64,000 bases of DNA, taken from an uncultured virus (IMG/VR IMGVR_UViG_3300025853_007458) (taxonomy: Duplodnaviria; Heunggongvirae; Uroviricota; Caudoviricetes). Below the pieces are notes generated by a model that saw only the letters and a list, made by a program, of their open reading frames with translations, made no database searches and was not told the origin of the DNA. The position numbers were made by a program, and so were the translations under genes. The stretch is from the IMG/VR virus record IMGVR_UViG_3300025853_007458. One strand, 5' to 3'. Positions within the stretch are counted from its first letter, which is position 1. Every line of letters starts with the position of its first letter. Shown one piece after another: positions 1-64,000 of this stretch.

Positions 1-3000
1 TTTCTGATGGATCAAATACACAAGATTTAGATTTAGGTAATACATTAACTATTACTTCAGGTGAAGGAATTGACGCTGTTGTATCTGCAACAGACACTTT
101 AACAATTTCTGCTGAAGAAGCTACTTCATCTAATAAAGGGGTTGCTTCATTTAACGCTACAGACTTTACAGTAACTTCTGGTGCTGTAACTCTAAACGCT
201 GAAAGAGTACAAGACATTGCTGGTGCAATGTTTAGTAGTAACACAGAAACACTTATTACTGCTACATACCAAGACGCTGATGGAACAATTGATTTAGTTG
301 TTGATAATGATTTATCAAATTACGACAATACTACATCTGCCTTTATAACTGCTTCAAGTTCAGACACTTTAACAAACAAAACATTTGACGCAAATGGAAC
401 TGGTAACTCAATTACAAATATTGAAGTTGCAGACTTTGCTGCTGGTGTTTTAGATACCGATTTAGCATCTACATCTGCTTCACATAACACTTTAGTATCT
501 GCTAAAGCTGTTAAAGATTATGTTGACGCTCAAGTAACTGCTAGTGACCTAGACTTTCAAGCAGATACAGGCGGTTCTTTATCTATTGATTTAGATAGTG
601 AAACTTTATCGTTTACAGGTGGAACTGGTATTGATACAGTTGGTTCAGGAAATAATGTAACATTTAATATAGACTCAACTGTTGCGACATTAACAGGAAC
701 ACAAACTTTAACTAATAAAACTTTAACTTCTCCTGTTATTTCTACAATTTCAAATACAGGAACTGTTACTTTACCAACATCTACAGACACATTAGTTGGT
801 AGAAATACTACTGATACGTTAACAAATAAAACTATTGATACTGCTAACAACACAATTACTGTTGTTGAGGCAGACATATCTGATTTACAATCTTATATAC
901 TTGCTGATAGTACTGATACTTTACAAAACAAAACAATTAATTTATCAGATAATACTTTAACAGGTACAACAGCACAATTTAATAGTGCTTTATCAGATGG
1001 CTCATTTGCTACATTGGCTGGTACTGAAACATTAACAGGTAAAACAATTAATACTGCAAGTAACACAATTACTGTTGTTGAAGCTGATATTTCAGATTTA
1101 CAATCGTACATTTTAGCGGACTCTGCTGATACTTTAGAAAACAAAACTATTGCTTTAGGAAGTAATACAATCTCTGGTTCACTTGCTGAATTTAATAGTG
1201 CATTATCAGATGGTTCTTTTGCTTCATTAGCAGGAACAGAAACATTAACAAATAAAACTTTAACAAGTCCAGTAATTGCTACAATTACAAATGTAGGAAC
1301 ATTAACACTACCTACGTCAACTGATACACTAGTTGGTAGAGCTACTACTGATACATTAACTAACAAATCTATTAGTTTAACAAATAATACTGTAACAGGT
1401 ACTCTTGCTGAATTTAATACTGCTGTATCAGACGCTACATTAGTTTCTACAACAGGTACAGAAACACTAACTAATAAAACTATTAATAGTGCAAATAACA
1501 CAATTACAATTACCGAATCTGATATTTCTGATTTAGGTGCGTATATTACAGCTTCATCTACAGATACTTTAACAAATAAAACTATTAACGCTTCACAATT
1601 AGTAGATAGTTCAGTTTCAAATGCTAAATTAGCAAACTCTACAGTATCATATGGTGGTATTCAATTATCATTAGGTGGATCAGACGCAACACCAGCTTTT
1701 GATTTATCAGACGCAACAAATTATCCTACAAGTTCACTAGTTGGTACAATCACAAATGCTCAGTTAGCTGGTTCTATCAGTAATGATAAACTTGCAAACT
1801 CATCTATAACTGTTACAGATGGAACTACATCAACTGCTACTTCATTAGGTGGAACAATTACATTCTCTGGAACTGCAAACGAAGTAGAAGTATCAGAAAG
1901 TTCTGGAACAATAACGGTTGGTTTACCAGATAACGTAACAATAGGAAATAATTTAGTTGTAACAGGTAATTTAACAGTTTCAGGTTCAACAACAACTGTA
2001 AATACAGAAACAATTAATTTAGCTGATAACACAATTGTTCTAAACTCAAATGCTACAGGTTCTGCTACAGAAAATGGTGGTATTGAAATAGAACGTGGTG
2101 ATGATACAAATAAAACATTATTATGGAACGAAACATCAGATAAATGGACTGTTGGTTCTGAAACATTTGTTGCTGGAACATTTGAAGGTGCTTTAACTGG
2201 TAACGTAACTGGTAATGTAACTGGAGATGTAACTGGAGATGTAACAGGAAATTTAACTGGTGATGTAACTGGTGATGTAACAGGAAATTTAACTGGTAAT
2301 GTAACTGGTGATGTAACAGGTAATGCTGACACAGCTACTGCATTAGCGACTGCTAGAACAATTGGTGGCGTATCATTTGATGGCACAGCAAATATTAATT
2401 TACCAGGTGTTAATACAACAGGTAACCAAGATACTTCAGGTAACGCTGCAACGGCTACTGCGTTAGAAACTGCTAGAACAATTGCTGGTCAATCATTTGA
2501 CGGTACTGCTAATATCACAATTGCTTCAACAGATTTATCTAACACGTCAAATATTACTTTAAATGACGCAACACAAACTTTAACTAATAAAACTTTAACT
2601 AGTCCAGTAATTGCTACAATTTCAAATACAGGTACTTTGACATTACCAACAAGTACAGGTACAGTAGCACTTACAAGTGATATTCCTACAAATAATAATC
2701 AGTTAACAAATGGTGCAAGTTATATAACTGCTTCTAGTACAGACACATTAACTAATAAATCTGGTAACATATCACAATGGACAAATGATGCTGGTTACTT
2801 AACTTCGTTTACAGAAACAAACGACTTAACAGCTTCAGTAACTTGGGCAAATGTACCTGACGCAAATATAACTGAAAGTTCAGTAACGCAACACCAGGCA
2901 GCATTAAGTGTTACAGAATCACAAATTAGTGATTTACAGTCTTACATTACGGCTACAAGTACAGATACATTAACAAATAAAACAATTGACGCTTCTAGTA

Positions 3001-3182
3001 ATACAATATCAAATATTGGAGACAGTCAATTAACAACAGGTATTGACGCTGCTAAGATTTCATCTGGATCAGTAAGTAATACTGAATTTGATTATTTAGA
3101 TGGTGTTACATCAAGTATTCAAACACAAATAGACAACAGAGCAACAAAAGGTTTTGCTATTGCTATGGCAATTGCATTATAA
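1..3182 (+). CDS. Long Thr/Ser-rich repetitive tail fibre protein, 5'-truncated by the window edge
   Basis: Frame of the 228..3182 ORF is open back to position 3 ([12 protein letters not shown]...). Repeated TLTNKT, G(N/D)VT and [10 protein letters not shown].GxSFDG modules typical of marine myophage fibres; C-terminus [11 protein letters not shown]. Confidence 0.8.
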
Positions 3183-3193
3183 ATATATAAATA
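3178..3193 (+). promoter_or_regulatory. Two tandem T4-type late promoters (TATAAATA x2)
   Basis: TATAAATA at 3178-3185 and 3186-3193, just upstream of the ATG at 3207; gp55 is encoded in the window. Confidence 0.7.
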
Positions 3194-3206
3194 AGAGAGA
3201 GAAAAC

Positions 3207-3539
3207 ATGGCACAAAATTTTAGAAGATACACAGCAAGAAACGTTGGAACTTCAGCTACAACAGTATTTACAGCTGACAGTTATGACACAATAATCGGTA
3301 TAGGATGCGCTAATATTACAACGGCTGAAATAAAAGTTGACGTTATATTAAATGACGCTGATTCTTCAAATGACGTGTACCTTGTTAAAGGTGCACCAAT
3401 TCAAAGTGGTGGTGCTTTACAAGTAATAGATGGTGGGGCTAAATACGTAGTAAAAAGTGGAGACGTTTTAAAAGTCGTTTCTAATACTGCTAGTTCACTT
3501 GATGTTATTGTAAGTACAGTAGATGATATTTCAACATAA
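3207..3539 (+). CDS. Small beta-rich virion/tail-fibre-associated protein
   Basis: 110 aa between fibre genes, after a late promoter; resembles small proteins that follow ...AMAIAL-ending fibres in marine phages. Confidence 0.55.
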   Translation: MAQNFRRYTARNVGTSATTVFTADSYDTIIGIGCANITTAEIKVDVILNDADSSNDVYLVKGAPIQSGGALQVIDGGAKYVVKSGDVLKVVSNTASSLDVIVSTVDDIST

Positions 3540-3548
3540 GGAAATTAA

Positions 3549-3803
3549 ATGGCTTATATAGGAAACAACATAGATAGTAGTAAAGTCAGATTTGCTGAAA
3601 TGAAGGCTACTTCTTTAGACAAATCAGCAGTACAAACAATTTATTTGAGTGGTGGTGAAGCTGGGGTTAATAATTCACCAGTAGATGCTTTTGGGATTTC
3701 TTTAGAACAAGTAATAACGGATTGTGAAAATCCAGGTTTCGATATTATTGATATGGGAACAATTGTTGCGGCAGTTGGAATAGTTGATTTTGGTTATATT
3801 TAA
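3549..3803 (+). CDS. Small tail-associated protein with MAYIGN N-terminus
   Basis: 84 aa, AAGGA RBS; MAYIG start is common among marine phage tail proteins. Confidence 0.5.
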   Translation: MAYIGNNIDSSKVRFAEMKATSLDKSAVQTIYLSGGEAGVNNSPVDAFGISLEQVITDCENPGFDIIDMGTIVAAVGIVDFGYI

Positions 3804-3838
3804 AAATTAAAAACAAAGGTAGTTAAACAACTTATTAT

Positions 3839-3846
3839 TATAAATA
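3839..3846 (+). promoter_or_regulatory. T4-type late promoter
   Basis: TATAAATA upstream of the fibre gene at 3884. Confidence 0.7.
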
Positions 3847-3883
3847 ATACAAGTTAGTTTGTTAAAAAAGGGAGAGAGCAACA

Positions 3884-6382
3884 ATGCCAACAATTTTACA
3901 ATTAAGAAGAGGTACTACTGCTGAAAACGATGCCTATACAGGTTCAGTCGGTGAATTAACAGTAGATACTACATTAAATAAACTTCGTTTACACGATGGA
4001 TCTACTGCAGGTGGTGACACTATTGGAGATGGATCAGGAAATATTCAAATCGGTGTAACAGGAAATAACGAAATAGATACATCATCAGGAAATCTTACTA
4101 TAGATTCAGCTGGTGGTACAGTTACAGTTGATGATAACTTAACAGTATCAGGTAACTTAACAGTATCAGGAACAACTACTACTGTAAACTCAACTACTAT
4201 TGATGTACAAAATGCTTTAGTATTTGAAGGTAGTACAAGTGACGATAACGAATTAACTTTAACAGCAGGTGACCCTACTGCTGATAGAACAATTACTCTT
4301 CCAGACGCTACTGACACATTAGTTGGTAAAGCAACAACAGATACTTTAACAAACAAAACTTTAACAAGTGCTGTATTAAATACAAGTGTTTCAGGTACTG
4401 CTATATTAGATGAAGACAATATGGCATCTGACTCTGCTACACAACTTGCAACTCAACAATCTATTAAGGCATATGTTGACTCACAAGTTACAGCTCAAGA
4501 TTTAGATGTTGCTGGTGATACTGGTACAGCTGCTATTGATTTAGATAGTGAAACATTTACAGTTGCTGGTGGAACTGGTATTAGTACTTCAGGTGCTACA
4601 AACACATTAACAATAAATTTAGATGACACAGCTGTTTCTGCTGGTGCTTATGGTTCTTCAACTGCAATTCCAACATTTACAGTTGACGCTCAAGGACGAT
4701 TAACTGCTGCTGGTACAGCTGCCATATCTTCAAATATGTCAATTGCTGGTGATAGTGGTACAGACACAATCACAGTTGGTACAGATACTTTCACAATTGC
4801 TGGTGGTGCTGGATTAACATCAACTGCTACAACAGATACAATTACTTTAAACATTGATAGTACTGTTGCAACATTAACTGGTTCTCAAACACTTACAAAC
4901 AAAACAATCAATAGTGCTTCAAACACAATTACAATTACTGAATCTAATATATCAGATTTAGGTTCTTATATTACAGCTAGTTCTACTGAAACATTAACTA
5001 ATAAAACTATTGATAGTGCTTCAAACACTTTAACATTAGATTTATCTGAAGGTACTTTAACTGGTACAACAGCACAATTTAATAGTGCATTAAGTGATGG
5101 TTCATTTGCTACATTGGCTGGTACTGAAACATTAACTAATAAAACTTTAACTAGTCCAACAATCACAGGTACAGGTGCTATCGCTGGTACATTTACTGGT
5201 GATGTTACAGGTAATGCCGATACGGCAACTGCATTAGAAACTGCTAGAACAATTGCTGGTCAATCGTTTGATGGTAGCGCTAATATAACAATTGCTTCAA
5301 CAGATTTATCAAACACAAGTGATGTTGTATTATTAACATCAACTCAAACGTTAACAAACAAAACTTTAACCAGTCCTACAATCACAGGTACAGGTGCAAT
5401 CGCAGGAACATTTACTGGTAATATTACTGGTGACGTTACAGGTAATGCTGACACAGCAACTACACTTGCAACTGCTAGATCAATTGCTGGTCAATCATTT
5501 GATGGTAGTGCTAATATTACAATTGCTGCTACAGATTTATCCGACACAGATCAAAGTTTATCTACTACAGATAATGTAACGTTTAATGATTTAACCGTTT
5601 CTGGTAATTTAACAGTAAGTGGTACTACAACATCAGTAAATACAGAAACTATAAATCTTGCTGATAACACTATTACTTTAAATAGTAATGAAGCAGGCAC
5701 ACCATCACAAGACGGTGGTATAGAGATTGAACGAGGAACATCTACAAATAAAACTTTAGTTTGGAACGAAACAGATGATAAATGGACTGTTGGTTCAGAA
5801 ACATTTGTAGCAGGAACATTTGAAGGTGCCTTAACAGGTAATGTTACAGGTAACGTAACAGGTGATGTTACAGGTAATGCCGATACGGCAACTGCATTAG
5901 AAACTGCTAGAACAATTGCTGGTCAATCGTTTGATGGTTCAGCAAATATAACTATCGCTTCAACAGATTTATCTAATACGTCAAATATAACTTTAAATGA
6001 CGCAACACAAACCTTAACTAATAAAACATTAACGTCACCTACAATTACAGGTACGGGTACGATTGCTGGTACATTCACAGGTAATATTACTGGAGATGTA
6101 ACAGGTAACGCTGACACAGCAACAACATTAGCAACGGCTAGAACAATCGCTGGTCAGTCATTTGATGGTAGTGCAGACATAACTATTGCTTCAACTGATT
6201 TATCAGATACAGCTGATATTGCGTTACTGACTGCTACACAGACTTTGACAAACAAAACAATTGCTGCTGGATCAAACACGATTTCAGGCCTTACATCTTC
6301 ACACTTTGCTAGTGCTGTTACATTAGTAATTAATGATTCAACTGGATCTGCTGTTAAGACAATTGTTGGTTCTGCAAGTTAA
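3884..6382 (+). CDS. Tail fibre protein with Mtd-N-like N-terminal anchor
   Basis: N-terminus LQLRRGTTAE...GELTVDTT...LRLHDG resembles the major tropism determinant N-terminal domain; body shares repeat modules with the first fibre. Confidence 0.75.
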   Translation: MPTILQLRRGTTAENDAYTGSVGELTVDTTLNKLRLHDGSTAGGDTIGDGSGNIQIGVTGNNEIDTSSGNLTIDSAGGTVTVDDNLTVSGNLTVSGTTTTVNSTTIDVQNALVFEGSTSDDNELTLTAGDPTADRTITLPDATDTLVGKATTDTLTNKTLTSAVLNTSVSGTAILDEDNMASDSATQLATQQSIKAYVDSQVTAQDLDVAGDTGTAAIDLDSETFTVAGGTGISTSGATNTLTINLDDTAVSAGAYGSSTAIPTFTVDAQGRLTAAGTAAISSNMSIAGDSGTDTITVGTDTFTIAGGAGLTSTATTDTITLNIDSTVATLTGSQTLTNKTINSASNTITITESNISDLGSYITASSTETLTNKTIDSASNTLTLDLSEGTLTGTTAQFNSALSDGSFATLAGTETLTNKTLTSPTITGTGAIAGTFTGDVTGNADTATALETARTIAGQSFDGSANITIASTDLSNTSDVVLLTSTQTLTNKTLTSPTITGTGAIAGTFTGNITGDVTGNADTATTLATARSIAGQSFDGSANITIAATDLSDTDQSLSTTDNVTFNDLTVSGNLTVSGTTTSVNTETINLADNTITLNSNEAGTPSQDGGIEIERGTSTNKTLVWNETDDKWTVGSETFVAGTFEGALTGNVTGNVTGDVTGNADTATALETARTIAGQSFDGSANITIASTDLSNTSNITLNDATQTLTNKTLTSPTITGTGTIAGTFTGNITGDVTGNADTATTLATARTIAGQSFDGSADITIASTDLSDTADIALLTATQTLTNKTIAAGSNTISGLTSSHFASAVTLVINDSTGSAVKTIVGSAS
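5198..5938 (+). repeat. Identical 78-bp direct repeat inside the fibre gene (5198-5275 and 5861-5938)
   Basis: ggtgatgttacaggtaatgccgatacggc...caatcgtttgatggt read identically at both positions. Confidence 0.85.
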
Positions 6383-6448
6383 TAATCAATTAATCTAAAC
6401 CGATTTTTAGACACACCATAATTGCGTCTTTGCAACGCCTAATAATCG

Positions 6449-6456
6449 TATAAATA
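6449..6456 (+). promoter_or_regulatory. T4-type late promoter for gp13-gp17
   Basis: TATAAATA 17 nt before the gp13 ATG. Confidence 0.75.
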
Positions 6457-6472
6457 GTATAAAAGGATTAGT

Positions 6473-7288
6473 ATGGCCAACCCAGCAACAAGAGAAGAAT
6501 TAAAACAGTACGCTTTAAGAACATTAGGCAAGCCTGTCATTGAGATAAATGTAGATGACGATCAGGCTGAAGATAGAATAGATGAAGCGTTACAATATTT
6601 TGCTCAATATCATTATGATGGCGTTGAAAGAACATACCTTAAATATCAAGTAACTCAAGCAGACGTAGATAGAATTAAATCACCTACAGGTGATACTGCG
6701 TCAAGTGTTACTAAAAATTCAGTTACTACTGCATGGACTGAACAAAATAATTTCATAGTAGTACCAGAAGCTGTATTAGCAGTTACAAGAATATTCCCTC
6801 TATCAAATAGAGGTAATCAAAATATGTTTGATGTACGATATCAAATGAGATTAAATGATCTATATGATTTTTCATCTACTTCAATTATTCATTATGAAAT
6901 GGTAATGAAACATTTAGATTTTTTAGACCACATATTAGTAGGTGAAAAACCTATTAGATTTAATCAATACAATAACAAATTATTTGTAGATATGGATTGG
7001 AAAACAGATATATCAGTAGGTGAGTATCTTGTTATTGAATGTTTTAGAAAATTAGACCCTACGGTTATGACAGACGTTTATAACGACATATACTTAAAAA
7101 GATATGTTACTGCATTACTTAAAAGACAATGGGGTGCGAATCTATCAAAATTTAATGGTGTTACTATGATTGGTGGTGTAACACTAAATGGTCAACAAAT
7201 ATTTTCAGAAGCTTTAGAAGATATAAGAAAATTAGAAGAAGAAATAAGAGGCACATACGAAACGCCTGTAACGTATATGATAGGATAA
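6473..7288 (+). CDS. gp13: Neck protein gp13
   Basis: MANPATREELKQYALRTLGKPVIEINVDDDQ, QWGANLSKF and GGVTLNG motifs; synteny. Confidence 0.92.
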   Translation: MANPATREELKQYALRTLGKPVIEINVDDDQAEDRIDEALQYFAQYHYDGVERTYLKYQVTQADVDRIKSPTGDTASSVTKNSVTTAWTEQNNFIVVPEAVLAVTRIFPLSNRGNQNMFDVRYQMRLNDLYDFSSTSIIHYEMVMKHLDFLDHILVGEKPIRFNQYNNKLFVDMDWKTDISVGEYLVIECFRKLDPTVMTDVYNDIYLKRYVTALLKRQWGANLSKFNGVTMIGGVTLNGQQIFSEALEDIRKLEEEIRGTYETPVTYMIG

Positions 7289-7292
7289 AACC

Positions 7293-8093
7293 ATGCCAGT
7301 TAATCATTATTTTCAAGGTGGCAATGGTATAGGAAATGACTCTGAAAAAAGATTACACGAAGATTTAATCATAGAAGGTCTAAAAATTTACGGCCACGAT
7401 TGTTACTATTTACCAAGAACACTTGTTAACCACGATTTAGTTTTAGGAGAAGATGTCCTATCTAAATTTGATCAATCATATATGTTAGAAATGTATATTG
7501 AAACAACTGAAGGATTTGCAGGTGAACAAGAATTAGTATCTAAATTTGGTTTAGAAATTAGAGAAGATACAACATTTATGATTTCTAAACGTAGATGGCA
7601 AAATCAAGTTGATAGTACAGCTACATTAATCAAAACAGGAAGACCAAACGAAGGTGATTTAGTTTATGTACCTTTAATGAACAGTTTTTTTGAAATACAG
7701 TTTGTTGAAGACCAAGAGCCATTTTTTCAATTAGGCAATTTGCCAGTTTATAAATTAAAAACAACTAGATTTGAATATAGTTCAGAAAAATTAAACACTG
7801 GTGTGCCAGAAATTGACGTTGCTGAAGATAGATTATCTATAGACCAATTACAACATCAATTAACATTAGAAGATGGTGGTGGTATCATGTTAGAGGATTC
7901 TGATACTACATTAAACACTATAAACTTCTTATTGACAGAAACACACGAAGATAAAAATCTTGCAACACAAACTAGAGATTATGCTGATAACGCCACGTAC
8001 AATGCTGACGCTGGGTTTGATACTGCTAGTACAGGTGATGACATATTAGACTTTACAGAAAGAAACCCTTTCGGAGAGGTTGATGAAACATAA
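7293..8093 (+). CDS. gp14: Neck protein gp14
   Basis: YYLPR, SKFGLEI, RPNEGDLVY, PFFQLG and NPFGE motifs; synteny. Confidence 0.92.
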   Translation: MPVNHYFQGGNGIGNDSEKRLHEDLIIEGLKIYGHDCYYLPRTLVNHDLVLGEDVLSKFDQSYMLEMYIETTEGFAGEQELVSKFGLEIREDTTFMISKRRWQNQVDSTATLIKTGRPNEGDLVYVPLMNSFFEIQFVEDQEPFFQLGNLPVYKLKTTRFEYSSEKLNTGVPEIDVAEDRLSIDQLQHQLTLEDGGGIMLEDSDTTLNTINFLLTETHEDKNLATQTRDYADNATYNADAGFDTASTGDDILDFTERNPFGEVDET

Positions 8094-8851
8094 TGTTTGG
8101 AAAACAATTTTACCACGAATCATTAAGAAAAATTGTTGTATCATTTGGTACAATATTCAATAACATTATCATTGTAAGAAAAGATGGTGATGGTGGTACA
8201 ATACAAAGATTAAAAGTACCTCTTGCATATTCGCCTAAAGAAAAGTTTTTAACAAGATTAGAACAACAACCTAATTTAGATCAAAGAGAAATGGCAATGT
8301 CATTACCTCGTATGGGTTTTGAAATTGCTGGTTTGTCTTATGACTCATCTCGTAAGTTACAAAGAGTTGGTAAGTTTAAAAATGTAAATACTTCAGACGC
8401 AACTAAACAATATTATCAATACAATCCTGTACCTTACAATTTGTCATTTAACTTATATTCATTTACAGCAACTGCTGAAGATGGTCTATGTATTATAGAA
8501 CAAATACTACCATACTTTCAACCAGACTATACAGTTACAGTAAATGCAATACCAAGTATGGGTATAAAAAGAGATGTACCGATAACACTAAATAGTGTTG
8601 ATTATCAGGATACATATGATGGTTCATTTACACAAAGAAGAGCTGTAAACTATACATTAAACTTTACAGCAAAAACTTATCTATATGGCCCTATATATTC
8701 TAGTAAAGTTATTAAAACTGCTCAAACAGATTTATATAACGACACAGGCACTAGTGCAGAAAAAGAAGAAAGAATTGTTGTAGTTCCTAATCCGACAACT
8801 GCTGACGCTGATGATGATTTTGGATTTACAACAACTATAACGAATTATTAA
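8093..8851 (+). CDS. gp15: Tail sheath stabiliser/terminator gp15
   Basis: FGTIFNNI, VPLAYSPKEKF, LPRMGFE and EQILPYFQP motifs. Confidence 0.92.
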   Translation: MFGKQFYHESLRKIVVSFGTIFNNIIIVRKDGDGGTIQRLKVPLAYSPKEKFLTRLEQQPNLDQREMAMSLPRMGFEIAGLSYDSSRKLQRVGKFKNVNTSDATKQYYQYNPVPYNLSFNLYSFTATAEDGLCIIEQILPYFQPDYTVTVNAIPSMGIKRDVPITLNSVDYQDTYDGSFTQRRAVNYTLNFTAKTYLYGPIYSSKVIKTAQTDLYNDTGTSAEKEERIVVVPNPTTADADDDFGFTTTITNY

Positions 8852-8853
8852 TT

Positions 8854-9327
8854 ATGACTATAGATGAAAAAATAAACGAAGCTCTTGGTATCTCTAACGA
8901 GAAAATACTAACTAAAGCTGTTGTCAAAAAAGAATATACACCTCCTGTACCTAGGTTAGAAGATAAAAATAAAGAAGATGTGGACAATGATTACAAGTAT
9001 AGTAGAGAAAACTATTACAATCTTATAGAACGAGGCCAAGACGCAATTCAAGGCATACTTGATATTGCAAACGAAAGTCAACACCCTAGAGCATACGAAG
9101 TTGCAGGTAACTTAATTAAACAAGTTGCTGACACAGTTGATAAGTTACAAGACTTGCAAGGTAAATTAAAAAATCTAAAAGACGTTCCAAATAAAACATC
9201 TACAAATATTAAACAAGCATTATTTGTTGGTTCTTCAGCAGAGTTACATAAAATGTTAAAGAATAAAAATAAAGATATTGAAAGTGAAGAAGACAAAGAT
9301 TTTAAAAAGGTAAATCCTAATGACTGA
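8854..9327 (+). CDS. gp16: Terminase small subunit
   Basis: DYKYSRENYY, HPRAYEV and LFVGS motifs; directly upstream of gp17. Confidence 0.9.
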   Translation: MTIDEKINEALGISNEKILTKAVVKKEYTPPVPRLEDKNKEDVDNDYKYSRENYYNLIERGQDAIQGILDIANESQHPRAYEVAGNLIKQVADTVDKLQDLQGKLKNLKDVPNKTSTNIKQALFVGSSAELHKMLKNKNKDIESEEDKDFKKVNPND

Positions 9328-10951
9328 AGCATATCTAGGTAACCCTAACCTATATAAAGCAAATCTACAACAAAGTTACACCGAAGATCAAGTAAGAGAG
9401 ATTGCAAAGTGCATGGATGATCCTATACACTTTATAAAAACATATACTAGAATTGTAAATATTGATGAAGGTCTAGTACCTTTTAATATGTATGGTTTTC
9501 AGGAAAAAATGGTTAAGACATTCCATGAAAATCGTTTTTCTATTTGTAAACTACCAAGACAGTCAGGTAAGTCAACAACAATTATTGCATATCTATTACA
9601 TCAAGTTATATTTAACGATAATATAAATGTGGCCATACTTGCCAACAAAAGTTCTACTGCTAGAGATTTATTAGGTAGACTTCAACTTGCATATGAAAAC
9701 TTACCTAAATGGTTACAACAAGGTGTCTTAAACTGGAACAAAGGTTCACTTGAATTAGAAAACGGTTCAAAGATACTTGCAGCTGCAACATCAAGTTCCG
9801 CTATTCGAGGTGGTTCATTTAATATCATATTCCTTGATGAGTTTGCTTTCATACCTAATAACATATCTGAGCAATTTTTTAGTTCAGTATATCCTACAAT
9901 TTCTTCTGGTAAATCTTCTAAAGTTATGATTGTATCTACACCACATGGTATGAATATGTTTTATAAACTGTGGAATGACGCAATACATGGAAGAAACGAT
10001 TATAAACCTATTGAAGTACATTGGTCAGAGGTACCTGGTAGAGATGATAAGTGGAAAGAAGAAACAATTAGAAACACAAGTGAGGCACAATTTGCTACAG
10101 AGTTTGAGTGTGAGTTTGTAGGTTCAGTAGATACATTAATCAATCCATCTAAATTACGAAACTTATCACACAATACACCACTAGTATCTAACGAAGGTTT
10201 AGATATGTACGAAAGAGCAGAAAAAGGTAAAGATTATGTTATGACAGTTGACGTAGCACGTGGTACTGTAAGAGATTATTCTGCCTTTACTGTATTTGAT
10301 GTAACACAAATGCCATATAAGTTGGTTGCAAAATTTAGAGATAACGAAATTAAACCTATATTATTTCCTCATACTATTGAGAAAGTCGCAAGAGCATATA
10401 ACAATGCTCATATATGTGTTGAAGTAAATGATCTAGGACATCAAATAGCAGACGCTTTACAGTTTGAATTAGAATACACAAACTTATTAATGTGTATGAT
10501 GAAAGGTAGAGCAGGTCAGATATTAGGTGGTGGTTTCAGTAAAAGAGGTACGCAATTAGGTGTACGTATGACCAAACAAGTAAAACGTATAGGTTGTTCT
10601 AACTTAAAATCATTGTTAGAAGGCGACAAGATATTGATAAATGATTTTCATACAATACAAGAGTTATCAACATTTGTAAGAAGAGGATCAGGTTGGCAAG
10701 CAGAGGAAGGTTCTAATGACGATTTAGTTATGTGTTGCGTTATATTTGCATGGATAACAAATCAAAGATATTTCAAAGAAATGACAGACCAAGATGTACG
10801 TGCTAGAATGTATGAAGAACAACAAAACGCAATAGAACAAGATATGGCACCCTTTGGTTTCATGGACAATGGTATGGAAGAAGAATATCAACAAGATGAT
10901 AGTGGCGAAGTATGGCGGCCAGTTACCGTACGAAAAGGTGAGATATTATAA
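9320..10951 (+). CDS. gp17: Terminase large subunit
   Basis: Walker A PRQSGKS, Walker B IFLDEFAF, STPHG, nuclease acidic residues (VDVARG, DDLVM). Confidence 0.97.
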   Translation: MTEAYLGNPNLYKANLQQSYTEDQVREIAKCMDDPIHFIKTYTRIVNIDEGLVPFNMYGFQEKMVKTFHENRFSICKLPRQSGKSTTIIAYLLHQVIFNDNINVAILANKSSTARDLLGRLQLAYENLPKWLQQGVLNWNKGSLELENGSKILAAATSSSAIRGGSFNIIFLDEFAFIPNNISEQFFSSVYPTISSGKSSKVMIVSTPHGMNMFYKLWNDAIHGRNDYKPIEVHWSEVPGRDDKWKEETIRNTSEAQFATEFECEFVGSVDTLINPSKLRNLSHNTPLVSNEGLDMYERAEKGKDYVMTVDVARGTVRDYSAFTVFDVTQMPYKLVAKFRDNEIKPILFPHTIEKVARAYNNAHICVEVNDLGHQIADALQFELEYTNLLMCMMKGRAGQILGGGFSKRGTQLGVRMTKQVKRIGCSNLKSLLEGDKILINDFHTIQELSTFVRRGSGWQAEEGSNDDLVMCCVIFAWITNQRYFKEMTDQDVRARMYEEQQNAIEQDMAPFGFMDNGMEEEYQQDDSGEVWRPVTVRKGEIL

Positions 10952-10954
10952 ATA
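10947..10954 (+). promoter_or_regulatory. T4-type late promoter for gp18/gp19
   Basis: TATAAATA overlapping the gp17 stop codon. Confidence 0.7.
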
Positions 10955-11002
10955 TAAACGAGATTAATGATACCTATTAGCTAATAAGAGGAGAACAAAC
11001 AT

Positions 11003-12928
11003 ATGGCATTTCAAGTTTCACCAGGTGTTCTCGTACAAGAGAGGGATTTAACAAACGTAATCCCAGCAGTGGCAACTACGATCGGTGCCGTTGCAGGACA
11101 ATTCAATCAAGGACCTATGGACGAAGTTACGTCTATTAGTTCGGAGAAAGAATTAGTAGAAACGTTTGGTAAACCTGACTCTACAAACTTTGAATTTTGG
11201 TTTAGTGCTGCAAGTTTCTTGCAATACTCATCAAGTTTAAGGGTAGTACGAGCTGCAAACACTTCAAGTGTTAACGCTGTTGTATCTGGATCAGCATTAA
11301 GAATTAAGAACACAGATCATTATCAAAACGGTGACGGAAGTACAGGACCTTATAACGATGGTTCGGCTAACGTTGGCGAATGGGCTGCAAGAACAGCAGG
11401 CGCATGGGGTAATAACTTAAAAGTTTCAGTATGTCCGAGTGCAACGGCATATGAAACAGTAAATAAAACAACAACAAATGACGCTTCAACAGCAGTTGGA
11501 GATACAACTATCGTATTAACTTCAGGAACTGATTTTAATGTAGGTGATATTGTAAACTTCGGCGAGTCAGGTGGACATGAATATAGAGTTACAGATGTTT
11601 CAACAGACACTTTAACTTTTGTAAGACATCCATCAGGCACAGGCGGACTACACACAGCTGTTGCAAACGGTTCACAAGTAAGAAGAAGATGGCAATACTA
11701 CGATCTAGTAGATAAAGCGCCAGGAACATCAACATACGCTTCTAATAGAAGTGGTGTAAATGACGAAATGCACATAGTAGTCGTTGATGAAGACGGTGGT
11801 ATTACAGGTACTGCTGGTGAAGTTTTAGAAGTTTATGATTCAGTATCAAAAGGATCAGACGCTAAAACAGCACAAGGCGATACTAACTACTACGTTGACG
11901 TACTTTACAACCAATCAGAATACATCTATTGGATGGATCACGTTGCGACAGGAACAAATTGGGGTAGTGCAGTTGCAGGAATAACATTTACTGCTCTGTC
12001 AGCACCTTTTACTAGATCACTTATAGATGGTGCAGATGGTTCAACAGTAAGTACTGCTGAATTAAAAGCTGCTTACGAAAAATACAATGACGCTGATACT
12101 GTAGATGTTAACTTAATCATCGCTGGTAAAGGTGACGCTACACACATTGATAACTTAATTACAATCGCTGAAAACAGAAAAGACGCAATAGTATTTGTTT
12201 CTCCTGAAAGAACGGATGTAGTTAATGTTTCAAATAGTACTACTCAAACAACTAACGTAAAAAGTTTCTTTGACAGTATTAGATCATCATCATACGTTGT
12301 ATTTGATAGTGGTTACAAATATACATACGACAAATATAATGACGTATTCAGATATGTTCCTTTAAATGGTGACATTGCTGGATTAGCTGCAAGAACAGAC
12401 TTAATCGCAGACTCATGGTTCTCACCTGCTGGTTTCAACAGAGGAGTAATTAGAGGTGCAGTTAAACTTGCTTACAATCCAACACAAGGACAAAGAGATG
12501 AATTGTACAGAGCGAGAGTAAACCCAGTTGTAACATTACCAGGACAAGGTACTTTATTGTTTGGTGATAAAACTGGATTATCAACGCCGAGTGCTTTTGA
12601 TAGAATAAACGTAAGAAGATTGTTTATTACTTTGGAGAAGGCAATATCAACAGCTTCTAAATTTCAACTATTTGAATTTAATGACGAGTTTACAAGAGCT
12701 CAATTTAGAAACATAGTTGAACCATTCCTAAGAGATGTACAAGGTAGAAGGGGTGTTACAGACTTTAGAGTAGTTTGTGATTCTTCTAATAACACTGCTA
12801 ATGTCATTGATAGTAATGAGTTTAGAGCTGATATATTTGTTAAACCAAATAGATCAATCAACTTTATACAACTACAATTCGTTGCGACACGATCAGGCGC
12901 CGCATTTGAAGAAGTGGTAGGAGGATAA
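11003..12928 (+). CDS. gp18: Tail sheath protein
   Basis: SPGVLVQERD, WFSPAGFNRG, FDRINVRRLF and FEFNDEFTR motifs. Confidence 0.97.
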   Translation: MAFQVSPGVLVQERDLTNVIPAVATTIGAVAGQFNQGPMDEVTSISSEKELVETFGKPDSTNFEFWFSAASFLQYSSSLRVVRAANTSSVNAVVSGSALRIKNTDHYQNGDGSTGPYNDGSANVGEWAARTAGAWGNNLKVSVCPSATAYETVNKTTTNDASTAVGDTTIVLTSGTDFNVGDIVNFGESGGHEYRVTDVSTDTLTFVRHPSGTGGLHTAVANGSQVRRRWQYYDLVDKAPGTSTYASNRSGVNDEMHIVVVDEDGGITGTAGEVLEVYDSVSKGSDAKTAQGDTNYYVDVLYNQSEYIYWMDHVATGTNWGSAVAGITFTALSAPFTRSLIDGADGSTVSTAELKAAYEKYNDADTVDVNLIIAGKGDATHIDNLITIAENRKDAIVFVSPERTDVVNVSNSTTQTTNVKSFFDSIRSSSYVVFDSGYKYTYDKYNDVFRYVPLNGDIAGLAARTDLIADSWFSPAGFNRGVIRGAVKLAYNPTQGQRDELYRARVNPVVTLPGQGTLLFGDKTGLSTPSAFDRINVRRLFITLEKAISTASKFQLFEFNDEFTRAQFRNIVEPFLRDVQGRRGVTDFRVVCDSSNNTANVIDSNEFRADIFVKPNRSINFIQLQFVATRSGAAFEEVVGG

Positions 12929-12932
12929 ACAC

Positions 12933-13460
12933 ATGCCAAATATAAATGACTTTAAAGCTAAGTTAAGAGGCGGTGGAGCTCGTGCCAATCAGTTTAGAGT
13001 AACAATGCCTTTTCCTGGTTTTGCTGCTGTAGGTGGTGAAACAGAAACTATGAGTTTCTTAACTACATCTACATCTTTACCAGGAATGACTGTAACGGAA
13101 GTTGCAATACCATTTAGAGGTAGGGAGTTATATGTTGCAGGTGATAGAACATTTGCTACATGGACTACAACTATTCTAAATGATACTAACTTCTTAATAC
13201 GTAACGCTTACGAAAGATGGTTAAACGGTATCAACAATATGTCAGATAACGAGGGGTTAGTAAATCCTGTTGATTATCAAGTTGACGCATTTGTAGATCA
13301 GTTAGACCGAAATGGTAACGTGATTAAATCATACACATTCAGAGGAATGTTTCCAACAACTCTGGATGATATTGCTCTATCGTATAGTGATAACAACTCC
13401 GTAGAGAGTTTTACTGCTACACATAGATACCAATACTTTGAAACAAACACTACTACTTAA
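12933..13460 (+). CDS. gp19: Tail tube protein
   Basis: GGGARANQF, FRGRELYVAGDRTF and QLDRNG motifs. Confidence 0.95.
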   Translation: MPNINDFKAKLRGGGARANQFRVTMPFPGFAAVGGETETMSFLTTSTSLPGMTVTEVAIPFRGRELYVAGDRTFATWTTTILNDTNFLIRNAYERWLNGINNMSDNEGLVNPVDYQVDAFVDQLDRNGNVIKSYTFRGMFPTTLDDIALSYSDNNSVESFTATHRYQYFETNTTT

Positions 13461-13500
13461 TACCGTTATAAGTATTAATAGTAATAGGAGAAATTAAATT

Positions 13501-15090
13501 ATGGCTGAACTGTTTGGGTTTAAGATAGAGCGTTTAAAAGACGCTACAACCGATCCAAGACAAAATATAGTTCCACCTCAAGCGGAAGACGGTACACAAA
13601 CCGTCCCCGCTGGTGGGTTTTTTGCGTCTTATGGCGGATTTGATGTAACGGCTAGAAACGAGCTAGACTTAATAAGAAGATATAGAGAAGTATCACTTCA
13701 TCCCGAGTGTGACCTTGCAATAGAGGATATCATATCTGAAGCAATCGTATCAAATGAAAATCAACAATCTGTACAATTAGATTTAAGTAAAATTGAGTAC
13801 AGCGAATCTATCAAAAAGAAAATAAGAGAATCATTCCATGAAGTATTAAAGTTATTAAACTTTGATATAAAAGGCCACGACATCTTTAGAAGATGGTACG
13901 TAGATGGTAGATTATACTATCATAAAATTATAGACAAAGATAGTCCTAGGCTAGGAATTACAGAATTAAGATATATAGACCCTCGGAAAATCAAAAAGAT
14001 TAGAGAGGTTAGAAAGCAAAGAACAGATGGTATGCCTTCTTCATTTGCTTTTGAAAACAAATTCCAAGAATATTATATATTCAACGAAAGAGGAATACAC
14101 CCGACTGCTACATCTAACGCAGGTGGGTTAAGAATAGCACCAGATGCTATTTCGTTTTGTCCGTCTGGTTTAATAGATCAGCAGGCAAATCAAGTTTTAT
14201 CTTATTTACACAAGGCAATTAAACCTGTCAATCAATTAAGAATGATTGAAGACGCTGTTGTAATATACAGAATTGCTCGTGCACCAGAAAGAAGAATATT
14301 CTATATTGATGTAGGTAACTTACCTAAAATTAAGGCTGAACAATATTTAAGAGATGTTATGGCTAGATATAGAAACAAACTTGTATATGACGCAAGTACA
14401 GGTGAAATTAAAGACGATAGAAATCAGATGAGTATGTTAGAAGACTTTTGGTTACCTCGTAGAGAAGGTGGGAGAGGAACTGAAATTACTACATTACCTG
14501 GTGGTCAAAACTTAGGTGAAATACAAGATATAGAATACTTCCAAAAGAAACTATATCGTTCTCTTAATATACCAATTAGTAGATTAGAAGGTGGTCAAGG
14601 ATTTAATCTAGGTCGTGCAGCTGAAATTAGTAGAGATGAAGTTAAGTTTACTAAATTTGTAGGCAGACTACGTAAAAAATTCTGTATGCTTTTCCATGAT
14701 CTATTAAAAACACAATTAATATTAAAAGGTGTTATTGCTCCAGAAGAATGGGACAGTATGCAAGGCGATATTACATATTCTTTCTTACAAGATGGTTACT
14801 TTGCTGAATTAAAACACAGCGAAATGATGAGAGAAAGAGTTATGCTCGCTCAACAACTAGAAGGGTATGTTGGTAGATATTTCTCTAATGAGTATATACG
14901 AACCAAGATATTAAAACAAAATGAAACAGAAATTGATGAAATTGATAAACAAATTAAAGAAGAAGGTTCTGAAGGACAAGCCGAAGAAGTCCCAGCCATC
15001 ACGCCTAAAAAAGAAACGAATGGCAGTAAAGAAAAAGAACCAACATTAAAACCAAAAGAAGGAGAAAAAGATGTCGGAAGAAGTAATTAG
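13501..15090 (+). CDS. gp20: Portal protein
   Basis: IYRIARAPERRIFYIDVGNLPK and EDFWLPRREGGRGTEITTLPGGQNLG motifs. Confidence 0.97.
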   Translation: MAELFGFKIERLKDATTDPRQNIVPPQAEDGTQTVPAGGFFASYGGFDVTARNELDLIRRYREVSLHPECDLAIEDIISEAIVSNENQQSVQLDLSKIEYSESIKKKIRESFHEVLKLLNFDIKGHDIFRRWYVDGRLYYHKIIDKDSPRLGITELRYIDPRKIKKIREVRKQRTDGMPSSFAFENKFQEYYIFNERGIHPTATSNAGGLRIAPDAISFCPSGLIDQQANQVLSYLHKAIKPVNQLRMIEDAVVIYRIARAPERRIFYIDVGNLPKIKAEQYLRDVMARYRNKLVYDASTGEIKDDRNQMSMLEDFWLPRREGGRGTEITTLPGGQNLGEIQDIEYFQKKLYRSLNIPISRLEGGQGFNLGRAAEISRDEVKFTKFVGRLRKKFCMLFHDLLKTQLILKGVIAPEEWDSMQGDITYSFLQDGYFAELKHSEMMRERVMLAQQLEGYVGRYFSNEYIRTKILKQNETEIDEIDKQIKEEGSEGQAEEVPAITPKKETNGSKEKEPTLKPKEGEKDVGRSN

Positions 15091-15229
15091 ATATGGTGCT
15101 GGTGGCGTTCCTTACGTAAAGAAAACAGAAGCACCTAAGGAAGAAGTTAAAGAAGAAGTAATATCTGAAATTTTAACAAAGAATCCTAACAAAGAAAAAA
15201 AATCTGAAACTACTAAAGAAAAAAAGTAA
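15071..15229 (+). CDS. 52-aa charged protein, not in the ORF track (MSEEVIRYGAGGVPYVKK...)
   Basis: GGAG RBS at 15061, ATG at 15071, TAA at 15227-15229; overlaps the gp20 3' end and fills the gap. Confidence 0.6.
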   Translation: MSEEVIRYGAGGVPYVKKTEAPKEEVKEEVISEILTKNPNKEKKSETTKEKK

Positions 15230-15247
15230 TAGGAGATAAATAATATT

Positions 15248-15502
15248 ATGAGTAAAGAAAATTTAAACAAGTTTGTTAATTCACTACAACAAGGTGACGC
15301 TAAACAGGCAGGAGATGACTTAAAAAATGCTCTTGCAGATAAAGTTAGTGCAGCCTTAGATGACGCTAAAGTTGATGTGGCAAAGTCAGTATTTACAGGA
15401 CAACAAGGCGCAGACGCTCCAGAAGCGAATGTGTTTAGTGGTAATGATATAAGTGCTGAAACTCCTGCACCAGAGGTAGCTAGTGATGAAGTGGCTCAGT
15501 AA
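15248..15502 (+). CDS. Acidic prohead core protein, gp67-like
   Basis: Position between gp20 and gp21; helical acidic 84 aa with AGGAG RBS. Confidence 0.55.
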   Translation: MSKENLNKFVNSLQQGDAKQAGDDLKNALADKVSAALDDAKVDVAKSVFTGQQGADAPEANVFSGNDISAETPAPEVASDEVAQ

Positions 15503-15740
15503 TTTTATCAAAGATAATATAACTGAAGGCAACGATTATAAGCGTACTAGACAGTACAACAAACTCACGCCTAAAATGAAGCGTGCTGTAGATATGATAT
15601 TCAGAGCTGCTGATAAAGACGCAGATGTAATATCTAATTTTGAAAAAAATGTCAATACAGCTGCAAAACAATTTGGTGTAAGTAAACAAGATTTAATGAC
15701 GTATTTTGATAAAGAAACGTTAACAATTTTAAGGAGATAG
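15483..15740 (+). CDS. Hypothetical head-associated protein
   Basis: 85 aa in the head cluster; N-terminus ends in ITE/G, a possible gp21 site. Confidence 0.5.
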   Translation: MMKWLSNFIKDNITEGNDYKRTRQYNKLTPKMKRAVDMIFRAADKDADVISNFEKNVNTAAKQFGVSKQDLMTYFDKETLTILRR

Positions 15741-15742
15741 AA

Positions 15743-15994
15743 ATGGGAACATTTATAATAAAAGGAACCGCTATTGAAGGTACATTGACTGATAATTCAA
15801 TCGACAATTCACCTTTTGTAAGAGTAGTTGCTACTGCTGCTACAAATACTATTACAGTAAAAGATGGCAGTACTACTTTAGGTACAACTTTATTACATTC
15901 TGCTGGCGATGAAATTACGATAGAAAAACATCCTAAACATACAATTTCATCAAGTGATGATATAAGTGCTACTGCTGTAGGCGTAGGACACTAA
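15743..15994 (+). CDS. Hypothetical small beta-rich protein in the head cluster
   Basis: 83 aa, AAGGAG RBS, tightly packed. Confidence 0.55.
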   Translation: MGTFIIKGTAIEGTLTDNSIDNSPFVRVVATAATNTITVKDGSTTLGTTLLHSAGDEITIEKHPKHTISSSDDISATAVGVGH

Positions 15995-15995
15995 C

Positions 15996-16388
15996 ATGGC
16001 TGATACAGTATCTACACAAACATTAACAGATACGACAGGCGTAAAGTTTGCCGTTAAGATGACTAACTTTTCTGACGGTACAGGTGAAACTTTAGTTAAA
16101 AAAGTTGACGCTAGCGAAACAACTTTTATGACTGAAGACGGTAATCGTAAAATATCAAAAATCTTTTATTCAATAAACACTGCTAATCCTAAATCAGCAG
16201 TTGAATTGATATGGGATGGTACAGATAATGCAACGGCAGTTTTGTTGTCTGGTCAAGGTTTTTGGGACTTACGTGCCGATGGAAACGAGATTTTAAACAA
16301 CGCAACAACACCTACAGGTGATGTTTTGCTTTCTACAAAAAACTTTGCAAACGGTGATAATTATACGATTTTAGTGGTTTTCAGATAG
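15996..16388 (+). CDS. Hypothetical virion protein in the head cluster
   Basis: 130 aa, starts 1 nt after the previous stop. Confidence 0.55.
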   Translation: MADTVSTQTLTDTTGVKFAVKMTNFSDGTGETLVKKVDASETTFMTEDGNRKISKIFYSINTANPKSAVELIWDGTDNATAVLLSGQGFWDLRADGNEILNNATTPTGDVLLSTKNFANGDNYTILVVFR

Positions 16389-16395
16389 CAATTTG

Positions 16396-16403
16396 TATAA
16401 ATA
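16396..16403 (+). promoter_or_regulatory. T4-type late promoter for gp21
   Basis: TATAAATA upstream of 16431. Confidence 0.7.
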
Positions 16404-16430
16404 TTAGAGAGAAATTAGAGATAGATACAA

Positions 16431-17075
16431 ATGAAGTTAATTACCGAAGAAATATCAAACGCAGAATATATCGTAGAAGAAAAAAATGGTAAAAGAAATT
16501 ATTCCATTAAAGGTATATTCATGCAATCAGACGTTAAGAATAGGAATGGAAGAATCTATCCTAAAGAAATCTTACAAAAAGAAGTTGTAAGATACAATAG
16601 AGAGTTCATCAATAAAAGCAGAGCATTCGGCGAACTTGGTCATCCTGATGGCCCGACAGTAAATTTAGAAAGAGTTTCGCATATGATTAAGGCTTTGTAT
16701 CCAGAAGGCGCAAATTTTATAGGTGAAGCACGAGTTTTAGATACCCCATATGGAAAAATAGTGAAAAGTTTAATTGACGAGGGTGCAAAATTAGGTGTTT
16801 CAAGTAGAGGAATGGGTACACTTGCAAATGTAGGTGGTGCCAATGTAGTTAAAGACGATTTTTACCTTGCGACCGCGGCTGATATAGTCGCAGACCCAAG
16901 TGCTCCAGACGCTTTCGTAGAAGGCATTATGGAAGGCAAAGAGTGGGTTTGGAATAATGGGATTTTGAAAGAGCAAGAAGTAAACGAATTAAAGTTACAA
17001 GTAGAAAGTAAAGAGAGAATGGCAAGAGCAGAAAAGAATGCTCAAGTATTCGAATCTTTTCTTAAAAAACTGTAA
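16431..17075 (+). CDS. gp21: Prohead protease
   Basis: KNRNGRIY, GELGHP, LGVSSRG and DIVADPSAPDAFV motifs. Confidence 0.96.
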   Translation: MKLITEEISNAEYIVEEKNGKRNYSIKGIFMQSDVKNRNGRIYPKEILQKEVVRYNREFINKSRAFGELGHPDGPTVNLERVSHMIKALYPEGANFIGEARVLDTPYGKIVKSLIDEGAKLGVSSRGMGTLANVGGANVVKDDFYLATAADIVADPSAPDAFVEGIMEGKEWVWNNGILKEQEVNELKLQVESKERMARAEKNAQVFESFLKKL

Positions 17076-17078
17076 TTT

Positions 17079-17086
17079 TATAAATA
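17079..17086 (+). promoter_or_regulatory. T4-type late promoter for gp22/gp23
   Basis: TATAAATA immediately after the gp21 stop. Confidence 0.72.
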
Positions 17087-17160
17087 GTAATTGACTCATT
17101 CCGAGAGGATTGGTGCATTTATTTTACAACAACAAGAAAAACTATTGAGGAGATAGAACG

Positions 17161-18495
17161 ATGGCTGACAATACTGTGGCAGATTTGCCAACAAAAAATG
17201 CAGCTCCAGCTGAACCAGCAAAGTCGTTACAGGCAACTGTACAACAAGTGATGAATAAAGCAATCACTTCACCGACTGACGCAAAAGTAGATTTCGCACA
17301 AGGGGTTAACCACATTACAGGTGACCCACATCAAAAAAGTGCAGGTACAGCGGACGCAATGCCTACTCTCTCTGCTGAAAAAGAGCCTAAAAAAGATATT
17401 CAGGCTACTTACGAAGCTGATGAGAAAAAGGACGAAAAAGAAAAAGAAGATATGAAAGAAGCAGAACACTCTAAAGATGATGAGAAGAAAAAAGAAGATG
17501 TGAAAGAGGGTGAAATGCCAGCTGGTCTTAAAAAATACCTAGATAAAAAGGATGATAAAGAAGACGAGAAAAAAGAAGAAAAAGAAGACAAGAAAGACGT
17601 TAAAGAAGCTGAAGACAAAGAAGACGTTAAAGAATCTGAGTCAAAAGAAGATGAAAAGAAAAAAGAAGAGTCTTATGATGACAAGAAAAAAGACGTTAAA
17701 GAAGCAGAAGAAAAAGAAGATGAAAAAGAAGTGAAAAAAGAAATGTCTGCTAAAGATAAAGTAAAAGACATGGATATGAAAGAAGACGTTGCTGCTCTAA
17801 CTGATGGTGAAGAACTATCGGAAGAGTTTAAACAAAAAGCTTCTACTATATTTGAAGCTGCTGTTAAAGCAAAACTTGTTGAAGAAATAGAAAATTTAGA
17901 GAGCGAATACGAAACTAAGGTTAATGAGAAAGTTGAAGAAACTAAATCAGAAATCGTAGAAAAAGTTGACGCTTACCTAAACTATGTTGTCGAGGAGTGG
18001 ATGAAAGAAAACGAATTGGCAATAGAAAAAGGTTTAAGAGCTGAGATTACTGAAGATTTTATCGGTGGTCTTAAATCTTTATTTGAATCTCACTACATCA
18101 ATGTTCCACAAGAGAAGTATGATGTGATTGAGGCTCAGACTGCTGAGATAGAGAAGTTAAAAGAAGAAGTTAACCAAACTATTGAGAAAAACGTTGAGTT
18201 AAATCAGGCAATCGGTCAACACGTAAGAGCAGATATTATCAATGATGTATCATCTGATCTTGCTGAAACTGAATCTGAAAAACTTAAAGGTTTAGCAGAA
18301 AGTATTGAATACAAAGACGCTGACAGTTTTAGAACAAGTATAGAAACATTAAAAAATTCTTACTTCCCTAAAACAAAAGCGAGTGATAACGAATCTAATG
18401 AAGTAGCAGAAAACAATGCTGGCTCTATGAATGAGTCAATGGCTGCATATACTGCTGCAATTAGTAAATCAAAGAAAAACCCATACGTAAAGTAA
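17161..18495 (+). CDS. gp22: Prohead core scaffold protein
   Basis: LSEEFKQKASTIFEAAV and VDAYLNYVVEEWM motifs; upstream of gp23; K/E/D-rich repeats. Confidence 0.92.
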   Translation: MADNTVADLPTKNAAPAEPAKSLQATVQQVMNKAITSPTDAKVDFAQGVNHITGDPHQKSAGTADAMPTLSAEKEPKKDIQATYEADEKKDEKEKEDMKEAEHSKDDEKKKEDVKEGEMPAGLKKYLDKKDDKEDEKKEEKEDKKDVKEAEDKEDVKESESKEDEKKKEESYDDKKKDVKEAEEKEDEKEVKKEMSAKDKVKDMDMKEDVAALTDGEELSEEFKQKASTIFEAAVKAKLVEEIENLESEYETKVNEKVEETKSEIVEKVDAYLNYVVEEWMKENELAIEKGLRAEITEDFIGGLKSLFESHYINVPQEKYDVIEAQTAEIEKLKEEVNQTIEKNVELNQAIGQHVRADIINDVSSDLAETESEKLKGLAESIEYKDADSFRTSIETLKNSYFPKTKASDNESNEVAENNAGSMNESMAAYTAAISKSKKNPYVK

Positions 18496-18534
18496 GGGTT
18501 AGTTAATTAACTAAAAAGAAGGAGAGATAGAAAA

Positions 18535-19911
18535 ATGTTTTTATCTGAATCAATGCAAAACAAGTGGCAGCCCGTTTTAGACCATCCTGATCTTCCTGAG
18601 GTCAAAGATAGTTATAAAAGAGCCGTTACTTCAATGATATTAGAGAACCAAGAAAAGTCGCTTAAAGAAGACGCTGCTTTCTTATCAGAAGCTGCGCCAA
18701 CTAACGCAACAGGTTCTTCAATACAAAACTGGAATCCTATTTTAATTAGCTTAGTAAGAAGAGCAATGCCTAACCTTATCGCATACGATATCGCTGGTGT
18801 TCAACCTATGTCAGGCCCAACTGGTCTGATCTTCGCAATGAGAAGCAGATATGCCTCTCAAAGTGGTGGTGAAGCTCTTTTTGACGAAGCTGATACAGAC
18901 TTTAGTGGTAGAAATGCTGCTGGATCATCTGTAAATGCTAAAACAGGCCCAGCACAAACTGGTGAAAACCCAGCTGTTCTTAATGACTCAATCGGTACTT
19001 CTACTGGTTACACAACTGGTACTGGTATGACTACTGACTATGCTGAAGCACTAGGTGATGCTTCCACTAACGCATTTGCTGAAATGGCATTCTCAATTGA
19101 GAAGTCAACGGTAACTGCGAAAAGCAGAGCATTAAAGGCTGAGTACACTATGGAATTAGCACAGGACCTTAAAGCAATTCACGGCTTAGACGCTGAAACT
19201 GAATTGTCTAACATATTATCTGCTGAAATCTTAGCTGAGATCAACAGAGAAGTAGTTAGAACAGTTTATAGAACTGCTGAAGTAGGTGCTGCTGATAATG
19301 ACAACTCACACGCTGCAATTAACACAACAACTGCTGGTATATTTGACCTTGACACAGACTCTAATGGTAGATGGTCTGTTGAAAGATTCAAAGGTCTTAT
19401 GTTCCAACTAGAGAGAGATGCAAACACAATCGCTCAGAGAACCAGAAGAGGAAAAGGTAACATGATTATCTGTTCTTCAGATGTTGCCTCTGCATTACAA
19501 ATGGCGGGTGTTTTGGATTACACTCCTGCATTAAACAACAACTTAAACATTGACGATACTGGTAATACTTTTGCTGGTGTATTAAATGGTAAGTACAAAG
19601 TTTACATTGACCCATATGCTGCTAACATGGCAAGCAATGCGTCACCTACTAAACAGTACTACGTTGTTGGTTACAAAGGAACTTCTCCATACGACGCTGG
19701 TTTATTCTATTGTCCGTATGTACCTCTACAAATGGTTAGAGCAGTAGGTCAGGATAACTTCCAACCGAAAATCGGTTTCAAAACTAGATACGGTATGGTT
19801 GCTAATCCATTTGCTGGTGCTTCTGCGTCAGGAAATATTACTGCTGACGGTGTTGGTGCAATCAACGCTAACAGATACTACAGACGTGTTCAAGTTACGA
19901 ACATCATGTAA
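18535..19911 (+). CDS. gp23: Major capsid protein
   Basis: GVQPMSGPTGLIFAMR, SRALKAEYTMELAQDLKAIHGLDAE and FQPKIGFKTRYG motifs. Confidence 0.98.
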   Translation: MFLSESMQNKWQPVLDHPDLPEVKDSYKRAVTSMILENQEKSLKEDAAFLSEAAPTNATGSSIQNWNPILISLVRRAMPNLIAYDIAGVQPMSGPTGLIFAMRSRYASQSGGEALFDEADTDFSGRNAAGSSVNAKTGPAQTGENPAVLNDSIGTSTGYTTGTGMTTDYAEALGDASTNAFAEMAFSIEKSTVTAKSRALKAEYTMELAQDLKAIHGLDAETELSNILSAEILAEINREVVRTVYRTAEVGAADNDNSHAAINTTTAGIFDLDTDSNGRWSVERFKGLMFQLERDANTIAQRTRRGKGNMIICSSDVASALQMAGVLDYTPALNNNLNIDDTGNTFAGVLNGKYKVYIDPYAANMASNASPTKQYYVVGYKGTSPYDAGLFYCPYVPLQMVRAVGQDNFQPKIGFKTRYGMVANPFAGASASGNITADGVGAINANRYYRRVQVTNIM

Positions 19912-19935
19912 TATTTGTTGAGAAACAAATTTAAG

Positions 19936-19962
19936 AAGGGCGCTTCGGCGCCCTTTTTTTTT
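19936..19962 (+). terminator. Rho-independent terminator after gp23
   Basis: AAGGGCGC-TTCG-GCGCCCTT hairpin followed by a T tract. Confidence 0.92.
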
Positions 19963-19982
19963 AGCATAAATAAAAGTAGATT

Positions 19983-20264
19983 ATGTTTTATACTGAAAGA
20001 ATAACAATTTATAAAGAAATACCCATGTTGAAAAAAACACCATTTAAAGAGCTTCTAGGAATATTAGTAGTAGGTAGTATTATTACGTTATTAGCATTAG
20101 GTCTTAATTATTTAAATCCTAAGCCAAATGTATTAGAAGAATTAGAAGAAAAAATTAAAAAAGTAGAACAAAAAGAAATTGTTTTAACTGAACCTGAAAA
20201 ACAACTAGAAAAACAAGCTACAGAAAAAGAATGGCAAGAAGTAGATAAACAAACAGATAAATAG
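19983..20264 (+). CDS. Hypothetical single-pass membrane protein
   Basis: Hydrophobic LLGILVVGSIITLLALGL followed by a charged coiled-coil-like tail. Confidence 0.55.
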   Translation: MFYTERITIYKEIPMLKKTPFKELLGILVVGSIITLLALGLNYLNPKPNVLEELEEKIKKVEQKEIVLTEPEKQLEKQATEKEWQEVDKQTDK

Positions 20265-20268
20265 CTGT

Positions 20269-20895
20269 ATGACAGTAACAAACTCATACACTAGACAACC
20301 AACTAAACTGGACTATGCTAGTCCTACACAGTTTAAGTTTTCTATAATCAAGTTACCTAAAGTAGAATATTTTTGTACTACAGCAAATGTGCCTGGTATT
20401 ACACTAGGTTCATCAGCACAAGCTACACCTTTTAAAGATATACCTATACCTGGTGATAAACTAGATTACGATACATTAAACATACAGTTTTTAGTAGATG
20501 AAAATTTAGAAAACTATAGAGAGATACATGGTTGGATGACTGGTCTTGGATTTCCTAAAGATCATTCACAATTTAGATCATTACAGGCTGCAGGATCAGA
20601 CAGATATCCTACAACAACAAGCGAAACTTACAATAAAGAATTGGGACAAGTTGTAAAACAAACTTCAGATGATGGTGGTTTGTATTCAGACGCTACATTG
20701 TTTATATTAACAAGTAAAAACAATTCAAATATAGAAGTACGTTTTAGAGATATTTACCCAATATCATTATCTGGTTTAGATTACAATCAACAAGCAACAG
20801 ATGTAAATTACTTAACAGCAAGTGTAACGTTTCAATATAAACTTTATGAGTTTGCTAATGTAAGTGGTAGTGACACATTAGAAACAACTACTTAA
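20269..20895 (+). CDS. gp3: Tail completion / tube terminator protein gp3
   Basis: PGDKLDY, FLVDENLENY.EIHGWM and SDATL motifs; usual position after gp23 in marine T4-likes. Confidence 0.85.
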   Translation: MTVTNSYTRQPTKLDYASPTQFKFSIIKLPKVEYFCTTANVPGITLGSSAQATPFKDIPIPGDKLDYDTLNIQFLVDENLENYREIHGWMTGLGFPKDHSQFRSLQAAGSDRYPTTTSETYNKELGQVVKQTSDDGGLYSDATLFILTSKNNSNIEVRFRDIYPISLSGLDYNQQATDVNYLTASVTFQYKLYEFANVSGSDTLETTT

Positions 20896-20914
20896 TTATA
20901 ACATATATAATATT

Positions 20915-22480
20915 ATGACAGTACGTGTAAGACCTAGAGATTTAAAACTTCCCGAATATATGACAAGAGGTGGTCCAGGCGACCTATCAATGCCAGGTAA
21001 CGTCAACACTACAGAATGGTGGCGACCTGAAAACATGTCAGAGCTTGGCAAAAAGAAAGCTGCTGAAAAAGGATCAATAGTAGAACAAGCAAAAAGTAAA
21101 GAAATATTTTGGTGTGGTATACCTTTTACACAATTATATAACGAAATAGATGGTAGATATCAAGCGTGTTGTTTTGCAGAACCTGATAAAGTTAGTACCA
21201 TAAAAAATACTTCTTTAAAAGATTGGATGCACAAAAGTGCTTATATGAATGTATTGAGAAAAGAAATGACAACACCTATAAAGGAACAAAAAGATCCTTT
21301 AAAATGGACTAAAAAACTTTGTACAAGATGTGTTACAGATGAAGAAAAATATGGCAGATCCAGAAGAACAAATTGTTTAAAAATTCACACAAATAATCAT
21401 TGGTTCTGGGACGACATTGAGCACATAGCAGATAGATTTAGAAAAACAGGTGAATATAAACTTGATAGAAGGGTATTAGAAATACAATTAAAGATATATG
21501 GCTCAGAGTGTAATTTAGATTGTTTTATGTGTCTTCATGCTAACTCAACTACAAGAATGAAAGTAGCAGAAAGTGGTGTATGGAACAATGAAATATGGAC
21601 TGAAGAAAACGCAGGTGTTGGTATACAAGAATCAAACGAATTAAAATCAAAATATAAATTAGTAGGTAAAAAACTAAAGAAAGTATTAGAAGATAATACT
21701 CCAGGTTCTATAGAACAAATATTAGAATTAGCACCTTACACACGTAGTATAAAAATTATAGGTGGTGAACCACTTATTATGAAAAGACAATATGAGATGT
21801 TACAGGCCTTAATAGATAGTGGCGATTCAAAAGAAATTATTATAAAATTTCAAACAAACATGACAAAAATGGCAAGAGGTAAACATAATATGTTTAAGTA
21901 TATACCCCATTTTAAACTTGTAACTATGGTTGGTTCTGTAGATGGTGTAGGTAAAACTATTGAGTATATGAGAAGAAGAACAGATTGGCCTGAACTAGTT
22001 GACAATATAGAAAAAATCAAAAAATATCCTAATGCAGTTGTAGATTTCAATGGTCTAGTTTCTTTTTTAAGTGTTATGAGATTTTATGAAGTTATAGATT
22101 GGTGCAAAGACAATCCTGTTATAGATCAAATCAATTGGGCTATGTTAGAAAACCCAAAACATTTTGCAGTACATAATTTACCTAAAAAAATAAAAGATGA
22201 TTTAATAATAAAATATTCAAAGTTTCCCGATATTGTAGCTGCATTAGAAAAGAAACCTGATTCAGATGTAAATATACAAGATACATTTCAATACTTGTTG
22301 CAACAAGACAGGTACTATGTAGGCACTAAATGGGAATCACATTTGTTTGATGTATTTCCTGAACTAGAAGAATTTTACGACCCTAACTATAAGTCACCAA
22401 ACGAGTTAGATAGAAGGATGCAAACGGAATTAAAAAAAGGTATTGATAAGGCATATGAAATCCCAGACTTATTAACTTAA
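20915..22480 (+). CDS. Radical SAM protein with N-terminal twitch/SPASM-like domain
   Basis: CNLDCFMC (CxxxCxxC), IIGGEP, and N-terminal CGIPF...YQACC...CTRC. Confidence 0.8.
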   Translation: MTVRVRPRDLKLPEYMTRGGPGDLSMPGNVNTTEWWRPENMSELGKKKAAEKGSIVEQAKSKEIFWCGIPFTQLYNEIDGRYQACCFAEPDKVSTIKNTSLKDWMHKSAYMNVLRKEMTTPIKEQKDPLKWTKKLCTRCVTDEEKYGRSRRTNCLKIHTNNHWFWDDIEHIADRFRKTGEYKLDRRVLEIQLKIYGSECNLDCFMCLHANSTTRMKVAESGVWNNEIWTEENAGVGIQESNELKSKYKLVGKKLKKVLEDNTPGSIEQILELAPYTRSIKIIGGEPLIMKRQYEMLQALIDSGDSKEIIIKFQTNMTKMARGKHNMFKYIPHFKLVTMVGSVDGVGKTIEYMRRRTDWPELVDNIEKIKKYPNAVVDFNGLVSFLSVMRFYEVIDWCKDNPVIDQINWAMLENPKHFAVHNLPKKIKDDLIIKYSKFPDIVAALEKKPDSDVNIQDTFQYLLQQDRYYVGTKWESHLFDVFPELEEFYDPNYKSPNELDRRMQTELKKGIDKAYEIPDLLT

Positions 22481-22510
22481 TATATACTATAACAATATAA
22501 TGGAGATATT

Positions 22511-22939
22511 ATGACATTTGACGAACTACAGGCACTCGCCGATGAAGACCTAAAAATAAATGATACTGAACTTGATTTAGAATCATTAAAAACACCACAA
22601 CTACACAACAAGTATATGAAGTTTCATAATCAATATACTAATCTATTGAAGAAGGCTGAGCAAGACTTGGCAAGATTAACAAGAGAAAAATGGGAATACT
22701 ATACAGGCAAGGCAGACCCTAGTGTGTATCAAGTAAAACCTTTTAATTTAAAAATATTAAAACAAGATGTTGACAAATATCTTAAATCAGATGATGAACT
22801 TATTAAGTTAGATCAAAAAGTAACTTATATACAAAGTGTTGTTGACTACCTAGATAGAACAGTTAAGATTATTTCTAATCGTGGTTTTCAAATAAAGAAC
22901 GCTATAGACTGGCGTAAGTTTACATCTGGCGTAATCTAA
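22511..22939 (+). CDS. uvsY: Recombination mediator UvsY
   Basis: LHNKY, WEYYTGKA and RGFQIKNAIDW motifs; upstream of uvsW. Confidence 0.9.
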   Translation: MTFDELQALADEDLKINDTELDLESLKTPQLHNKYMKFHNQYTNLLKKAEQDLARLTREKWEYYTGKADPSVYQVKPFNLKILKQDVDKYLKSDDELIKLDQKVTYIQSVVDYLDRTVKIISNRGFQIKNAIDWRKFTSGVI

Positions 22940-22940
22940 A

Positions 22941-24404
22941 ATGCAAAACATCATAGTTGACAAGGTCAATGACGTGTACCTACGTATTGACGCAGACGCA
23001 AGCATCCGTAGAGAGTTATCAGATTATTTCTCGTTTGAAGTACCTGGTTACAAGTTTACACCTCAATTTCGTAATAGAGTTTGGGATGGTAAAATACGGT
23101 TATACTCGTATGCTACAGGTCAATTATATGTTGGATTATATCCTTATCTAAAAGACTGGTGTAAGAAGAAAGATGTACATATAGTCGAATCTAGTGAAAT
23201 CCTTGCACATAGCAACGTCACAGCCGCCGATATAGACGGCTTAATCAAGTCTTACGATCTGTCTATCACTCCGAGGGACTATCAAATTAAGGCTTTTAAG
23301 TTTGCATTAGAATATGAAAGAGGTCTAGTTTTATCTCCGACTGCCTCTGGTAAATCACTTATTATATACATGCTTGTCAGGCACTATATGAATATGATAA
23401 ACAACAATATTCTAATCATTGTGCCAACAACATCATTAGTAGAACAATTATACAAAGATTTTAAAGACTATGGTTTTGATGTAGAAACAAATGTCAGTAG
23501 AAAATATCATGGTTATGATATAGATGAAGATAAACGTATAGTAGTATCAACATGGCAATCACTATACAAAATGCCTAAACAATTTTTTGAAGACTATGGT
23601 GCAGTTATAGGTGACGAGGCACACTTATTTAAGGCTGTATCATTGACAAAGATAATGACTAAACTAACAGATTGTAAATATAGAATAGGTCTTACAGGTA
23701 CGTTAGATGATAGTAAAACACACAAGTTAGTATTGACAGGTCTATTTGGTATGGTCAACAAGGTTGTATCTACTTCAGAATTGATTGAAAGAAAACAACT
23801 TGCAAATCTAAAAATAAAATGTCTGAACTTAAAGTATCCTGAAACAGAAGCTAAAAAAGTATATGGTGTAAAATACTTTGAAGAACTAGAATACTTAACT
23901 CAAAATAATGCTCGTAATAAATACATACGAAATCTAACCTTAGCACTTAATGGTAATACATTGTGTCTATTTCAACTTGTTGAAAAACACGGAGAGATTT
24001 TATATAAATTAATTAAAGAAAAAGTAGACCCAAAGCGAAAAGTGTTTTTCGTTTATGGGGGAACTGAAACAAATGATAGAGAAAAAATCAGAGCCATTAC
24101 AGAAAAGTCGGATAACGCAATTATTATCGCTTCTTTCGGCACCTTTAGCACTGGTATCAATATTCGTAATTTACACAATATTGTTTTTAGTAGCCCTAGT
24201 AAATCACCTATAAGAATATTACAATCTATAGGACGTGGGCTTCGTGTCGGCGATAAGAAACAGTCTGCTACAGTCTATGATATTTCAGACGACCTTACAT
24301 ACAAAGATAAAAAGAACTTCACATTAACACACTTTCAGGAAAGAGTTAACATCTATAATAGAGAAGGCTTTGACTATGAAATACACAGCGTGGATTTAAA
24401 ATGA
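22941..24404 (+). CDS. uvsW: SF2 helicase UvsW
   Basis: PRDYQ, SPTASGKS, DEAH, GLTGT and QSIGRGLR motifs. Confidence 0.95.
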   Translation: MQNIIVDKVNDVYLRIDADASIRRELSDYFSFEVPGYKFTPQFRNRVWDGKIRLYSYATGQLYVGLYPYLKDWCKKKDVHIVESSEILAHSNVTAADIDGLIKSYDLSITPRDYQIKAFKFALEYERGLVLSPTASGKSLIIYMLVRHYMNMINNNILIIVPTTSLVEQLYKDFKDYGFDVETNVSRKYHGYDIDEDKRIVVSTWQSLYKMPKQFFEDYGAVIGDEAHLFKAVSLTKIMTKLTDCKYRIGLTGTLDDSKTHKLVLTGLFGMVNKVVSTSELIERKQLANLKIKCLNLKYPETEAKKVYGVKYFEELEYLTQNNARNKYIRNLTLALNGNTLCLFQLVEKHGEILYKLIKEKVDPKRKVFFVYGGTETNDREKIRAITEKSDNAIIIASFGTFSTGINIRNLHNIVFSSPSKSPIRILQSIGRGLRVGDKKQSATVYDISDDLTYKDKKNFTLTHFQERVNIYNREGFDYEIHSVDLK

Positions 24405-24862
24405 TTTCAGACGAAGACTTTAAGTTTTTATTACAAGAAAGCAATGGCTGTAAAAAGGCATTAGAGATAGGTACAGGTACGGGCAAAAGTTCCGCAGCTT
24501 TAAAACTAAATTGTGAGGTGTACTCCATTGACAGAAACGATATATTTGAATATAATATAGATATAAACAGATTTATATGTGAAAGCAAAGATTATTGGAA
24601 TGACTATCTACATTATGACTTTGATTTTGTTTTCATTGATGGCTCTATAGGTAAAGGTGATTGTGAAGAAATACTTAAACGTACAAAGGACTCTTTTAAA
24701 ATTGTATTCCATGATTACATACCAGGTGAAAAAGATAAGAATACAAACAAAGGTTATTATAATATGAAGGCTTTTAAACAATGTGCTATAGAACAATACG
24801 ATATAATTCAACATACTGGCGGCTCTCATTGTGCCATACTAACGCTTAAGAAAGATAAATAG
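24401..24862 (+). CDS. Class I SAM-dependent methyltransferase (Methyltransf_24-like)
   Basis: LEIGTGTGKS, FDFVFIDG and IVFHD motifs. Confidence 0.7.
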   Translation: MISDEDFKFLLQESNGCKKALEIGTGTGKSSAALKLNCEVYSIDRNDIFEYNIDINRFICESKDYWNDYLHYDFDFVFIDGSIGKGDCEEILKRTKDSFKIVFHDYIPGEKDKNTNKGYYNMKAFKQCAIEQYDIIQHTGGSHCAILTLKKDK

Positions 24863-24866
24863 TTAT

Positions 24867-25334
24867 ATGATTAATCGTACTGAAGATAAACAGGTTAAGA
24901 TAATCAGACTGGTTTCTGGAGAGGAAATCTGTTGTAAGTTTCCTTTACATAAAAATCAACTACCTGAAAACTCTAAACTATTAAGGTTACAAGAACCTAT
25001 GCTAATCAAATACGTACCTCGTATTACTGAACAAGGTATATCTGATTATATTGCACTAGTAAAATGGGTTGGTTTTACAGATGAGAAAATAGTTACTATT
25101 CCTGTTGATAAAATTATTACAATATGCAATGCCACACCAGCATTTACTAAAAGATATAGTGATCTTTCACACTCACTAGAACACGCAAAACAGGCCTTAC
25201 CAGGATTTATTGAAAGAGAAATGTCGGAAGAGGAGTTAGATAACGCCGCTTCCAATTATGAGAATGATATAACAAAAGATGATATAAAAGAAGTCGCTGA
25301 CTTACTTAAAATGCCTTCAAAGAAGTTGCACTAG
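24867..25334 (+). CDS. Conserved T4-like hypothetical protein (IIRLVSGEEI N-terminus)
   Basis: Family usually found between uvsW and gp55; shares the RL.SGE motif with 40355..40651. Confidence 0.6.
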   Translation: MINRTEDKQVKIIRLVSGEEICCKFPLHKNQLPENSKLLRLQEPMLIKYVPRITEQGISDYIALVKWVGFTDEKIVTIPVDKIITICNATPAFTKRYSDLSHSLEHAKQALPGFIEREMSEEELDNAASNYENDITKDDIKEVADLLKMPSKKLH

Positions 25335-25372
25335 AGGGTAGCTAGGTATTCTCGGTAACAACCCACATGGGT

Positions 25373-25401
25373 ATTATAACAACAGAATTAGATTATGTCA
25401 A
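25373..25401 (-). promoter_or_regulatory. Consensus sigma70-type promoter on the minus strand
   Basis: Reverse complement reads TTGACA-17 nt-TATAAT. Confidence 0.65.
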
Positions 25402-25407
25402 GCACCA

Positions 25408-25653
25408 ATGAAGATTAGATTTTACAAAAGACTAGATGGCATGAGATGGCTGGGTTTCATACTCGCTATGATAGGTGCCTACATACTCTCAAATGCAGAC
25501 CCTAACACACAATGGGTGGGTTGGGCAATTGCTACAGTATCCTGTACAATATGGATATACATGGGCATAAAAGATAAAGATATACCTAGAGCATTAATGG
25601 AACTTATGTATTTACTGCTTGCTTTAAGAGCAATATATAACTGGATGATGTGA
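25408..25653 (+). CDS. Small 3-TM membrane protein, PnuC/SemiSWEET-half-like
   Basis: Three hydrophobic segments with WxGW and C-terminal YNW. Confidence 0.5.
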   Translation: MKIRFYKRLDGMRWLGFILAMIGAYILSNADPNTQWVGWAIATVSCTIWIYMGIKDKDIPRALMELMYLLLALRAIYNWMM

Positions 25654-25660
25654 TAGGTCC

Positions 25661-25688
25661 TTGACAATAACAAAGAATGTGATATAAT
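25661..25688 (+). promoter_or_regulatory. Sigma70-type promoter for gp55-gp47-gp46
   Basis: TTGACA-16 nt (ending TGA)-TATAAT. Confidence 0.7.
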
Positions 25689-25694
25689 TAAACT

Positions 25695-26243
25695 ATGACT
25701 AAAACTAGAAAAAGATCAGCACATTATGTAGATAACAAAAAGTTTCTACAGGCGATGATAGAGTATAAGGATAAGTGTGATAAGGCAGAAAAAAGAAAAA
25801 GAAAAGCACCACCTGTCACTAATTACATAGGTGAATGTTTTTTAAAGATTGCGAATCACTTATCTTACAGACCTAATTTTATTAACTATACATTTAGAGA
25901 TGATATGATTTCTGATGGTATAGAAAACTGTTTACAATATCTTAAAAACTTTAATCCTGCAAAGTCTAATAATCCTTTTGCTTACTTTACGCAAATAATA
26001 TATTATGCTTTTATTAGAAGAATACAGAAAGAGAAAAAACAAACTAACATTAAATATAAAATGATAGAACAAGGAGGTATAGATGAATTTTCTGTACTAC
26101 CTGGTGATACAAACAACGATTACAAAAACCAGTTTTTAGAATTTTTAAGAAAGAATAAACCATCAACTGAAGAACCACAAAAGAACGAAATTAAAATAAA
26201 GAAAAGAAAAAAAAGAACCTATACAAGTGTTTTAGACGTATAA
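25695..26243 (+). CDS. gp55: Late-transcription sigma factor
   Basis: HYVDNKKF, YIGECFLKIA, DMISDGIENC and NPFAYFTQI motifs. Confidence 0.96.
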   Translation: MTKTRKRSAHYVDNKKFLQAMIEYKDKCDKAEKRKRKAPPVTNYIGECFLKIANHLSYRPNFINYTFRDDMISDGIENCLQYLKNFNPAKSNNPFAYFTQIIYYAFIRRIQKEKKQTNIKYKMIEQGGIDEFSVLPGDTNNDYKNQFLEFLRKNKPSTEEPQKNEIKIKKRKKRTYTSVLDV

Positions 26244-27310
26244 TGAAGATCGCACTATTGAATGATACACACTTCGGTGTTCGTAATGACAGCGAAGCGT
26301 TTAGAAAATATCAGCTTAGATTTTATAATGAAATCTTTTTTCCATACCTAAAAGAAAACAATATTAATACATTGGTACATTTAGGTGATGTTGTAGATAG
26401 AAGAAAGTTTATTAACTTTCAAACTGCTTCTATTTTTAGAGAACAATTTTGGGATAGATTATATAAAGAAAAGATTGATACACATATCATTATAGGTAAC
26501 CACGATACCTATTTTAAAAATACAAACAACGTAAATGCTATAGAAAATCTATACTCATCATTTGATAAAGTACACGAACCATTTATCTATACTAAATCAA
26601 CTGTTGTAGAGTTTGATGGTACACCTATATTATTTGTACCTTGGATTTGTGATGACAACTACGATCACTCTATGGAAACGTTAAGAACAGCAAAAGCAGA
26701 AATTGTAATGGGCCATTTAGAAGTCAAAGGTGTAGAAATGCAAAATGGCGTAATCAATGAACACGGTTTATCAAAATCAGATTTTAGTAGATATGATAGA
26801 GTAATATCAGGACACTTTCATAAACATACAGATGATGGTCAGATACACTACAATGGTGCTCAATATGAGATGACATGGTCAGATTACCAAGACCCTAAAG
26901 GTTTTCATATCTTTGATACAGAAACAAGAGAAATAGAAAGAGTTATTAACCCTCTAACTATACACAAAAAGATAATATATGATGATAAAAAACATGACTA
27001 TAAAAATTTTGACATACAACCATACAACGAACACTTTATTAAATTAATCGTTTTACAGAAAACAGATAACGAGCTATTTGACAAATTTGTAGAAAGGTTG
27101 TATAATGAGATAAGTGTACATGATTTAAATATTGTAGAGGATTATTCTGATATTAAAGCTAGCGTAAGAGAAGACATATTAGAAATGGGCGAAGATACAG
27201 TTACATTCCTAAATAATTATGTAGATCAATTAGAAACAGATATAAACAAAACAAAGTTAAAGGAATACTTAAAGTCAATTTACATAGAAGCTAACGACAA
27301 CAACGTATGA
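26243..27310 (+). CDS. gp47: Recombination endonuclease subunit (Mre11/SbcD-like)
   Basis: DTHFG, LGDVVD, GNHD and SGHFH metallophosphoesterase motifs. Confidence 0.95.
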   Translation: MKIALLNDTHFGVRNDSEAFRKYQLRFYNEIFFPYLKENNINTLVHLGDVVDRRKFINFQTASIFREQFWDRLYKEKIDTHIIIGNHDTYFKNTNNVNAIENLYSSFDKVHEPFIYTKSTVVEFDGTPILFVPWICDDNYDHSMETLRTAKAEIVMGHLEVKGVEMQNGVINEHGLSKSDFSRYDRVISGHFHKHTDDGQIHYNGAQYEMTWSDYQDPKGFHIFDTETREIERVINPLTIHKKIIYDDKKHDYKNFDIQPYNEHFIKLIVLQKTDNELFDKFVERLYNEISVHDLNIVEDYSDIKASVREDILEMGEDTVTFLNNYVDQLETDINKTKLKEYLKSIYIEANDNNV

Positions 27311-29019
27311 TATATTTTAAAAAATTAAGATGGCGTAACTTTCTATCTACAGGTAATCAATTTATAGAAGTAGATTTAAGAAAGGCACCATCAACATTAA
27401 TTATTGGTATGAACGGTGCAGGTAAATCAACTTTACTTGACGCATTATGTTTTGCTTTGTTTAATCGTGCCTTTAGAGATATAAAGAAAGAACAACTTGT
27501 AAATACTATCAATCAAAATGATTGTGAAATAGAAGTAGAATTTGAAACAAGCAACAAACAATACAAAGTAGTAAGAGGTATTAAACCTAATAAGTTTGAA
27601 GTTTATTGTAATGACGTATTGTTAAACCAAGACGCTTCTAATTTAGATTATCAAAATGCTTTAGAACAAACCATTTTAAAATGTAACTATCGTGCTTTCT
27701 GCCAGGTGGTCATCCTTGGATCAACATCATACGAACCATTTATGCACTTACGAGCAAGATATAGACGAGAGGTTGTAGAAGAAATATTAGACATAAGAGT
27801 ATTCTCACATATGGATTTATTGTTAAGACAGAAACAAGGTGAGTTAAGTAAGGCTGTTATTGATGTAAAACATAGATATGATTTGATGACAGAAAAATAC
27901 GAATTACAAAAGGCTCATTTTGAACAAATACAAAATAGAGATAATACAGATATAGAAGACCGTAGAAAACAACTAAAAGAAAACGAGCAAAGTAATTATG
28001 AATATAATCAAAAGTTACAAACACTAAACGAAAAAATTATATCCACAAAAGCAGAGATATGGGGTAGTGAAAAAGTACTTAAAAAAGAAAAAGAATTAGA
28101 TAAGTTAGAAACAAAGATAGAACATAATTTAGAAACACATAAAAAAGATGTTAGTTTTTTTGAAACAAATGACAACTGTCCTACGTGTACACAACCTATC
28201 AATGAAAGATTCAAACAAACAAAAATTTACGAAGGTAGAAAAAAGATTAGCGAACTAGAAGACGGATTGCAGAAACTAACGGCCGAGATGGGGAAAACAC
28301 AAGAACAAATTAAACAATACAAAGCAGTAGAAAAAAGATTAAATGATTTAGATATATCTGTTGCAAAAGTAAATACATCCATTTCAGAAATCAATAGACA
28401 CTCAAATAGATTAGATACAGAAATTGCTAAATTTGAAAATGCTGATACTAATACAAACGTTATACAAAAAGAATTAGAACAAATAAAAGAAGACTTAAAA
28501 TTAGTAAACGTAGAAAAACAAAAGGCTGTAGAAGAAAAAAAATATATTGATATTGCTAGAGAAATATTAAATGACACAGGTGTTAAGGCAAACATTATTA
28601 AGAAGTATCTGCCAATAATGAATAATTTAATTAATAAGTACTTACAATCTATGGACTTCTTTGTTAACTTTGAACTAGATGAAGAATTTAACGAAACAAT
28701 AAAAAGTAGATATAGAGATACGTTTAATTATAATAGTTTTAGTGAAGGTGAGAAATTAAGAATAGACCTTGCGTTATTATTTACATGGCGTACAATTGCT
28801 AAAATGAAAAATAGTACAAATACAAATCTATTAATACTAGATGAAATATTTGATAGTAGTTTAGATGGTCAAGGTACCGAAGACTTCTTTAAAATACTTA
28901 AAACATTAACAAATGAAAATACATTTATTATATCTCACAAAGGCGATATACTATTTGATAAATTTACAAATATAATTAAGTTTGAAAAATACAAAAACTT
29001 TACAAGGATAGCAGCATGA
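27307..29019 (+). CDS. gp46: Recombination ATPase subunit (Rad50/SbcC-like)
   Basis: GMNGAGKS, CPTC zinc hook, FSEGEK, LDEIFD and ISH motifs. Confidence 0.96.
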   Translation: MIYFKKLRWRNFLSTGNQFIEVDLRKAPSTLIIGMNGAGKSTLLDALCFALFNRAFRDIKKEQLVNTINQNDCEIEVEFETSNKQYKVVRGIKPNKFEVYCNDVLLNQDASNLDYQNALEQTILKCNYRAFCQVVILGSTSYEPFMHLRARYRREVVEEILDIRVFSHMDLLLRQKQGELSKAVIDVKHRYDLMTEKYELQKAHFEQIQNRDNTDIEDRRKQLKENEQSNYEYNQKLQTLNEKIISTKAEIWGSEKVLKKEKELDKLETKIEHNLETHKKDVSFFETNDNCPTCTQPINERFKQTKIYEGRKKISELEDGLQKLTAEMGKTQEQIKQYKAVEKRLNDLDISVAKVNTSISEINRHSNRLDTEIAKFENADTNTNVIQKELEQIKEDLKLVNVEKQKAVEEKKYIDIAREILNDTGVKANIIKKYLPIMNNLINKYLQSMDFFVNFELDEEFNETIKSRYRDTFNYNSFSEGEKLRIDLALLFTWRTIAKMKNSTNTNLLILDEIFDSSLDGQGTEDFFKILKTLTNENTFIISHKGDILFDKFTNIIKFEKYKNFTRIAA

Positions 29020-29564
29020 TATACACATTGTTACCACCAACAGCACCAGAGGTACTATCATCAATAGCACCGTTTGATATAGACACATTTAAAAAACAAG
29101 AAAAGATAAGTGTTACAGAATTTTGTAACAACATGTTTGAAACAATGAAAAACTATGGTGGTATAGGTCTATCAGCAAATCAAGTAGGCAAACCATATCG
29201 TATGTTTGTAATGGGTGATAATTTAAATATAAACAAAGGTCAGAAATGGGTATGTATCAATCCTGAAATTACAGACATGAGTAAAGAAACGATTAGATAC
29301 AAAGAAGGTTGTTTAACTTTTCCTTTCTTATTTTTAGATATAGAAAGACCACAAAAAATAAAAGTTAAATACTTAAATGAACAACTAGAAACAGTAGAAG
29401 AACATTTTGATGGCATTGTAAGTAGATGTTATCAACACGAATTAGACCATATGCAAGGAACAGTATTTACAGAATTAGTTAGTAAATTAAAATTAAATAT
29501 GGCTCTAAAAAAGAGAGATAAAGAAATAAAAAGGGTTACAAAGTTATGGAAAGAAAAATCTTAA
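29016..29564 (+). CDS. def: Peptide deformylase
   Basis: GIGLSANQVG, EGCL and QHELDH motifs. Confidence 0.95.
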   Translation: MIYTLLPPTAPEVLSSIAPFDIDTFKKQEKISVTEFCNNMFETMKNYGGIGLSANQVGKPYRMFVMGDNLNINKGQKWVCINPEITDMSKETIRYKEGCLTFPFLFLDIERPQKIKVKYLNEQLETVEEHFDGIVSRCYQHELDHMQGTVFTELVSKLKLNMALKKRDKEIKRVTKLWKEKS

Positions 29565-30187
29565 AACAATTAGACCTACCTGAATATACACAACCACTTA
29601 ATAGTGTTATAGAGTTTTTAGATAACTTAACGTATTCAGCAGTAAAAACAAAATACAACGCAAAAGGTAATTGGGATGCTGTATCAATCAGAGGATATAG
29701 TGACGATATAGGTAACATTTTAAAACCAGGTGTTCTAAAATCAGATGTAAAACCAGCAGAATTAAGATGGACTAAACTATATGAAGAACCTTTTTTATTA
29801 CCTTTAAAAGAAATACTATCACATATACCAGCAGAGTTTGAACGTGTAAGAATTATGCGATTAAAAGCAGGTACAGATATTAAGAAACATACAGATAAGG
29901 TAGATAAAGAAATTAAAGCAGGTAAAATTGTTAGATTACATGTACCATTAAGAACAAACGAACATGTACATTTTTACCTATGGGAAGGCAAGAAACAAAA
30001 TCATTATAATTTAGATGTTGGTAAATACTACTATGTAGATGTATCTAAAGCACATGCCGTACAAAATAAAGCAATTTTTGATAGACTACATTTAGTAGTA
30101 GATTGTTATAATAATCCTAGATTAGAAAACTTACTAAAACAAGGAGATGAAGTAGAAGATGATATTTGCAGTCCCATCGGATTTTGA
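29546..30187 (+). CDS. 2OG-Fe(II) dioxygenase, Asp/Asn beta-hydroxylase-like
   Basis: RIMRLKAG...HTD (HxD), RLHVPL, HAVQN and DRLHLVVD motifs. Confidence 0.78.
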   Translation: MERKILKQLDLPEYTQPLNSVIEFLDNLTYSAVKTKYNAKGNWDAVSIRGYSDDIGNILKPGVLKSDVKPAELRWTKLYEEPFLLPLKEILSHIPAEFERVRIMRLKAGTDIKKHTDKVDKEIKAGKIVRLHVPLRTNEHVHFYLWEGKKQNHYNLDVGKYYYVDVSKAHAVQNKAIFDRLHLVVDCYNNPRLENLLKQGDEVEDDICSPIGF

Positions 30188-30593
30188 TAAAGTAAAATCT
30201 ATATTCTATAGTCACAAAAAGTGGTTTCCTCATGTACGTACAGACTACATGAAGCGTATGATCGCTAATAAAAAACTAATTTTAGAAGACGGCATACTTA
30301 TAACATTTCATCATTGTAAAAGAAAACAAAAGATAGGTGATGTACAATTAACAGTAGGCGATACTGTATTACACCAGATTGCGTCAGATACGCCTGGCTC
30401 TGGTAATGCTCAATCAATTCTCAATAACTTCTTTGAATACTGCCCAAAAGACGTATTTTTATCAGTAAGAGCTGACAACTTGACAGCCAACAAGTTTTAT
30501 GTTAAAATGAATATGAAATTAATCGGGACAACAAGTTGGGCAAAAGGCACAATCCCTGGTAACGTATATGTCAAACGCAAAAGAAGTAATTAA
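30159..30593 (+). CDS. GNAT-family acyltransferase
   Basis: LHQIAS...GSGNA and LSVRADNLTANKFY..M motifs. Confidence 0.72.
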   Translation: MIFAVPSDFDKVKSIFYSHKKWFPHVRTDYMKRMIANKKLILEDGILITFHHCKRKQKIGDVQLTVGDTVLHQIASDTPGSGNAQSILNNFFEYCPKDVFLSVRADNLTANKFYVKMNMKLIGTTSWAKGTIPGNVYVKRKRSN

Positions 30594-31647
30594 AGACTGG
30601 AAAGAAAACAAAGGATTCCCATACTATCCTGAAGATAGAAAATGGCGTGATGATGAGTTTAATAAACTTACGTCATTTAATAGAGATACCTTATTAGATA
30701 CAAAGAATAAAATCATAGGTCAATCAACACATGGTTTAACACTTGCATGGTCGTATATGCACCACGCATGGTCAATCAAATGTGGTAAGATGAAGACACC
30801 TATGGAGATATGGGAAGATGAAGAACATTTAGAAAAAGGTATTAACAAGATACTTACAGGTACTTTCTTCACAAAACGAGAAGCACACAAAATTACAGAT
30901 TCAGATATGAGAGCTATGTTAAGAAGATATAGTGGTACTCAAATGGTTTCTAATTTCAGACCTACAGCAGCCGCAACTTTATATGATATATTTGTAGAAA
31001 AAGATAGTCCACTAGAGGGTACAGAAGCAGGTACAGTTTGGGATCCTAGTATGGGTTATGGTGGTCGTTTAATGGGTGCAATTGCAGCTGGGGTAAATTA
31101 CATAGGCACAGACCCTTGTGTTCCTACATACGCAGGTTTAGAAAAGATAAGAGATGATTATGGACACTCTCACAAAAAATATACATTATTAAAACAAGGA
31201 TCAGAAACGTTTGTACCTGATATGAATAGTTTAGATTTTGTATTTACATCACCACCTTATTTAGGACATGAACAATATGGTGATGAAGAAGAACAATCAT
31301 TTAATAAATTCCCACAACAAGATCAATGGCGTGATGGTTTCTTATTGCAAACTATTAAGAACGCATACACAGGTTTAAAACCAGGTAAATATGCAGGTTT
31401 CAATGTTGCAAATGTAAAATCATATAAGACCTTTGAAGAAGATACCTACGATTGTATGGTTGAGGCAGGTTTTGAAGATATACAAGTTTGGTGGTTATCT
31501 TTATCAACTCAACAAGGTACGAAGATACAATCTACACTAGAAGGCACAGAATCAGAAAAGAAACAATCACAGAATTATATAGGACGATTCGCAAGACCAG
31601 ACATTCCAGGTAGAAAATACGAGCCAATCTTCATAGGACGTAAGTAA
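30568..31647 (+). CDS. Amino (N4-C/N6-A) DNA methyltransferase-like protein
   Basis: SAM-binding WDPSMGYGG and YIGTDP; catalytic FTSPPY. Confidence 0.78.
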   Translation: MSNAKEVIKDWKENKGFPYYPEDRKWRDDEFNKLTSFNRDTLLDTKNKIIGQSTHGLTLAWSYMHHAWSIKCGKMKTPMEIWEDEEHLEKGINKILTGTFFTKREAHKITDSDMRAMLRRYSGTQMVSNFRPTAAATLYDIFVEKDSPLEGTEAGTVWDPSMGYGGRLMGAIAAGVNYIGTDPCVPTYAGLEKIRDDYGHSHKKYTLLKQGSETFVPDMNSLDFVFTSPPYLGHEQYGDEEEQSFNKFPQQDQWRDGFLLQTIKNAYTGLKPGKYAGFNVANVKSYKTFEEDTYDCMVEAGFEDIQVWWLSLSTQQGTKIQSTLEGTESEKKQSQNYIGRFARPDIPGRKYEPIFIGRK

Positions 31648-31657
31648 ATTCCAAATT

Positions 31658-31672
31658 GTTCTCGTTTTGTTC
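31658..31672 (+). promoter_or_regulatory. GTTC-N7-GTTC direct repeat resembling the alphaproteobacterial LexA box
   Basis: gttc-tcgtttt-gttc in the intergenic region upstream of the 31708 promoter. Confidence 0.4.
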
Positions 31673-31707
31673 TCATTTATACCACGTATTTACTAGGTTT
31701 TTAACGC

Positions 31708-31736
31708 TTGACTTTTAAAGCGTTTTAGTATAGCAT
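31708..31736 (+). promoter_or_regulatory. Early sigma70-type promoter
   Basis: (CGC)TTGACT-17 nt-TAGCAT; same elements as the promoter at 33896. Confidence 0.7.
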
Positions 31737-31738
31737 AA

Positions 31739-33877
31739 GTGTATATTATGACAAAAAACACTATGAAAAATAAATCGCAACTTGCAAAGTTGCTTGCTAC
31801 TGAAAATATTGAAGTACAAGAAAACCAAGTACAAACTGCTTCGTTTGATGTAGTCAATAGAATATTAACAATCCCTATTTTTAAAGAAGAACAAAAAAGT
31901 AAACATGTTTATGACATGTTAGTAGGACACGAAGTATCCCATGCTTTATATACACCATCTGATTCATGGAAAGAGATGTCAAAAAGAACTAAAGAATTTA
32001 AGTCATTTGTTAACGTTATTGAAGACGCTAGAATTGACAAGTTAATACAAAAGAAATATCCTGGTCTTGTTGATGACTACTTAAAAGGTTTTGATAAGAT
32101 GTACAAGGATAACTTCTTTGGCACTAAAGGTAAAGATATTATGACTTATGCGTTGATTGATAAAATCAACCTATACTATAAGTCTTCAAAAAGATTAGAT
32201 TTTAAATTTACTAACAAAGAAAAAATATTAGTTGACGCTGTTGATAAATGTAAAAGTTTTGATGACGTGTGTAAACTTGCTGAAGATATACTTGGTTATT
32301 GTAAAGATGAATTAAAGAAGAAACCTGAATTACAAAAAGTTTACAAACAAGATCCATCAGGTAAAAAAGGTGATGAGTCAGAAACCGATAGTAATGATTC
32401 AGATAAAACTACAGACGAAAAATTAGATGAATGGTTAGATAAAAAATCAGAGTCAGATGACGCTGATGAGAAGGCAAAGAAAAAAGAATCAAATCAAACT
32501 GGTGGTAACGGTGCTGGGTTACCTGACAATACACCTACAGAATTGAGAGCATTAACTGCTGACAATTATGAAAATTCAGTTAAGGGTATTACAGACGAAT
32601 CTGCTCATACTAGATGTTATGCTGAACTACCTAAAGTTGATCTTAAAAAATTAATTATTCCTTATAACAAGTTTATTAGAGATATTATGGTTTACGATAA
32701 ACAACATCATAATACAGAATATGATAAACAACAAATCAATAAGGCAAAAGTTAGAACTCAAAAATTTATTAAAGAGTCTTCTAATGTTGTTAATTTTTTA
32801 GTTAAAGAATTTGAGATGAAAAAAAATGCTAAGTTATATGCTCGTGCTTCACAGGATAAAACAGGTATTATTGATCCTCTAAAATTACATAGTTACAAAT
32901 ATGCTGAAGATATATTTAAAAAGATTACAACTGTGCCTAATCAAAAAAATCACGGTATGATTTTATTACTTGATTGGTCTGGTTCAATGCAAAAACATAT
33001 TCTACCTACCGTAGAACAATTATTGAACTTAACTTTATTCTGTAAAAAGATTAATATACCTTTTTCAGTTTATGCGTTTATGAATAATCATAGAGAAACC
33101 AAAGATGACTATACTAAATCTGGTTTTTCTGTAACTAATAAAACTATTCAACCAGACGCTTCTACAAAACTTGTACAATTGTTTTCACATAAACAATCAA
33201 AAGTTGATTATATGAGATGTGCTACTATATTACATAGGGCTGCAATGTACTTTGGTGACTACGGTGGATGGAGAAGAAATTATAATGAAGATGAATCAGT
33301 ACCTTCTATTTCAGGTGACTACTACCTATCATCTACACCTCTTAATGAATCACTTGTGGGTATGGATCACATAATTAAAAAGTTTAAAAAAGATTACAAT
33401 ACTGATAAATTATCACTTGTTACTTTAACAGATGGTGCTTCTAATTCAATGAATAGACTAGGTCAAGGTGACTTATACTTAAAACTAAACGGCAAATATC
33501 AAATGGCTGGTAGTTACTATATGGATAAAAAAGATTTTACAAGTGTTATGTTAAGATACTTAAAAAAGAAATACGATTTACAAACTATCGGTTTCTATCT
33601 AGTTTCAAAATATAGAGAACTACAATACCAATTGAGAGTACCTTACAATAAAGAGATATTGGCTAGAAAAATGTTTACTAAAGATAAATTTATCGCTGAT
33701 TATGATACTGCTTATGATGTTTACTTTTATGTTAACTCTGGCACTAGAGTTGCTAACCAAGTATTCGAATCAGATTCAACTGATAAGAGAACTTTAAAAA
33801 AGATGTTTATGTCGGGAATGAAAAAACGAATCAATTCCAGAGTATTATTACAAAACTTTATCAAAAGGATCGCATAA
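31739..33877 (+). CDS. HExxH metallopeptidase-like plus vWA domain protein (CobT-like AAA partner)
   Basis: GHEVSH and NVIEDARI, acidic linker, MIDAS motifs DWSGSM, TPL and LTDG. Confidence 0.78.
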   Translation: MYIMTKNTMKNKSQLAKLLATENIEVQENQVQTASFDVVNRILTIPIFKEEQKSKHVYDMLVGHEVSHALYTPSDSWKEMSKRTKEFKSFVNVIEDARIDKLIQKKYPGLVDDYLKGFDKMYKDNFFGTKGKDIMTYALIDKINLYYKSSKRLDFKFTNKEKILVDAVDKCKSFDDVCKLAEDILGYCKDELKKKPELQKVYKQDPSGKKGDESETDSNDSDKTTDEKLDEWLDKKSESDDADEKAKKKESNQTGGNGAGLPDNTPTELRALTADNYENSVKGITDESAHTRCYAELPKVDLKKLIIPYNKFIRDIMVYDKQHHNTEYDKQQINKAKVRTQKFIKESSNVVNFLVKEFEMKKNAKLYARASQDKTGIIDPLKLHSYKYAEDIFKKITTVPNQKNHGMILLLDWSGSMQKHILPTVEQLLNLTLFCKKINIPFSVYAFMNNHRETKDDYTKSGFSVTNKTIQPDASTKLVQLFSHKQSKVDYMRCATILHRAAMYFGDYGGWRRNYNEDESVPSISGDYYLSSTPLNESLVGMDHIIKKFKKDYNTDKLSLVTLTDGASNSMNRLGQGDLYLKLNGKYQMAGSYYMDKKDFTSVMLRYLKKKYDLQTIGFYLVSKYRELQYQLRVPYNKEILARKMFTKDKFIADYDTAYDVYFYVNSGTRVANQVFESDSTDKRTLKKMFMSGMKKRINSRVLLQNFIKRIA

Positions 33878-33895
33878 ATAAAGGGTTTTTTTCGC

Positions 33896-33924
33896 TTGAC
33901 TTTTACCCCAAAAAATGATAGCAT
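33896..33924 (+). promoter_or_regulatory. Early sigma70-type promoter
   Basis: (CGC)TTGACT-17 nt-TAGCAT. Confidence 0.7.
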
Positions 33925-33958
33925 ATATGTATAACTTAAATATGAAAGGACTTATATT

Positions 33959-35161
33959 ATGATTGAGTTAAATAAAACACAAAAAACTGTATTGAAAGTA
34001 TTAAAAGATACTTACAATAAAGATACGGTGACTAGGGCAGAGATTAATGCTCTTGTTAAAAAGAAGGTTATCAAAAATCCTTCTTGGTTGAAATCAGACA
34101 AGTACAAAGTTGACAGAGGAGTTTATACTCTTAATGTTGACTCTATGGATGATACAACCACAGTTGATACAACTGATACTAAAATTTCCAATGATACAAA
34201 GGCTGCTTACATTGTGTCTTCATTGACCGACAATGTTGTACCTGCTAAGGATACAGACTTTGTTAACTTTGGTAATTACGCTGATATTAAAAATATCGTA
34301 AAATCTAAAAAGTTTTATCCTGCGTTTATTACAGGACTTTCTGGTAATGGTAAGACACTTGCTGTTACACAGGCATGTGCTGAATCAAAACGTGAAATGA
34401 TTAGATGTAATATTACGATTGAAACCGATGAGGACGATTTACTTGGTGGTTACAGACTAAAAGATGGTCAGACCGTATGGCAAAATGGTCCTGTTATTGA
34501 GGCGATGGAGAGAGGCGCTGTTCTTTTACTTGATGAGATTGACCTTGCAAGTAATAAGATTATGTGTTTACAACCTATCCTTGAAGGTTCGGGTGTTTAT
34601 GTTAAAAAGATAAACAAGTTTGTTAAACCTAAACTTGGCTTTAATGTGATTGCAACTGCTAACACTAAAGGTCAAGGTAGTGATGACGGTAAGTTTATCG
34701 GTACTAATGTTCTTAACGAGGCATTCCTTGAAAGATTTCCAGTTACATTTGAACAACAATATCCTTCTGCCAAAGTAGAAGAAAAAATTGTTGCTCAGAA
34801 ACTTGTAAGTGCTGGCAAAAAAGATGACAAGTTTGCTCATAATCTAGTTACTTGGGCTGACGTTATAAGAAAAACTTATAATGATGGCGGCGTTGATGAG
34901 ATTATAAGTACCAGAAGACTTGTCCATATTGCAGAAGCATATGGTATCTTTAAAAATAAAATGAAGGCAATCGCTGTTTGTACTAATAGATTTGATGATG
35001 ATACTAAAACATCATTTGTTGATCTATATTCAAAAGTAGATAGTGGTGCTTCAGTAGACCAAATTCTTGCTGATAAGAAGGCAGCCGAAGAGGCAGAGAT
35101 ATTATCAGAAAAGAAATCCGATGATAGTGAGGAAGATAGTGAAGATGACTTTTCTGTCTAA
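33959..35161 (+). CDS. cobS: CobS-like MoxR-type AAA+ ATPase
   Basis: GLSGNGKT, LLLDEID, ATANTKGQG, NEAFLERF and ISTRRL motifs. Confidence 0.9.
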   Translation: MIELNKTQKTVLKVLKDTYNKDTVTRAEINALVKKKVIKNPSWLKSDKYKVDRGVYTLNVDSMDDTTTVDTTDTKISNDTKAAYIVSSLTDNVVPAKDTDFVNFGNYADIKNIVKSKKFYPAFITGLSGNGKTLAVTQACAESKREMIRCNITIETDEDDLLGGYRLKDGQTVWQNGPVIEAMERGAVLLLDEIDLASNKIMCLQPILEGSGVYVKKINKFVKPKLGFNVIATANTKGQGSDDGKFIGTNVLNEAFLERFPVTFEQQYPSAKVEEKIVAQKLVSAGKKDDKFAHNLVTWADVIRKTYNDGGVDEIISTRRLVHIAEAYGIFKNKMKAIAVCTNRFDDDTKTSFVDLYSKVDSGASVDQILADKKAAEEAEILSEKKSDDSEEDSEDDFSV

Positions 35162-35183
35162 ATCTATCCATAGTGTAAGTCCG

Positions 35184-35207
35184 CTTGTGGGGGTTGTGCC
35201 CCACAAG
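35184..35207 (+). terminator. GC-rich hairpin after cobS, probable terminator or processing stem
   Basis: CTTGTGGGG/CCCCACAAG 9-bp stem; U tract is weak. Confidence 0.5.
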
Positions 35208-35229
35208 TTAACTTTAAACAAGGAAAGTA

Positions 35230-35559
35230 ATGACAAATTTTAAAGATAATAGTGGTTTAGAAGAATACAAACCAAAAATGTCACAAGAAGAACGTGATGA
35301 AAAAATGAAAAAGTTTTTAGCAAAGGGTGGAAAAATTGAAAAATTAAAACCAGGATACCCTATTAGTGTAGGTAGTTTAGATAAAAGTAAAAAACCAAGA
35401 TACACAAAAGAAGATGTTTCTAAAGGACTTGCTGTTGGTAAAACAGCTAGACCTAATTATGATACATATAAAAAAGGATCATACCACGACTTTGATGTTG
35501 GTGGTGATAACCCACCAGTATGGGAAAAACAACCAAAAAATGAGATGGGAGGTAAATAG
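35230..35559 (+). CDS. Hypothetical basic protein
   Basis: 109 aa, AAGGA RBS, FLAKGGKIEKL motif. Confidence 0.6.
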   Translation: MTNFKDNSGLEEYKPKMSQEERDEKMKKFLAKGGKIEKLKPGYPISVGSLDKSKKPRYTKEDVSKGLAVGKTARPNYDTYKKGSYHDFDVGGDNPPVWEKQPKNEMGGK

Positions 35560-35562
35560 ATA

Positions 35563-35805
35563 ATGGCCATTACAGTAGAAGTAAGAGGTGGCAATTTAGA
35601 GAAGGCTATGCGTGTTCTTAAAAAGAAAGTACAAAAGGCAGGGATTGTTAAAGATTTAAGATCAAAACAATATTTTTCTAAACCATCAGAAATAAAACGT
35701 GAAAAAGCAAAAGAACGTTCTAAAACAATCAGAAAAGCTCAAAAAGCAAATGATGAGATGTTAGGTTACAAGTACGTAAAAGGAGTTAAAGTTAAGAAAA
35801 TTTAA
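35563..35805 (+). CDS. rpsU: Ribosomal protein bS21
   Basis: VEVRGGNLEKAMRVLKKK...YFSKPSEIKREK pattern; GGAGG RBS. Confidence 0.88.
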   Translation: MAITVEVRGGNLEKAMRVLKKKVQKAGIVKDLRSKQYFSKPSEIKREKAKERSKTIRKAQKANDEMLGYKYVKGVKVKKI

Positions 35806-35840
35806 GAATTTCTATGCCGTCTGTGTTGTATATATATTAT

Positions 35841-35950
35841 TACTACGAGGCAATTCATAAGACCTAGTAGGGGTATAGAAAAAGGTAGAGAAATCTACCG
35901 AAAAAACGGTGATCTTTGCCAGTTTAACTCCGTGACAAAAGGAAACTGGC
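35841..35950 (+). ncRNA. Candidate structured RNA with three stem-loops, family unknown
   Basis: CTAC-G-AGG/CCT-A-GTAG stem; GGTAGA-GAAA-TCTACC; GCCAGTTT/AAACTGGC; no ORF. Confidence 0.4.
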
Positions 35951-35952
35951 GC

Positions 35953-35982
35953 TTGAAATTATATAAATAATTATTATATAAT
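35953..35982 (+). promoter_or_regulatory. Overlapping sigma70-like and late promoters for hsp20
   Basis: TTGAAA-18 nt-TATAAT with TATAAATA (35962-35969) inside the spacer. Confidence 0.55.
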
Positions 35983-35986
35983 ACTA

Positions 35987-36045
35987 GACAATGCCTTATA
36001 GGGTTGTCAGAAAATTAACTTTGCTTAACAATAGGAGGTTACATG
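35987..36045 (+). promoter_or_regulatory. ROSE-like RNA thermometer in the hsp20 leader
   Basis: 5' hairpin GACAA..CCT/AGG..TTGTC, then AACTTTGCT pairing with AGGAGGTT (SD) with a bulged G; UUGCU is the ROSE signature. Confidence 0.62.
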
Positions 36046-36498
36046 ACCAATAAAGCACTATCAATTTTCAATCAATTAAGACCACTAACTGTAGGATTTG
36101 ACGATACGTTCAGACATTTTGAATCAATGTTTGACCATCAATTAGATCATATATCAACTACAGCTTTTCCACACTATAATATAGTTAAGATGGATAAGAA
36201 TAAGTACGATATTCAAATCGCACTTGCTGGTTATAACAAAAAAGATATAGACATAAGCCTTGAGGAAGGTGTACTATCTGTTGAGTCTAAAAAAGTAGAT
36301 GACAAGAAAACAGAAAAGGTAGACTCTGGAGGTGAAATCTTACATAAAGGTATCGCTAAAAGATACTTTAAGAAGTCTTTTACAATCGCTGATGACGTTA
36401 AGGTTACAGGCGCTGAATTAAAGGACGGACTATTAAGAGTGTCTTTAGAAAGAGTTGTTCCAGAACATAAAAAACCTAGAACTATCTCAATCAAATAA
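36043..36498 (+). CDS. hsp20: Small heat-shock protein Hsp20 (IbpA-like)
   Basis: FPHYNI, IALAGY, LHKGIAKRYF and AELKDGLL motifs; C-terminal I-S-I. Confidence 0.95.
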   Translation: MTNKALSIFNQLRPLTVGFDDTFRHFESMFDHQLDHISTTAFPHYNIVKMDKNKYDIQIALAGYNKKDIDISLEEGVLSVESKKVDDKKTEKVDSGGEILHKGIAKRYFKKSFTIADDVKVTGAELKDGLLRVSLERVVPEHKKPRTISIK

Positions 36499-36505
36499 AA
36501 AACCA

Positions 36506-36543
36506 ATACGTGCTATGTTTTAAACGCATAGCACGTATAAATA
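36506..36543 (+). promoter_or_regulatory. 12-bp perfect inverted repeat overlapping a late promoter
   Basis: ATACGTGCTATG (36506-17) / CATAGCACGTAT (36527-38); TATAAATA at 36536-36543. Confidence 0.6.
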
Positions 36544-36548
36544 CTTAA

Positions 36549-36600
36549 TATCGTTCAACTCAAATGAGTCGGAAGTAGGCACGTGCCGAAGGAACGCACC
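36549..36600 (+). ncRNA. glnA-type glutamine riboswitch
   Basis: P1 CGTTC/GAACG, P2 ACTC-AAAT-GAGT, junction CGGAAGTA, P3 GGCA/TGCC, E-loop AGTA/GAA; matches the glnA RNA architecture. Confidence 0.82.
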
Positions 36601-36624
36601 TAACTAAAAAAAAAAGGAGGGTGT

Positions 36625-36780
36625 ATGAATTTCAAGTGGGATCTAACAAAGTTTATTAAAGAGGCAAGAGCAAAAAAATCTGCAACTGCTATTTTAAGAA
36701 AAAGATCAAAAGATTCAATTGCTAGACCAAAAGCAACTAAAAATATCACATCAAAAGATTCTCGTTTACAAGGTATATAG
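36625..36780 (+). CDS. 51-aa basic peptide downstream of the glutamine riboswitch, not in the ORF track
   Basis: AAGGAGG RBS, ATG at 36625, MNFKWDLTKFIKEARAKKSATAILRKRSKDSIARPKATKNITSKDSRLQGI, TAG at 36778-36780. Confidence 0.75.
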   Translation: MNFKWDLTKFIKEARAKKSATAILRKRSKDSIARPKATKNITSKDSRLQGI

Positions 36781-36784
36781 GATA

Positions 36785-36813
36785 TTGACAAATTGACGTG
36801 AATAGTATATAAT
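36785..36813 (+). promoter_or_regulatory. Consensus sigma70-type promoter
   Basis: TTGACA-17 nt-TATAAT. Confidence 0.75.
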
Positions 36814-36838
36814 GTAATTATTATAAGGAGAAAATATT

Positions 36839-37363
36839 ATGAAAAAAGGTGATAGAGTACCAGAAGTAAATTTTAGAGTAAGATCGCTAGGCGAATGGAC
36901 AGATACAAATACGAATACGTATTTTAAAGATAAGAGAGTTATACTGTTTTCATTACCAGGCGCTTTTACTCCTACATGTTCAACTCAACAATTACCAGGA
37001 TACGAAAAATTATATAGTGTGTTTAAACAACACAATATTGATGACATATATTGTATGTCAGTAAATGATTCGTTTGTTATGAATGCCTGGGCACAAAATC
37101 AAAAACTAGAAAACGTTAAAGTAATACCTGATGGTAATGGTGACTTTACAGACGCAATGGATATGCTTGTAGAGAAAACTGTTATAGGTTTTGGTATGAG
37201 ATCATGGAGATATGCTATGATTGTAAACAATGGTGTAATAGAAGAAATGTTTGTAGAACCTGGTAAAGGTAACAATACATCAGGAGACCCTTATGAGGAA
37301 TCTACTCCTGAAAAAGTTTTAAAATATCTACAAGCAAGTAGGCTTGACTCAAACGCAATTTAG
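36839..37363 (+). CDS. Peroxiredoxin (Prx5/redoxin family)
   Basis: LPGAFTPTCS, SVNDSFVMNAW, PDGNGDFT and RSWRYAM motifs. Confidence 0.93.
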   Translation: MKKGDRVPEVNFRVRSLGEWTDTNTNTYFKDKRVILFSLPGAFTPTCSTQQLPGYEKLYSVFKQHNIDDIYCMSVNDSFVMNAWAQNQKLENVKVIPDGNGDFTDAMDMLVEKTVIGFGMRSWRYAMIVNNGVIEEMFVEPGKGNNTSGDPYEESTPEKVLKYLQASRLDSNAI

Positions 37364-37372
37364 TGATATAAT
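37344..37372 (+). promoter_or_regulatory. Sigma70-type promoter for the replication accessory operon
   Basis: TTGACT-17 nt-TATAAT. Confidence 0.68.
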
Positions 37373-37378
37373 AATATT

Positions 37379-37642
37379 ATGAAATACAATGAGGATAAAA
37401 TCTTAAAAGAGATTAAAGAGTACATTGAGTCCACATACGGACAACATTACTCGTCTGGTAAAGATGGTATCCAAACTTTAGATTTATTAAAGTCTATTGG
37501 AATTAAAAGTGATTTTTGTCAGGCAAATGCAATTAAGTATTTGTCAAGGTATGGCAGAAAAAGTGGTTATAATCGTAAAGACTTGCTTAAAGCATTACAT
37601 TATGTTATACTATTATTAAATAATGATAAGGATAAGAAATGA
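37379..37642 (+). CDS. DUF3310-like conserved phage protein
   Basis: TYGQHY, FCQANAIKYLSRYGRK and DLLKALHY motifs. Confidence 0.75.
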   Translation: MKYNEDKILKEIKEYIESTYGQHYSSGKDGIQTLDLLKSIGIKSDFCQANAIKYLSRYGRKSGYNRKDLLKALHYVILLLNNDKDKK

Positions 37643-38304
37643 AAATAAGTGATAATACAATTAGTATATTAAGAAATTTTAGTGATATAAATGCTAATAT
37701 ACTATTTAAACCTGGTAAGAAACTATCTACAGTTTCTACAATGAAAAACATTATGGCAGAAGCCAATGTTGAAGATGAGTTTGAAACTGAATTTGGTGTA
37801 TATGATTTGCCAGAGTTTTTAAGAGCATTAGATTCTTTTACACAACCTGTATTGAATTTTAATGGTTCTGCAAACCTAAAAATACAAGATGAGAAGACAT
37901 CTTTATCAGCAAGATATGCTTTTGCTGAAAAATCTACATTGAGATATCCTTCTAAATCTATAACAATGCCAGACAAAACAGTATCGTTCTCATTGAACAA
38001 TGCTGATTATGAGTCTGTTAAAAAATTATATACTAATTTAAGTCTACCTGATATTGCATTTAAAGGTGAAGATGGTAAGATTAAGTTAGTTGCATTAGAT
38101 AAGAAGAATAGCAACTCTAACGAATCGTCTATTATTGTAGGCGAAACTGATATAGAGTTTACTGCATATATCAAGGCCGAGAATATGAAGATTATTCCTG
38201 GTGATTATGATGTTGCATTATCAAAGGCAAAGATTGCTCACTTCATAAACAAAAAGGTACAAGTACAATACTGGATCGCTTTAGAAGCTGACTCAACATT
38301 TTAA
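37639..38304 (+). CDS. gp45: Sliding clamp
   Basis: LRNFSDINANI, FGVYDLPEFL and YWIALE motifs; upstream of gp44. Confidence 0.93.
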   Translation: MKISDNTISILRNFSDINANILFKPGKKLSTVSTMKNIMAEANVEDEFETEFGVYDLPEFLRALDSFTQPVLNFNGSANLKIQDEKTSLSARYAFAEKSTLRYPSKSITMPDKTVSFSLNNADYESVKKLYTNLSLPDIAFKGEDGKIKLVALDKKNSNSNESSIIVGETDIEFTAYIKAENMKIIPGDYDVALSKAKIAHFINKKVQVQYWIALEADSTF

Positions 38305-38313
38305 GGTTGTTAT

Positions 38314-39258
38314 ATGTCAGATTTTCTATGGGTTGAAAAATACCGTCCTAAAAAAATATCAGAATGTATCTTAACTGAAGATTTAAAGAATACCTTTAGT
38401 AAGTTTCTAATACAAAAAGAAATTCCTAATCTTCTCCTTTCAGGCACAGCAGGTACGGGTAAGACAACAGTTGCTCGTGCCTTGTGTGAAGAACTAGGTG
38501 CTGATTATTTAATCATCAATGGTTCAGATGAAGGTAGACATATTGATACTTTACGTACCACAATCAAAAACTTCGCCTCTAGTGTATCACTAGAAGGTGG
38601 TTCTAATCATAAAGTTGTTATTATAGACGAGGCAGATTATATGAATGCTGATAGTGTTCAACCTGCGTTGCGTAATTTCATTGAAACGTTTTACAAGAAT
38701 TGTAGATTTATATTTACTTGTAATTTCAAAAACAAAATCATACCTGCATTACATAGTCGTTGTACAGTTATTGATTTTCGTATTACTAATGGTCAGAAAG
38801 TAAAAACTGCTACTGCATTTCTTAAAAGACTAGGTGATGTATTGAAGGCAGAGAATATAGAGTTTGATAACAAAGTACTTGCTGAACTAATACAAAGACA
38901 CTATCCAGACTTTAGAAGAACGATAAACGAATTACAAAGATATTCTGTAAGAGGTAAGATAGATAGTGGTATACTTGTATCTATGTCAGAAATCAATAAT
39001 AAACAATTGATTTCATTTCTAAAAGAGAAAAGGTTCGGTGATATGAGAAAATGGGTTGTTCAAAACCTTGATAAAGATCCATCTTCTTTGTTTACTGGTA
39101 TCTATGATATTCTATATAAACATCTACAACCTCAATCTATCCCTGCAGCCGTTCTAACAATTGCTGATTATCAATATAAATCAGCCTTTGTGGCAGACCA
39201 TGAGATAAATATGGTTGCGTGCCTAACACAAATCATGGCAGAATGTAAATTTAAATAG
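38314..39258 (+). CDS. gp44: Clamp loader large subunit
   Basis: LWVEKYRP, GTAGTGKT, IIDEAD and SRC motifs. Confidence 0.96.
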   Translation: MSDFLWVEKYRPKKISECILTEDLKNTFSKFLIQKEIPNLLLSGTAGTGKTTVARALCEELGADYLIINGSDEGRHIDTLRTTIKNFASSVSLEGGSNHKVVIIDEADYMNADSVQPALRNFIETFYKNCRFIFTCNFKNKIIPALHSRCTVIDFRITNGQKVKTATAFLKRLGDVLKAENIEFDNKVLAELIQRHYPDFRRTINELQRYSVRGKIDSGILVSMSEINNKQLISFLKEKRFGDMRKWVVQNLDKDPSSLFTGIYDILYKHLQPQSIPAAVLTIADYQYKSAFVADHEINMVACLTQIMAECKFK

Positions 39259-39266
39259 AGGATGAA

Positions 39267-39422
39267 ATGGCAAGAAGAACATTTTTTAGAACTTTGATAG
39301 TGAAGTTAAGAATGTGGTATGCTGATATAAGAGGTCATCACGGTAAGAGATGGGATTATGAACCAGGCGATTACTATATGGGTTCTCATAAAGGTCATAA
39401 GAAACACGAAAGAAAACACTAA
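39267..39422 (+). CDS. 51-aa basic His-rich peptide, not in the ORF track
   Basis: GAGG RBS, MARRTFFRTLIVKLRMWYADIRGHHGKRWDYEPGDYYMGSHKGHKKHERKH, TAA at 39420-39422. Confidence 0.6.
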   Translation: MARRTFFRTLIVKLRMWYADIRGHHGKRWDYEPGDYYMGSHKGHKKHERKH

Positions 39423-39428
39423 CAATGG

Positions 39429-39504
39429 GCCGCTTTAGCTCAGTTGGTAGAGCAACTGATTTGTAATCAGTAGGTCCGCGGTTCAAATCCGTGAAGCGGC
39501 ACCA
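39429..39504 (+). tRNA. tRNA-Thr(UGU)
   Basis: 76-nt cloverleaf: GCCGCTT/AAGCGGC acceptor, ACTGA-TTTGTAA-TCAGT anticodon arm, GGTTCAAATCC T arm, encoded CCA. Confidence 0.96.
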
Positions 39505-39515
39505 GAAATTATATT

Positions 39516-39914
39516 ATGATAGAATACAAATTATCTGATTATCTCAATGCACTTAACTGGACAAAAGTTAATTTGCTAGACGGAGATGATCTCACTTGGG
39601 AAAAGAAGTACCCACCATACGTAATAAATCGTTGTTTATCACAGCATGTTGACGCTATAATGATGGCAAATGAGATGAATTTTCATCACGGCCTCACCAA
39701 ACGTTTACAGTTTCATTTTCTACTAAATAGTATTCGTAAGAGAAAGAGGTTTGGTGGTAAGTGGACTACAACTACTAAATCAAAAAATTTAGAGTATGTA
39801 AAAGAATATTATGGTTATAGCAATGCAAAAGCAAAGGTAGCCCTTGACATACTGGATAAGAAACAATTGAATCTTATTAAGGAAAAACTTGATAAGGGTG
39901 GGAGAAAAAAATGA
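39516..39914 (+). CDS. gp62: Clamp loader small subunit
   Basis: YPPYVINRCLS, ANEMN and VKEYYGYS motifs. Confidence 0.92.
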   Translation: MIEYKLSDYLNALNWTKVNLLDGDDLTWEKKYPPYVINRCLSQHVDAIMMANEMNFHHGLTKRLQFHFLLNSIRKRKRFGGKWTTTTKSKNLEYVKEYYGYSNAKAKVALDILDKKQLNLIKEKLDKGGRKK

Positions 39915-40345
39915 GTGACGAGAATTTTAATTGGTCACCTGAGCAGATGTTAGAGGTTACACTCAAACAGCCAGATGACTTTCTAAAGATTAGGGAAACC
40001 TTGTCCCGAATAGGTGTTGCAAGTCGTAAAGATAAAACTTTATTTCAAAGTTGTCACATACTACATAAACAAGGTAAATATTACATAGTACATTTCAAAG
40101 AACTTTTTGCTTTAGATGGTAAGAAAGCTACATTAGTTGAGAATGATATTCAAAGACGTAACACAATATCAGTTTTATTACAAGATTGGAATTTATTATC
40201 TATAGTCAAATCAGAGGCTGCTGAAAACAAAGCACCTTTATCACAAATCAAAATTATTGCTTTCAAAGAAAAAAACGAATGGAATTTGCAAGCAAAATAT
40301 AACATCGGCAAGAAACAACCAACTGAAGAAAACAAAACTGAATAG
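39911..40345 (+). CDS. regA: Translational repressor RegA
   Basis: DDFLKIRETLSRIG and QSCHILHKQGKYYIVHFKELF motifs. Confidence 0.96.
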   Translation: MSDENFNWSPEQMLEVTLKQPDDFLKIRETLSRIGVASRKDKTLFQSCHILHKQGKYYIVHFKELFALDGKKATLVENDIQRRNTISVLLQDWNLLSIVKSEAAENKAPLSQIKIIAFKEKNEWNLQAKYNIGKKQPTEENKTE

Positions 40346-40354
40346 GAGTATATT

Positions 40355-40651
40355 ATGATTAGACTATACAGACTCTCATCTGGAGAGGACGTAATAGGTA
40401 CGCCACAAGAAAGTGATAGAGCAGATCACTTGGCAATAAAGAAACCTTTTGTATTAATACCAATGCAAGGACAACCAGGCAAACCTATGCAAATAGGATT
40501 TCATCCATACATACCATACACAAAGGATGAAGTTATACATATCAAAGAGGCAAATATAATTACTGACACTACACCAGATGATAATATGATTGGTGCATAT
40601 CAACAAAATACAGGTCAGATAGTTACACCTAAAGCAAAAATTATCACATAG
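40355..40651 (+). CDS. Conserved T4-like hypothetical protein
   Basis: YRLSSGEDVIG motif; between regA and gp43. Confidence 0.6.
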   Translation: MIRLYRLSSGEDVIGTPQESDRADHLAIKKPFVLIPMQGQPGKPMQIGFHPYIPYTKDEVIHIKEANIITDTTPDDNMIGAYQQNTGQIVTPKAKIIT

Positions 40652-40653
40652 TA

Positions 40654-40682
40654 TTGACTTTTAAAATCAATCGTGTTATAAT
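40654..40682 (+). promoter_or_regulatory. Sigma70-type promoter for gp43; transcript probably leaderless or nearly so
   Basis: TTGACT-17 nt-TATAAT ending 5 nt before the ATG at 40688; no SD. Confidence 0.65.
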
Positions 40683-40687
40683 AAGAT

Positions 40688-43189
40688 ATGAATTTGGCGA
40701 GTAGTTTTTATACAAATGTTGTAGAGCATAAAGGTAAACTTCTTATTAGAGGTGTCAATAATGGGCAATCTTATTTAAGTCGTATCAATTATAGTCCTAC
40801 ACTATACCTACCTACAAAAGAAGAATCAAAATATAAAACTTTAGATGGTACTAATCTAAAAGCAAAACGATTTGATTCTATATCAAAAGCAAAACATTTC
40901 TATAGTGAGTATGCACCTATACCAGAGTATAAAATCTTTGGTATGAATAGATACAACTATCAATACATCGCTGACGAATACAAAGGCGAGATGAAGTGGA
41001 ACAAAGACTACATTAAGATATTCACACTTGATATAGAAACCGAGTGTGAAGGTGGCTTTCCCGATCCAGATACTGCAAAAGAAACGATTATTTGTATCAC
41101 TATAAAAAATCACAGCAATAAACAGATTATCACATGGGGTACAGGTGACTTCATTTCTAAAAAGACAAATGTAACTTATGTAAAATGTCAAAATGAAAAG
41201 CACATGTTGCTAGAGTTTCTAAAATTCTGGTGTAAGAATCATCCTGATATTCTAACAGGTTGGAATGTAAAGTTTTTTGATATGCCTTATCTTATGAATC
41301 GTATGAGATATATCTTTGATAATGATACAATCAATAAAATGTCACCATGGAATTATGTCAACGCAGATAGAATACAACTTGGTAATAAAAGCAATCAAAT
41401 ATGGAATATACTAGGTGTATCTGTACTAGATTATTTTGATCTGTATAAAAAGTTTACATATGTCCGACAAGAAAGTTATAAACTTAATTACATTGCTAAG
41501 GTAGAACTAGGCGAACAGAAATTAGATAACCCATATGAAACGTTTAAAGATTTCTATACAAAAGATTATCAAAGGTTTGTAGAGTACAATATACAAGACG
41601 TAGAACTTGTTGATAGACTCGAAGACAAAATGAAACTGATTGAGTTATGCCTGACTATGGCATATGATTACAAGGTAAACTATACAGATGTTTATTCACA
41701 AGTAAGGTGTTGGGATACAATCATCTATAATCATTTACTTACAAAAAATATTCAAATACCACCTAGAGAAGATCAGATTAAGGACACACAATACGAAGGT
41801 GCATATGTAAAAGATCCACAACTAGGTTTGCATAACTGGATTGTTTCGTTTGATTTAAACAGTTTGTATCCACACTTAATTATGCAATACAATATTAGTC
41901 CTGAAATGTTTGTAGGTACAGAACCTAAAGCAGTAGGTGTAGAAAATTTTTTAGATGAAAGATTAAATCTCAAATGGGCAAAAGATCGTAATGTGACTAT
42001 TGCACCAAACGGTGCCATGTTTAAAAGAGATAAACAAGGTTTCTTACCTGAACTTATGGAGAAGATGTACACCGAACGTGTAGTATATAAGAAGAAGGCA
42101 ATTGAAGCCAAGAAAGAATATCAAAAGACAAAAGACCCAATCTATTCAAACGAGATTTCTCGTTGTCACAATATACAGATGGCAAAAAAGATTTCACTTA
42201 ACTCTGCTTATGGTGCTATTGGCAATCAATATTTCAGATACTTTGATGTAAAACAGGCAGAGGCAATTACACTAGGTGGCCAGTTATCTATTCGTTGGAT
42301 AGAACGTGACGTAAATAAATTTATGAACAAGTTGCTAGGCACAGATAATAAAAACTATGTTGTGGCGTCTGATACAGATTCAATCTATCTAAAATTAGAT
42401 ACACTTGTTGAAAAAGTTTGCAAAGGTAAATCAACAAAACAAATAGTTGACTTTTTAGATAAAGCAGCTGAAGAAAAAATACAAAAAGTTATTGATAGTA
42501 GTTTTGAAAATCTTGCAAAATATGTAAATGCTTATCAACAAAAAATGATTATGAAACGAGAAGCAATTGCTAACAAAGGTATATGGGTTGCTAAAAAACG
42601 ATATATGATGAATGTATTTGATGAAGAAGGTGTCAAATATGATATACCTAAACTAAAGATTATGGGCGTAGAAGCAGTTAAGTCATCCACACCTGAAGTA
42701 TGTAGAGGTAAGATTAAGGATGCTATTCGTGTAATTATGAATGACAGCGAAGACGCTCTAATAAAATTCGTAAATGACTTCAAAGAAGTCTTTATGACAC
42801 TCTCGCCAGAGGAGGTTGCCTTTCCTAGAAGTTGTAATAATCTCAACAAATACATTGACAGCAATTCAATTTATAAGAAAGGCACACCTATACATGTCAA
42901 AGGTGCATTGATATATAATCATAATATTAGTAAACACAAACTAGGTATGAAATATCCTTATATACAAGATGGCGATAAAATTAAATTCTTAATGTTAAAA
43001 CAACCTAATACAGTTAAAGATACAGTTATATCTTTCTCTACAAAAATACCATATGAGTTTGAATTACACAAGTACGTAGATTACGATACACAATTTCAAA
43101 AAACATTTACTGATCCGTTGAGATTTATACTTGACTCGATAGGGTGGAAGTTAGAACGTGAGGCCACACTTGAAAGTTTCTTTGAATGA
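40688..43189 (+). CDS. gp43: Family B DNA polymerase
   Basis: Exonuclease DIET; SFDLNSLYP, KISLNSAYG and ASDTDS motifs. Confidence 0.98.
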   Translation: MNLASSFYTNVVEHKGKLLIRGVNNGQSYLSRINYSPTLYLPTKEESKYKTLDGTNLKAKRFDSISKAKHFYSEYAPIPEYKIFGMNRYNYQYIADEYKGEMKWNKDYIKIFTLDIETECEGGFPDPDTAKETIICITIKNHSNKQIITWGTGDFISKKTNVTYVKCQNEKHMLLEFLKFWCKNHPDILTGWNVKFFDMPYLMNRMRYIFDNDTINKMSPWNYVNADRIQLGNKSNQIWNILGVSVLDYFDLYKKFTYVRQESYKLNYIAKVELGEQKLDNPYETFKDFYTKDYQRFVEYNIQDVELVDRLEDKMKLIELCLTMAYDYKVNYTDVYSQVRCWDTIIYNHLLTKNIQIPPREDQIKDTQYEGAYVKDPQLGLHNWIVSFDLNSLYPHLIMQYNISPEMFVGTEPKAVGVENFLDERLNLKWAKDRNVTIAPNGAMFKRDKQGFLPELMEKMYTERVVYKKKAIEAKKEYQKTKDPIYSNEISRCHNIQMAKKISLNSAYGAIGNQYFRYFDVKQAEAITLGGQLSIRWIERDVNKFMNKLLGTDNKNYVVASDTDSIYLKLDTLVEKVCKGKSTKQIVDFLDKAAEEKIQKVIDSSFENLAKYVNAYQQKMIMKREAIANKGIWVAKKRYMMNVFDEEGVKYDIPKLKIMGVEAVKSSTPEVCRGKIKDAIRVIMNDSEDALIKFVNDFKEVFMTLSPEEVAFPRSCNNLNKYIDSNSIYKKGTPIHVKGALIYNHNISKHKLGMKYPYIQDGDKIKFLMLKQPNTVKDTVISFSTKIPYEFELHKYVDYDTQFQKTFTDPLRFILDSIGWKLEREATLESFFE

Positions 43190-43329
43190 TAGATTTTTTT
43201 CTAGTTATGGTTATGGCACATTGGGGTTACGCAACAGGAGGCATACTTGCAATTAAAACTGATTGGAGTATTCCTAGATTTTTAATTATTATATTATTGA
43301 TATGGACATTGATAAAAAGTATAGTGTAA
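43186..43329 (+). CDS. 47-aa hydrophobic peptide, not in the ORF track
   Basis: ATGA overlap with the gp43 stop; MIDFFLVMVMAHWGYATGGILAIKTDWSIPRFLIIILLIWTLIKSIV. Confidence 0.5.
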   Translation: MIDFFLVMVMAHWGYATGGILAIKTDWSIPRFLIIILLIWTLIKSIV

Positions 43330-43841
43330 TATACGCTGACCCACCATGGTCTTTTAAAACATATTCAAACAAGGGTAAAGATAGAAGTCCTGAAAAACAT
43401 TACAATGTTATGAACTTTAAAGACATATGTAATTTACCTGTAAATAATATAGCAAATGATAATTCAGTATTATTAATGTGGGTAATTGACCCTATGTTAG
43501 ATAAGGCCTTTGAAGTGATTAATGCTTGGGGGTTTAAATACAAAACTGTAGCCTTTACGTGGGCAAAGACAAATAAAAAATCTGAAGGTTTTTTCACAGG
43601 TCTAGGTTATTGGACTAGAGGTAATCCTGAAATGTGTTTACTTGCAACAAAGGGCAAACCTAAAAGACTATCAAAAAGTGTGCCACAACTAGTTGTAGAA
43701 AAACGTAGAGAACATAGTAGAAAACCAGATATAATGTACAATCATATAGAGAACTTATTGGAGGGACCTTATATAGAACTATTTGCTAGAACGCAAAGAA
43801 GTGGTTGGGATAGTTGGGGAAATCAAACAGATAAGTTTTAA
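43302..43841 (+). CDS. MT-A70-family adenine methyltransferase
   Basis: IYADPPW, HSRKP, IELFAR and GWDSWGN motifs. Confidence 0.9.
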   Translation: MDIDKKYSVIYADPPWSFKTYSNKGKDRSPEKHYNVMNFKDICNLPVNNIANDNSVLLMWVIDPMLDKAFEVINAWGFKYKTVAFTWAKTNKKSEGFFTGLGYWTRGNPEMCLLATKGKPKRLSKSVPQLVVEKRREHSRKPDIMYNHIENLLEGPYIELFARTQRSGWDSWGNQTDKF

Positions 43842-43842
43842 T

Positions 43843-43935
43843 ATGCAATTGACAATAGCAATAGTATGTGTTATAATGATATATGGATTTATATATTGGA
43901 TGCTAAGAAAGTGGAATGATGAACTACCTAAGTAA
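43843..43935 (+). CDS. 30-aa single-TM peptide, not in the ORF track
   Basis: MQLTIAIVCVIMIYGFIYWMLRKWNDELPK; fills the gap but also contains a promoter. Confidence 0.35.
   Translation: MQLTIAIVCVIMIYGFIYWMLRKWNDELPK
43849..43877 (+). promoter_or_regulatory. Consensus sigma70-type promoter
   Basis: TTGACA-17 nt-TATAAT upstream of the methyltransferase at 43916. Confidence 0.65.
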
Positions 43936-45178
43936 ATACGCAGACGAAAATAGATTACCTATAATGGATCAACAGACCTTTGAAACGGTCACTAACGATA
44001 TAGGTAAAGAAAAATTTAGGCTAGACCTTGCAGAATATATTGCAGAATACAGACCAACGTTTCCTCTAAAGAAGATTTCATACGAAGCAATGCGTCAGGC
44101 ATTTAAGTCTTTACAAAAACAAGATGTATGGGAGTTTGTAAAACCTATAGAACTATTAGAAAAAAATGTAAAAGAAAAATATGATGATTACAAATATAAT
44201 TTTAAAGATAATGGTCTAGGTATCATAGACGCACCATCTAATTTCAATGACATATCAAATTACTTTCATCAACATTTAAGATTGAATTGTGGTAGTTTTG
44301 GTTTCAAAGCACCTATAGATGTATGGGAGCAGGGTACAGCAAAAGATATATGGCGTTGTCTAGGTCCTATATGGCGTGGTATCAATGGTATGAAACCTGT
44401 TGAAGTAGATAACAAAATAGAATTAAGAGGTGGTAGATTAGATGATAAGAGTTACATGTCAGCGTTTAGATTAGGTACATATATTGCAACACAATTTAAA
44501 CCTAATGTAGCAAAGACAATCTATCAGATGACAAATGCTAAAAGAGTATTAGATACATCATGTGGATGGGGCGATAGACTTGCAGGTTTCTTTACTAGTG
44601 ACGCTGAAGAATATATCGGCTGTGATCCTAATCCCAATACTTACAAACAATATTTAAAACAAGTAGAAACATATAATAGTTTCTTATCTAAACCTAAAAA
44701 GGTAACTATCTATAACTGTGGTGCTGAAGACTTACCATGGGATAAAATTGATAATATAGATTGTGCATTTACAAGTCCACCATACTTTTCTACAGAAAGG
44801 TATAACGAGGGTGGTGAAAAAGAAGAAAATCAATCATGGCATAAGTTTGATGAATATTCTAAATGGCGTGATGACTTCTATCTACCTGTTGCTCAAAAGA
44901 GTTTTGAGAGATCAAAGCATATGTTTGTAAACATTATGGATCCTAATATAAAAAACAAAAGATATTATAGTAGTGATGAACTTGTTGATAGTTTAAAAGA
45001 TAACTTTGTAGGTCAGATAGGTATGAGGATTATGCAACGACCTAAATCAGATAAACTATTTGAAAGTGACGAAGAAAAAGCAGAGTTTATGAATAGAATA
45101 TATATTGAAAACGTATGGTGTTTTTCAAAAGAAAAATTAGATTACTTTAGGCACAGTAGAAGGGCAACATTATTTTGA
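43916..45178 (+). CDS. Amino DNA methyltransferase-like protein, distant paralogue of 30568..31647
   Basis: QFKPNVAK, VLDTSCGWGDRL, YIGCDP and FTSPPYF motifs. Confidence 0.78.
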   Translation: MMNYLSKYADENRLPIMDQQTFETVTNDIGKEKFRLDLAEYIAEYRPTFPLKKISYEAMRQAFKSLQKQDVWEFVKPIELLEKNVKEKYDDYKYNFKDNGLGIIDAPSNFNDISNYFHQHLRLNCGSFGFKAPIDVWEQGTAKDIWRCLGPIWRGINGMKPVEVDNKIELRGGRLDDKSYMSAFRLGTYIATQFKPNVAKTIYQMTNAKRVLDTSCGWGDRLAGFFTSDAEEYIGCDPNPNTYKQYLKQVETYNSFLSKPKKVTIYNCGAEDLPWDKIDNIDCAFTSPPYFSTERYNEGGEKEENQSWHKFDEYSKWRDDFYLPVAQKSFERSKHMFVNIMDPNIKNKRYYSSDELVDSLKDNFVGQIGMRIMQRPKSDKLFESDEEKAEFMNRIYIENVWCFSKEKLDYFRHSRRATLF

Positions 45179-45846
45179 TAGAAATAGCAGATATAAATTT
45201 AACAAACTTATGTAACGCTAGATGTCCACAATGTCAAAGAACATCGCCACATGGTTTACATACAGCTATGAAATTACCATTAACAACTTGGTCGTTGTTA
45301 GATTTTAAAAACTATTTTCCTAAAAATACTTTAGATGATATGAAAGAATATAGTTTTTGTGGCACATATGGTGATCCTTTGATGGCAAAAGATTTAGAGT
45401 CAATTGTATATTACATAATGGATAATTCAAATGCAAAAGTTATAATTACTACAAATGGTAGTATTCGTAAAGATGATTTCTATATAAGATTAGGAAAATA
45501 TTGTGGTAGAAGATTATCAATGGTTATAGATGTAGATGGTGTAGATGAACAAATGCACCAGAAGTATAGACGAGGTACATCATTAAAAAAATCATTATCT
45601 GCTTTAAAAGCATTATCTACTACAAATGCTATTCCTTTATCACAAACCGTTTTGTTTAAACATAATGAAAATTATGATAGACAAATAAAAAATCTAGCAC
45701 TTAAAAATGGTTCTCACAATCATGTATCGTATCCATCAGATAGATTTGATTTCTTACATGGTGATTTAAATACATTTAATTTTACAAATGAAGATGGTGA
45801 ACATGAAATATTAGAGAGGGCTGTACATGTCAAAAATTATATGTAA
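45175..45846 (+). CDS. Radical SAM protein, core domain only; TTG start
   Basis: CNARCPQC, FCGTYGDP and TTNGS motifs. Confidence 0.75.
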   Translation: MIEIADINLTNLCNARCPQCQRTSPHGLHTAMKLPLTTWSLLDFKNYFPKNTLDDMKEYSFCGTYGDPLMAKDLESIVYYIMDNSNAKVIITTNGSIRKDDFYIRLGKYCGRRLSMVIDVDGVDEQMHQKYRRGTSLKKSLSALKALSTTNAIPLSQTVLFKHNENYDRQIKNLALKNGSHNHVSYPSDRFDFLHGDLNTFNFTNEDGEHEILERAVHVKNYM

Positions 45847-46123
45847 ATGGAAAGAATTAAAAAGATGTATGATTAATCCTGATGGTCAAGTCTTTCAATG
45901 TTGTTATCTAAAAGAAGATTTTCCAACAAATCATTTTAGAACTGATTGGGCAAATGATCCAGTAATAAGTAAATACAATTTTGATGAAAATAACTTAAAG
46001 AATCATACGTTGAAAAACATATTAAATAATGAATGGTTTACTAAAATTTTGCCAGATAGTTGGAAGAATCCTGATACAGCACCTGTTGCTTGTCAGATCA
46101 ATTGTAAGGTTAATGACGCTTGA
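45827..46123 (+). CDS. Stand-alone SPASM/twitch-like Fe-S domain protein
   Basis: C...INPDGQVFQCCY...C...C pattern; own GAGGG RBS. Confidence 0.65.
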   Translation: MSKIICKWKELKRCMINPDGQVFQCCYLKEDFPTNHFRTDWANDPVISKYNFDENNLKNHTLKNILNNEWFTKILPDSWKNPDTAPVACQINCKVNDA

Positions 46124-46147
46124 CAATAAACACAAATATGATATAAT
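46120..46147 (+). promoter_or_regulatory. Sigma70-type promoter for uvsX-gp41
   Basis: (CGC)TTGACA-16 nt (ending TGA)-TATAAT. Confidence 0.7.
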
Positions 46148-46157
46148 AGATACAATT

Positions 46158-46183
46158 AAGGAGAATTAATAAGGAGAATTAAT
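46158..46183 (+). repeat. Tandem 13-bp duplication of the uvsX ribosome-binding site
   Basis: AAGGAGAATTAAT x2 directly before the ATG at 46184. Confidence 0.9.
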
Positions 46184-47203
46184 ATGAGTGATTTTTTAAA
46201 AGACATAATAAAAGAAACTGGTAATGAATATGCCACACTAGTAAGTGAGGGTGTAGAAGCAGGTGACGTTGATTCGTTTATTGACACAGGTTCTCACGCC
46301 CTAAATGCTTTACTATCAGGATCAATCTATGGTGGTATGCCATCAAATAAAATTACAGCAATTGCAGGTGAAGCTGCAACAGGTAAAACTTTCTTTGCAT
46401 TAGGAATAGTAAAAGCATTTTTAGAAAAAAACAAAGACGCAGGTGTGATTTACTTTGAATCAGAAAGTGCCTTAACAAAAGAATTAGTTGAAAGTCGTGG
46501 TATAGACAGTAGCAGAATGGTTATTGTACCAGTTGCCACAGTACAAGAGTTTAGACATCAATCAATTAAAGTGATTGACAAATATATAGAACAAGACGAG
46601 AAAAGTAAAAAACCTATTATGTTTGTTTTAGATAGTTTAGGAATGTTATCTACTACAAAAGAAATGGAAGATACTGCCGAAGGTAAAGAAACAAGAGATA
46701 TGACTAGATCGCAGATTGTAAAAGCTGCATTTAGAGTATTAACTTTAAAACTTGGCAAAGCAAAAGTACCTATGATTATGACCAATCATACATATGATGT
46801 AATTGGTTCTATGTTTCCTCAAAAGGAGATGGGTGGTGGCTCTGGCCTTAAATACGCTGCAAGTAATATAGTATATCTATCTAAACGTAAAGAGAAAGAT
46901 GGCAAAGAAATCATTGGTAATATTATTCATTGTAAAAATTACAAGTCAAGGTTGACAAAAGAAAATGCTATAATTGATGTAAGATTAACATACAAAGATG
47001 GCCTTGATAAGTACTATGGGTTATTAGAACTTGCTATCAAACATAACATATTTAAATCAGTATCAACAAGAATAGAACTACCTGATGGATCAAAACAATA
47101 TGCTAAAACTATCAATAATGAACCTGATAAATTCTTTACTAAAGATGTTCTCGCTCAAATTGACGAGGCAGCCAAAAAAGAATTCCTCTATGGCACAGAA
47201 TAG
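46184..47203 (+). CDS. uvsX: RecA-like recombinase UvsX
   Basis: [17 protein letters not shown] and [12 protein letters not shown] motifs. Confidence 0.95.
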
Positions 47204-47477
47204 ATACGTCTTTGCTCAACGTGATGTTGATGATTATAGTTGTATAAAGATTGTAGAGGGCCCTTATAAAGACATCATATACACATATGGTCATGTAAAG
47301 TTTGCCTCGGAAGAAAATGCTCAAGGTGAGTTGCCTTTAAAGTTTGATTATGATATTAAGAAGAATCCTAATGATGTTGATACTACAAGTGAAGATTTTA
47401 GAAATTACATAGGTGATATATTAATAGAGGTCGTAGAAAAACAATTAGAGAATGGTCAAATTAAGTTTCAAAAGTGA
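47190..47477 (+). CDS. Conserved hypothetical protein at the gp40 position; start likely 47190 rather than 47085
   Basis: In-frame ATG at 47190 (MAQNRY...) removes most of the overlap with uvsX. Confidence 0.55.
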
Positions 47478-48018
47478 TTACATATGTACATATAAAAATG
47501 TACTTAAAAAGGATCAATGTCAACACCTTATAGATAAGTTTGAAGATTCGCAACATCAACAATCCAAAACAAATTTAAAAGGTCATATGTCATTTACAGA
47601 AATTAATCTTAACATGTTTTCAGACTGGAAAGAGTATTCAGATTTAATCTTTCCTAAATTAAGACAGGTTGTTGACAAATATGTAAAAGATGTTAATATA
47701 GACTCATTAAAACAATGGCCAGAAAAGTTTGGCTTTGAACAGATAAGATTTAAGAAGTATGAACCTAACAATGAAGATGAATTCCAAACACATGTAGATG
47801 TGACTAACTATAATAGTGCTAGAAGATTTTTAGTTTTTTTTATGTATTTAAATAACAATGATGGCGGCGAAACAACATTTCCTGATTATGATATATCAGT
47901 TAAACCAGAGGCAGGTAAGGTGCTCGTATTCCCACCATTGTGGACATTTAGACACGCAGGACAGAAACCAATCAATCAACCAAAGTATATTATAGGGAGT
48001 TATCTACATTATGTTTGA
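47452..48018 (+). CDS. 2OG-Fe(II) oxygenase, prolyl-hydroxylase-like
   Basis: HVD, YLNNNDGGETTF, FPPLWTFRHAG and KYI motifs. Confidence 0.88.
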   Translation: MVKLSFKSDYICTYKNVLKKDQCQHLIDKFEDSQHQQSKTNLKGHMSFTEINLNMFSDWKEYSDLIFPKLRQVVDKYVKDVNIDSLKQWPEKFGFEQIRFKKYEPNNEDEFQTHVDVTNYNSARRFLVFFMYLNNNDGGETTFPDYDISVKPEAGKVLVFPPLWTFRHAGQKPINQPKYIIGSYLHYV

Positions 48019-49393
48019 GAAGACACTTTTATCCAACCTAGTCTTTAACGAAGACTTTACAAGAAAAACATTACCATTTATTAAACCTGACTTCTTTAGA
48101 AATAGAGATGAGGTTACTATATTTAATATCATAAGTGATTTTGTTGTCAAGTATAATAATCTCCCTACAAAAGAAGCAATTGAAATTGAATTGTCAAACG
48201 ATAAGACTCTTACCGAAGACGAATTTAAAAATACAAAATTATTATTAAACAGTTTACAACATGAAGAAGTTGAACAACAATGGTTGTTAGATACAACAGA
48301 AAAGTTTTGTAAAGATCGTGCTGTGTATAATGCAGTATTACAAGGTATCAAAATCATAGATGGTAAAGATAAGAAACATACACCAGAAGCGATACCTAGT
48401 ATCCTATCAGAAGCGCTTGGCGTTTCGTTTGATAGACATATAGGGCATGATTATCTAAATCAGGCAGAGGACCGATTTGAATATTACCATAGAACTGAAG
48501 CAAGATTAAAGTTTGATCTTTCATACTTCAATAGAATTACAAAAGGTGGCCTACCACCTAAAACTTTAAACATTGCTCTTGCAGGCACAGGTGTTGGTAA
48601 ATCTTTGTTTATGTGTCATGTTGCAAGTAGTGTTATATCGGAAGGTAAAAATGTATTGTATATAACTTTAGAAATGGCTGAAGAACGTATCGCAGAAAGG
48701 ATTGACGCTAACTTATTAGATGTAACTATTGATGATCTTTATGAAATGCCAAAAGAAATATACGATAATAAAACATCTAAAATGCAAAACAAAACCAATG
48801 GTCAATTAATTATCAAAGAATATCCTACGGCGTCTGCTCACGCAGGTCATTTTAAATCTTTGCTAGATGAACTTGCCCTAAAGAAAGCATTTAAACCTGA
48901 TTTAATATTCATTGATTATTTGAATATATGTACTAGTAGTAGATTTAAAGGTGGCAATATTAACTCCTATACTATGGTTAAATCTATCGCTGAAGAATTA
49001 AGAGGTCTTGCAGTACAATATAATGTACCTATTGTATCTGCTACACAAACAACTAGAACTGGTTATCTATCAAGTGACGTAGGACTTGAAGATACTTCAG
49101 AATCATTTGGTCTTCCTGCAACTGCTGACTTTATGTTTGCTCTAATATCAAATGAAGAATTAGAAGAACTAGGTCAAATCAAAGTTAAACAATTAAAGAA
49201 TCGTTATAATGATCCTGCTGTCAATCGTGCATTTATAATAGGTGTAGATAGAAGTAAGATGAGATTGTATGATGTAGAACAATCTGCTCAACAGATTGTA
49301 GATAGTAACCAAGAAAGTAAGGAGAAGATTGAAAAACCATCAGGCCCACAATCTGCTGAGGTTTATGATAAATTTTCGGATTTTAAAATATGA
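48011..49393 (+). CDS. gp41: Replicative DNA helicase
   Basis: LAGTGVGKS, ITLEMAEE, IDYLNI, SESFGLPATAD and KQLKNRY motifs. Confidence 0.96.
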   Translation: MFEKTLLSNLVFNEDFTRKTLPFIKPDFFRNRDEVTIFNIISDFVVKYNNLPTKEAIEIELSNDKTLTEDEFKNTKLLLNSLQHEEVEQQWLLDTTEKFCKDRAVYNAVLQGIKIIDGKDKKHTPEAIPSILSEALGVSFDRHIGHDYLNQAEDRFEYYHRTEARLKFDLSYFNRITKGGLPPKTLNIALAGTGVGKSLFMCHVASSVISEGKNVLYITLEMAEERIAERIDANLLDVTIDDLYEMPKEIYDNKTSKMQNKTNGQLIIKEYPTASAHAGHFKSLLDELALKKAFKPDLIFIDYLNICTSSRFKGGNINSYTMVKSIAEELRGLAVQYNVPIVSATQTTRTGYLSSDVGLEDTSESFGLPATADFMFALISNEELEELGQIKVKQLKNRYNDPAVNRAFIIGVDRSKMRLYDVEQSAQQIVDSNQESKEKIEKPSGPQSAEVYDKFSDFKI

Positions 49394-49674
49394 GAAAAAG
49401 AAAACCATCAATATACTATAAAACTGAAATGGTCAAAGTAAAAAATGAAATACTTTGGCGTTGCGTTGAAATGCCTAGTAAACTTGTGTTAAAAGAGTCT
49501 TTCTTTGAGGAAGATGTTAAGCAGTTAACAAAGTTTCAGAATAAATCCAAAACGTTTGGCATATTCGGGTTCCCACCTTTCTTTGATTGTAGAGGTGAAA
49601 AAGAGAAGATGTTAGATCAAGGTAAAACAAATTATAATTCTCCTGCTAGAACTAGAGGTAGAAGCCGTGCATAA
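49390..49674 (+). CDS. Hypothetical protein
   Basis: 94 aa, ATGA-coupled to gp41. Confidence 0.55.
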   Translation: MRKRKPSIYYKTEMVKVKNEILWRCVEMPSKLVLKESFFEEDVKQLTKFQNKSKTFGIFGFPPFFDCRGEKEKMLDQGKTNYNSPARTRGRSRA

Positions 49675-49682
49675 ATATATGT

Positions 49683-50921
49683 ATGGCAATTCTAAATGGT
49701 ATTAACGTAAAAGACGCTGAATTTACAGCAATGCAGGAGAAGGCTACTGCCGCTATCTGTAAGCAATCATTTCAAAATAATAAAAAATTTAATTCAGTAA
49801 AAGATATAGTTAACGATAAAGATACCGTAAAAGAACTAAAAGAAATATTTGTTAAAGACAAAAAACAATTATTTCATTACAAGATACCCTTTTCACAAAA
49901 GATAGAAAAAAACTGGTTTGAAACTTTTGTTAAACAAAACGAAAGAATATTAAGAGAGTTTTCTAACGCAAAATTTACCGTCTTTGATAGAGATGATAAA
50001 GATGGTTTTATGATGTGGTTTATGAAAACGATTAGAGATTATTTTAGCATATCAAATAAAGACTCATACAATCCTGCTGATATATGGTTGATTGATAAAA
50101 AAGAAGTCAATAGACAAATCATATTAAAAGAAATAGAAGGACCTAAAGGCACACAAACTATAGAAGAACTTAATCAGATAATGAGAAAGTTATACAAAGA
50201 AAGAAAAGTTATAGGTCTTTCTTTAAAATTAATTTCAGGCAATCAAGCAAAGTACCAAGAAGTTAATTTAGATGATAAGTTTTTTAAAGCAGTAGAAAAT
50301 AAAAAAGGTGAGTTTGATTACAAACTTTTAAAAGTTAAGTTTGATCTATCTACATATGGTATAAAAAAGAATGCTGGTTTTACAACACAAGATTCTGTAT
50401 TGACTTTAGGTATTAGAGGTACAGAAATAGCAAAGTTTCAAGTTAAAGGCAATACAACATCAAGGTTATCTAATTTAAAAATAGAAGGTACGGGTAAAGG
50501 TGAGGCTGCAAGATTAGGTAAGGCACCTTTAGAACTAGTTAGAAAATTAACTGCTGGCAAACCATACAGATCACAATTTTTAAATGACGCAAAAAAAGAA
50601 CCACAAGATATAAGTGACTTTAATAAACAAGCAAAGATGTGGCAAGTTATGTACGAAGAATTTGTTACAAATATGAAACAAAAAGGCATACCTATAGAAA
50701 CAAAGATCATGCCTAAAGATTTTACAAAGAATATGAGAATAGCATTTGAGGGTAGAACACCTTGGATTGCTAATAACAAACTACTACAATTACGATTCCT
50801 ACACATGGTTTCAAAGTTTAAAAAAGATGAGATCCATGAGTATATGACAGATTTAATCTTCTTATGCCAGAAGATAGGACGTAGTGTATTTCCTTTCGGG
50901 CCGTTCGGCAAACTTTATTAG
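49683..50921 (+). CDS. Putative PD-(D/E)xK-type endonuclease
   Basis: YNPADIWL...IGLSLK pattern; preceded by a CATAAATA late-promoter variant. Confidence 0.5.
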   Translation: MAILNGINVKDAEFTAMQEKATAAICKQSFQNNKKFNSVKDIVNDKDTVKELKEIFVKDKKQLFHYKIPFSQKIEKNWFETFVKQNERILREFSNAKFTVFDRDDKDGFMMWFMKTIRDYFSISNKDSYNPADIWLIDKKEVNRQIILKEIEGPKGTQTIEELNQIMRKLYKERKVIGLSLKLISGNQAKYQEVNLDDKFFKAVENKKGEFDYKLLKVKFDLSTYGIKKNAGFTTQDSVLTLGIRGTEIAKFQVKGNTTSRLSNLKIEGTGKGEAARLGKAPLELVRKLTAGKPYRSQFLNDAKKEPQDISDFNKQAKMWQVMYEEFVTNMKQKGIPIETKIMPKDFTKNMRIAFEGRTPWIANNKLLQLRFLHMVSKFKKDEIHEYMTDLIFLCQKIGRSVFPFGPFGKLY

Positions 50922-51003
50922 TATAAATAGTCTAGTAAGTAGTGATTTATTAATGGGATATAGTGATTTTTCGCTTGACAAAGGCGTAATTTTTTGATAT
51001 AAT
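50922..51003 (+). promoter_or_regulatory. Late promoter plus sigma70-type promoter heading the right-hand gene cluster
   Basis: TATAAATA at 50922-50929; TTGACA-17 nt-TATAAT at 50975-51003. Confidence 0.7.
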
Positions 51004-51021
51004 GGGAATAGTGGGAGAAAA

Positions 51022-52245
51022 ATGTATAGTTTTAAACAATATCTTAATGAGGCAAAAAATACTCATTTAGAACATTTAGAAGACGAAATTATTAATAACG
51101 GTTACCAAGGTGGCCTTAACGCAGTAGAATTTCTTAAATCATTAAGAAATATGCTAGTAGGTTCATCACGTAGAAAATTAAACGTATCCGTTAAATGGGA
51201 TGGTGCACCAGCAGTATTCTGTGGTATCAATCCTGAAAACGGCAAATTCTTTGTTGGATCAAAATCAGTATTCAACGTAACTCCTAAAATCAATTACACA
51301 CAAGCAGATATAAGAAGAAATCACTCTGGTGGTTTAGTAGATAAATTATCAATCTGTTTAAAAGAATTACCTAAACTTGGTATACGAGGTGTTGTACAAG
51401 GTGACTTGTTATTTACATCAGGAGATATTAAGTCGGTATCTATACGAGGTGAAGATGCTATCGCATTTACACCAAACACTATAACATATGCTGTTCCAGA
51501 AAATACTGACCTTGCTAAAAGAATTAAAAGAGCTAAGTTAGGCATTATCTTTCACACTACTTACAATGGCCGAAAGATGTCTAACCTAAAAGCAAGCTTT
51601 GGCGTCAATGTAAATCGTTTTACAAAGACGCCAGCAGTATTCTTTGATGACGCAAGTTACAAAGACTCATCTGGTGTTGCTACATTTACAACTGCTGAAA
51701 GTGATCAGTACGATAATATGTTAAGAATGGCAATGGGATCAATTTCAAAAGGTAAAGTTATTTTAGATTTGTTAAAAAGACAAACAAATATGTTATCAGT
51801 TGGTGCAAGATTAAAGATTTTCTTCAATACAAAAATAAGAGAAGGTCAAACTATTAGTAATGTAAAAGGATTACAATCAGATTTTAGAAAGTACTATGCT
51901 TCAGTTTTAGATGATGAGATGTCAAGTAAAAAAACAGAAGCTGCAAAAAGTAAATACAAAACAATAAGAGATGATGGTTTAAAATTTATTGATAGATATG
52001 ATAATGAAATATATTTTGCAATTGCAAGTTATGTAACTTTACAAAAAGTTAAAAATTATCTTGTAAGTAAAATGAATCAAATTAAATCAATAGGAACTTT
52101 TTTACAAAAAGGTAATGGATTTGAAGTAACAAATCCAGAAGGTTATGTTGCTGTAGATAGAATGGGCAACGCCGTTAAATTAGTAGATAGATTAGAGTTT
52201 AGTACAGCAAACTTTACATTAGCAAAGAATTGGATTAAAGGATAA
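51022..52245 (+). CDS. Conserved T4-like protein with ligase-type nucleotidyltransferase motifs (putative RNA ligase-like)
   Basis: KWDG (motif I KxDG), QGDL (III-like), EGYV (IV) and VKLV (V) in the expected order. Confidence 0.6.
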   Translation: MYSFKQYLNEAKNTHLEHLEDEIINNGYQGGLNAVEFLKSLRNMLVGSSRRKLNVSVKWDGAPAVFCGINPENGKFFVGSKSVFNVTPKINYTQADIRRNHSGGLVDKLSICLKELPKLGIRGVVQGDLLFTSGDIKSVSIRGEDAIAFTPNTITYAVPENTDLAKRIKRAKLGIIFHTTYNGRKMSNLKASFGVNVNRFTKTPAVFFDDASYKDSSGVATFTTAESDQYDNMLRMAMGSISKGKVILDLLKRQTNMLSVGARLKIFFNTKIREGQTISNVKGLQSDFRKYYASVLDDEMSSKKTEAAKSKYKTIRDDGLKFIDRYDNEIYFAIASYVTLQKVKNYLVSKMNQIKSIGTFLQKGNGFEVTNPEGYVAVDRMGNAVKLVDRLEFSTANFTLAKNWIKG

Positions 52246-53600
52246 TGGCAAATTTTAGAAAAGACACACAAGAATTTGGACCTAGAGGCCACGATAAAAC
52301 GGTCTTTGAAGTACCAATGATAGCAACAAATGACGGTAATGTTGTAACACAAACAAATCCATTTCCTGTTACAATATCAAGTATCAGTCAATCAAGCTCA
52401 GCAGAAACTAATACAGACGCTTTTGGTAGACAAAGAATATCATCACCACTAACACTATTTGATTCCTCACATAGATTTTCTGATAATGATTTATGGAATG
52501 AAGATATTACAGGTGACGCTTCATCAACCTTTCAAATAAATGAGGGTCTAGTAGATTTAACAGTTGGCGATAATGCTAATGATGAAATTATTAGAGAAAC
52601 AAAAAAAGTAATGACTTATCAACCTGGTAAATCATTGTTAATTTTAAATTCTTTTGTATTTAATGCTGCTAAAACTGGATTAAGACAAAGAATAGGATAT
52701 TTTGGAACAGACAATGGTATCTATTTAGAACAAGATGGTACAGATGTTTATATAGTAGAAAGAAGTAAAGTATCAGGTTCAGTTGTAGAAAGTAAAATTG
52801 CTCAAGCAGATTGGAATGTAGATAAATTAGATGGCACAGGTACAACAGGCTATACTTTAGATTTAACAAAAGCACAAATTCAATATATAGATTTAGAATG
52901 GTTAGGTATAGGAACCGTAAGAGTAGGTTTTGTTATTAATGGTAGATTTGTAGTTGCTCACGCTTTTCATCACGCAAATTTAGTAACAGGAACATATATT
53001 ACTACAGCTTCTTTACCTTTAAGAATAGAAATTAAACAACAGACAGAATTGGGTGACAGCACCACAGCAACACTAAAACAAGTTTGTTCTAGTGTTATGA
53101 GTGAAGGTGGTTATCAATTAAGAGGTTTACAACAAGCAGTTGGTACAGTAATTACTTCTCCTTATGAATTAACTACTGCTGGTACTTTTTATCCTGTTGT
53201 TTCTATACGATTAAAGTCAACAAGATTAGACGCAGCTGCTATTCTTACTGCTTTATCTATTTTAGGAACAGGAAATGGTATTTTTTATAATTGGCAAGTC
53301 GCAGCTGGAGGAACAGTTACAACAAGTTGGACTTCAGCTGGCACTAATTCATCTGTTGAATATTCAATTTCAGGAACAGCTTATACACTAGGTACAGGTA
53401 GAATATTAGCTAGTGGTTTTATGGCTTCTAATAATCAATCTAGTGCAGCTACTAATATTCTTAAAGAAGCGTTATTTAAATTTCAATTAGAAAGAAATAC
53501 ATTTACGGGTGTAGCAGAACCTATAACTCTTTTAATGTCTAGTGGTACTGATACGCAAGATGTGTATGCTTCTATGGATTGGGAAGAAATTAGTAGATAA
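52245..53600 (+). CDS. Hypothetical beta-rich, probably virion structural protein
   Basis: 451 aa, Thr/Ser/Gly-rich, DAFGRQRIS motif. Confidence 0.55.
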   Translation: MANFRKDTQEFGPRGHDKTVFEVPMIATNDGNVVTQTNPFPVTISSISQSSSAETNTDAFGRQRISSPLTLFDSSHRFSDNDLWNEDITGDASSTFQINEGLVDLTVGDNANDEIIRETKKVMTYQPGKSLLILNSFVFNAAKTGLRQRIGYFGTDNGIYLEQDGTDVYIVERSKVSGSVVESKIAQADWNVDKLDGTGTTGYTLDLTKAQIQYIDLEWLGIGTVRVGFVINGRFVVAHAFHHANLVTGTYITTASLPLRIEIKQQTELGDSTTATLKQVCSSVMSEGGYQLRGLQQAVGTVITSPYELTTAGTFYPVVSIRLKSTRLDAAAILTALSILGTGNGIFYNWQVAAGGTVTTSWTSAGTNSSVEYSISGTAYTLGTGRILASGFMASNNQSSAATNILKEALFKFQLERNTFTGVAEPITLLMSSGTDTQDVYASMDWEEISR

Positions 53601-54187
53601 TGAAAAGTTTTAGAGATTTTATATTTGAACAATTAGGTAGAATGAGAATTATTATGTTAGGTGGACCTGGTTCAGGTAAATCAACCTATACAGAATACTT
53701 AATTAAACACTTTGATATTACACATATCTATCCAGGCGGTATGTTAAGAAAAGAAATTGAAAAAGGTTCAGAAATAGGACAGATTGCAAAAGATATAGTA
53801 TCAAAAGGTGAGTTTGTTCCTAATCAAATAGTATTAGATTTAATTAGTAAAAAAGTTGAAGAAAGTCCTAAAGGTTATGTACTTGATGGATGGCCAAGAT
53901 ATATGCAACAAGTTGAAGATATGGAAAAAGCAGAAATAGGTTATGACTATGCAGTATTTTTAGATGTAAGTACCGAAGAAGTAATGAGAAGATTACTTGC
54001 AAGAGGTAGAGCAGATGATACGAAAGAGATTATAGGTAATAGAATAGAATTATATAAAAAAGAAACAGGTCCTGTAATAGAATATTTAAGAAAGAAACCA
54101 GGATTTTTAGAAATAAAAGCAGAGGGTGGTACACCTGAAGATACTGCTAACGAAATTATAAGAAGAATAGAAAATGAAAGTAAATAG
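53600..54187 (+). CDS. adk: Adenylate kinase (short LID type)
   Basis: GGPGSGKST, G.MLR, GYVLDGWPR and RGRADD motifs. Confidence 0.88.
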   Translation: MKSFRDFIFEQLGRMRIIMLGGPGSGKSTYTEYLIKHFDITHIYPGGMLRKEIEKGSEIGQIAKDIVSKGEFVPNQIVLDLISKKVEESPKGYVLDGWPRYMQQVEDMEKAEIGYDYAVFLDVSTEEVMRRLLARGRADDTKEIIGNRIELYKKETGPVIEYLRKKPGFLEIKAEGGTPEDTANEIIRRIENESK

Positions 54188-54863
54188 TTTTATACAACAT
54201 TTAGCAGAGGGTGTTTACGACCCAGGAATATTTAAAGCATTTTTTCTTGCTGGTGGTCCTGGTTCAGGTAAAACATTTGTTACTCAAAGTACATTTTCAG
54301 GTACAGGATTAAAAGTTGTAAATTCTGATACATCATTTGAAAGAAATTTAAAACAAGCAAACTTATCTTTAAGTATGCCAGATGAAGAAACATATTTTAG
54401 AAACATTTTACGAAATGCAGCCAAAAGAACTGCTATCTCACAGTTAAATAAATATGTAGAAGGAAGACTTGGTTTAGTAGTTGATAGCACAGGAAGAGAT
54501 TATGATATGATTGCCAGACAACACAGTATGCTAAAGCAAATGGGTTATGATTGTTATATGGTATTTGTAAATACAACGTTAGATGTAGCGTTAGCAAGAA
54601 ACGCTAGACGTGAAAGAACTATTCCTGAATATATTACAAAGTCAAGTTGGGAAGGTGTGCAAAATAACATTGGTAAATTTCAAAGACTATTTGGTTTAAA
54701 TAATTTTTTAGTTGTAGATAACAATAAGTCTGATTTAGAACTTGTTACACTCACAATGAATAGAGTTGGTAAAATGGTAAGAAGATTTATGAGAACACCT
54801 GTACAAAATTATATTGCAAAACAATGGATGAAAAAAGAATTAGAGGCACGTAAAAGAATATGA
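54174..54863 (+). CDS. P-loop kinase, polynucleotide-kinase/zeta-toxin-like
   Basis: LAGGPGSGKT, VNSD, LVVDSTG and lid ALARNARRER. Confidence 0.7.
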   Translation: MKVNSFIQHLAEGVYDPGIFKAFFLAGGPGSGKTFVTQSTFSGTGLKVVNSDTSFERNLKQANLSLSMPDEETYFRNILRNAAKRTAISQLNKYVEGRLGLVVDSTGRDYDMIARQHSMLKQMGYDCYMVFVNTTLDVALARNARRERTIPEYITKSSWEGVQNNIGKFQRLFGLNNFLVVDNNKSDLELVTLTMNRVGKMVRRFMRTPVQNYIAKQWMKKELEARKRI

Positions 54864-57649
54864 GATTTAAAGATTTTTTAAAAGAGTCTATAATTGACAT
54901 ACCAAGACAAACGTATGCAAAAGGTGTATTTGATAAAGCAGATACTCCTAATCCAGTATTAAAACCATCAGTAAAAAAATTAGTATTAGATGGTATAAAG
55001 ACATTTGAGAAATTTGGTAAAGTAGTTAAGTATACCTTAATTGGTTCAATACTTACAAAACAATATAGAGCTGATGCAGACCTTGACATTAATATCTTAT
55101 TTAATATACCTGGTTCAAAAGAAGAACAAGAAAAGGTACATGATGAGATTAGAGAATATCAAGGACAGATAAATGGTAAAAATATACCAGGCACACAGCA
55201 TCCTATCAACTACTTTTCCATCATAGATCCTGTAACATTTAATAAGGCAAGGGACATGGCTGATGGTACTTTTGATATCGACTCTAACAAGTGGATCAAA
55301 AAACCAGAACCTGGCACCTTTGAACCTGAAAAATACGTTACGGATTTTCAGAAGCGTGTTTCTGAAATAGATGTTGTTAAAGGTGAACTTATACGAGATA
55401 TGATTGATTATGAGGAACTAAAAGACTTAACAGGTAACGACATAAAAAACTTGTCAAGTTTAGTTTCTAAAAAGTTAGACGAAATTAAATCTTCTATTAA
55501 CACTCTAATTGATATTGGTGACAAAACTATTGCAGACCGAAAGGATGCTTTTAGTACAGATATGTCACCAGACGAAATCAGAAAGTTTGGTGTAAAGAAC
55601 CGACTTCCCAAAAATGTGATTTATAAAATGTTAGAAAAGTATCATTATCTCAAATTTTTCAAAAAGTTGAAAGAGATTATGGAAGACGGTAAAATATCAC
55701 CAGACGAACTGAAATCATTATCAAAAATAAAAGAGGCCAAGGGTAGATCAATTGCATTTACCTTTGGCCGATTTAATCCACCTACAATAGGACACGAAAA
55801 ACTTATTAACAAAGTGGCACAACAAAGAACAGATGATTACAGAATTTATTTAAGTAAATCTGAAGACACATCTAAAAACCCATTGAATGCTAGAGTTAAG
55901 TTAGCAACAATGAAACAAATGTTTCCTAGACATAGCAGAAACATACTACTTAATCCATCAAACATGATATTGGATATTGTAACTGATTTACATAAAAGAG
56001 GTTACTCAAACATAACGATGGTTGCAGGTAGTGATAGAGTAAGAGAATTTGATACTATCTTAAAAAAATATAACGGCGTTAAGAGCCGTCATGGTCTATA
56101 TGACTTTGATAGTATATCTGTAGCTTCAGCAGGAGAAAGAGATCCTGACGCTGAAGGTGCTACGGGAATGAGTGCTAGTAAAATGAGAGCGGCTGCAAAA
56201 TCAAAAGACTTTGCAAGTTTCAAAAAAGGACTGCCGTCTGGTTTTGCTAACTCAAAAAATGCACAAGACTTATTTAGAAATGTAAGAAAAGGAATGATGT
56301 TAGCGGCTTCGTTTGACGCTGATAGTGCATTTAGATTTAAACCATTTATAACTGCCTCAACAAAAGAGGAGTTAGATAAAATGACATTAAGGGACAAATA
56401 TATTTCAGAGCATTTATATGATGTAGGAGATATAGTTGACGATATGGAGAATAATGTAACTGGTGTCATTGTAAGAAGAGGAACAAACTATGTTACCTTG
56501 GAAGACGAGGAGATGAGCCTACACAAATGTTGGTTATATAATATTATGGAAACTCCTGTCTATTCAATTAAGTTGGAGAAACGATCAATGAACTTAAAAG
56601 AGAAAAGAAAATTAGCGTATGATAAAGAAACAGATCAACCTAAAAAATACGTTGCAGGATTATCAGACAAAGAGAAAAAGGCACATGATAGACACCTAGA
56701 AAAACAAGGTAAAAAATCAGATAGTGACAAGTCTGCTTATAAACAATCACCTGCTGACAAAGTAGCAAAAACAAAACCTAGTAAACATACAAAACGTTTC
56801 AAACAAATGTATGGAGAATTGAAGACAAAATCAGAAAAAGAACCTCAACATAGAGGTAATGAATTTAATACAGATGGTATACCAGAAGCCTATGAAATAG
56901 GACATGATTGGGCAAAATATACATCTTCAATAACACCAGGCGAAAAACACTACAATCCTAAGTATCAAGGCGGTTCTTATAGTCCAAGTAAACATAGTGA
57001 TAATTTAATTAATGTTAACGCAAGTAAGGATATAAGCATGACAGATAATAAAAAAGTTGAGCTAAAAGATATAGAAGAATGGGCAAGTAAAGAAGAAACT
57101 ATTAATAAATATAAGGAAAGATATGGGGAAGAGTGGCAATCTAAAATTGAAGAAACATACAATAAAATGTTCAATAAAGTGATTGACACCAACACAAATA
57201 TGCAAGAAGGAAGAATGAAGGATATCGCAATAGACCTTAAATCTAAGGACGAAGGCGGATTAGATCCAGAGGAATTTCAAAGAAAGTACAACAAATCTAA
57301 AGCAGAAATGAGAAAAGATTTAGGTGCTACTGAAGGCTTTAAGTTAACGTTTAAAGACTTTATGAAAGAAGAAGCAGACGAGTGGGGAATTTTCCCATCA
57401 CAAATTACAGAAGCAGAACATCAAGGTAAAAAAGTTACTTTGAACAAACCTGTTAGAGGTGGTTCTAAAAAGTTTTATGTTTACACAAAAGGACCTAACG
57501 ACAACATAGTCAAAGTATCATTTGGTGATCCTAATATGGAAATTAAAAGAGATAATCCTGCAAGAAGAAGAAGCTTCAGAGCAAGACATAACTGTGATAA
57601 TCCAGGACCTAAATGGAAAGCAAGATATTGGAGTTGCAAAAAATGGTAA
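54860..57649 (+). CDS. Multidomain protein: Pol-beta-type nucleotidyltransferase, HIGH-family cytidylyl/adenylyltransferase, and small C-terminal domains
   Basis: IGS...DADLDINI; FGRFNPPTIGH and MSASKMR; C-terminal KVSFGD...FRARHNC...YWSC domain. Confidence 0.72.
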   Translation: MRFKDFLKESIIDIPRQTYAKGVFDKADTPNPVLKPSVKKLVLDGIKTFEKFGKVVKYTLIGSILTKQYRADADLDINILFNIPGSKEEQEKVHDEIREYQGQINGKNIPGTQHPINYFSIIDPVTFNKARDMADGTFDIDSNKWIKKPEPGTFEPEKYVTDFQKRVSEIDVVKGELIRDMIDYEELKDLTGNDIKNLSSLVSKKLDEIKSSINTLIDIGDKTIADRKDAFSTDMSPDEIRKFGVKNRLPKNVIYKMLEKYHYLKFFKKLKEIMEDGKISPDELKSLSKIKEAKGRSIAFTFGRFNPPTIGHEKLINKVAQQRTDDYRIYLSKSEDTSKNPLNARVKLATMKQMFPRHSRNILLNPSNMILDIVTDLHKRGYSNITMVAGSDRVREFDTILKKYNGVKSRHGLYDFDSISVASAGERDPDAEGATGMSASKMRAAAKSKDFASFKKGLPSGFANSKNAQDLFRNVRKGMMLAASFDADSAFRFKPFITASTKEELDKMTLRDKYISEHLYDVGDIVDDMENNVTGVIVRRGTNYVTLEDEEMSLHKCWLYNIMETPVYSIKLEKRSMNLKEKRKLAYDKETDQPKKYVAGLSDKEKKAHDRHLEKQGKKSDSDKSAYKQSPADKVAKTKPSKHTKRFKQMYGELKTKSEKEPQHRGNEFNTDGIPEAYEIGHDWAKYTSSITPGEKHYNPKYQGGSYSPSKHSDNLINVNASKDISMTDNKKVELKDIEEWASKEETINKYKERYGEEWQSKIEETYNKMFNKVIDTNTNMQEGRMKDIAIDLKSKDEGGLDPEEFQRKYNKSKAEMRKDLGATEGFKLTFKDFMKEEADEWGIFPSQITEAEHQGKKVTLNKPVRGGSKKFYVYTKGPNDNIVKVSFGDPNMEIKRDNPARRRSFRARHNCDNPGPKWKARYWSCKKW

Positions 57650-58596
57650 CAAGATATAGAAGTGGATGGGATTACGAATCTCTAAATGAGTTTACAACTG
57701 TTTACGTTGCTAGATGGAGAGGTAAAGACGGTAAAAGATATGCGTCACCTTTTAAAACAAAAGACTCTGCTGAAAAGAGAGCAAAAGAATTAAGAACACA
57801 AGGTAATTCTGAAGTATCCGTTACACAAGATACGTTAAAGGGAAATATTAAGTGGGCAAAAGATAACGGACCTGATATAAAAGGAATGCAAAAAGAAGAA
57901 AAGTTTGAGTGTCCTAAATGTAAAGGTAAAGGTTGTGACCATTGTGGTGGCAAAGGTTATCATATGAAAGAAAATGTTGGTGATTTTTATCAAAGTAAAA
58001 TGACACCTCAACAAATTCAGAATATAAAGAAGACTTGGCAAGGTAAGAAAGCTTCAGACGTTACACCTGCTGTTAAGGCAATGATTAAACGATTAGATAT
58101 ACCTACACAGTTGGCAATTAGACAGGCAAACATACCTCATATTTCAAAATTAGTAGAGGACGCTTCTAAAGACGCTGAGAATATGGCGAAATTGAGAACA
58201 CGTCAAATGTCATTACAAACTAAATTAAAAGATTTAGATCCAGGTGAACCTAAAGACAAAACACCTATGGCTATAACTAAAAATGATATAGAGACCATAC
58301 AAATGAAAATGGATCAGTTAAGAAGTAAAATGAAAAAAGAACAAGTACACCCAGCAAAATCTCTTATTGAAGCGATTACTGCTGTAAAAAACAAAGCAGA
58401 AAAAACAGGTATGCCTTATTCTATCTTAAAGAAAGTTTACGATAGAGGTATGGCTGCATGGAAAGGTGGTCATAGACCAGGCACTACACCTCAACAATGG
58501 GCTATGGCAAGAGTTAACAGTTTCGTAACTAAATCATCTGGTACTTGGGGTAAAGCAGATAAAGATTTAGCAGCGAAAGTAAGGAGCAAAAAGTAA
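57643..58596 (+). CDS. Multidomain hypothetical protein with a DnaJ-like Zn-finger; start likely 57643
   Basis: CPKCKGKGCDHCGGKG; C-terminal VYDRGMAAW...QWAMARVNSF domain; GGAG before the ATG at 57643. Confidence 0.6.
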   Translation: MVTRYRSGWDYESLNEFTTVYVARWRGKDGKRYASPFKTKDSAEKRAKELRTQGNSEVSVTQDTLKGNIKWAKDNGPDIKGMQKEEKFECPKCKGKGCDHCGGKGYHMKENVGDFYQSKMTPQQIQNIKKTWQGKKASDVTPAVKAMIKRLDIPTQLAIRQANIPHISKLVEDASKDAENMAKLRTRQMSLQTKLKDLDPGEPKDKTPMAITKNDIETIQMKMDQLRSKMKKEQVHPAKSLIEAITAVKNKAEKTGMPYSILKKVYDRGMAAWKGGHRPGTTPQQWAMARVNSFVTKSSGTWGKADKDLAAKVRSKK

Positions 58597-59228
58597 TGAA
58601 CAAAAAATATTTTGATACAAGAAAAGATAGCTTAGAGGATAAGATTAATACAATTGCTTCTGAACAAGCTGCTATTTCAAAACCAGTATCAGACGTAAAA
58701 TTATCAGTAGAAAAGAAATACTTTGAAAGTAAAAAAGGATCACTAGAAGATGTAGCAAGTAAACTTGTTGAAAGTAAATTAGATCCAGTAAACAAAGACG
58801 CTGTTAAGAAAAAGTTTGATGATAGAAAAGATAAAGACATTGACAACGATGGCGATACAGATTCATCTGATAAGTATCTACATAAAAGAAGAAAAGCAAT
58901 TTCAAAAGCAACAAGTGAAGAAGTTGAACCTTGTGGATTAACTGCTGAAGCGTGTTGGGATTCTCATAAACAACAAGGTTACAAAATGAAAGGTGGCAAA
59001 CGTGTCCCTAATTGTGTACCTAAAAATGAAGCAGTAAATCAGGACGATCATGGTGAGAAAATCAACCAAGATAAAAAAGACGCTGCTATGAAGAAGACAG
59101 ATCAAAAGAAACCATTTGACAAGTTAAGACAAGAAACTAAACTAGTTAGACTTGGGAACAATGGTAAGACAGATACAGGTCAAAAAGCTGCAGTTATAGA
59201 CCTTGAACCGTCAGCAAAACCTATCTAG
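58596..59228 (+). CDS. Hypothetical charged protein with an EF-hand-like DxDxDG loop
   Basis: DIDNDGDTDSSD and CWD...GGKRVPNCVP motifs; repeated KKYF.....SLED. Confidence 0.6.
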   Translation: MNKKYFDTRKDSLEDKINTIASEQAAISKPVSDVKLSVEKKYFESKKGSLEDVASKLVESKLDPVNKDAVKKKFDDRKDKDIDNDGDTDSSDKYLHKRRKAISKATSEEVEPCGLTAEACWDSHKQQGYKMKGGKRVPNCVPKNEAVNQDDHGEKINQDKKDAAMKKTDQKKPFDKLRQETKLVRLGNNGKTDTGQKAAVIDLEPSAKPI

Positions 59229-59236
59229 TTGCGACA

Positions 59237-59274
59237 TTTTGTCAATTGACAAAAGCACTATTATATGATAGTAT
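59237..59274 (+). promoter_or_regulatory. Sigma70-type promoter whose -35 box lies in an 18-bp perfect palindrome
   Basis: TTTTGTCAATTGACAAAA (59237-59254); TTGACA-17 nt-TAGTAT. Confidence 0.6.
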
Positions 59275-59294
59275 AATAGTATAAGGAAAACACT

Positions 59295-59789
59295 ATGACT
59301 AAACCTATCATATATTGCGATATGGATGGAGTACTTGCAGATTTTAAAACAGGTGCTCAAAAAACAACTGGTATGTCCATTAACAAATGGATGAATATAC
59401 CATCTTCAAAAGAAAAATGGGGATTGATTAAATCTAAAAAAGACTTTTGGTCAACTCTTCCTTGGATGCCTGGTGGCAAACAACTCTGGTCTTACTTATC
59501 AAAATTTGATCCACATATACTATCAGCATACGTAGAAGAGTCGTTTGATCCTAACTGTATTCCTGGCAAAACTGAATGGCTAAGAAGAAATGCTGGAATG
59601 TCAAATCGTTCAAAAATCAATCTAGTACGAAGAAAAGAAAAGAAACTCTTTGCCAAAAGAGGTAATCCTGCTATCTTAATTGATGACTATGAAAAAAACA
59701 TAAGAGAATTTACACAAGCAGGTGGTACTGGTATTCATCACACAAACACATCAAATACTATATCTAAACTTAAAAAACTAGGTTTTTAA
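59295..59789 (+). CDS. HAD-family 5'(3')-nucleotidase/phosphatase
   Basis: YCDMDGVLADF, ILS, GK.EW and ILIDD motifs. Confidence 0.85.
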   Translation: MTKPIIYCDMDGVLADFKTGAQKTTGMSINKWMNIPSSKEKWGLIKSKKDFWSTLPWMPGGKQLWSYLSKFDPHILSAYVEESFDPNCIPGKTEWLRRNAGMSNRSKINLVRRKEKKLFAKRGNPAILIDDYEKNIREFTQAGGTGIHHTNTSNTISKLKKLGF

Positions 59790-59792
59790 TCT

Positions 59793-59800
59793 TATAAATA
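59793..59800 (+). promoter_or_regulatory. T4-type late promoter
   Basis: TATAAATA upstream of 59840. Confidence 0.72.
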
Positions 59801-59839
59801 GTACTGTTATATAACAATTACTAATTTAAGGAGAGATAT

Positions 59840-60397
59840 ATGTCTTTATGGGGAAACGATATAAAGCCTAAAAATCTTACAGACGAAGAAAAAAAAGAAG
59901 TCTATGCAACCGCTCAAGGTTGGGTAAGAGAAGCAGGCTCAGTATTATCAGGTAATGATAATCCAAATGCAGATCCAGAAGTATTAGTAGCAATCGGCGG
60001 ATTAGCTACAAATATGGGTTCAGCAAATATTACTGAAATAGAATTTGTAACAACATCAATCGGTGCAGGTGCTGGTGGAAACATTGACGTTAGAGTAAGA
60101 TTTAACGAAAGAGTTGACATTACAGGAACTCCACAAGTAACAGTAACTAACGACCAAACAGGTAGTGGTACTGATGCTACATTTACAGCAGATTATAATT
60201 CTGGTACAGGATCAAACGAAATTGTATTCAGAGCAACTTATGCAGCTGCAGATGGTGGTATTGCTGAGAATGATGTATTATCAATTGGATCTAATGCAGT
60301 GGCACTTAACGGTGGTACTATTAAAGATGCTGGTACAACAACAAACTCTACAATTACAAACGCTGCTCAAACAGGTACATTAACTGTTTCAGCATAA
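59840..60397 (+). CDS. Putative virion decoration protein, Ig-like beta sandwich
   Basis: MSLWG start; VRFNERV.ITGTP and SGTGSNEIVF motifs; late promoter. Confidence 0.55.
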   Translation: MSLWGNDIKPKNLTDEEKKEVYATAQGWVREAGSVLSGNDNPNADPEVLVAIGGLATNMGSANITEIEFVTTSIGAGAGGNIDVRVRFNERVDITGTPQVTVTNDQTGSGTDATFTADYNSGTGSNEIVFRATYAAADGGIAENDVLSIGSNAVALNGGTIKDAGTTTNSTITNAAQTGTLTVSA

Positions 60398-60407
60398 TAA
60401 CAAAATC

Positions 60408-60436
60408 ATATAAGGGTGCTTAAAGTGCCCTTATAT
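60408..60436 (+). terminator. Hairpin after 59840..60397, probable terminator
   Basis: ATATAAGGG/CCCTTATAT stem extended by G-U pairs. Confidence 0.5.
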
Positions 60437-60508
60437 ATACTATATGAACAAATTGATCTAGGCAAATACCTAGAGTAGCATTCCCGAAAGGGTTAACAGG
60501 AGAAAAAA

Positions 60509-60967
60509 ATGGCAGACAAAAAAATAACGGCATTGACCGATTTAGGTGACTCGTTGGCATCAGCTGACTTGTTTCACGTAGTGGATGACCCAGCAGGGAC
60601 ACCAATCAATAAAAAAATATCAGCAGAAAATGTGTTTAACAATATACCTTCTTGGTTAGGTTTATCACAAGATTCACAATTAATAACTGCTGACGCTTCA
60701 TCACAGGTTGCAAACGTAACTTCAGCAATAACTGAAATCAACGCTACTTCAGCAACTGGTGCAATATCATTAGCAGATGGTTCTGATGGACAAATTAAGA
60801 TTTTTATTAATACATCAACAAGTGGTACAAATGACGTAGTAATTCAACCAACTAACTTGCGTGGGGGTACTACTATTACTTTGAATGCTCAAGGTGAAAC
60901 AGTTGTATGTATATTTAAAAATTCAAACTGGAATGTAATCGGCGGACATGGTTTCGCAATTGCGTAA
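60509..60967 (+). CDS. Putative virion fibre/structural protein
   Basis: MADKKITALT start, typical of phage structural proteins; AGGAG RBS. Confidence 0.55.
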   Translation: MADKKITALTDLGDSLASADLFHVVDDPAGTPINKKISAENVFNNIPSWLGLSQDSQLITADASSQVANVTSAITEINATSATGAISLADGSDGQIKIFINTSTSGTNDVVIQPTNLRGGTTITLNAQGETVVCIFKNSNWNVIGGHGFAIA

Positions 60968-60984
60968 TATATTAGGAGATTATT

Positions 60985-61299
60985 ATGGGAATAACAACAC
61001 AAACGTTAATGAAAGAGAAATTTGCTCTTCAAAAAACGTTTAATGAATTGAACAATAGAATAAAGACTATTGAAAAAGATTTATCAGTAATGAAAGCAAA
61101 TATGAGTGCTGTTCATGGTGCCTTACAACAAGTTGAAAAACTTATACAATATGATGACAACTATGGTAAAAAAGAAGCAGAGATAATTCATAGTAGAGAA
61201 AAAAAAGTGCCACCACTTGAATCAGGCCCAGTTGAAAAACCTTCTTTAGATATAAAAACTAAGGAAGAACCTCAACAATTAAATGAGGGTGATAAATGA
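60985..61299 (+). CDS. Hypothetical coiled-coil protein
   Basis: 104 aa, heptad pattern, AGGAG RBS. Confidence 0.55.
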   Translation: MGITTQTLMKEKFALQKTFNELNNRIKTIEKDLSVMKANMSAVHGALQQVEKLIQYDDNYGKKEAEIIHSREKKVPPLESGPVEKPSLDIKTKEEPQQLNEGDK

Positions 61300-61463
61300 A
61301 AGAAGATAGGGATAGCTTTATAGAGGATCTTGCTGACAATACACCAAATGAAGCTCAGTTTGATAAGTTAAAAGAAGCTGAAGTACATGACGCTGAAGAA
61401 GACCTGGTAGCAGGTAAAACTTATAAGAAATTAAAAGACGAAGTAAAACGAGGAGAAAAATGA
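61296..61463 (+). CDS. 55-aa acidic protein, not in the ORF track
   Basis: ATGA overlaps at both ends; MKEDRDSFIEDLADNTPNEA...KRGEK. Confidence 0.6.
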   Translation: MKEDRDSFIEDLADNTPNEAQFDKLKEAEVHDAEEDLVAGKTYKKLKDEVKRGEK

Positions 61464-61891
61464 AAACATTTAAACAACACATAAAAGAAGGCGGAACTAT
61501 GGGCGTTGGAACACCTCATCAATCTTCAGTAGAAGATGGATCAATGGGTGCTCACAATATACATGAACCTGCAATCTTACAAAGAGTGAATGCTTTTGTT
61601 GGATCTATTGCTGATAAAGAGTATATACAGCCTGAGGCTGCTCTATCTCAATTAGAAACTAGATTAAGAACAATTGGTGTTCAGTTAAAAGACTCAATAA
61701 CAATTAATGATAAAAAAGGTAACTTTGAAAGTGCTTTAGTATTTAATGGTGGTCGTTTTGGTAAAGATACCGACGGCTCTGACATAAATGATGATGGAAT
61801 TAGTCATAAAGTTGGCAAAGAGTTAAAACTAAAAGGTAGATACGAAACACTAGAGAACGGCGCTGTTAAAGTTTATGCAGAGCTTGGCTAA
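61460..61891 (+). CDS. Hypothetical protein with an internal-protein-like N-terminus
   Basis: MKTFKQHIKE/G start. Confidence 0.6.
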   Translation: MKTFKQHIKEGGTMGVGTPHQSSVEDGSMGAHNIHEPAILQRVNAFVGSIADKEYIQPEAALSQLETRLRTIGVQLKDSITINDKKGNFESALVFNGGRFGKDTDGSDINDDGISHKVGKELKLKGRYETLENGAVKVYAELG

Positions 61892-62253
61892 TGTTTGATA
61901 AGATAACAAAGAAGAATTGGTTATTTTACGCCATAAAAAACTACAATGTTCCTAATTTAGATAGTGAACAGGAGTTTTATGAAGATGTGAAAAGATTTAA
62001 GTATCTTAAACGTTTATTTCGTAAATACAAAACCACAGGTGAACTGAAAACTAGATTAGTATTAAATCATATCATAGTATTGACAAATGTTTTTGGTAAT
62101 GAGGCTGCGGCTACATTATTATTATTTAAGATTGAAAGAGAGTATTGGTCTGTACTAAAAACTTTCTTACAATATTTAAATGTAGTAAGTGAAGACGAGT
62201 TGCCAAATGTGAAAGTAAATAAAACTTTGTTATCAAGTTTGGAGAAATTATAA
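61891..62253 (+). CDS. Conserved T4-like hypothetical protein
   Basis: EFYEDVKRFKYLKRL and RLVLNHII.L.NVFG motifs, recurrent in T4-like phages. Confidence 0.7.
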   Translation: MFDKITKKNWLFYAIKNYNVPNLDSEQEFYEDVKRFKYLKRLFRKYKTTGELKTRLVLNHIIVLTNVFGNEAAATLLLFKIEREYWSVLKTFLQYLNVVSEDELPNVKVNKTLLSSLEKL

Positions 62254-62843
62254 TGGGAAGAGCAATAGATTTATTAATAACTTATAGAGTAATTAAAATG
62301 TTAGTTACTCCTTGGAAACAACATGACGCTTATAAGTTGGGTATAATTGATGACAATGGTAAAGTATTAAGAAAAGCTAAAACTTTGAAATCAGCAAAAG
62401 AAAAAGATTCTTATACTATACTACACAGATTTGTATTCAATTTGAAAAGACTACTAGGGTTATTACCTGGTGGTAAATCAAAGTTTGCCTCATACGCAAC
62501 TGCTTTGGCACTATTGTTAAAAGAGAATAAAGATATTAACGCTGTAGAATTAGAAAGAGGTTTATATAAACATCTTATTGAAAACGACTTGGTCGCTTAT
62601 GATGATGATCTAAAAGAGTCTGTAGGTTTTGATTTTTTACCAGAAGGTAGATTTATAATGATTGACAGATTAGAAGATTTAAATGGCGAACAAACTGCTG
62701 ATGTAGGTGATGTAGTATATACAACTGAAAATCAGAAACCTTTTGATAATCTATTCGGCGTAAACCTATATCATGTTATAAATGAAGATACTAAAAAACA
62801 AATTATAGTATCAGAGGACAACATAGAGAGGGTAAAATTTTAA
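62253..62843 (+). CDS. Conserved T4-like hypothetical protein
   Basis: AYKLGIIDDNG and YT.LHRFVFNLKRLL motifs. Confidence 0.7.
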   Translation: MGRAIDLLITYRVIKMLVTPWKQHDAYKLGIIDDNGKVLRKAKTLKSAKEKDSYTILHRFVFNLKRLLGLLPGGKSKFASYATALALLLKENKDINAVELERGLYKHLIENDLVAYDDDLKESVGFDFLPEGRFIMIDRLEDLNGEQTADVGDVVYTTENQKPFDNLFGVNLYHVINEDTKKQIIVSEDNIERVKF

Positions 62844-63445
62844 TGAAAACCTTTAAAGAAATAAGATCAATTATAAGAGAATTTTCTGATAGTCAAATAG
62901 ACATGTTGGCAAGACAATATGCAGGACTAAAAGATAAAACAATCTCAACAGATCAAGCAAATAAATTAAGAAAAATATTTGACAGAATACCTGATAGAGC
63001 GCTAGACGCTTTAAGAAGAAAAAAGATACCTTTTATATCTGGTATGGCATTATCACGTATGGTTAAAAAAGGTATGCCTGTAAAAGAAGACGCACCTGCT
63101 AATGCAGTAGGCAATGGATCAAATCTTGCAATGCCGCCAGCAGTAGAACCTGGTGTACACGTAAAGAAAAAGAAAAAAGATGTAACTAGCTTATTAAGAC
63201 GTGAAGACTATGATAAAGTTGAACTAGAAAATTTAATTAATAAGATTGAGTCTAACCAAGACATAGAAGAAAATCAAATTAAACCTATAGTAAACAATAT
63301 CAAATCAAAAAAAGAAAAAGGTACATATACTGAAGAATTTGCTATGACAGCATTTAGATATGTTGTAGATAGACAAATAAAATCTACAGTTTCAGAGGAT
63401 TTTAGAAACAAAGTTGCTTCAAAATTACTATCAAAGTACGTATGA
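62843..63445 (+). CDS. Hypothetical protein with an internal-protein-like N-terminus
   Basis: MKTFKEIRSIIRE/F start; internal VKE/DAPAN. Confidence 0.6.
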   Translation: MKTFKEIRSIIREFSDSQIDMLARQYAGLKDKTISTDQANKLRKIFDRIPDRALDALRRKKIPFISGMALSRMVKKGMPVKEDAPANAVGNGSNLAMPPAVEPGVHVKKKKKDVTSLLRREDYDKVELENLINKIESNQDIEENQIKPIVNNIKSKKEKGTYTEEFAMTAFRYVVDRQIKSTVSEDFRNKVASKLLSKYV

Positions 63446-63657
63446 AAACTTATAAAGAATTAAGAGAGTATATGAGAGGGTTCGCTATAGGACCTGTTGA
63501 CACATTAAAACCTATGGCATCCTTAGGCGGTTCTCAATCTTCTCCAGATAGAAGATACACAGCACAATTGCCTCAATTAGCTGCAACAGCAAAAGGGCCA
63601 GGGTTAGGAACAATTAAACCTATGGTCACAGCAAGTAAAAAGAAAGAGAAGAAATAA
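63442..63657 (+). CDS. Small protein with an internal-protein-like N-terminus
   Basis: MKTYKELRE/Y start. Confidence 0.55.
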   Translation: MKTYKELREYMRGFAIGPVDTLKPMASLGGSQSSPDRRYTAQLPQLAATAKGPGLGTIKPMVTASKKKEKK

Positions 63658-63658
63658 T

Positions 63659-64000
63659 ATGGAATTATTAATCGCATTAGCAATGAAGTTTTGGCAATGG
63701 TCATTATTGATATTATTTGTAATAATAGGTTTTATTATAAACTTATTAGATAAAAGAAAAAGTAACATAAAATTTAAATATGAAGAAATGCCTCAACTAA
63801 AACCTATACCAATTAAAACAAAAGGTAAAGGATTTTGGAAAGGTATTGCAATGTGGTTATTATCAACAAGAAATTGGGAACTAACAAAGAACTGGAGATA
63901 TAATATAAATGGTGCCGAGTATGTAATACCAAAAGGTTTTCAATTTGATGGTGCAAGTATACCTAAATTTTTAAGAACATTTTTTTCACCAGTTGGCGTA
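63659..64000 (+). CDS. DUF1353-like protein with N-terminal TM segment, 3'-truncated
   Basis: ATG at 63659, open to the window end; YVIPKGFQFDGASIP motif. Confidence 0.65.
   Translation, partial: MELLIALAMKFWQWSLLILFVIIGFIINLLDKRKSNIKFKYEEMPQLKPIPIKTKGKGFWKGIAMWLLSTRNWELTKNWRYNINGAEYVIPKGFQFDGASIPKFLRTFFSPVGV

Follow-up and report, generated by a model that had tools for sequence, protein, structure and literature searches.

The 51-aa peptide gene at 36625-36780 of the window (the whole 64,000-nucleotide stretch analysed here, itself part of a 133,364-base virus record with T4-like replication genes) may be the single gene of a nitrogen-gated cassette. We propose, with a probability of roughly 0.4, that a glutamine riboswitch turns this gene ON, that a box over its promoter serves as a predicted repressor site, and that its product stands in for a host protein which damps glutamine synthetase (GS). 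The narrower claim that a real glutamine-ON switch acts on a real peptide is, judged from the sequence, highly probable. Every element described in the first-pass annotation was found where that annotation had put it. The locus comprises the following features.

36043..36498, + strand: Hsp20 gene, the upstream neighbour, given for context and outside control by the switch (Pfam PF00011, phrog_432)
36504..36540, no strand assigned: tandem GCA-N9-TGC-type box, a predicted operator overlapping the promoter (host-site matrix, host promoter comparison)
36506..36538, + strand: 13-bp RNA hairpin formed by the bases of the box (-18.4 kcal/mol)
36536..36543, + strand: T4-type late promoter motif TATAAATA (motif as given in the methods of PMC9004378)
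36550..36600, + strand: type-1 glutamine (glnA) riboswitch aptamer (RF01739, 64.1 bits; covariation)
36596..36624, + strand: expression platform (anti-SD strand 36596-36601 with 36619-36624; SD AAGGAGG at 36614-36620)
36625..36780, + strand: gene for a 51-aa basic peptide, of a family here named MNFKWDL after its start (ORF, homologues)
36785..36813, + strand: sigma-70-type promoter for the downstream peroxiredoxin gene, which bounds the cassette (12/12 match)
36839..37363, + strand: peroxiredoxin gene, the downstream neighbour, given for context (PF08534, phrog_2281)

On both model score and covariation, the RNA preceding the peptide gene is a genuine type-1 glutamine riboswitch. The first-pass annotation had read a glnA-type aptamer here and suggested a search with the Rfam model, and RF01739 indeed matches at full length (positions 1-53), scoring 64.1 bits (E 7.3e-12) where the cut-off is 35; this copy, at 36550-36600, is the only one in the 133,364-base record. 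The pocket bases are unchanged (C1=36552, G22=36571, G23=36572, C58=36595, G59=36596, C60=36597), as numbered by eye against the crystal construct printed in the available part of PMC5393176. Across 18 aligned leaders (13 from the peptide family, four from other phages and one from a host, the 5' end being misaligned in two rows), pairing holds in 94.7% of cells and seven pairs have changed on both sides, a level attained by 0 of 500 shuffles in a control that is inflated by the relatedness of the sequences. P1, P2, P3 and the anti-SD helix all show compensatory changes. RF01739 was also seen in 20 of 46 genomes of the alphaproteobacterial order of G001 (L330-L348), often as tandem pairs, and some copies in that order precede a 35-aa peptide.

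Immediately beyond the aptamer, GCACCU (36596-36601) pairs with GGGUGU (36619-36624) with probabilities of 0.91-1.0 in the ligand-free ensemble. The resulting anti-SD helix, in which the earlier reading had recognised a possible translational switch, covers two SD bases and the spacer up to the AUG and supports that reading by its conservation: it spans at least 5 bp in 37 of 39 unique family leaders of two unrelated sequence types, a count from which four Mosig-type leaders were left out because the script had picked an out-of-frame ATG. The helix is 100% paired in the 18 aligned leaders; three of its pairs are invariant, and in two leaders another pair has changed on both sides. Its observed energy was reached by 0 of 300 partner swaps, a control likewise inflated by relatedness. 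Glutamine binding is described as inserting G23 to pair with C60, and this pairing is postulated to melt a helix that blocks the RBS (PMC11477058, PMC6212724, in the available text). As C60 and G59 form the outer pairs of the anti-SD helix, the bound state competes with that helix, and ON is therefore the predicted direction. Following the published structures, bound glutamine would pair C60 with G23 and G59 with C1, and the occupied aptamer would take two of the six pairs from the anti-SD helix and free the RBS. In L031, modelled 'binding' lowered the opening energy from 6.0 to 3.1 kcal/mol, a fall that is partly a product of the imposed constraints. The base pairing suggests that the element is likely a translational ON switch.

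Transcription of this leader is tentatively ascribed to a T4-type late promoter, for which both motif and placement fit, on the evidence of contigs and with a predicted start site. The count of TATAAATA is by itself not above chance in the AT-rich window (11 observed against 13.9 expected); the late promoter of the first-pass annotation is supported instead by strand bias (11 of 11 on +), by placement in the genome, where 25 sites lie mostly just 5' of structural-region genes by inspection, and by the family leaders, since all 39 unique ones (39 of 39) have TAAATA no more than 22 nt from the aptamer. From the motif-to-start distance of T4, transcription is predicted to start near 36550. The 17 RNA runs that contain the stretch were not counted as evidence of expression: three of the four inspected had flat depth over intergenic DNA on long contigs, so that DNA is likely present in them.

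Overlapping this promoter is a tandem box, absent from the earlier annotation, with sites at 36504-36518 and 36526-36540 that stand 22 bp apart and an inner core at 36514-36530. By a matrix built from 20 host sites, 36504-36540 ranks first among tandem positions in the phage genome, and its single sites are imperfect (ranks 41 and 216). A simulated genome is expected to yield 0.33 such tandem scores, or about 1.5e-4 in any one 60-bp window; 10 of the 40 simulated had one somewhere, so that the weight lies in the position of the box. Host genes adjoining glnA carry two GCATA-N5-TATGC-like sites, also 22 bp apart, just before the start codon, and perfect outer boxes precede gltD in two genomes, with a third perfect site inside a gene. 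Sites above the shuffled 95th percentile precede 13 of 21 riboswitch leaders of host-type genes, 11 of 53 of the 51-aa gene and 1 of 90 others. The inner core, TATGY-N7-RCATA, has 11 exact matches in three SAR11-like genomes against 7 for a backwards control; all six intergenic matches in the three hosts are at glnA or amt promoters, matches that are not independent, the motif having been defined after phage and host leaders were compared and the glnA and amt promoters seen. The phage genome has four matches to the core against 1 for the control, of which just 36514-36530 is clear of coding sequence by the ORF list. An exact copy of the core stands in 8 of the 47 leaders with a riboswitch, in 3 of 3 leaderless ones and in 0 of 28 from podoviruses.

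A factor that might bind this box is suggested by published work. GCAn9TGC is given as a putative NtrX/NtrC-family site in the available text of PMC7240162, where Rhodobacter NtrX regulates the cell envelope and not nitrogen; that of PMC3870248 puts NtrX forward as the nitrogen regulator of SAR11 and records a rise of amtB and glnA when nitrogen is limiting. By analogy with these two sources, the box is predicted to be an operator of a host NtrC/NtrX-family regulator, and the odds slightly favour its being a functional one; the literature yielded no SAR11 binding data for an NtrC/NtrX site. The spacers of the box are complementary in 7 of 12 unique alleles, and the RNA hairpin is also kept, with covariation. 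This hairpin (36506-36538), likewise absent from the earlier annotation, has no U-tail on the + strand and was not called by the terminator scan; it is likely the end of the Hsp20 transcript. A second box-like site, at G000:C1:27051-27090, immediately precedes a copy of TATAAATA upstream of a 313-aa gene, and may mark a second regulated late promoter.

The product itself is a small protein under purifying selection, with dN/dS of 0.29 over 90 unique coding sequences and 0.19-0.33 by class (pairs with pS under 0.6). Its 51 residues include 15 K+R and 4 D+E (pI 11.2), in keeping with the Lys/Arg-rich ORF described previously. Homologues were found in 184 clusters by single-sequence search and in 872 of 1030 candidates by profile, and a full HMMER scan gave 46 representatives, of which the 39 inspected all belonged to the peptide's family, intact or broken. 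Nearly every member is 51 residues long, and the core LRKRS-ARP is invariant. AlphaFold predicts a helix at 3-30 followed by an extended conserved tail (pLDDT 85, pTM 0.44), and the sequence contains no hydrophobic segment. In L088, L232 and L308, alleles of 46-47 aa that bear the riboswitch keep the helix and have the conserved C-terminal tail replaced, and in one podovirus-like contig the 51-aa gene occurs as two divergent copies (L161:233-385 and 977-1129).

Searches of Pfam, PHROG, NCBIfam and the PDB gave no significant match, weak matches to SpoIISB (E 0.058) and phrog_639 (E 0.025) were dismissed, and none of the Atlas neighbours has a name. The sole Foldseek viral match (51 aa, 47% identity) is, we infer, probably the Mosig homologue itself. 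A likeness to the cyanobacterial inactivating factor IF17, raised in the first-pass annotation, did not survive any profile test: the DUF4278 profile matched, up to E 1, neither the peptide nor one of the 48 members aligned, the peptide did not match DUF4278/IF17 in NCBIfam, and membership of that family was rejected. A cellular origin of the gene was likewise rejected, as it occurs on four contigs among 185,579 genomes with phage-like neighbours; in 251 SAR11-like genomes it was not found, save for one E 0.009 match with an internal stop.

The host of the phage is likely SAR11. The peptide is carried by four cultured Pelagibacter phages (HTVC023P, HTVC103P, HTVC104P and Mosig), and these carriers, together with a clamp loader 79.9% identical to that of Mosig, point to such a host, in line with the earlier view that it is not a cyanobacterium. 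A related phage, however, infects OM43 (PMC9004378, available text), and 16 RNA runs containing the stretch carry a freshwater label. The phage's bS21 was uninformative as a host marker (best match 46%). Its gene (window 35563-35805) lies just upstream of Hsp20, as does a 109-aa ORF (window 35230-35559) with a sub-threshold match to the SutA RNAP-binding domain (E 0.00066). On the far side of the cassette, a second 51-aa ORF (window 39267-39422), His/Arg-rich and with no family match, is conserved in 22 related loci and is followed directly 3' by tRNA-Thr(TGT) (window 39429-39504). Hsp20 lies directly 5' in 12 of the 36 unique loci with riboswitch and peptide for which at least 400 nt upstream are available.

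A link between the cassette and host GS is offered by another small gene family, of 56-70 aa, which is present in 92 of 151 SAR11-like genomes. It stands tail-to-tail with class-I glnA at 11 of the best-scoring 30 loci and at 3 of 4 loci picked by way of glnA; the other 19 of the best 30 do not adjoin glnA, and a tail-to-tail arrangement is weak evidence. G553 (unpublished) accounts for a single one of the 92 genomes and a single one of the 11 loci, and the conclusions do not depend on it. From its neighbourhood, the glnA-adjacent gene is a candidate host regulator of GS. In G436, a 56-aa basic gene (L376:2902-3072, - strand) is tail-to-tail with class-I glnA and has a tandem box before its start codon; further host loci of the glnA-adjacent gene are L374, L375 and L398-L408. 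G436 matches a SAR11 16S probe, and its small gene matches Pelagibacter phages, which suggests that its order is SAR11-like.

Phages carry this host-type gene too. It matches 28 phage records, 26 of them from Pelagibacter phages and none of them one of the four cultured 51-aa carriers, and includes an unannotated copy in the cultured pelagimyophage HTVC008M (KC465899.1:18232-18357, - strand). The family is missing from the window's phage genome, and five carriers of the 51-aa peptide gave no match to it in a search that had no positive control. In one phage contig (L063), a host-type gene occupies the slot of Hsp20, box, promoter, riboswitch and peroxiredoxin in which the window has the 51-aa gene: the leader is nearly unchanged up to the ATG, the switchover falls at the start codon, and the sigma-70-type promoter is likewise present 3' of the swapped peptide. 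Such a swap was seen in 1 of 13 informative loci. Homology between the two families was considered for their N-terminal resemblance and rejected (hhalign probability 0.2-1.7% in three comparisons; shuffle p 0.13-0.61), and the 51-aa peptide lacks the profile similarity, including the NGT-x-x-Y hairpin motif, of the host family. As the two are not detectably homologous, we claim replacement and not descent.

A chromosomal copy of the riboswitch turned up in 1 of 151 SAR11-like genomes when only 35 candidates in each were scored, and in 0 of 5 when all candidates were. In G555, a chromosomal glnA-type riboswitch with the window's platform (L372:1265-1552, - strand) precedes a 70-aa host-type peptide among metabolic neighbours, and the family of this 70-aa protein is common 3' of phage riboswitches. 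Another SAR11-like subgroup (L380-L389, L391, L392) has a conserved two-hairpin leader, about 100 nt before the host-type small gene, consisting of ACCAT..ATGGT, then ACCGAT..ATCGGT, then TAAAAG; it had no Rfam match in the four loci scanned and is possibly an undescribed riboswitch. Upstream of nine host loci, a scan gave no Rfam match. SAR11_0746-0748 do not appear in the supplements of PMC3870248; as the glnA tag is missing there too, that comparison is uninformative.

Together, these elements would operate as follows. When nitrogen is short, a host NtrC-family factor, with NtrX as the candidate, would repress the late promoter, and the riboswitch would add a second layer, a logic akin to that of NtcA plus riboswitch on cyanobacterial gifB. 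Late in infection the peptide would, from its context, bind the host class-I GS or a regulator of it, so that ATP and glutamate might be spared once glutamine suffices. GS as the target is a tentative assignment from context, held at somewhat less than even odds; indirect backing for it comes from the operator box, and from the exchange, in one slot, with a gene that adjoins glnA in hosts. A wider and more doubtful reading is that SAR11, which is without PII, controls GS through a small inactivating protein encoded near glnA under an NtrX-type box, and that many pelagiphages have captured this control. These phages would then carry either a copy of the host protein or an unrelated 51-aa replacement, and T4-like phages would gate the gene by host operator and riboswitch, a clean deletion giving a constitutive leaderless gene.

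The invariant LRKRS-ARP core and strongly basic character of the peptide might equally suit another partner, and its resemblance to no known inactivating factor leaves room for one. It could bind a different nitrogen or translation target in the host, such as GOGAT, the Amt transporter, NtrX, the ribosome or RNA polymerase, a reading that we hold possible if rather unlikely. The box marks gltD and amt as well as glnA, and the neighbours in the window include bS21 and the weak SutA-like match; however, PDB, Atlas, HMMER and Foldseek comparisons gave no positive sequence or structure link to such targets, and the sole host-side context found is glnA.

Where the gene sits in different phages bears on a further proposal, that a real glutamine ON switch controls a peptide acting on lysis timing or virion maturation, so tying release to the nitrogen status of the host. 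Podoviral copies have small membrane-type or lysis-type ORFs around them and peptidase M15 nearby, and in myoviruses the gene has a late promoter; glutamine-timed lysis is also speculated upon in the available text of PMC9004378. Myoviral copies, however, are located within replication-module and tRNA regions, the peptide lacks a hydrophobic segment, and the replacement in L063 is from a host chromosomal family often adjoining glnA, such that we consider a role in lysis improbable. A same-slot comparison of HTVC027P with HTVC023P held in part: the upstream short ORF was common to 8 of 12 podoviral loci tested, and the downstream gene matched none of the podoviral loci tested.

The riboswitch is not a constant companion of the gene. 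Of the 78 best loci whose leader is complete, 21 carry the riboswitch (17 recognised by pattern, 3 by Rfam and 1 by sharing L192's leader), 15 run from TATAAATA to the ATG in 8 bases, and 42, podovirus-like, have neither. The first-pass annotation had asked for homologues with a conserved upstream riboswitch, and the outcome was divided: the family is conserved (872 clusters), whereas the riboswitch is absent from 57 of the 78 loci and is therefore not essential to the peptide gene. Among cultured phages, Mosig has RF01739 (50 bits) directly before Mosig_00116, its 47%-identical homologue, and RF01739 was not found upstream of the peptide gene in HTVC023P or HTVC104P. Near-leaderless alleles occupy the window-type slot without riboswitch or SD (L133-L150, with 15 full loci, and L349-L365); elsewhere in the phage genome, too, there are sites with an ATG 5 bases 3' of TATAAATA. 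In a midpoint-rooted tree of 153 columns, the nine unique alleles of this kind group on a single branch (92/86) within riboswitch-bearing lineages, as sister to the allele group of the window, which fits a derived and clean loss of the riboswitch.

These distributions might suggest that the peptide is a plain late gene, whose riboswitch and box came with a captured host leader and are dispensable or weakly functional. The sister clade keeps selection on its peptide after clean loss (dN/dS 0.20), and the riboswitch leader also precedes many unrelated peptides: its exact glnA-type pattern occurs in an estimated 460 or so IMG/VR stretches, and in most of the 120 inspected small ORFs of many families follow it. 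Against this stand the compensatory changes noted above in the aptamer stems and in the anti-SD helix, the maintenance of that helix by two independent platform sequences, and the 47 distinct alleles that retain the riboswitch across divergent lineages; we regard a plain late gene as quite improbable. That the aptamer variant senses another ligand, or works as an OFF switch, would suit a P1 that is unformed in the ligand-free nearest-neighbour ensemble (pair probability 0.03-0.09), but every mapped pocket base is unchanged and C60 is unable to pair with G23 and the SD-side strand at once, leaving this idea very improbable indeed.

The nitrogen-gated cassette, as we read it, is a testable handle on nitrogen regulation in SAR11, which are among the most abundant marine bacteria. 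They are described as without PII-type control, and the regulation of their nitrogen assimilation as an open question, in the available text of PMC3870248. The cassette points to a candidate operator, to a candidate host regulator beside glnA and to a phage replacement for it. The switch-plus-peptide unit is present in the cultured pair of Mosig and HTCC1062, the host-type gene occurs in more than 20 cultured pelagiphages, and natural alleles with and without the switch provide a ready comparison. A largely open-access literature search for a SAR11 inactivating factor, a Pelagibacter NtrX regulon or a glutamine-tied pelagiphage small protein returned nothing relevant.

Glutamine riboswitches in phages are themselves not new, which makes the novelty lower than the first-pass annotation implied, being reported in Melnitz, Mosig and contigs in the available text of PMC9004378 and in S-CREM1 in that of PMC9964418; for pelagimyophages, the available text of PMC7029224 found none. 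From sequence comparison, what appears new is the tandem GCA-N9-TGC box over the promoter, with an inner core recurring at SAR11-like glnA and amt promoters, the SAR11-like 56-70-aa gene that fills the peptide slot in one phage contig, and the sister alleles left nearly leaderless after apparent loss of the riboswitch.

Among known systems, the leader of Synechocystis gifB, encoding IF17 (Klahn et al., 2018, PMC6212724, available text), shares the RF01739 class, the sequestering of the RBS by the C60-equivalent, a small basic product and, in the predicted repressor box over the promoter, a counterpart to NtcA on gifB. Unlike gifB, the present gene is phage-encoded, follows a T4-type late promoter in a phage of a likely non-cyanobacterial host, has a product without DUF4278 and a GCA-N9-TGC-type box, and would act on a target that is predicted here. 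Melnitz, Mosig and pelagimyophage contigs (Buchholz et al., 2022, PMC9004378) provide the precedent for RF01739 in T4-like phages of streamlined heterotrophs; in the available text of that study the Melnitz switch is linked with ssrA and lysis, and there is no mention of a small ORF, an SD-sequestering platform or an operator. For the box, the outer consensus fits the NtrC/NtrX site GCAn9TGC (Lemmer et al., 2020, PMC7240162), a site that is itself putative in the available text and whose Rhodobacter targets are envelope genes. The cyanobacterial inactivating factors IF7 and IF17 serve as a working analogy for the peptide, which differs from them in having no Pfam, NCBIfam or PDB sequence match, and is like them small, basic and predicted to be made when nitrogen is plentiful.
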